Shown in pieces: positions 1-64,000 of a stretch of 64,000 nucleotides of DNA. The stretch covers positions 80,166,001 to 80,230,000 of the forward strand of contig OY740782.1 in assembly GCA_963514005.1 (NCBI GenBank), given 5' to 3'. The DNA is from Raja brachyura. Lineage: Eukaryota. The translations under genes and the position numbers were made by a program. A model generated the notes under the pieces. That model made no database searches and was not told the DNA's origin. It saw only the letters and a list, made by a program, of their open reading frames with translations. Each line of letters begins with the position of its first letter. The stretch's first letter is position 1.

Positions 1-75
1 CGAAACGATCATCCAGTCTGCGTTTGGCCTTGCCGATATATAGGAGCCCACACCGATAACAATATATCCGCGAGA
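1..75 (-). mobile_element. Penelope-like element fragment (GIY-YIG endonuclease)
   Basis: Minus strand reads CGLLYIGKAKRRLDDRF, matching CQLLYIGETKRRFAHRI in the Penelope ORF at 62009-62455; runs off the window edge. Confidence 0.7.
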
Positions 76-99
76 CCACGTATAAACTGGGCTAATTTT

Positions 100-720
100 C
101 TCAGATGCTTAAGAAAGTAAACACACTGAAGTACTTTCTGCATCATTTGTATCAGTGTGAAGGGACTGCTAGTGGTATATATGTCCTGTTAGCTAGTCGT
201 ATATATGTCTTGGAAACTCAAGATTTCAACCATCTCTTTGGCAACTTTGATGAGGTCAGGGTTGTGTTTAATCTCACATCCACAACCAACTCTTTCATCT
301 GGCTGACATTAACAGAAGAGTACCAATGTTGAAGGTTAAGTTGAAGGAAATGTTATGACCAATTTTAACCAACTGAGGTCGGCTGGCTGAAAGACTTGAA
401 GACAATTGCAGATGGAGATCCCAAGGCCAAGATTCAGATGTGTAGCATATTCAGTACTATAGTGTTGAAGGCTGAGCTGTAGCCAATGAACAGCATGCTG
501 ACATAGGTGTAGTAATTGTCAAGGCGATCCAGAGCTGAATATAGTGCAAGGGAGATAGCAACCCACGTAGACCTATACTTTCCTGTATGCAAATTGCAAT
601 GGGTCCAGATTGTTCAGAAGAGTGGCACAGACGTGAGCTTTAACCAGTCTTTCAAAGCATTTCATTATGATCAATATTAGAACTAGTGGGCAGTAGTCAT
701 TGAGACAGGACAGCTCCAAT
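100..720 (-). mobile_element. Decayed Rex1/Babar LINE reverse transcriptase fragment
   Basis: Minus-strand peptides [36 protein letters not shown] and YSSAFNTI parallel the Rex1 RT at 56088-56915. Confidence 0.75.
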
Positions 721-922
721 TCATCCCAGTATGTTCATATCATAATAGCATGATCTTCTCATTGGACCCTGACCGTCTGTATGGAGATCCGAGTGCACAC
801 TAAATTGTCCATTTGACATTGAATCACAAAAATCTTTTATTAAATAAATCATGGGTGAAATAAAATTCCTGTGCCACTTTAAAAAACATGTTGGCTTCCT
901 CTCCAACCAACTCCTAACTCTT

Positions 923-948
923 CCCCCCCCCCCCCCCCCCCCCCCCCC
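923..948. repeat. Poly-C homopolymer (26 nt)
   Basis: Direct reading. Confidence 0.95.
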
Positions 949-1861
949 AAGACCTACAACATCAGGGAGAAAAAGAAACAAAGGGAATTTATGTCCTATG
1001 GATTTGAGGAAAAACATTTTCACTGAAGATGACATCTTTCAGTAAAATTAATTGGTGCTCGATGGTTCAAGTAGATTTAAAAGAAACTTGAAAACCCTAT
1101 TCCTTGGGGATCTACAGAACCACTTGGAACCATGATTAAAGAAAATAACTGGAATTTTCAAGATGTAAAAACAAATGTCTTTGGACTAAATTTCCTATTG
1201 CCTATTAATTGGAGAAGGAAATAAGTTCTTGAGTAAAGAGCAGGAAACAGCACTTCAAATATACATCATTTTTTGCAAGAAATTAAATCAGCTATGTTTT
1301 TCAGCCCATTCTTCATTTTCAACTGTATGAACATGGCAAATGAGAGCAAAAAAGGATGAATATAAAATAATATAATCTGAAGCTAAAAATTGGATAATGC
1401 ATTACACTGAATATATTTGAAGTTCCTTACAATATTAATTAGAAATAATTTTTATTTCTTTTGAAAATCTTTTGTACTTCTCAATACGAATATTTGAACG
1501 ATTATGCCAAAATTATTCACTCAATAGGCATTTATGATGGAACTGCATTGCCATGTTTGGTGAGTTTTTGGACCGGCTAAAGCTCTGGAACAATGAACAG
1601 CACACTCCAAATACGTAGGTTTGATTTCACTTTGCTGGCCATCAGAACAAGTCTATGGAGTCACTGATACTATATTTTATGACACACAAGCATTATCAAA
1701 GTATTTGGGGATTTTTTATAAATTATTCTAACCAGTTAAAAGTATTTTTTTTAGAAAGACAGAGCAACATTTACATTTTTCAAAACAATTATGAAAAAGA
1801 ATCATAATCATTATCGTAATTTATTAGCCAAGTATGTTTTGCAACATATGAGGAATTTGAT

Positions 1862-2200
1862 TCTGGAAGGTTTGAGTTACAAGGAGAGGCTGGATAGGCT
1901 AGATTTGTTTTATCTGAAACATAGGAGGGTAAGGGCTAACATAGAGGTTTATAGAATCTGGTAGAGATAAGGTGAATAGCAGTAGATTTACCCCAGGATA
2001 AAGGAGTCTGAACCTAAAAGGTGATGGTACATGAAATGAACTGCCAGATAAAAGGGTAAAATTATGACATTTAAAAGACACCTAGACAGGTACATTGTGT
2101 GATCTGATCAAGGCACAGGCAAGTGGGAGTAGCTATGCTAAGCAACTTGGTCAGCACAGACAAAGTGGGTGAAAGGCCTGTTTCGGTGCTGTATAGCTCA
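1862..2200 (+). mobile_element. CR1 LINE 3' fragment, decayed
   Basis: ORF2 C-terminal remnant (LSYKERLDRL) and CR1-type 3' tail GGCCTGTTTCGGTGCTGTAT. Confidence 0.75.
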
Positions 2201-2685
2201 AAGGGTAAGTTCATAGGAGGCATTCTGGACATCTTCCTCAACCAATAAATCCCTGACCAGAAGGGGAATGGGCTATGCTGGTTTTCATTTTAAGTTGTGT
2301 GAAAAAATATCTAGTTATCTTATTTAGGAATTCTCTATGAAAGTCTGCACTTTATGAAAGTCTGCAATACAAGGACAACGGCCCCATAGATCTTACAGAG
2401 TCTTGGAATACATCCAAAGCTATGATAATTTGATAGCTCATCACTAAAGGGAGTGGATGGAGAAGAGAGATTTATCCATCCACTCAGATGCCATGTATGT
2501 AAAGTTGATCTCCTTTCATGGTCATAAATTTAGTGGAGTTCTCTGCTTCTCTGGGTGTAAGAGTGGTAATGATGAATTCATTAACTTTTTGAAGGGGAAT
2601 GAAAGAATATGAAGACTATGGAGAGAACAGAGTTTAGATAAAAGATCAGCCATGATCATGTCAAACAACCAAACATGCTCAAAGC

Positions 2686-3150
2686 AATCTCCTGGTTGCC
2701 GAACACTTTAATTCCCAATCCTATTCCCACACTGACCTTTCTGCCCTCGGCCTCCTTCATTGTCAGAGTAAAGGTAAAAGCAAATCGGAGGAACAGCTTC
2801 TCATATTTTGCCTGGGCAGCTTACAACCCAATGGTATGAATATGATTTCTCCAACTTCAAGTAACCCTTGCATTCCCTCTCTCTTCATCCCTACCCCACC
2901 CAAGTCGCACAAGCATTTCATTGCCAACCAGCAAACACCTAACAATGGCCCTTCTTTTATCATCTATACTTTTTTGCATATATTTCATTCATTTGTTCTA
3001 TACCTCTCTACATCACCATCTATATCTCTTGTTTCCCTTTCCCCTGACTAATTTGAAGAAGGGTCTCAACTCGAAATGTCACCCATTTCTTCTCTCCAGA
3101 GATATTGCCTGTCCCACTGAGTTACTCCAACATTTTGTGTCAATCTTCGG
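2686..3150 (+). mobile_element. Penelope-like element 3' part plus terminal repeat
   Basis: Similar to 62278-62460 (end of GIY-YIG ORF), followed by TGAAGAAGGGTCTCAACTCGAAATGTCACCCAT terminal repeat at ~3055-3150. Confidence 0.8.
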
Positions 3151-3642
3151 CTCAAAAGTTGTACAGGTTTCCAACAATCACAATCCTTTATAAACAGAAA
3201 GAATAATAATTTCACTTTGATACCCATTATCTTCAGTTTCACACAGATTCCTTGATGCCATACTCAGTGGAATTCTCTTCATATCAAATGCACTTCTCTG
3301 CACACTTATGCATGCTCACTTTTCTGCATAAGCTCACTTCTTATATTTAGCTCTTCATTCCATATTTGGAGCAAAGTAATGAAGAAGCCAGGAGCATGTG
3401 CATTTCTCAATAATTTAAGATCAGATGAAGGTTCTAACATCAAAGTTGAAATTAAATGAAAAGTCAGTTTTGTTTAGAGGTCGAACTCTGACTGAGCATA
3501 TAATGGATTTGTGTCCTTGAGCCTGCTACTTTTGTACATATCTTTGCAACCAATGGTTAGAGTAAGTGTCATTAACATGGACATGGAGCGAAGCAATAGT
3601 GTGAGACCCATGCATTTAGTGAAATTTTCACGCTCTCACGCT

Positions 3643-5069
3643 GATCCATTGTTTAAAAAGGGTTCAAAGAATAAACCTAGCAATTATAGACCTGTTAGTT
3701 TGACGTCAGTGGTGGGCAAATTAATGGAAAGGATACTTAGAGATAATATATATAAGCATTTGGATAAACAGGGTCTGATCAGGGACAGTCAACATGGATT
3801 TGTGCCTGGAAGGTCATGTTTGACAAACCTTCTTGAATTTTTTGAAGAGGTTACTAGGGAAATTGATGAGGGTAAAGCAGTGGATGTTGTCTATGTGGAT
3901 GTCAGTAAGGCCTTTGATAAGGTTCCCCATGGGAGGTTGGTTAAGAAGGTTCAATCTTTGGTTGTTAATGGCGGAGTAGCAAGATAGATTCAACAGTGGC
4001 TGAATGCGAGATGCCAGAGAGTAATGGTGGATGGCTGTTTGTCAGGTTGGAAGCCGGTGACCAGTGGGGTGCCTCAGGGATCTGTGTTGAGTCCACTGTT
4101 GTTTGTCATGGACATCAATGATCTGGATGATGGGGTGGAAAATTAGATAAGTAAGTATGCAGATGATACTAAGATAGGTGGTGCTGTGGATAATGAAGTC
4201 TACAGAGAGATTTGAGCCATTTGGAAGAGTGGGCTGAAAGATGGCAGATGGAGTTTAATGCTGATAAGTGTGAGGTGCTACATCTTGGCAGGACACATCA
4301 AAATAGGACATACATGGTAAATGGTAGGGAATTGAGGAATGCTGCGGAACAGAGGGATCTGGGAATAACTGTGCATAGTTCCCTGAAGGTGGAATCGCAT
4401 GTAGATAGGGTGGTAAAGAAAGGTTTTGGTGTGCTGGCCTTTATAAATCAGAGCATTGAATATAGGAGTAGGGAAGTAATGTTAAAATTGTACAAGGCAT
4501 TGGTGAGACCAATTCTGGAGTATGGTGCACAATTTTGGTCACCTAATTATAGGAAGGATGTCAACAAACTAGAGAGAGTACAGAGGAGATTTACTAGAAT
4601 GTTGCCTGGGTTCCAGCAACTAAGTTACAGAGAAAGGTTGAACAAGTTTGGTCTTTATTCTTTGGAGTGCAGAAGGTTAAGGGGGGACTTGATTGAGGTC
4701 TTTAAAATGATGAAAGGGATAGACAGAGTTGACGTGGATAACCTTTCCCATTGAGGGTAGGGAAGATTCAAACAAGAGGGCATGACATGAGAATTAAGGG
4801 ACAGATGTTTAGGGGTAACATGAGGGGGAACTTCTTTACTCAGAGAGTGGTGGCTGTGTGGAATGAGCTTCCTGCAGAAGTGGTGGAGGCAGGATCGATT
4901 TTAACATTTAAAAGTAAAGTGGATAGGTATATGGACGGGAAGGGAATGGAGGGGTACGGTCTGAGTGCAGGTAGATGGGACTAGGGGAAAATAAATGTTC
5001 GGCACGGACAGGAAGGGCCGAGAGGGCCTGTTTCCGTGCTGTAATTGTTATATGGTATATGGTTATATG
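3643..5069 (+). mobile_element. CR1 LINE, 5'-truncated (RT to tail)
   Basis: Broken RT ORFs (NYRPVSLTSVVGK, SQHGF, KAFDKV, YADD at ~4155), 3' UTR, and (TATATGGT)n tail. Confidence 0.95.
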
Positions 5070-5349
5070 ATCACAGAATTTCTCACGCTCAAAAATCCTT
5101 TAAAATAAATAAATAGAGTCAAGAGCAATTCAATTCGCCCAAGGCTTCCAGATCTCCTCCACACTCACCAATGAGAATAGTTTTCTGTCGGCGGGTTTCC
5201 CGTAAAGAACAAGCAATTTGATTGTCTTAAGCCCGTCGCACACTATTTAAAATGGCAATGTAACTGCAGTACTAATGATTCCATTTTACATTCATGGAAC
5301 TAAAATCTGCAGGTGCTGGAAATACAAAATAAAGCAATAATTGTTTCAG

Positions 5350-6090
5350 AGGTGAGTAAAAACCATCAGGGGAATATATAAGGTTAATGCATAGTCTTTT
5401 CCCGGGAGAAGTGATTCAAGAACTGGAGGGCATTGGTTTAAAGCAGGGATGTCAAACTACCGGCCTGCGAAGTGGTCCAATCCAGCCCGCAGGATGATTT
5501 GGGGAAAAAACGTTTTGTTTAGAGTCACTGACACACACTCACACACCTTCACTCACACCCTCACTTCAATAAAAAATAGAGGCTAACTGTTTTCATTGTC
5601 TGAGTTTTGATTGCTAGAAACAGGCTAATAAAAATTAGGTGCAGTTGTGTTGTCTTCATTTACAATTTGTTTAGTTATGCCTACATTGTGTCTGCTAAGG
5701 ATCAATTTCAAATGTTTTATTAATAGAAAGGGTGTGTTCGCGCGAGCATAACTGATCTGGCCCACATTAAGTCGTATTTTGCCCAATCCGGCCCGTGACC
5801 TAAAATGGGTTTGACACCCCTGGTTTATAGCGAGAGAGGAACGATTTAATAGGAACCTGAGGGACAACATTTTCACGCAGAGGATGGTGGGTATGTGGAA
5901 CAAGCTGCCAGGGGAAGTAGGCAGGTAAAATGACAGCATTTAAGAGACATTTGGACAGATACGTGGAGAGGAAAGGTTTAAAGGGATATGGGCCAAATGC
6001 GGATAAGTGGGACTAGTTTAGATGGGGCATCATGATCTGCATGGACAAGTTGGGTTGAAGGGCCTGTTTCCATGCTGTAAGACTATGACA
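5350..6090 (+). mobile_element. CR1 3' fragment interrupted by a hAT MITE
   Basis: CR1 end motifs (AGGAACCTGAGGGACAACATTTTCAC; GGGCCTGTTTCCATGCTGTA) continue on both sides of the 5444-5822 insertion. Confidence 0.8.
5444..5822. mobile_element. hAT-superfamily (Charlie-like) non-autonomous MITE
   Basis: TIRs CAGGGATGTCAAAC / GTTTGACACCCCTG; 8-bp TSD GTTTAAAG (5436-5443) / GTTTATAG (5823-5830). Confidence 0.88.
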
Positions 6091-6282
6091 CATTGCAGGA
6101 AGGGTGCAAATGCTCTGGATCCCGGAGCGATTTATGAAGATGTTGGCAGGGCTGGGATCTTTTTCACTTTGATAACTGGGATTTGATAACTGGGATTGTA
6201 TTCTCTGCAGCAACGGAGGTGAAGGAAATACTTAGTTGAGGTGAATAATATTATGAGAATAGGACCTGTTTCGCTTAACAAG

Positions 6283-6415
6283 GTGTAGGAAGGAACTGCA
6301 GGTGATGGTTTAAACTGAAAATATACACAAAATGCTGGAATAACTCATCAGGACAGGCAGCATCTCTGGAAAGAAAGAATGGGTGATGTTTTGGGTCAAG
6401 ACCTTCAGACTGAAG
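6283..6415 (-). mobile_element. Penelope terminal-repeat (pLTR) solo copy
   Basis: AAGGAACTGCAG..ACACAAAATGCTGG..AACTCA..GGCAGCATCTCTGG..GGGTGATGTTTTGGGTC..CTTCAGACTGAAG is the reverse complement of the Penelope 3' repeat. Confidence 0.8.
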
Positions 6416-6502
6416 AGGTTGAAAACCAGCCAAGTAGATGTAAAAGACTGGAGATTATCCAACTAAGGGCAGAAATCAGAATCATGTGTTAATCTTTATT
6501 TA

Positions 6503-7708
6503 CCAGCATCACACGGGAGGGCTGGTCCCCCAATGCAATATTCCACCTCTCCACCAATACCAATATTGGTGGCCAGTGGGGGTGGGGGGGGGGGCTTTCT
6601 GGAGTGCTAGTATGGACATTGTGGGCCGAATAGATTCTTGGGCTGGCGGCTTAATCATTCAAGCATGTTGTGCTGGCAGCTCACTCACTCACGGCTGGTG
6701 GGCTGGCGGTTGACTCACGGCTATTCCTTGAAATTCCATTTCAAGCAGGCTGCAAGGCCACCAAATTCAAGTGCTGTTTCTTACCACTTTAAGCAGGGTG
6801 CAAGGCCACCAAATTCAAGTGCAGTTTCATACCATTTCAAGCAGGGTGCAAGGCCACGAAAGACAGCGAGTCATGACCTCTCCCTCCTCCATCTTGCAGA
6901 GACTGCCACGCCCACAATTCTGGGTTTTATAGTCCCTCCCCCATTCCCACCAGAAGGGGCATGGCCTTCATGGCGTGATTGACAGGAGAGAGAATCTCAA
7001 CATTTTTAACACTAATAACTCGTTTATTTTACATCGATGGGAAAAATCCTCGGCACCTGATGAGCGGAGGGGGATTCTGAGTAAGATGGCGAAAAATCAC
7101 AGCCATACGTGGTAGCGTTTTTTCTAAAATCAATATAAAGCGCAAACAGTAAGTGGTCAAGATTAGACTTTTAATTATATAGAAGGCAAAGTAACTTTAA
7201 TTAGGCAAGGCGACTTTAATTAGGCAAGGCAACATTAATTAGGCAAGGCAACTTTAATTAGGCAAGGCAACTTTAATCAGGCAACACAGCTTTAGCATTT
7301 CCAAACCAAAGGCAACACAGCTTTAGCATTTCCAAACTATATTTTCAAACCACATTACGGGCACTGACAGGTCAGTAAAACCATTCACAGTTTAGTAGAC
7401 ATGTGTTCAGTGTTATTCACAGCTCAGAATGAGAGATGTGGCCCTCTTGCTCCCCCATCTTGCAGAGACTGACTGAGGCACTCAACACTTCCGGGTTTTT
7501 ATAGTCCATCTGGAAGGGGCGTGGCCTTCAGGAGACAGATTCGCAACATTTTTTAAACACTAAAACTCTTTTATTTTTCGTCGATGGGAAAAATCTTCTT
7601 GTCCTGCGAAGATGGCCAAAAATCACAGCTGTAAGTGGTATCGTTTGTTCCAAAATCAAAATACAGAACAACAGGATGTGGTCAAGATCAGACTTTTAGT
7701 AATATAGA
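6503..7708 (-). mobile_element. Non-autonomous Helitron, copy 1 (5' end intact, 3' hairpin lost)
   Basis: Minus strand starts a|TCTATATTACTAAAAG at 7708; body homologous to 10903-11890 and 22459-24528; second internal TCTATATAATTAAAAG terminus at 7183. Confidence 0.8.
7184..7340. repeat. 19-bp tandem repeat (AGGCAAGGCAACTTTAATT x5) plus a ~31-bp duplication inside the Helitron
   Basis: Direct reading. Confidence 0.9.
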
Positions 7709-7730
7709 TATTACCGAAAGAAAAATTTAG

Positions 7731-8010
7731 TGGGGTGGCATGATGGCACAGCAGTAGAGTTGCTGCCTTACAGCACCACAGACCCAGATTTGATCCTGAC
7801 TACGGGTGCTGTCTGTACAGAATTTATACATTCTCCCTATGACCACATGTGTCTTCTCTAATTATTCCAGTTTCTCTCACATCTGAAAGAAGTGCTGGTT
7901 AGTGGGTTAATTGGCTTCTGTAAATTGTCCCTGGCGTGTTGGATGGAACTGGTATATGGTAGATTGCTGGTCAGTGTGGACTTGGTGGGCCGAAGGATCT
8001 GTTTCCATAT
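7731..8010 (+). mobile_element. tRNA-derived V-SINE (HE1-like)
   Basis: A-box TGGCACAGCAG, decayed B-box TTTGATCC, V-domain-like core, CR1-derived tail TGGGCCGAAGG..TGTTTCC. Confidence 0.85.
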
Positions 8011-8879
8011 ATATGTTTTACACGTATATCTTAATTTAGTTGAACCATATAATTGGTTGAATATATGGCATTATTTTCATCTTGTTTCTATAGTTAAAGG
8101 GTAAGGTTGATTAATTTATTAGTGCAGAATAGTGATGGAAATCCAACTTGCCTTGTTTCTGTGTTATTTTTTCTCAAAATATATGCATAACAGCATGAAT
8201 TATAATCTAATTTCCATACATGAATATACTAAGGTCATTCATGTGTTGCACCTGTTAATCAGAGCCTGGCTCTACTGTGGAATGTAATTTAGCCTAACCT
8301 TATTCATACCTAATCCGATTTAAAACATAAATGTTGCATTCAAGTTAAAAGACTCGCTACAGTATGCACCAGATTGCACAATTTCAAACTGAAAAATGCA
8401 AAAGCTCCCTACCGCTACTCTCCCTCGGACTTGGTCGCTGTGCTCCCTCACAATTTCTCACTCTCAACTCTCACACAATGTTGGCAGCCCTGTTGTTGCC
8501 ACATTGGCTTTTTGAACTCACAAAACTGGAATGATTATCCATGATCCTGTGGGGCTGAGAAAGAAGAGGACGAATTGATCACTCTTCAACATTTCATATC
8601 AGTTCTCATTGTGGCCTAAAACTCTGTAAACTGTTGCAAGGAAAAATAAATTGCACTTTATATCCTGGATCCAACAGATTATTGAATTATATTGAAATTA
8701 ATTTTAGGGCCTCAACTGGAAAAACGAATGTAAATACTACATCTTCAATTTATAATGTTAGATGAGAGATTTATATATTTTATTTTACTGTAGTCAAAAA
8801 AGCAAACCATCGGGAATACATGTATTCCTGAAAATCATAAAGGGAGAATTCCATTTAATAAAAGAGAGAATGCAGAAAA

Positions 8880-9900
8880 CAACAGAACTCTGGGGAATGT
8901 TGCAGAGCAGGGGGATCTTGGAGTATAAGTACACAGTTCCATGAAAGTGGCAGCACAGATAGATACGATGGTTAAGAAGGTATTTGGTACATTGGCCTTC
9001 CTCAATCAGGGTATTGAGTATAGAAGTTTGGACATTATGTTACAGTTGTACAAGAAGTTGGTGAGGTTGCATTTGGTATATCGTGTTCAGTTTTTGTCAC
9101 CTTGTTATAAGAATGATGTCATTAAGCTGGAAAGAGTGTTCAGAAGATTTATGGGGGATGTTGCCAGGACCCAAGGACCTAAGCTATGGGGAGATATTGG
9201 GTGAAATTAGGACTTAATTCCTTGAAGCACAGGAGGCTAAGAGGTGATTTTGTAGAGTTGCATAAAATTATGAGGGAACTGATAGGGTGAATGCACATTT
9301 ACCCAAGGTAGGATAATCAAGACCCAGAGGACATAGATTTAAGTTGTGAGCACAAAGATTTAATAGGAACATTAATGGCAGGAAGTAGCTGAGGCAGGTA
9401 CTAGTCATAGTTCTAGAGTCATAAAGTGTAACAGTGTGGAAACAGGCCCTTTGGCACAACTTGCCCACACCAGCCAACATGTCCCAGCTACATCCATCCC
9501 ACTTACCTGCGTTGGTCCACATCCCTCCAAACCTGTCCGATCCATGTACCTTTCTAACCATTTTTTAAGCATTGGGATAGCCTCAGCCTCAACTATTTCC
9601 TCTGGCAGCTTGTTCCATACACCCACCACCCTTTGTGTGATAATGTTACCCCTCAGATTCCTATTACATTTTTTCACCTTCACCTTAAACCTATGTCCTC
9701 TGGTTCTTGATTCACTGACTCTGTGCATACTACTATAATAATATTAAAATGACACTTGGACATGTACATGGATTAGAAAGGTTGAGAGAGATATGGGCCA
9801 AATGTAGACAAGTGGGACATGCTTAGATGGGGCATCTTAGTTGGTATTAACAAGTTGGGCTGAAGTGCCTATTTCCATGCTGTATGATTCTAGGACTCTA
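8880..9900 (+). mobile_element. CR1 3' fragment with an antisense CR1 nested inside
   Basis: ORF 8941-9204 (GIEYRSLDIMLQLYKKLVR); 3' tail resumes after ~9730. Confidence 0.85.
9412..9722 (-). mobile_element. CR1 3' end, antisense, nested
   Basis: Minus ORF SRTRGHRFKV..NLRGN..TQRVVGVWNKLP plus tail. Confidence 0.9.
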
Positions 9901-9975
9901 ATTTGTGTTGGACAAAACTCCTAGACCTGATGGTTTCCCCTCCATGCTATTAAACAAAATAAAGAAATTGCAGAT

Positions 9976-10275
9976 ATGGCACAGTGGTGCAGCGGTAGAG
10001 TTTCTGCCTTACAGCGTGAGAGACCCGGGTTTGATCCTGTCTGTACAGAGTTTGCACGTTCACCCCATGACCTGCATGGGTTTTCACTGAGATCTTCGGT
10101 TTCCTCCCGCATTCTGAGGACCTACCGGTTTGTAGGTTAACTGGCTTGGTATAAATGTAAATTGTCCCGAGTGTATGTGGGATAATGTTAACGTGCAGGG
10201 ATCGCAGGTCAGTACGGACTCGGTGGGCTGAAGAGCCTGTTTCCATGCTGTATCTCTAAAACTAAAAACTAAAAG
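9976..10275 (+). mobile_element. tRNA-derived V-SINE (HE1-like)
   Basis: TGGTGCAGCGGT A-box, GGGTTTGATCC B-box, GGTTTCCTCCC core, CR1 tail, (CTAAAA)n end. Confidence 0.9.
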
Positions 10276-10902
10276 ATATGCAATAACATGCCATCATTTT
10301 CTAAAGCTCTCTCTGTTCAAGCAAAGGGCCTTTGAATCAGTTATCGGAACCTGGGAATTGTGGGCTTGACCATTTAGTATTAAATGTGAGAACATTTTAT
10401 TGGAAGGATTGGGCATGTATGGATATTAGCTGATCAATGAGCCAACACAGTTTTATACCTGTAGGTCATGTCTGAATAATTTAGCGGATATTTTTATAGA
10501 AATCACAAACATAGTGAATATGGGATCATCTATTTAATGCTATTGATATAGAATTTCAGCAGATATTTGCTCCACATAAATAATTGGTAAAGATGAAAGG
10601 ACATATAATCTAATGACACGTTGCAAGATCAGTTCGCAAATACCATTTGAAGATGAATCAAAAATTAAGAGAAAATGGTTATTTCTCATCAGTATGTTTA
10701 TGTAGTATTTATCAGAAATACCCTACTTTTGCCTATGTATTAATAGCTTGGATAAAGAAATATGGAGGTCAACATCCAAGTTTGCCAATGACCTTAACTT
10801 ACAAGGCATGCTAATTTATATGGATAAAAGCAGGGTAAAGAAACAGAAAAAAATTATTATCAAAACAATGCCAGATGACATTCAATATGGGTCTGAGATA
10901 CC

Positions 10903-11552
10903 GATTTTAGAAAAAATGCTACCCTATATCGCTATGATTTTCGGCCGAAGGACTCACAGTCCTTCTCCGCTGAGCAGGCCCCGAGGAGTTTTCCCAGCGA
11001 TGAAAAATAAAAAAAAGTTATGAATGTTAAAATAACCTTGTGAGGGAGAGGCCACAACTCTCATTCTGATCTGTGAATCAACTGAACTGTGAGTCTGCAA
11101 TGTACTTGCAATAAATGATTTGTTAGCCCTTAATGACAATGCCATGAGTTGGTTGGCCTGCTGCCCTACCTGTGCTTGAAACGGCAATGCTTTATTAGGT
11201 CCAACTGTGTTTGGAAGGAATAAATGCTTTATTATGTCCAACTGTGTGTTTGGTTCAAAAGTCCTGCTCATTTCATGATTCCGCTAGTGGACAGGTCGCG
11301 CTGATGGCATAATTTCTGGTGAGTGCAGAGGTCGCCCTGATGGCGTAATTTCCGGTGAGTGCAGAGGCCACGCTGACTGCGGAAGTGGAGAGGCCGCGCT
11401 CAGCCATGTGAGTATTCAAGAACGTTTACTGTCATATATATGGTGTGTGAGTCAATGTATGTGTATGAATGTCTGTGTGAGTGTCTGTGTGAGTGTGTGA
11501 GAGTGAGAGTGTCTGAGTGTGTGTGAGTGGGAGAGTGTGTGTGTGGGAGTGG

Positions 11553-11627
<75 letters not shown>

Positions 11628-11890
11628 TGAGTGAGTGAGTGAGTGGTCTCAGAGACTGAGCTGCCAGGCCAAAAATCCATTTGGTTCACAATGTCCATAC
11701 TAGCCTGGAAACCAAATCCCTTCGGTCCACAACAACATACTAGCGCTCCAGAAAGCCCACCCCCCCCCCCCCCCCTCCCTCCCTCCCCTACTGGCCAGCA
11801 ATATTGGAATTGGTGGAGAGGCAGTATATTGCGTTAGGGGACTTGCCCTCCCGTGTGAAGCTGGGACCCAACGGGTCCCACTGAGTCTGG
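10903..11890 (+). mobile_element. Non-autonomous Helitron, copy 2 (3' end intact)
   Basis: Ends with hairpin GGGACCC-AAC-GGGTCCC (11863-11879), then ACTGAGT-CTGG|T (CTRR|T Helitron terminus); start matches reverse complement of ~7000-7130. Confidence 0.82.
11480..11645. repeat. (GT)n/(GAGT)n microsatellite inside Helitron copy 2
   Basis: Direct reading. Confidence 0.95.
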
Positions 11891-12287
11891 TAAATCATTA
11901 AAAATCTGCACCATATTGGTTGGGATTCAAATATAAAGCTATATCTTCAGTAGTATAGAGACCTAAATTATTATATCTACTAAGTTTAGAGTAGTAAATC
12001 TCAGGGAAGCTAGACTGAATTTGGACAAAGTTTACAATCAAAAGTATTATAGTGGTTTTAAGATGTATAAATGTATAAATGTTGCACGTGTCTCTAGTTT
12101 AAAAGATTGTTCAACTAAATCAAAATGTCAAAAGGGTTTGACATATACACAGAAAATAGTTCCACTGCTGGATGGATGTGTTGCAGCGTTGATGTTTCAA
12201 CAGTAGATAAAAACGTTTAACAAGACTATCTCCTTTCAGACGTGAAATCACAAGACTGCTTCATTTAAGAGTGGGAGTGGGTGAGAG

Positions 12288-12566
12288 TAAGGCTGAGGTG
12301 AGAAAAAACTTTTTTACCCAGAGTGCTGTGAATTTATGGAATTCCCTGCCACAGAGAGCAGTGGAGGCCAAATCACTGGATGGATTTAAGAGAGAGTTGG
12401 ATAGAGCTTTCGGGGCTAGTGGAATCAAGGGATATGGGGAGAAGGCAGGCACGGGTTATTGATAGCAGACAATCAGCCATGATCACAATGAATGGCGGTG
12501 CTGGCTCGAAGGCCCGAATGGCCTCCTCCTGCACCTATTTTCTATGTTTCTATGTTTCTATGTTTC
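12288..12566 (+). mobile_element. CR1 3' end
   Basis: EVRKNFFTQ..LWNSLPQRAVEA and (TTTCTATG)n tail. Confidence 0.92.
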
Positions 12567-35624: not shown

Positions 35625-37925
35625 TGTGCAACGCCCCTTAGGCAACAGTGACCATAATATGGTGGAATTCTGCATTAGGATGGACAGTGACACGGTTAAT
35701 TCAGAGACTTGGTTTCTGAACTTGAATAAAGGAGACTTTGAAGGTATGAGATGGGAATTGGCTAGGATAGACTGGCAAATTATATTCACAGGATTGACAG
35801 TGGAGATGCAATGGTGAAGATTTAAAGAATGCATGGATGAACTCCAGAAATTGTTCATTCCTTGTCTTGTGTAAAAATAAAACTGGAAAGGCGGCTCAAC
35901 TGTGGCTGACAAGGCAAGTCAAGGATAGTTAAATCCAAGGAAGATGCAAAAAATTGGCCAGAGGAAGCAACAAACCAGAGACCTGGGAGAAATATAGAAC
36001 TCTACAGAGAGGACAAAGGGGTTAATTAAGGGGGGGGGGGGGGGGGGGGGAAGAGCATGAAAGAAAGCTTGCGGGAAATATAAAAACTGACTGTAAAAGT
36101 TTCTATATGAAAAAGGCAAAAGCTTAGTGAAGAAGAATGGAGGTCTCTTGCAGTCAGAGACAGGTGAATTTATAATGGGAAACAAGGAAATGGCAGAACA
36201 GTTAAACAAGTACTTTGTTTCTGTCTTCACTAAGGAAGACACAAACAATCTCCTGGAAATACTAGGAGACCGAGGATCTAGTGGGAGGGAGGAACTGAAG
36301 GTAATCCACATTAGTCAGAAAATGTTGTTAGGTAAACTGTTGGGACTGAAGGCAGATAAATCTCCAGGGCCAGATGGTCTGCATCCCAGAGTACTCAAGG
36401 AGGTGGCCCTTGAAATCGTGGATGCATTTGTGATCATTTCCCAATGTTCTCTCGACTCTGGGTCAGTTCCTGTGGACTGGTGGGTAGCCAATGCAGCTCC
36501 ACTTTTTAAGAAAAGAGAGAGAGAGGGAACAGTGAATTATAGACCAGTTAGCCTTTCATCGGTAGTGAGGAAGATGCTGGAGTTGATTATTAAAGATGTT
36601 ATAGCAGCGAATTTGGAAAGCAGTGGCGGGATCGGTCAAAGTCAGCATGGATTTAATGAAGGGGAAATCATGCTTGATTAATCTTTTGGAATTTCTTGAG
36701 GATGTAACAAGTAGAATAAGGGAGAACCAGTGAATAATAGAAAGCCAGTGGATGTGGTGTATCTGGACTTTCTAAAAGTATTTGACAAGGTCCCACACAA
36801 GAGATTAATGTGCAAAATTAAAGTATATGGTATTGGGGGTGGGGTATTGACATGGATAGAGAACAGGTTGGTAGACAGGAAGCAAAGAGTAGGAATTAAC
36901 GGGTCTTTTTCAGAATGGCAGGCAGTGACTAGTGGAATGCCGCAAGGCTCAGTGCTGGGAACCCAGTTATTTACAATAGAGATTAACGATTTAGACAAGG
37001 GAATTAAATATAACATCTATAAGTTTGTGGATGACACAAAGCTGGGTGGCAGTGTGAGCTTTGAGGAGGATGCTATGAGGCTGCAGGGTGACTTGGATAG
37101 GTTAAGTGAGTGGGCTGATGCATGGCAGATGCTGCATAATGTGGGTAAATGTGAGGTTATGCACTTTGGTGGCAAGAACAGGAAAGCAGATTATTATCTG
37201 AATGGTGACAAATTATGAGAAGGGGATGTGCAACGAGACCGAGGTGTGATTGTACAGTATGCAGGTTCAGCACGCAGTGAAGAAAGCCAATGGTATGTTA
37301 GCCTTTATTGTGAGAGGATTTGAGTTTAGGAGGTCCTACTGCAGTTGTACAGGGCCCTGGTGAGACTGCACCTGGAGTATTGTGTGCAATTTTGGTCACC
37401 TAATTTGAGGAAGGACATTATTGCTATGAGAGTGCAGCGTAGGTTCACCAAGTTAATACCCGGATGGCGGACTGACGTATGAGGAAAAAATGGGTCAACT
37501 TGGCTTGTACTTGCTGGAATTTAGAAGGATAAGAGGGGATCATATAGAAACATATAAAATTTTTAGAGGAATGAACGGGGCAGATGCAAGAAAATTTTTC
37601 CTGAATGGCGGAGTCCAGAACCAGGGGTCACAGTTTAAGAATAAGGGGCAGGCCATTTAGGACTGAGATGAGGAAAACCTTTTTTCACCCAGAGAGCTGC
37701 GAATCTGTGGAATTCTCTGCCAATGAAGGCAGTGGAGGTTGATTCACTGGATGTTTTAAAGAGAGAGTTAGATTTGGCTCTTAGGAATAAGGGAATCAAG
37801 GGATATGGGGGAAAAAGTCCAAACGGGGTACTGATTTTGGATGATCAGCTATGATGATACTGAATGGCGGTGCTGGCTCGAAAGGCTGAATGGCCTACTC
37901 TTGTACCTATTTTCTATGTTTATAT
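35625..37925 (+). mobile_element. CR1, 5'-truncated 2.3 kb, inserted into an antisense CR1 tail (35553-35624 and 37926-38090)
   Basis: Broken ORF2 pieces 35626, 36127, 36730 (SDHN, NYRPVSL, PQGSVLG, FVDD) and TTTCTATG tail. Confidence 0.93.
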
Positions 37926-38604
37926 CTCTCCTTTCCCCACAACACCATTCTCCTGCGTTCTCCCACACTTGTACTAATCAAGAATCTATTAAGCTTTAAA
38001 AATACTCAACATGGCCTTCACAGCCATCTATGGCAATGAATTCCACAGATTCAACAACCTCTGACTAAAGAAATGTCTCCTCATCTCCTTTTATTCAAAA
38101 TAAATGTTTTGCACTATTATGGCCTGGTTAACTCATATGATTGATGATTGATCATTGTATGATTGATATGGTTGTAGGATTGATCATTGTATATTTACTT
38201 GATGCGTTGATGTATTAATGACCCTGTAAAAACTCCAATAACTAAGAATTTAATTGTTCTGTTCCCCATACAATTAAATAATTAAACCCTCTTGACTTTA
38301 AAAACTGTTGATCCCTACTTTTATTGCTGCTAACTGTTATGGATTTTTCAGGGGTTATAAAAGTACGTGGAAGTAGCAGCCATGAATTCAAAACAAGAAC
38401 CAGTCTTCAGAATTTCTCTTCTAATGCAAATTGAAAGAAATAATCAGTTGGAAATGAAAAGGACAAGTTTGCAAACAATCAGTCTATCTACTAAGACTAT
38501 TGAATATGTTAATAGGGTACATAAACAACTAGAAATTTTCAGCTTAATTTATTTAACATAGTAGAGATGAAGGAAGCATCTGTACATATGTACATCTGTA
38601 CAAA

Positions 38605-39340
38605 CCTCTGTTGTTGAGGCCAGTTCATTGGCTATATTTAAGAGGGAGTTAAGGGCCTGTCCTACAAGCATGCAATTCCATGCGATGAGCGCGACCTAAC
38701 ATGGTCGCTTGAGCCGTCCGGCGTCGTGGGGCCGGTCCCACTTCGATCACCGGAGCCATGCGGAATTGTGCGGACTTCGAAAAACTGACCATGTTCAAAA
38801 ATTCCGCGCGGCAATGGCTTGTCGGCTCGCAGTCGCCTGGACGCATTACACACCGCCTCGACATCGTGCCTCCGTGAACCTATCTGTAGGTGCCTCCATG
38901 ACCCTCTATGTGTGTGGCTCCATGGCCCTCTGTGTGTGTGACTCTGTGCCCCTCTCTGTGTGCAACTCTCTGTCCTGGCGAACTTACCTTAAGACTTCGC
39001 TCCAAGTTCGCCTCACTTTGCACCGTGTAGCGCCACTCACCTGACCTCCGCGCAGCCCTCGCTGCCGGTTTGGTTGCGCTTGCCGCATGCTGGTGGGAAC
39101 GGCCCTGTACAGGGGATCCCGGCCCCCGCTTCTAGTTTGATCGCGCTCATCGCATGGAGTCGGATGCTGGTAGGACAGGCCCTTTAGATGTGACCCTTTT
39201 GGCTAATGGGATCAGGGGGTATGTAGAGAAGGCAGGTACAGGATACTGAGTTGGATGATCAGCCATGATCATATTGAATGGCGGTGCAGGCTCAAAGGAC
39301 CGAATGGCCTACTCCAGCACCTATTTTCTATGTTTCTATA
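38605..39340 (+). mobile_element. CR1 3' end interrupted by a Harbinger MITE
   Basis: GTTGAGGCCAGTTCATTGGCTATATTTAAGAGGGAG|TTA..GATGTG matches 31133-31327. Confidence 0.9.
38652..39183. mobile_element. PIF/Harbinger non-autonomous MITE (532 bp)
   Basis: ~50-bp imperfect TIRs starting AGGGCCTGTCCTAC; exact TTA duplication (38649-38651, 39184-39186) confirmed by the uninterrupted CR1 host sequence. Confidence 0.92.
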
Positions 39341-39661
39341 TCATTAATGTATCCTCTGTGAGGTTCTTGTGAACAATGAATTTCTTGCTACAGTGGTGTA
39401 AATGACAATAAACGTATATAATCTAATATCACTGCCTGCGTCACACTGCTCAATCTGCTGGTTGGCCTCGTGATTTGGATATGGCTAATTCACCTTTTAC
39501 TTCTGTAATAGGGGGCAGCTATTATATGATCAGCATGTCTGAAGTAGCTTTAAACATGCTGATTATGGGATGATATTAATTACCTGGACAACATGCAAAA
39601 CAATATTTTTCACAGTGTGTCAGTTCGCATGACAATAATAACCTAATATGATCAGTGTAGT

Positions 39662-39850
39662 AAACTGCAAAGTGCTAGAGTAACTCAGCAGGTCAGGCAA
39701 CATCTGTGGAGGGAATAGACAAGCGACATTTCCGTTCAGGACCGTTCTTCAGATAAGAAGTATTACCCATCTATTCCCTCACCAGATGCTGTATAACCAC
39801 TGAGTTACTCCAACACTTTGTGTGCTCATGATTCTGGACTCTGCAGTTCT
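39662..39850. mobile_element. Older palindromic Penelope terminal-repeat insertion
   Basis: GTGCTAGAGTAACTCAG..CTTCAGA followed by the inverted arm ..CTGAGTTACTCCAACAC. Confidence 0.75.
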
Positions 39851-41834
39851 TCCTATCTCGAATAGTTTAGTCATAATTGCCTTCTTTGCATCTGCCTGCA
39901 TCCCTCTTCTTCATTTACAGGTGCATATGATTCACTGATTCAGCAGAATGTAGTCGTTGAGTTGGCTTTGATATAACTTCCTCGTCCTTTTGCTGCATCA
40001 AGCTGTGTGACTGTTTTCAAAGTATTATTAATATATGTTACCCGTTCATGAAAATAAATGAAACGGGTGCAACCTAATTACAAAGTAATATAATCAACAG
40101 AAATTTCTAAACATCCAACAGTGGAACAGACAGAAGATAAAGCTGTGGGACTATACTTACAATCAGTGAAGATATTTTCATATATATTGCTCTGCAGGCT
40201 GCTCTTAGCTGAATGCCAATTTATTTGTTTTACATCGCAGACGAAAGACAATATACAAGGAAAAAATGTGACATGTTAACTATCAATATGAGCTCTGATG
40301 ATTTGAACCATAAGTTCAGTGCAAAGACTTTCTTTCCCCTTACCCTATCTTTCTCTCAGTTTCCTGCTTTCCTGTTCTGAAGGTGTTGACTCTTTGTCTT
40401 GGTGAGGGAAGGGCATGTTTCTCTATGATCCTTAGTATTTAATTTAGGTTACCATTGCTTGTTTGTAAGCTATCATACCAAATTGTTGCCAAACATAATA
40501 TCTCAATTCACTACATCTTTACCCAATGTTTGAGTAATTATAATTTCCAGCTGATAAGAGACATTCTGTTCTTCAGTTCAAGAATGGTAGAGGTCATTGG
40601 CAGTATTCTGACCACCATTCTATTCAAGATCAGTTCATTTAGTACAAACCAGGAATTGTATGTTGGATCTTCCAATTATGTACAGCTCAGATGATCAAAG
40701 AATATATTCAATGATCCAGCAGGAGACCATAACCTAGTCTTTTCTAATTATATTCCTCATTGCAAAGAGGAATAACTTCAAAGAAAGTGAAATCAGATTC
40801 CATTCTTTTTTTTACTGGCTGAACTAATGAAATGCAAACTAGAACATAAGGTCTCAATATATCGTATGTTAAAGGACTACTGAATGTTATCATCAGTTTG
40901 TATGGATTGGTGGCTAAAATATATATAAATTGAGACCAATGTGATCTTGTAGTTTCCTAAGTAAATGTAGCAAAGCTATGTAAAGGCTGTAGGGGACATG
41001 AGACAAAACACAGATACCCAGTTTGATGTTATAAATTATTATTCAATTTTGCAAACCAATTCCATTGAAAATCACATCATATTTTGAAATTAAATTTACT
41101 CAAGAGCTCTAAACTTATCTGGGACCAGCCACAAACATGGCTCCAAGATCCAGCCAAATAAGTTCAGGGAACTAAATTGAACATGCATCCTCCAATCTTG
41201 AATCATAACATGGGTTCCAATTTAAAGTGGCAGTCCACTCCTTTACCCATTATCTGAGAATAGCTGGATATTTTTTTAAACTGGAAAACATGTGCTGTAT
41301 GTTATTTTTTTCTACAACAAAAGATCAACGTTAAATTTTAATTATCAACCCGCCCAAATTTGCTGACTAAACTGAGCACAAAAAAGATCTCTATATTCTA
41401 GCACCACATTCCTCATTAATGTGCAGGATAAGGTGCCCTTTCTCTTCTGAATTCCACATGGACCATATCTGCTGTAAATTATATGAAGAGTCTCTTCAGC
41501 AAGTCCTCTTAGACTAAGTAGAGTAAAATGGAGCAAATGCTACAGACCATCAGTAGAAAGGCATCAGCTGAGCTGCTGGGAAAGTATTGCTATTTCTTAA
41601 CGTGTGTTTTGCTAGAATTCACTGATTGTATAGGTGGTGGGAATAGATGCAATATAAATTTCAAATAGAATTGTATACAAACATAAAAAGGAAAAAAAAT
41701 ACAGCTTTGGGGAAAGAGCAGAGGGGTGGAACTAACTGAAAAACAGCAAAACAAGATGATAAAGATGGATTAAATGGCCATCTCCCATGCTGTGATACCT
41801 TTGGCTGATTTCTAGAACTGTGATCACTTCAGCA

Positions 41835-43385
41835 CAGCCTTCGATAAAGTTCCATATAGTAGACTGCTTTGAAAAGTTCGATCACATTGAATACAGGGAC
41901 AGCCAGATAACTGGATAAAGAATTGGCTTCATGGAAGGAAAAGGGGGTGGAAGGTTGTTTATTGAACTAGAGGCCTGTGACTAGTGTGCTTCAGAGATAG
42001 GTGCTGGGCCCAGTGCTGTTTGTGGTTTACATTAACTGTTTGGATGAGAATGTGCAAGACATGACACTAAAATACAGTAGGTGGTATTGTTGCCAGTGAA
42101 AATGGTTGTCGAATCATAAGTCATTTGGCATGGAGACAGGCTCTTCACTTGCCCATGTTGATCAACATGACCCAATCTACACTAGTTCCACCATTTGGCC
42201 CATATGCCTCAAAACATATCCTATCCATGTACCAGTCTAAATGTTTCTTAAACTTCGTGATAGTACTTGCCTCAACTACTTCCCCGAGCAGCTCGTTCCA
42301 TATACCCACCACCTTTTGTGTTAAAAAGTTGCCCCTCAGGTTCCCATTAAATCTTAGATGTTGCTCACAGGCCTGTAATTCCCCGGCTCTTCCCTGCAGC
42401 CCTTTTAAATGCAGGTACAACATTTGCTACCCCCCTATCTTCTGGAAAATCATCCTAATTTAATGATGACTCAATTATCAAAATCCACACCAGGACTTTG
42501 ATTAGCTGGTCAAGTGGGCTGAGGAATGGCTAATTGAGTTTAATGTAGATAAGTGCAAGATGTTGTATTTTCCACAGTGAATAGAAGGCCCTTAGGACGA
42601 GTTGTAGAGCAGAGGAATCTAGGAGGACAACTATACAGTTTCCTCCTGTTATATGGTTATATGGTTAGTTTCATGACAGCACATCACAGGTAGATGGTAA
42701 ACAAGGCTTTGGCACACTGGTCCTCATCAGTCGAGGTATTGAGTATAGAAGTAGGGATGTTATGCTACATTTGTACAAGACCATAGTGATGCCGCAGTTG
42801 GAGTATTGTGTTTAGTTTTGATCACTCTGCTATGGGATGTTGTTAAAATGAGGCAAAAATGCAGAGGAGATTTACAAGGATGTTGCCAGGATTTGAGTTG
42901 CCTGAACTATAGGGAAAGATTGGCAGCTAGGATTTTTTTCCCCTGGAGTGCAGGAGGCTGAGGGTGATCTTATATATTTATAATTATTATATATTATATA
43001 TTATAATATATATAATATATATTATATATATATAATATCTATATATGTATATAGATGTACATCCCTATACATCTTATTGGGATGTATAGTCACAGAGTCT
43101 TTTACCCAGGGTAGGGGAATCAAGATAAGAGGTCAAAAGATTTAAGGTAAGAGGGGCAACTTTTTCATTCAGAGCATGTTGGGTATATGGAACGAGCTGT
43201 CAAAAGAGATAGTTTAGACAGGTATTATAACAGGATTCAAAAGACACTTGGACAAAACATTGGACAGGATATGTTTAGATGGATATTAGCCAAATGTGGG
43301 AAAGTGGGACTAACTTGTATATTGGACCTTGGCTAGGATGCATGACTTGGGCTAAAGGGCCCATTTCTGTACTGTATGACTCCAT
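41835..43385 (+). mobile_element. Decayed CR1 containing an antisense CR1 tail (42112-42355) and an AT microsatellite (42971-43055)
   Basis: GCCTTCGATAAAGTTCC (AFDKV), GAGTATAGAAG, tail GGGCTAAAGGGCCCATTTCTGTACTGTATGAC. Confidence 0.8.
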
Positions 43386-44349
43386 AACTAAACATCGGCT
43401 CCCTAAATGGGTAAAATAGAACATATTTAAGATTTGACAGATAGAAAATTAAAAATAACTGCAGAAGCTGGAAACATGTTGAAAAAACAAATATGCTGGA
43501 AACCAGCAGCAGTTCGTGCAGTGTCTGTGAGAGGAGAAACAAAGTTATAAAACATAAAGAAGAGACATGAAGAAGGGCCCCCAACTTGAAACATGAATTC
43601 TGTTTAACATTCAGGGCAATGGAATGGACAAGGCAGTAGGGGAAAGCAATAAAAACAATATGAAAGGGGCATTTGTGACTTCCATTTCAGCTGCTGATTC
43701 GCATTCTAATATGACAAGAAGGGGTATTTAGTCTTGGTTGCTTCAGGTCTGCAGGTGAGCTTAATTGCTGAAAAATGTATTTTGATTCTGCAGCACAAAG
43801 GTAGGCGACTTAATCTGCAATAATCCTGAAAAGATCCTGATAGTTTTGTGTTATTTTCCTGACCATCTGAATTATCACAGTGCACAAGGGAGACCGTTGA
43901 TAGATAAAAGACAGAAGTGTTTGTACATTCATTCCAATGGCCTGTAATATATATGTCATTGCAAAAGAGCTTCTCTGAAGACTATAATTTTGTATTGAAG
44001 TTAAACATCTCACCAAAACCTTGAACTTAAAACACTCACACATGACTTCAAAGGCAATATAGGAAATTAAATGAAGAGAGACAGAAACTTGTCATCTGAA
44101 AACATGACAGAAAGAAAGAATAACACAGCCTTACAGGTGAAAATATTACTAGCTCCTTTATTTGCAAGAGCTATATATATATATAAATAAAATCAGTTTA
44201 TAAATATATTTTTCTGCTATTAACTGTTAAATTGTATAGTTAAGAGAGCTTGCTTGATCATTCTGATCATTTTTTTAATATAAAGAAGTAGTATGACTGT
44301 TTACCTTCCGCCATGAGGTGACGTTCTATTTGGAGATTGAGTTAATTTA

Positions 44350-44870
44350 CGAAGCGGAAATCATACTTGGCTAATCTTCTGGAATTTTTTGAGGATGTAA
44401 CTAGGAAAATGGACAAGGGAGAGCCAGTGGATGTAGTGTATCTGGATTTTCAGAAAGCCTTTGATAAGGTCCCACATAGATCAGTGGGCAAAATTAGAGC
44501 ACATAGTATTGGGGGTAGGGTACTGACATGGCTGGAAAATCGGTTGGCAGACAGGAAACTAAGTGTAGGGATTAACGGGTCCGTTTCAGAATAGCAGCCA
44601 TTGCTTGGCCTGTTGGGGGGAGGCGGTGGAGGCGGCGGGAGGCAGTGGTTTGGGGGGAAGGTTGGTGTGGTGGGGGGGGAGGGGTGGTGGTTTTGGGGGA
44701 GCAGCGGTGGTGGGGGGGTGGTGTGAGGGGGAGGGGGGTGTGTGGGGGATGGGGTGGTGGGAAGGGGGAGGGATAAAGGGGGGGTGGGTGTGTGGGGGGA
44801 GGGACTCACAGTGAATGACAGTGCTGCCTCGTAGGGCCGAATAGCCTACTCCTGCAACTCTTGTCTATTG
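44350..44870 (+). mobile_element. CR1 RT fragment and tail joined by a G-rich low-complexity stretch
   Basis: ORF NLLEFFEDVTRKMDKGEPVDVVYLDFQKAFDKVPH; tail GGGCCGAATAGCCTACTCCTGCA. Confidence 0.8.
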
Positions 44871-46762
44871 CATAGCATTTAACAATATTAGAATTTCCAG
44901 AATAGTACCAGGCAGTCAGATTAACAATGACATTTGTTACTGAACAAAAATGTAATCTAATTCAAATGTTATCATTCTCGTTGTTGAGAGTTCAGCAGAT
45001 AAGACAAGTTGACAGGAATATTTATTTCAATGGAGGATTTTTGGATGACACAACCAAAGCCCCATTTACCGGTCTTGTCCTTTCAAATTGATGTCAACAT
45101 ACATAAGGTACTTTGTAACCAAAAACTGAAATGCCAGAGAAGAATTCAACCCATGTCCACCCATCTTCAAGTAACATGGGTAGAAAACTATTAACTGGCC
45201 ATCTACCTAAGTGTTCCTATTATACCCAGAATGTTTAACATGCTAGCCTACAAAACATTAGTAACTGTACTTTGAAATAATGTACTCTAAGTTTGTCAAG
45301 TAATAATAAGGTGTAATATAACTGAGTCTTTCCTTAAAGTCAAACCACTGATCTTTTTAGGGTTTGCCATCCACGGTATTGTACAAATGGCCATATTTAT
45401 TTATACTCCATGGAAGAGACAATCAATAGGCTATTTAATTGGTGCGTTCATCACAATAGTTTCAATTCCATCCATATCTTAAATTCAGACCCACTACTAT
45501 CAGCAGCTGTTTTGGTCAACGGTGAAGAACCATGGATCATTCCTATGTCTAAATGTGAAATACACAGGCCAATTATTGTGATCTATCTCTTGTGAAGTTA
45601 ATTTATCAAATTGTCAATGCACTATTAGCACAAATGGCTCAGTATTTATTAGGCAAACCTATCCAACTAGAGGAACATGTGCATTGCATGTCTTTTGGTT
45701 CATTTGGTAGCAGTTTAGTTCTTCACATAAACATTCCATCAGCTCTCTTCATTTAAAAAATATTATTAAACCCAATGTTGAGACCAGATGACTCCAAGTT
45801 GCCTTATAAACAGTTGCTGTTACTCATTTTTTGGTGGGGATTTTTTCAGGAGGCAGAGGCCCGAGCCACCAATTTGGGAGTATAAAGTGGTATTTAAATT
45901 ATCCATCACACTCCTACCCTGGGTCTCAGCTTTTTACACGGTTACAAAGAATAAGAAATACCTATCTTCTCTGCAGGCTTGTGGGGAGAGGGAGAACAAA
46001 GATTCCAAGCCAGATATCTCTTATCCAGACATCTCAGTGGTCGAAATGGCCACCTGTTCTGCAATGATCTGTAATTCCTTTGAAAGGGAATATTTCTGCT
46101 TTTCAGATTCAACATGACATTCAATTATTTCAGATAGTATTTTGTTTCCTTATTACTCCTATTACAATCCCTGTTGCTTTGATTATCATTTTAAAATTGC
46201 TTTGATTATCATTTAAAATCATTTTAAAACTCTCTGTTTTTTCCTTCCTACCCTTCTTTGTTTGCATCTTAAAATTGATTTTATTTTGAATATTTTTGGG
46301 CACAATAACCCCCAGAAAATCTCATAAATAGGTGTTTCCTAGATACTGTTGCTGAGTATTTCTAGCAAAATCTGTTTTTTTTTTCTATACTTGCAATGAA
46401 TTGCATATATTCATTTCTAACTGATCAACAAATAAAACAACACCAATTCAGTAAAATCCCCCAAAAACTGCACATCAACATATATTCCTCAAAGCTCTGA
46501 GAAAATAGGTGATCGTATCCAGAAATACATTTTAACATTTCCATGTCAATGGCAGATGCTCAAACATGGAAGCATTACATGAGGAAATATTTCATATTTG
46601 ACACATTTTAGGCAGAAGGTGATAGTCATTACTGAGCTCTAAACAATAACCTTGGATGGAAAAGTAAATGACAGTATCCCATATGTTTTCTTTGGATGAA
46701 GGACATATCTGCTTCCTTGAAAATAACTTTCAAGAATAAAGGAAGTGAATGAAGCCACTTAC

Positions 46763-46932
46763 GGCTGGCAGAGCTTGATAAGATCCTGGTCGGTCGTGCC
46801 TGGTGGAAGGCCCCTAATGTACAGATTTGTCTTACTCAGCTGCTCGCCACCACTGTTGTTGCTGCTGTTGTTGCTGCTGTTTGTGCTCGGACTGGGAGGA
46901 GCCATAGGGTGGGGAGCTGGTGCATAGGATTG
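46763..46932 (-). CDS. RBMS3: RBMS3 internal coding exon (orthologue of human exon 2; start of RRM1)
   Basis: 170-nt exon ttgtttaattacag|CAATCC...CAGCC|gtaagt encoding [57 protein letters not shown], near-identical to human RBMS3 as I recall it; RNP2 LYIRGL. Confidence 0.95.
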
Positions 46933-47342
46933 CTGTAATTAAACAAATTGCAAACATATGAGAAAAATCAGACTATATTTACTGTTCAATTACATTTATC
47001 TTAAACACATGAAATGCCCTTGCTGGAAAACCTGTTATCTTTATATTGGTAGTGCATTCTCTGGATCTTACACTGTGTAGATTGCTGGAATTAGTCTCAT
47101 ATTGGCAAAATAATTTAAATGACAAATTTGTAGCAGTACATCGAATACCATGTTGTCAAAGGCTTATGTAATCATGAAATAGATAGCTTATCTCATTGAA
47201 CCAGAGATATTACAAATAAGCGTATCACTTATGAAATTTACATTTTATAAAATTAGCAAATTTATATTGAACAGCATTCATACCTTCTGAACCTTCTGAA
47301 TTTTGTAGTCAGCAGGGCAGTACTCTGCATATCACCAACTTG

Positions 47343-47572
47343 GACAATTTTACATTTTTATCAAGCCAATTAAACAAGCCAATTAACCTACAAACCTGTA
47401 CGTCTTTGGAGTGTGGGAGGAAACTGAAGATCTTGGAGAAAACCCATGCAGATCACTCGGAGAACATACAAACTCCATACTGACAGCACTCGTAATCGGG
47501 ATCGAACCCAGGTCTCTGGCGCTGCATTTTGCTGTAAGGCAGCAACTCTACCGCTGTGCCACCGTGACTGCC
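47343..47572 (-). mobile_element. V-SINE (HE1-like)
   Basis: Reverse complement of SINE head (GGGATCGAACCC, GCAGCAACTCTACCGCTGTGCCACC) and V core. Confidence 0.9.
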
Positions 47573-47854
47573 ATATTACCACCATTCTCAGTGTAAGATA
47601 AATCATTCCACTTAATAATGTTTATATCATATACATTTTTCCTTTTCTATATTTTCTGAACAAATAATCTAAGAGGTAAGGGCCTTACACAATTTTCATA
47701 TCCTAGATGTACAATGTATGGGGGAGGGGAGGGAGATTACGACATTTTCCCAAAAGAGCCTTTGTGCTACCTACTTCAGCACATCTCATAGGATGCATTG
47801 CTGTGCTTTGAAAGCTTATTTTCTTTAAATTACCAAAACATAACCTGGTCATGG

Positions 47855-48145
47855 TTGGTACAGTGACACAGCTGGTAGAGCTACTGCCTCAAAGTGCAAG
47901 TTCAATATGTCTTGGTGCTGTCTACGTAGCGTTTGTGCATTCTCCCTGTGACTGCATGGGTTTCCTCCAGATGCTTTGGTTTCCTCCCACATCCCAAAGA
48001 CATGTAGGTTTGTAGATTAATTAGCATTTGTAAATTGTCCCTAGTGTGTAGAGAGTGGATGTGACAGTGGGATAACTTAGAACAAATGAGAACAGCGTCA
48101 ACGAGGACTTGGTGGGCTGAAGGGCCTGTTTCCATGCTATGCCTT
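47855..48145 (+). mobile_element. V-SINE (HE1-like), older
   Basis: Decayed head, TTTGTGCATTCTCCCTGTGAC..GGTTTCCTCCCACATCCCAAAGAC core, CR1 tail. Confidence 0.85.
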
Positions 48146-48619
48146 TCAATTAATTAAATAGCTTATTCATAACATCTACAAAATATATAATACATGGCAG
48201 CCAAATATAATTTACAATGTGACACTTTGTTCCTCTTAAAATTTGCATTACATAAGCATGACACCAACTTTCCTTTGACCTTTTTCCCAAAAATACACCT
48301 GATTCTTAAGTTACGCATAAATACAATATATGTTTCAATATTCACAGGACATTTCATTCCATTAATTTTCTTTCTCTGTACATTTAATGAGTGTTATGAG
48401 ATACAAAGTAGACCAATCAATCCTCATGATTGCTCCACCATTCAGTATCATGGTTGATCTTCTACATTTACACCTCTATTCAGCACTAATCCCGCTCGGC
48501 TTGATTTATCTGAACAGCGAACAATATATTGATATGTATCTTGAACATAGACAGTGACTGGTGTACAAAATGCCAAAAATTCTTAACCGCGTGTTTGAAA
48601 ACAATATTCTGATTATGTA

Positions 48620-48740
48620 GGGTTACACAAAAAGCTGGAGAAACTCAGCATGTGCAGCAGCATCTAAGGAGCGAAGGAGATAGGCGACGTTTCGGGTCGA
48701 GACCCTTCTTCAGACCTTTTCACCCAGCATTTGGTGTACC
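48620..48740 (-). mobile_element. Penelope terminal-repeat copy with an intact hammerhead-like motif
   Basis: Minus strand AGGT-CTGAAGA-A-GGGT-CTCG-ACCC-GAAAC-GTC-GCCT (48682-48717). Confidence 0.8.
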
Positions 48741-50969
48741 TATATGCCCCAGTTCCCCCAACCTATATTCCTCACATTTTCAGGTGAGTGGACATGACTG
48801 TGAAGCAAATAAAGAATGAGTTAAACCAGTTTCCAAAGCACATGGGTATAATTCAGCAAAAGATTGATACAATACACCAAAAGATAAAGAAAGATTGGTA
48901 GCCCTGCCCTCAATCGGCAACTTTTCTATTTTATGGACATGCCCTACACCAAGTCACTGTTGGATAATTTCAGATCAAATGTAGCATGGTTAGGTCTATG
49001 GTAAAGTATTGTCCTCCATGCACTTACAAAAGACTTTAAACATAACTTTAAGGATTCAGAATAGCAGTTCCATGGATTGAAAATATTTAGTGAGATTTGG
49101 GCCAAATGGGACCAACTTGGATAAACATTTTGATTGGCAAGTATGAGTTGGGCCAAAGAGCCTGTTTCCATGATGTGTGTATCTATGACAGTTCCATTTT
49201 TAGTCAGCTGGACACTTTTATTTTGTAGTCTTGATCTTCTTCTGAACTCTTTGATTGAGCCATACAACGTCAATCAATACTGAATTATGGGATATGCATC
49301 TGTGAATGAGGGTCAATTAGGAGATTTCAATTAGGATTACTCAAACTGTGTATCTGGAAATTTTAATCACATCAGTCTAGTTCTGGAAACAGATTGAGAT
49401 GATTTAAGTGCTTTTCTAACTATGTAAAGTGCCCACGCTACATAGACTGATTCATATTTGAATGGCAAAGTAAGTTTTCTGATGTTTACTATACTTAAAT
49501 TTTAGCTTGCATCCTTGATGGTTTGCAAATCTGTATTCTTTTTCTCCTGGAAGACTTATTATTAAATTGCAGTATCTCCAATGACCAGCTCAATACATGA
49601 AAACAGGCAGTGAGAAATGTAGGAGGCTGATGGTAATACAACAGTAATTTAATAAACTGAGACTATAATGTATTTCCATTTTCACTGATTCAATAAGAGA
49701 ATTTCAACAAAGTAAAAAAGCTACTCTTTCAATGACAACTTGAAAAAGTAAAGCATTTATCTCACGAACAATGAGAATTGCTAGCAATTTTTCCATTAAT
49801 AATGCCCTTTAAATTTACATGGTGTATATTGATTTAGAAACAAGTTCCGGGGTACATCTGCGATCGGCCATTTTGGGCCATATTTTTCATGGATAAAGAA
49901 TAGAGCTGGTAAAAGTGTGTGTGATCAAGTCTTACATCCAAAAAAATCAATTTAACATCAAAACAAATAAAGCATCATCACACAATCCAAGAAATGACCA
50001 ACCCAATTATGACCTAAGAATGCAAAATATAGTTATTTACTGAAATTGTTCAATGACCTGTGTCTGTGCCTCTAACATCTATGAAACTGTATCAAGGAAA
50101 GGTAATTTGAAAAAGTTGTCATTTTCTTGTTTCTCATAATTGTTTCATGCCAAAAGGATTTTCCCACAGGTTTGTAGATCTAATTCTGAACAACTTGAAA
50201 CATGTTGGCCCTTTAAATAGCTTGACAGAACAAACAACTTAGTTCACTCACTTCACCGTCTCGCCATGCTTTTCAATCAAGAGATTGTCAAGAAAGCACA
50301 CCAACAGTGAACGCTGGATTTGCCTGAATTTCAATTATGTTCTGACACGTTCAAAACCTCTGCTTCTGGGTGGTCTAAAAGAACATTTGCCCAGAACTTA
50401 CACTTCAGCGTCTGACAAAAAACAAGCTTACAGTTTATTGATATTCATGACTACAAGTATTTTGAAAGACATCTTTATTATTTATTTTTAATGAGAAAAA
50501 TATTACAACAGAATGTGAATAAAAGGCATTACACTAAAGTAGACATCAGCAGTAAGAACCACAACTACTATATATTTTTCAGACAGACAATAAGAGCTAT
50601 ATTGTTTTTGTTTGCTTCATCTATCATCAGAAAAATAAGTAGGGAAGTGTATTGAGATACCTCCACCCTGCCAATGTGTTGCCCTCTTGTGCACCTGGGA
50701 AGTAATGCCCTTTGGTCCCTTTGTAACAGTATTAATGATAGAAGGGAGGTGTAACTCAGATACATATCCAATTTCAAGCTCTCTGCCATTGCTACATTTG
50801 GCTTCAGGGAAAGGTAGCATACTGTTTATAATAGCTGCAACAGCAATTGGCTTGTTCGGTGAAATTAGCCCAGTACTATGAATCTGCAGAAACAAGCAAA
50901 TCATTTCTGTCATCTTCATGCAACATCCTCTTTCTTCCAGCATAGTCTTGAGTATCTTCTATGACCGAA

Positions 50970-51790
50970 CTGGGTGACAAAATGTCTCCTGCTCCCTAGA
51001 ACTGGAATATCTTACTGTAAAGTGTCGTCCATCCTACCTGCTGTGGGAAATTTGCTTTGCCTATTCCGATTGCAGTCTACAACCCATCCAAGGTCGATGC
51101 TGAGTTTGCACTTGAAACGAATTAAGCTGAGGCCTTGTTCATTATTGCCAGGGAATTCAATCAGGCCAATGTCAATTGTGCTGCCAACATACTATCAGCA
51201 TGTCTCTTGTGCAAACAGAGGGCAAATATACCCTCAACCACAACTACACAACCAAAACAAAAGCGTAATGCTCCATTCTCAGACGACACTGGTAAATCTG
51301 ATCACCTGGCTCTCCTTTTACTCTCGCTCACATCCTGCTCAAAGCAGAAACTGAAGCCAGAGGATCCGATGGGGAAAGCCATGAGGTGCTAGTCCGAAGA
51401 AACAGATCCCTTTGCAACTGCTTTGAGTTGGTGGAACTGGTCTGTATTCAATTAATTTGCAGTAATCTACATGATAATGCCACTGCTGTCACAGACTTTA
51501 TCAGCAATTAGATAGAGGACTGTGTACGAATGAAGGCAAAACATGTATTCCCCAACCTGAAACCATGGATGAACCGCAAGGTCCACTCCCTGGTGAAGTC
51601 CAAGTCTGCAGTATTCAAGTCAAGTCGTCCCGAGCAATATAAAAAACCTATCTATGATCTTCACAGAGGCATTATGAACGCCAAGAGGGAATTTTGGACT
51701 AAGTTGAAGTCACAAAACAATGAGATGGATACCATTGGTAGATCGTGGTTACATGCTAAAATGGGCTACAAAGCAAAGGTAGACAGTATT
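50970..51790 (+). mobile_element. Decayed Rex1/Babar endonuclease region
   Basis: Remnants FIIAREFNQAN, GKSDHLALLL, VFPNLKPWMN parallel 56951-57580. Confidence 0.75.
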
Positions 51791-53154
51791 CATTGGGTCA
51801 TAATTGTATTAGATCTATCCAATCTTTTGTGAACAAGATATATCCTGCCATTTTTTCACATTGTCAGGTAGATGCTAGCATTTTATCCGGACTGGAATAG
51901 ACTGGCTGGAGACTGCTGCTACTGGAATACAGGACATCAGTGCTGGTCCCATACCCTTCACTGTTTCTTAACATCATATAGTGAATCGAATTGGCTGAAA
52001 GTTGGCTTCTGTGGGACTAAGATTGATCCTCATCTCGGATACTGGCTTTATGGAGTTTGCATGTTTTTCCTTTGCTCACTTATGTTTCAATGGCTGATTT
52101 GCTTGCCTTTCATATCCAATGCAGGTATATTAATTGGCCACTGCCTTCAACACACACTTGCTGACCCCAACTGCAGAAGATATTGCAGCCTCCTCCTCCC
52201 TCTGGAGGTTTAATTATGCACAGTTAATAGTCATGAGAATGGTTGAGAGGTAACCAGATTGCTGTTGGCCTAGAGTCATATTTTCTAATTGTAAATTGAC
52301 TTGTTATGTAATGGCTGTTATTTAATGGGTATATGTGATAAGGCAGAAAGAACTGTGATCACAAAACATTAGTTTTTCAACTAATAATCCTGTTGGGAAC
52401 TGAATTTGTACCTCTGGTTTATTAATTTGGGTTACGTCTAGTAATTTAATAATTGTATCATGGACACACCATCAAATTTACAGCACAAAAAACCATTATT
52501 TAGCTCAAGCGATCTGTACCAATGTTCATGTACCACACCTGCATTCCAAATCACTTCATCAGCCAAACATTTGAATTCCCTATTTTCTTCATACTCTTTT
52601 GAGGCCTCTGTGAAATACATCCATACTATTTCCCTCAACTATTTAATAGTGGGAACAAGCCTATATATTTTCCATTCAGGATAAAGAAGTAACTAAAATT
52701 CTTCAATGATTTATTAATTACCTACTTTGCGACCCTAAGTTTCGGGTTGTTTTCTGGCTACTTTTTCAGTTCTGGAATGAAGCTTGCCAGAGCCAGATTT
52801 TGTATTTTTAACTTCTCCATCTTTCATTTCTTTCTCCAAATGCATGGTCCCAATGTTAAAATGATTTCTTCACAGCTTTACCAGCCAACATCACAACCTT
52901 TAGTGATTTGTCAATCTGCATAAGTCAATCCCTTTTTTCTACCATCTCCAAGACATTCTTATTCAAAGATAACAAAGCCTTACTCTTGCTACTAAATTGT
53001 AACAGATCCCACTTGTGTTAGTTCATATTATCATTACAACTTGCAAGTTTATTAATATAATCTGTTGTTAGTGTTTTCCTCCATTTTTGATTTACTTGTA
53101 AAAATTGAAATTTTAGCTTCAATTTCCGGGTCCAAAATTCTCATAATCAGGTCC

Positions 53155-53290
53155 GGGGTGGTAGATTGCAACCTTCACATGGTCCGCCCTGTTTCGACTA
53201 ATGCAACCAATTTGACGTGCACAAACGGAAGATCAAATAGACCAAGTTGTCCTACAACTTTAGGCTGTGCACGCCACACAAAAGAAGAAG
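53155..53290 (+). mobile_element. Short retroposed element with a (GAA)n tail, possibly Vingi/Ingi- or RTE-related
   Basis: Ends GGCTGTGCACGCCACACAAAAGAAGAAG; flanked by ATCAGGTCC duplication (53146-53154, 53294-53302). Confidence 0.5.
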
Positions 53291-53324
53291 ATCATCAGGT
53301 CCAAGTTTCTCATCATCATCAGGT

Positions 53325-54135
53325 ACAGCATGGTTATCAAAAAATACAGCAGGATCTTGATGAGCTGGGCAAGTGGGGCAAGGAATAGTTTATGGAATTT
53401 AATGCAGTAAAGTGCAAGATGTTGCATTTTGGGAAATCAAACTACGGCAGAACCTTCACAGTGAATAGAGGGGCACTGGGAAATGTTGTAGAGCAGCGGA
53501 ATCTAGGAGTACAAGTACATGGTGAAACTGGTGTCATAAGTAGTTAGGGTAGGAAACATGGCTTTTGGTACATTAAGCTTCATCAGTCAGGTTATTGAGC
53601 ACATAAGTTGGGATGTTATGTTACAATTGTACAAGAGAGAAGTGAGGCCACATTTGAAGTATTGTGCTGAGCTTTGGTCACCCTGTTACAGGAAGAATGT
53701 CATTAATCTGGAGAGAGTGCAGAGGTTTACAAGGATGTTGCCAGGACTCCTGGGCTGAGCTAACACTTTATCCCTTGGAGCGCAGGAGGCTGAGGCGTGA
53801 TCTTAGAAAGGTGTCTAAAATCATGAGAGAAATTGGGTGAGCACACAGTCTTTTATTCAGGGTAGAGGAATCAAGAACCAGAAGACATTGGTTTAAGGTG
53901 AAAGGGGCAAGATTTAACAGAAACCTGAGGGACAACATTTTCACTCAGAGGGTTGTGGATATATAGAATGTGCTGCCAGAGGAGGTAGTTGGAGCAGGCA
54001 CTACAATAGGTTTTAAAAGACACTTGGATAAGAACGCTTAGAGGGACATGGACCAAATGTGACCAAATGGGATTAGCATAAACAGGGTACCTTGGTCCGC
54101 AGGGACGAGTTGGGTCAATTTGTGCTGTATGACTA
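53325..54135 (+). mobile_element. Decayed CR1 3' fragment
   Basis: QQDLDELGKW and WDVMLQLYKREVRPHLKYC remnants plus tail. Confidence 0.85.
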
Positions 54136-54569
54136 ATGGTGTTATAAAATGGATATTGTCTGAAACAATGTCTGATACCGACATCCAAGATACAAATTTT
54201 TATGCTTTGAAAATAATCTGTTTTTGGATGTCTTAATACTTCTTAATTATGGGTAATATTATTAATGTATCACAGTATTTTTTAATTTTCTTAGTGTTGT
54301 TTTGAATTATGAATTTAAGTCTAACGAAGTAATGGAAGAGTAAGAAATCAGCTTCTTAAGATGAAGATAAGGATGTGGAACTAAATCTGTTGTCACTACA
54401 TTTATTGATACACATAATAAAAACATATTGTACTATGTTCCAGGAAAGTACGCGTCCTGTCCTACACTGCGCAAAGCATTTATTATCGAATGAACAGCTT
54501 CATATGTTTAACCAAAATCACAAATGTTTTAATTTTAATATATAATGGCCTGTACTAAGTACTTTTTTT

Positions 54570-57500
54570 GTAATCAATTAATCAAGTTTTATTCGTCACT
54601 TGCACATAAGTGCACATAAGTGCAAGTGAAATGAATTTGCCAGCAGTGGTACAATAAGAAAGAACGCACAATACACAATACAAAAAAATTACACAAACAT
54701 CCACCACAGCATTCATCACTGTTGTGGAAGGCACAAAAATTGGCCAGTCCTCCTCCATTTTCCCGTCGTGGTCGGGACCTCAACCCTCCACAGTCGCCGC
54801 TGCAGGCATCCAGATGCACAGACAGGGTAAGTCCAGGTAAGTCCTGAATCGGTGCCTCCCCACCAGAGGCCACGGCTTCAAGATGGTGTAGCCCACGGTC
54901 GAAATTTAAAGTCCCCGCCGCGCCGCAGCCAGAAGCACCGCAGACCGCAGGGCCAGCAGTCAGAGCTCCTCTCCAGGGATCCCGGGCAAGGGACCCCGCT
55001 CCGGATGGTAAGTCCCCGCCGCGCAAGCAGTAGAAGTTGGCCTCGGACTGGCGGTCAGAGCTCTTCTCCTCCGGAGTCTCCAATGAGGTATCCCAGGCTG
55101 CGGATTCCGTGCCAGCTGGAGCTCCGCAGACTGCAGCTTCAGGCAAGCATGGGCCAGCGAATGGAGCGCCCCCATCCGGCGAGGGCTCTCCCGCTCTGCG
55201 ACGAGAGTCCGCGCTGAGCCCGCTGCCAAAGCCCCGAGAGCGTCTCCAGGAAAGGCCGCACCAATCCTCAATGTTAGGCCATGGGGGAGGTGACATGGAA
55301 AAAGTTGCCTCTCCGTGGAGGAGGCGACCAAAACGGTTTCTGATGGCTCTGGGGAAGGAGCTGTTCCTGAACCTGGATGTTGCCGATTTCAGGCTCCTGT
55401 ACCTTCTACCTGAAGGCAGTGAAGAGATGAATGTGTGGCAAGGATGGTGTGAGTCATTGATGATGCTGTCAGCCTTTTTGTGGCAGCGACTGTGGTAGAT
55501 CCCCTTGATAGTTGGGAGGTCAGGGCCGATGATGGACTGGGCAGTGTTTACAACTTTTTGCAGTCTTTTCCACTCCTGGGCGCTCAACTTGCCAAATCAA
55601 GCCACAAAAGCATGCTTTCTACTGTGCACCTGTAGAAATTCGAGAGAGTCCTCCTTGACATACCGACTCTCCATAATCTTCTCTGGACGTAGAGGCACTG
55701 ATGTGCTTTCTTTATAATTGCATCAGTGTTCTAGGACCAGGAGAGATCTTCAGAGATATGCACGCCCAGGAATTTGAAGCTCTTGACCCTTTCCACCATC
55801 GACCCGTTGATATAAACGGGACCATAGGTCCCCATCCTATTCATTCCAAAGTCCGCAATCAGATCCTTGGTTTTGCTGGTGTTCAGAACCAGGTTATTGT
55901 GCTGGCACCATTTGGTCAATCGGTCTATACTTTGACTCATCTCCATCAATGATGCGTTCCACAACAGTGGTGTCATTAGCGAACTTGATGATGGTGTTCG
56001 CACTGTGACCGGCCACGCAGTCATGAGTATACAGTGAGTACAGCAGGGGGCTGAGCACGCAGCCTTCAGGTGCTCCTGTGCTGATTGTTATTGAGTCTTA
56101 CACATTTCCACCAATACGAACAGACTGTGGTTTGTGAATGAGGAAGTCGAGGATCCAATTGCAGAGGGATGCGCGGAGACCCAGTTCTGAGAGCTTGGTA
56201 ACCAGCTTGGTCCAACCAGAGGGGATGGTTGTTTTAAATGCCGAGCTGTAGTCAATGAATACGTATGAGTATGAGTGACGTATGAGTTTTTGTTGTCCAA
56301 GTGGTCCAGAGCCGAGTGGAGAGCTAGCGAGATCGCATCCACCATTGATCTTTTGTGGTGGTAAGCGAACTGCAGTGGGTCCAGGTTTTTGTCGAGGTAT
56401 GCGTTGATTTGCTCCATGATCAGCCTCTCAAAGCATTTCATCACCACAGGTCGATAGTCATTAAGGCACATCACTTTGCCCTTCTTGGGCACCAGTATTA
56501 TTAATGCCCTTTTAAAGCAGGTGAGAACCTCAGACCTCAGAAATGAGAGGTTGAAAATGTTCGTAAAAACTCCAGCCAGTTGGTCCGTATGGGTTTTTAG
56601 AACACGACCGGGTATACCATCAGGTCCAGGCGCTTTCCGAGGGTTCACCCCTCTGAAGGATTTTCTGACGTCGACCTCTGTGACTCTGCCAGAAATACCA
56701 TCATGGCAAATGGGGGCTCGGGAAGGCACATCAGTGTTCTCCCTATCAAAGCGTGCGTAAAACGCATTGAGCTCGCCAGGGAGTGATGCTTCGCTGACAT
56801 TTGAGCTGCCTCCTGATTTTGCCTTGTAGGAGGCCACGCCACAGTTGCCGAACATCTTTCTCATCTTCCAGCTTGGAGCAGAAGTCCCTTTTGGCCTTTT
56901 TGATGGCATTACCACGGTTGTATCTGGACTTCTTGTAGCCCTCTGTATCTTCAGACATGAATGCCCGGTGTCTGGCCTTCAGAAGAGAAACCCCCCCCGC
57001 CCCACCCCATCGACCAGCTCTGTACTGTCCTCACCTCTGGGGGTGCGCTCTTCAATTGCTGCCTGTAGGCAGAAAGAAAAAGCACCGCAGTATGGTCGGT
57101 TTTGCCGAAGTGAGGGCGAGGGATAGAGCGATAGGCATCCTTGATGGTCGTGTAGCAGTGGTCGAGGTTGTTTGGTCCTCTGATGTTGCAGGACACATGT
57201 TGGTAGAAGTTAGGGAGCGATTTCTTAAGGTTGGCTTTGTTAAAATTCCCATCTATGGTGGTAAATGCCTCGGGGTAAACTGTCGGGTGTTTGTTGACCA
57301 CGGCGTCCAGCTCCTCCAGTGCCAGATAGACATCAGCTTGGGGAGGGATGTAGACCGCGGTCAGGATGATGGAGGTGAATTCCCTTGGTAGGTAGAAGGG
57401 ACGGCACTTCACAGCCAGGTGTTCCAGGCGTGGGGAGCAGGAGTTGGACTGGACTGCCACGTCTGAGCACCACGCAGAGTTGACCATGAGGCAGACGCCC

Positions 57501-57790
57501 TCTCCTCTCCCTTTCACTGGACCGGTGAGTCTGGGGAGCTGGGGGTGAGCCATGTCTCTGTGAAACAGAACACAGAGCATTCCCTCAGCTCCCTTTGATA
57601 AAACAGTCTTGTCCTTAAGTCAACTTTATTTTCAAGGGACTGTTCAAGGGCCAGAAAGATGGTAGGGAGAGGGGGTTGAAGTCCCCAGCGCTTCAGTCTG
57701 ACCTGAAGTCCCGCCCGTCGGCCACATTTCCGGACACAATGGAGGCCTCCCCGTTGTTTCCAGGTATTGTGCTTACTGTACCTGCTGTTT
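54570..57790 (-). mobile_element. Rex1/Babar LINE, ~3.2 kb, frameshifted, with a long GC-rich 3' UTR
   Basis: APE (FCFTETWL, AVYIPPQA, GNFNKANL, FGKTDH), RT ([35 protein letters not shown]), C-terminus (KFLGVHISEDLSWS, LPSGRRYRS); 3' hairpin and AATAAA. Confidence 0.92.
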
Positions 57791-58975
57791 CTCCTTCCTC
57801 CTTTCTTAGGTGGCCCCAGCACTTATGACGCACACAATGTGTCGAGTGGACTTTTATTATCAAGAGATGACGTAGTACACCGTTGGCAACTAGGTAGACG
57901 ATCTTTGGTTTGAAGATGTCCATGTGTGAGTCAACAATGATTGCAGCTTGGTTTTCAAGTATCGACCTTCCAGACAAAATGTAGCTTCAAGCTTCAGCTG
58001 CAATTTGTTACCTTTCCTAAGTGATACTATTCGTGTGTGACACAAGGCTCTTTTGTTGAGGTGATGCACCGACTAGCCTTAACACTATTACATTCTTATG
58101 TGTATATTTGTATAATTTCAAACTGTTTTTATTTGCATTTAACACTTTCATTGGTTGAAGGTGATAAGCAGCAGCTGCTTCTGGGCTCTGTTGACTGCTA
58201 GTTTGTTGCTCTCTTTCTATGTTAATTGTGGATAATGTTACCACTCAGTTGAACTCCTACTGTGCTGCAGCTGCTTCACTTCTGGTTAATTTGCAGAAAT
58301 CAATGCAGGTGTGAAATGTTTAAACCAAATGGTGATGTTAGAAATGCAAACACAGTTCTAGATAGTGACACCTTAATTATGCAATTTGACCAAAGTAAAT
58401 TTGGGTCTGTGACAATGGGTGAAGTCTTTAAATGTTTTTCAATGGTGCTTTCCTTCTAAATCAAATGAAAAGACCCAGACTATGGAAATGAATTTAGCAG
58501 CATGAATGCTGTGAATCACTTGTACTTAAACCTTAAATTTCAGTTTGAAAAGCACCCATTTAAAGTATTACATTGACAACTGCATTGGTGCTACCTCCTG
58601 CACCCATACAGAACTCACTGACTTCATCCATTTCACCACTAACTTCCATCCGGCACTCAAATACATCAGGACCATTTCCAACATCTCCCTACCATTTCTA
58701 GACCTCACTATCTCCATCGCAGGTAACAGACTACTGACCGACATCTACTATAAACCCACTGACTCCCATGGCGATCTGGACTACATTTCTTCCCACCCTG
58801 CTTCCTGTAAGGACTCCATCCCCTACTCCCAATTCCTCCGTCTACGCCGCATCTGCATCCAGGATGAGGTGTTCCAAACCAGGGCATCGGAGATGTCCTC
58901 ATTCTTCAGGGAATGGGGGTCCCCCTCTTCTACTATAGATGAGGCTCTCACCAGGGTCTCTTCTATACCCCGTAA

Positions 58976-61041
58976 TAGCCTGTCTCACGGTGCGAGTTGA
59001 CTCACGAGTGACCCCGAATGAAAGACTCGTGGTTGTGTACGAGACTCCAAGTTTACGATCAAGAGTTTAACCGAGTTCCCACGGGTATGACTAAGTTTGC
59101 CATTTACTTCTCATTTCCGCGATGTTCCAAGTTCCTCTCCTGAGTTACCAAGGTTCCTCTCCCGAGGAACCAAGAATGAAAGCCTGTTTTAAGTATCAAA
59201 TAGAGGAGCTGGACAGCATCTCGTACAGTGCAGTATAATTCATTATTGAAAGTTATTCAATTTCAGAACTTTAAAAAACTAGGCAGGATCTTGGCCCCGC
59301 ACTCGCTGCCATTGTGCAGCAAGGAGGCGGTGCGGCGAAGCAACAGTGTAAAAAGAAGACAACTCCATCCTGTGGCTTTGAGTTAAAGATAGAATTCAGC
59401 GTGGCCGCGTCTATTGATATGACCTACAAAGGTAAAATGCGCACCGTCCAGTGCCAGAGCTAGGCTGGGATCATTCTCTGCACTCATCTCTCTCTTTCTG
59501 TGTGTGCATTAGCAGGGGGAAGAGCGGTCTAGAAGACCACTACCGCCTGCCCCTTGCAACCATCAACTTGTTTGTTCCTTTGGTGCGCCTCATCTGCCCT
59601 CCTCCCATCCCAGTGCTGCCCCAGCTCTCTGCCCCATTCTCTTGGAAATGTCGCTTGCGCCGCTGTAACGAGGAGGGGTCCAGCTGGCTGGCTTGGTGGG
59701 TGGGTGGGTGAGCAGGGAGGGGGAGTGGGTACAAACCACCATTCTCATTCTCAAAAGTCAGGCAGAGCCATGTAGAATTCACGTTTCTCTCTGCTTCATA
59801 TACGTGGGAATACCCTCAATATGGTCACTCAGTGGGCAGGCAGCACCTCTGGAGAGAAGGAATGGGTGACGGGATGACGTTTAAAATTTAAATCATGGGC
59901 AAACCATCTTGGAAACCGTGGAGCCCATATCATTGGACCCAGGACTCTCAGTGAATGTTGTTCAAAAAGTGTTGCCAATCTCTTTTGTTGGAGATGGTCA
60001 TTGCCTGATAATAGAATTACAGTCAAACAGCACAGAACCATCCCTTCACATCCTTTTTACCCATCCTCACTAATCGCATTTGCTCAAATTAGGTCCTTAT
60101 CCTTTCCCTGCCTTGTCTATTTAAATACTTTAGAGAATACAGGCCCTTTAGCCCACCGAGTCTGTGCCTGCACATTAACACCATCCTACCCACAATAGGG
60201 ACAACTTTTACGAGCCAATTAACCTACAAACCTGAACATCTTTGGAGTGTGGGAGGAAGCCGAAGACCTCGGAGAAAAACCACGCAGGTCACGGGGAGAC
60301 ATACCCACAAAGTCATTCACATCAAGATCCATTTTGTTTTGATGCTCGTTTATTGAGATGATGAAACTGCAATGTTACAGTTCAATCACAATCACTGGAA
60401 GCACAGAACAAATTGTGAGCTTTCCAAACCTTGGTGTAACAAACAATGTGAAATCAAGAGGGTAATAACCATATAACAATAACCATATAACAATTACAGC
60501 ACGGAAACAGGCCTTCTCGGCCTTTCCAGTCCGTGCCGACCATTTATTTTCCCCTCGTCCCATCTACCTGCACTCAGACCATACCCCTCCATTCCCTTCC
60601 CGTCCAGAGAGAGACAGTACTAATTCCAATCACCACAATCTAAATCAAGACAGGATCAGCCTCCACACAGGGACTTTCCCACAGTCCGTGTCTGCCCATC
60701 ACCACCACTCCCATTGCCCCTGCCGCTTTCTTGTCTACATGTGTGTGTCAGAGAGATGGCACCACTCTGTACTGCTGCACCTTTCAACTGGGATGCCCAA
60801 CTGTTCCTGGTCGGATTTGAGGAAGGGCTCCAGCAGAATGGACGAAGAGGGGAGTCAGGTGAAAGAGGGCGGACTTGTCTGTTCTGAGCAGTCCCTGGGC
60901 TTCAGTACCTGCCGTTAGCACCACAAGTCGCTAAGTTCCGCGCGCGAGTTCCGACGTTTTCGCTACGTTAATTGTATGTAATTACCGCGAGTGAAAACTC
61001 GGGGTCACTCGTCGGTCGACTCGCACTGTGAGACAGGGGTT
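58976..61041. mobile_element. PIF/Harbinger-type non-autonomous element, ~2.07 kb
   Basis: ~40-bp TIRs CCTGTCTCACGGTGCGAGTTGAC..CGAGTGACCCCGA / TCGGGGTCACTCG..GTCGACTCGCACTGTGAGACAGG; TAA duplication 58973-58975 / 61042-61044; contains pLTR (~59830-59880), SINE (~60130-60300, minus) and CR1 tail (~60465-60605, minus) pieces. Confidence 0.85.
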
Positions 61042-61249
61042 TAACTCTGCTCTCACTCCCCATCTCCCCACTAGTAACAAGGGCAGAGTCCCCCTTGTCC
61101 GCATCTTCCACCCTACCAGCCGTCACGTACAACAGCTAATCCTCCGACATTTTCATCACCTCCATCGGGATCCCACCACTGGCCACATTTTCCCATCTCC
61201 TCCCCTTTCGGCTTTCCACAGAGACCGCTCCATCTGCAACTCCCTGGTT

Positions 61250-62008
61250 GAATGTAAAATGGCAGCGCCTCGCAGCAATGGCCTCTGCAGTCTGTCTGTC
61301 CTTTTTTTAATTGTTGTACTGTTGAGTGTATAGTTTGGTTGTATATTGTTTTTAGCTGTGTATATGTGGGGGGGGGGGGTGGGGATTTTTAAATCTCTTC
61401 CCTGTACGGGGGACCTGACCTTTCCCCTGTTGGGTCTCCATTGTCGTTGGGGCCTAACACCGTGGAGCGGCCTCCAACCGGAACGACCTGGGGGCTCCGG
61501 TCGCGGAGCCTGCAGACTAGCCATCATGGAGCTGGCCGGCTTCGAAGCGTGGAGAGCTGTGGTGGCATGTGGCTGCGACCCGACTTCGGAGCTTCGGTGG
61601 CTCCAGCCGCAGGCCCGGTGGACAAGGACATCGGGAGCTCGCAGGTCCCTGGTGGGAGACCACTTTTTCCGAGCTCCCACAATGGCAACTTCTCCCGCCC
61701 AAGTTGCGGGGTTGAAAACGAACCGGAGCAGGGCTTTACATCGCCCAGCAAGGCTTTAATGGCCGCGGGACTTACCATCGTCCACCGTGGGCTTTAACAT
61801 CAGGAGAAGAATGGAATACAGGGGAGAAGCAATGACTTTGCCTTCCATCACAGTGAAGAGGAGATTCACTGTGATGGATGTTTGTGTAAATTGTGTTAAT
61901 TGTGTGTCTTGTTAATTGTTTCTTCTTGTTGTATGACTGCAGAAACCAAATTTTGTTTGAACTTCATTTGAGGTTCAAATGTCAAAAAACGGTATTGTAT
62001 TGTATTGT
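61250..62008 (+). mobile_element. Non-autonomous retroelement with a Rex1-like 3' end
   Basis: Starts AAAATGGCAGCGCC, GC-rich non-coding body, two 3' hairpins, (ATTGT)n tail; inserted in Penelope at GGTT|AATTCG. Confidence 0.7.
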
Positions 62009-62455
62009 AATTCGTCCCTTCCCATCCAAACCACCCCTGGCACTTTCCCTTGCAACCGCAGGAAATGCTACACTTGTCGCTTTACCTCCCCCCTTGACTC
62101 CATTCAAGGACCCAAGCAGTCTTTCCAGGTGCGGCAGAGGTTCACCTGCACCTCCTCCAACCTCATCTATTGCATCTGCTGCTCTACGTGTCAGCTGCTC
62201 TACATCGGTGAGACCAAACGTAGGTTTGCCCATCGCATCGCCCAACACCTCCACTCGGTTCGCAATAACCAACCTGATCTCCCGGTGGCTCAGCACTTCA
62301 ACTCCCTCTCCCATTCCGAATCTGACCGTTCTGCCCTGGGCCTCCTCCATGGCCAGAGTGAGTCCCACCGTAAATGGGAGGAGCAGCACCTCATATTTCA
62401 CTTGGGTAGTTTACACCCCAGCTGTATGAACATTGACTTCTCCAATTTCAGGTAG
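62009..62455 (+). pseudogene. Penelope GIY-YIG endonuclease coding remnant
   Basis: CNRRKCYTC zinc knuckle, FTCTSSNLIYCICC, YIGETKRRF..RIAQH, PVAQHFN. Confidence 0.9.
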
Positions 62456-62577
62456 TCCATGCCTTCTCCCTTTTTCCCCTCCCCATCACAGCTCTCCCAC
62501 AGCCCACTGTCTACGCCTCTTCCTTTCTTTTTCCCACTCCCCCCCCCCACATCAGTCTGAAGAAGGGTCTCGACCTG

Positions 62578-63591
62578 GGGGTAGGGTGTTGACATGGATA
62601 GAAAATTGGTTGGCAGACTGGAAGAAAAGAGTAGGAGTGAACGGGTCCTTTTCAGAATGGCAGGCAGTGGCGAGTGGAGTGCCACAAGGCTCGGTGTTGG
62701 GGCCGCAACTGTTTACCATATATATTAATGATTTGGAAGAGGGAATTAGGAGCAACACTAGCAAGTTTGCGGATGACACAAACCTGGGTGGCAGTGTGAA
62801 TTGTGAAGAGGATGTTAGGAGGTTGCAGGGTGACCTGGACAAGTTGAGTGAGTGGGCAGATGCGTGGCAGATGCAGTATAATATAGATAAATATGAGGTT
62901 ATCCACTTCGGCAGCAAAAACAAGGGGGCATATTATTATCTCAATGGAATGTTGGCCTTCATAACAAGAGGATTTCAGTATAGGAGTAAAGAGGTTCTTC
63001 TTCAGTTGTATAGGGCTCTGGTGAGACCATATCTGGAGTATTGTGTACAGTTTTGGTCTAATTTGAGGAAGGACATCCTTGTGATTGAGGCAGTGCAGCG
63101 TAGGTTCACGAGATTGATCCCTGGGATGGCGGGACTGTCATATGAGGAAAGATTGAAAAGACTAGGCTTGTAATCACTGGAGTTTAGAAGGATGAGGGGG
63201 ATCTTATAGAAACATATAAAATTATAAAAGGACTGGACAAGCTAGATGCAGGAAAAATGTTCCCAATGTTGGGCGAGTCCAGAACCAGGGGCCACAGTCT
63301 TAGAATAAAGGGGAGGACATTTAAGACTGAGGTGAGAAAGAACATTTTCACCCAGAAAGTTGTGAATTTATGGAATTCCCTGGCACAGAGGGCAGTGGAG
63401 GCCAAATCGCTGGATGGATTTAAGAGAGAGTTAGATAGATCTCTAGAGGCTAGTTGAATCTAGGGATATGGGGAGGGCAATATGGGTTATTGATAGGGGA
63501 CGATCAGCCATGATCACAATGAATGGCGGTGCTGGCTTGAAGGGCCGAATGGCCTCTTCCTGCACCTATTTTCTATGTTTTTATGTTTCAA
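62578..63591 (+). mobile_element. CR1, 5'-truncated, inserted into the Penelope terminal repeat
   Basis: RT ([17 protein letters not shown]) with an internal deletion, then tail; splits CTGAAGAAGGGTCTCGACC|TGAAACGTCACC. Confidence 0.93.
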
Positions 63592-64000
63592 TGAAACGTC
63601 ACCTATTTCCTTTGTTCCATAGATGCTGCCTCACCCGCTGAGTTTCTCCAGCATTTTTGTCTACCTTCGATTTTCCAGCATCTGCAGTTCCTTCTTAAAC
63701 ATTTAAAGTATTGCTGGTTTTATCTCAAAGGGCTTTTTCATGGTAGGCAAGAACAGATAACATCAACATTTCATGCCATCGTTAATCAGGTAGGCTGTTT
63801 AGTCCTGAATGGAAGATACTGTTGAAACTGTGCTCATCCAGACAAATGGGAGGTATTCAATCACATCCGAGCTTATGCCATGTTTATAATGGTTAAGTTA
63901 CAAAGAGTCAGGAGGTGCTGAATAGTACTTGCTGTACTTCTCTTGTCGTCTTAGCATATACTCCGGTGTAGTGCTTAATTTAATGAACTAGCATTGCCAG

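Follow-up and report, generated by a model that had tools for sequence, protein, structure and literature searches.

A minimal hammerhead motif of Raja brachyura as part of the terminal repeat of a young Penelope-like element, and the probable origin of its short copies

The minimal hammerhead ribozymes (min-HHRs) described in the terminal repeats (pLTRs) of Penelope-like elements (PLEs) contain CUGANGA and GAAA boxes, and their listed features include one additional nucleotide that lies between 9 and 10.1, a G10.1-C11.1 pair and a palindromic 15.2-16.2 without loop 3; helices II and I measure 7-8 and 4-5 bp in Schistosoma, and helix I has 2 bp in D. virilis (PMC4209133). EN+ Neptune PLEs encode a single ORF with a DKG motif, reverse transcriptase (RT), a Zn-finger-like linker and GIY-YIG, and show partial tandems, an adjacent inverted copy and an optional 30-40-bp tail (Craig et al. 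2021, PMC8557442). The tail marks two internal RT starts (PMC11167929; PMC8557442), and the anole PLE (Poseidon PAc of Anolis) mainly uses uncut RNA as template, with no read ends at the cleavage site (Frangieh et al. 2024, PMC11167929). D. virilis Penelope has a TATA-less internal pLTR promoter with Inr and DPE, and its HHR follows a 75-nt intron located 46 nt downstream of the start (Schostak et al. 2008, PMC2377424). Non-LTR retrozymes are short non-coding tandem units, running from HHR to HHR, with a Type I HHR, and are proposed to derive from PLE pLTRs (Li et al., bioRxiv 2026.07.22.740005).

Here we analysed a 64-kb stretch of the R. brachyura genome (the window), in which a preliminary description had reported a minus-strand minimal hammerhead carried by a Penelope-derived repeat. 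Re-reading of 48717-48682 returned the letters as claimed (AGGU, CUGAAGA, one extra A, a GGGU/ACCC stem II with a CUCG loop, GAAA, CGUC and GCCU), and the hammerhead motif at 48682..48717 of the minus strand was confirmed. Positions are numbered from hammerhead C3 (0 = window 48713, minus strand), with the predicted cleavage between +27 and +28. The assignment to the minimal type also held, since CUGANGA and GAAA boxes with a U-H triplet, the extra nucleotide, G10.1-C11.1 and the palindromic ACGU were all present as in the PLE min-HHRs; the extra A after CUGAAGA, earlier regarded as non-canonical, is one of their described features (PMC4209133). The family shares with them the pLTR location, mostly solitary truncated copies and opposite-strand pairs, and differs in a helix II of 4 bp with frozen sequence and a helix I of 2 bp; cartilaginous fishes are not named in the available part of that report. 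The focal insertion is 96 bp long, begins 2 nt upstream of the HHR core, stops at the first of the two 3' ends (the one without the tail), and shows no clear target-site duplication (TSD) in the flanks examined (Table 1). Its flank at 48716-48740 resembles a 24-nt piece of the 3' part of an older cluster on the opposite strand, and is possibly a remnant arm or an older copy that served as target.

Table 1. Features of the focal copy, the host gene and other family members in the window.
Feature	Position	Strand	Basis or remarks
Focal short insertion: 3' pLTR piece of a young PLE fitting the Neptune type	48620..48715	-	98% identity to parent end
min-HHR core	48686..48713	-	sequence, descriptor, min-HHR definition of PMC4209133
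CUGAAGA	48713-48707	-	core part
Extra A	48706	-	core part
Stem II and CUCG loop	48705-48694	-	core part
GAAA	48693-48690	-	core part
CGUC	48689-48686	-	core part
Predicted cleavage site	between 48686 and 48685	-	hammerhead core sequence
Apparent stem I, 5' strand	48714..48717	-	outer two (48716-48717) are flank/junction letters; C and A in parent
Stem I, 3' strand GCCU	48682..48685	-	2 bp in parent, 4 bp in focal copy
Putative Bridge-I/MTE-like (48699-48688) and DPE-like (48689-48684) motifs	48684..48699	-	inferred; overlap HHR
RBMS-family host coding exon, start of RRM1, limits approximate	46759..46908	-	RBMS1 E 1.2e-11, RBMS2 E 6.5e-8
Old long copy: decayed GIY-YIG C-terminus (2662-2844), 3' UTR, decayed HHR	2662..3150	+	
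Tailed decayed copy, broken core	6283..6419	-	family profile
Head-to-head inverted pair around CAG-(T/A)-CTG quasi-palindrome	17819..18039		+ arm GUU, - arm decayed
Short copy, cleavage region deleted	19570..19660	-	family profile
Tailed decayed copy	22038..22172	+	family profile
Tailed decayed copy	26375..26524	-	family profile
Old inverted pair, mismatched stem II	39667..39853		
Fragment without 5' core	59825..59871	-	family profile
Old long copy: EN end decayed (61985-62449), HHR interrupted at 62576/63593	61985..63701	+	

The family profile found 13 arms in the window, 7 sense and 6 antisense to the host gene; all previously claimed sister sites exist, and two arms (39757-39853 and 59825-59871) were absent from the earlier list. 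An intact core with the GUC triplet was restricted to the focal arm, and one other arm with an intact core, 17937-18039 (+), has GUU instead. The split of the HHR at 62576/63593 corresponds to a later insertion of ~1 kb. The genome was sampled as 116 stretches (115 of about 10 kb, and the window) totalling 1,212,974 bases. A strict min-HHR descriptor run on both strands gave 48 matches, 46 of them in the focal PLE family, and 1, 0 and 1 matches on three Markov-shuffled controls; a family with divergent stem II was not found in these sampled bases, and an Rfam scan returned no hammerhead model at E<=10.

The Penelope origin proposed for the repeat was borne out by long copies running into an RT/GIY-YIG ORF and by tandem units with an HHR in each pLTR. 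Upstream of the pLTR end, these long copies contain a pyrimidine-rich 3' UTR, preceded by an ORF end with a C-x4-C-x2-C linker and GIY-YIG. The 40 scored genome matches to this parent region were 99-100% identical, and all 20 that were fetched end in the same HHR. Tandem units measure 3,965-4,043 bp (~4 kb), with the HHR ~160 nt before the ATG. As in EN+ Neptune PLEs, RT and, at the C-terminus, GIY-YIG share one ORF with a DKG motif and a Zn-finger-like CxxC linker between the two domains (Pfam matches to RVT_1 and GIY-YIG at E 1e-4 to 2e-3, below curated cut-offs, with YIDD and YIGET motifs visible), and tandem pLTRs, adjacent inverted copies and the tail are all present. The parent thus fits a Neptune-type EN+ PLE, a placement taken from domain order (PMC8557442); unlike Neptune PLEs, most insertions of the family are 95-135-bp pieces with one sharp 5' edge. 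At least four consecutive tandem units of 3,965 bp occur at G000:C18:46361109-46373600, where the two units read share one N-terminal frame break. At the pLTR-ORF junction of L107:7200-7215, the letters AAG|GTATG, which resemble a strong splice donor, overlap the ATG and lie 160 nt after the core; no partner acceptor or joint was seen for them. In the 1,212,974 bases the family profile had 477 matches, 418 of them with downstream body, equal to 345 arms per Mb; extrapolation to 2.7 Gb gives an estimated 0.9 million arms genome-wide. Intact cores numbered about 38 per Mb by the descriptor, roughly 100,000 per genome by extrapolation, compared with 4,000-9,000 for coelacanth and frog (PMC4209133). 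PLE min-HHRs, tails and inverted copies are already in print; among the papers listed by literature searches, none dealt with this family or with strong-stop PLE copies.

The preliminary description had suspected that the 4-bp stem I of the focal copy was a junction coincidence, and this proved correct. The letters ...GACCAGU precede the core in 20 of 20 long copies and in 20 of 20 loci of a second set, so that the helix I of the parent consists of U.G (or U-A) and G-C, followed by A x C; of 63 long copies, 57 have A opposite C at -3/+30. A 4-bp stem I occurred in 3 of the 48 descriptor matches, all three being short copies that use flank letters. A conserved 4-bp stem I formed through AAAGG in the top matches was rejected, since the query held flank and these letters lie mostly in the TSD of each copy. 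ACGU in place of helix III was found, as claimed, in five of six cluster consensuses, and the sixth (oldest) shows CpG decay at this site; G10.1-C11.1 is G-C in 201 of 293 copies, with the extra nucleotide present.

Covariation and preferential core conservation had been named as the test of the motif, and the outcome was divided. Two-sided covariation was absent within the family, where only one-sided changes (U-A/U.G) were seen. A metagenome scan gave three loci, one of them unrelated and two (L289/L290) from a single distant PLE family with 46-51% protein identity and the same hammerhead core; relative to the parent this one family (n=1) shows a compensatory change in each helix, helix I having C-G in place of G-C and helix II C-G in place of U-A. 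Core divergence was also low: 0 of 11 core positions vary among the six clusters versus 24 of 66 downstream (p 0.014), and 65 long copies showed 26 core mismatches against 52.6 expected, the core being half as diverged as the downstream part, a difference to which the alignment of A runs may contribute. G12 was kept in 37 of 65 long copies, G12 and ACGU being lost by CpG decay. Low core divergence together with this decay suggests that selection probably preserves the hammerhead in source elements alone, and that inserted copies decay. Cleavage would probably be weak, as a dimer and with protein help. RNAalifold on the six cluster consensuses predicted a downstream helix (+48..55 with +103..110) and pairing of the 5' core with the tail, with no two-sided changes. 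In the predicted fold of L142:5215-5350, likewise devoid of two-sided changes, the tail immediately ahead of the second RT start is the partner of the 5' core; if this pairing forms, the hammerhead would stay inactive in the short RNA.

The ends of the inserted copies bear on how they were made. Among 24 young matches (two of them duplicates), 13 end at +93..102 and 11 at +127..135, and the two 3' ends lie 35 nt apart, the length of the tail; two AC-rich 3' ends of this kind are shared with PAc, in which stem II contains the beginning of the ORF and the RT starts are located within that ORF (PMC11167929), whereas in the focal family the ATG comes only after the HHR and both ends. In the youngest cluster (L142:5310-5320; window 48620-48628) the first 3' end reads TAACCC, in the register of the vertebrate telomere repeat, which may be chance since older clusters differ there. 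For the 5' ends, young copies were chosen by their 3' side only (from +29), with the self-match of each search dropped, giving 87 copies in set 1 and 89 in set 2, the latter made up of 29 copies of one search and of rows 2-31 of two others. Of these 176 copies, 45 continue upstream for over 10 nt; the start falls at -10..-7 in 3 copies, at -6..0 in 76 (38 in each set, with modes at -2 and -3), at +1..10 in 38, at +11..27 in 13 and at +28 in 1. There was no pile-up at the GUC cleavage site among the young copies, and in the all-age sample 2 of 418 copies start at +28; a trace of ribozyme cleavage in the copies was thus not seen. Since 5' ends almost never fall at +28, the inserted copies derive from uncut RNA, as for the anole element, whose 5' edge is not discussed in the available part of its report (PMC11167929). 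Loose contig ends in four public runs pile at -4..-2 (contigs only; RNA origin presumed). An inverted arm was found in 50 of 131 short young copies. At L217, L251, L288, L341 and L372, short inserts between the TSD and the element start repeat the first letters of the element, which suggests RT slippage at the 5' end.

Taken together, the motif is the min-HHR of a PLE terminal repeat, and the focal copy a short insertion spanning the cleavage site, probably produced by reverse transcription that started internally and ran off the 5' end of the RNA. The sharp 5' edge is likely the RNA start site: the RNA would begin 2-5 nt before the core, and RT begun inside it would run off there. Because PLE RT starts internally, an RNA beginning at this edge would give a run-off cDNA of 95-135 nt, which is the size of the short copies; the PLE protein would start cDNA at +94 or +129, RNAs beginning in the pLTR would yield these 'strong-stop' copies, and read-through RNAs the long ones. 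In head-to-head copies, two cDNA ends would likely join at the CAG-N-CTG quasi-palindrome. Transcription of the element may proceed from an internal Pol II promoter, with the initiator A 3 nt before C3 and motifs resembling Bridge, MTE and DPE within the hammerhead. When A(-3) is taken as +1, the parent agrees with the initiator at 7/7, Bridge I at 5/5, MTE at 9/12 and DPE at 5/6 positions at set spacings, the motif table and spacings being those of PMC4581360, mostly defined in Drosophila and picked after the fact. Among 45 candidate starts, A(-3) ranked first with a score of 26, ahead of 19 for the runner-up, and the motif combination occurred outside the family once in 2.43 million positions. 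The initiator is present in the parent and lost in the focal copy, and neither Bridge I nor the initiator A occurs in the distant relative L289. The promoter motifs overlap bases already fixed by the hammerhead, and a YNCG tetraloop constraint could account for the loop CG. A TATA-less internal pLTR promoter with Inr and DPE would be shared with D. virilis Penelope (PMC2377424); unlike in that element, promoter and ribozyme would overlap, the start lying 3 nt before the core.

A cap-derived G is known from full-length L1 junctions (PMC11702581). In set 1 it was seen in 13 of 18 copies versus 5.0 expected, and in an all-age subset in 8 of 14 (5 of 13 in the sister subset, not significant); it was not replicated in the pre-specified set 2 (5/19 versus 5.1 expected). 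Pooled, the count was 18/37 versus 22/71 at other starts (p 0.09), and a lone G between TSD and start occurred in only 2 of 13 resolved copies. We tentatively suggest that the HHR might double as the PLE core promoter, with the start 3 nt before C3, and that the 95-135-bp inserts, in their hundreds of thousands, might be strong-stop cDNAs of uncut capped RNA. The stem II loop, its 3' strand and the GUC triplet would then also serve as Bridge/MTE/DPE elements. If so, this would account for pLTR stubs being solitary, for the frozen sequence of stem II and for a helix I of 2 bp, make the genome a map of the start of the PLE RNA, and offer a second reason for the conservation of the PLE hammerhead. 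With its youth (99-100% identical copies), ORF-bearing tandem sources and very many copies, the family provides a natural record of PLE insertion. According to this record the ends of inserted copies are not produced by the hammerhead, and a candidate start site overlaps the ribozyme.

The same PLE end piece could instead owe its edge to an RT stop or a template-switch hot spot on a longer RNA, located either at the hammerhead's foot or where the upstream pyrimidine tract begins. The unreplicated cap G, the 45 of 176 copies that read through the edge, the frequent inverted arms (50/131) joined at a quasi-palindrome, and folds that predict pairing of the 5' core with the tail or with downstream pyrimidines all agree with such a stop. 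We nevertheless consider it rather unlikely: the edge is one-sided (3 starts at -10..-7 versus 76 at -6..0), lies upstream of the predicted helices and is also shown by non-inverted copies, and the initiator and spaced motifs fall exactly at it.

A separate non-autonomous, ribozyme-driven family of retrozyme or SINE type, whose copies are transcribed, cleaved and remobilised, had been put forward earlier and now appears improbable. The very high copy number (345 arms per Mb) would suit it, short copies keeping -5..+33 would carry the putative promoter, derivation of non-LTR retrozymes from PLE pLTRs has been proposed (bioRxiv 2026.07.22.740005), and one degenerate tandem array exists at L067. 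This array (L067:7633-8150) consists of ~67-bp units starting inside the hammerhead at GAAA, with no 5' core; its layout is retrozyme-like and it holds no full ribozyme. However, each of the six sequence clusters has long members beside short and inverted ones, tandems make up 5 of the 180 copies that could be anchored (the other 238 of 418 do not enter these counts) and none of the tandems has an intact core, junctions differ from copy to copy, and copies span the cleavage site rather than end at it. The focal family thus shares with the retrozymes short non-coding units with a Type I HHR of pLTR origin, and its copies instead lie scattered, as single or inverted copies that carry the HHR at their 5' edge; neither the tandem units each with an HHR nor the unit ending at the cleavage site (1/176 at +28) that characterise retrozymes was found. 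Since every cluster combines short copies with long and inverted ones and tandems are few, neither a retrozyme nor a SINE-like family is needed, although remobilisation of short copies is possible.

Even less probable is a reading of the CAG before the core as a 3' splice acceptor, with splicing giving a longer helix I and an apparent 5' edge. A pyrimidine tract and CAG do lie directly before the core, and in D. virilis Penelope the intron extends up to helix I (PMC4209133); but the TSD abuts the start or lies no more than 8 nt away in 13 of 13 resolved copies starting at -2/-3, leaving no room for an exon, none of the 15 joints listed (881 more lie outside this listing) is a GT..AG joint to the CAG site, and joining the one nearby donor would still give A x C at the third pair. 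On TSD positions and these 15 joints, the splice-acceptor model was not supported.

The location of the host gene on the minus strand, stated earlier, was borne out by an RBMS-family exon, about 1.7 kb downstream of the focal copy, which is in sense orientation. A genome search with RRM_1 gave no match in the window, and the exon was found by translation. Protein matches place it in the RBMS family, and the gene is presumably RBMS3, as named earlier. Cleavage of host pre-mRNA by intronic copies, also raised earlier, is unlikely, and it is barely conceivable that sense copies like the focal one cleave as dimers and affect RBMS-family expression: the focal copy is sense with an intact core, its MFE fold in context has stem II and an extended stem I, and intact cores number about 38 per Mb, but that fold has an ensemble frequency of 0.18 (z 0.37), the active dimer lies 18-20 kcal/mol above the best dimer fold, the 64 kb hold no second intact sense core, arms are 7 sense versus 6 antisense, most window copies are decayed (1/13 with a full GUC core), min-HHR monomers show no cleavage and dimers little (PMC4209133), and the anole HHR needs its protein (PMC11167929).

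Two further kinds of repeat were observed in the window. A tandem array of ~47-48-bp units at 22476-23660, with a long open frame on the plus strand, is related to 6733-6861. Large LINE-like RT remnants lie in host introns at 29040-31336, 32101-32852, 35635-37936 and 55392-56978, and are presumably of CR1/L2 and Rex type.
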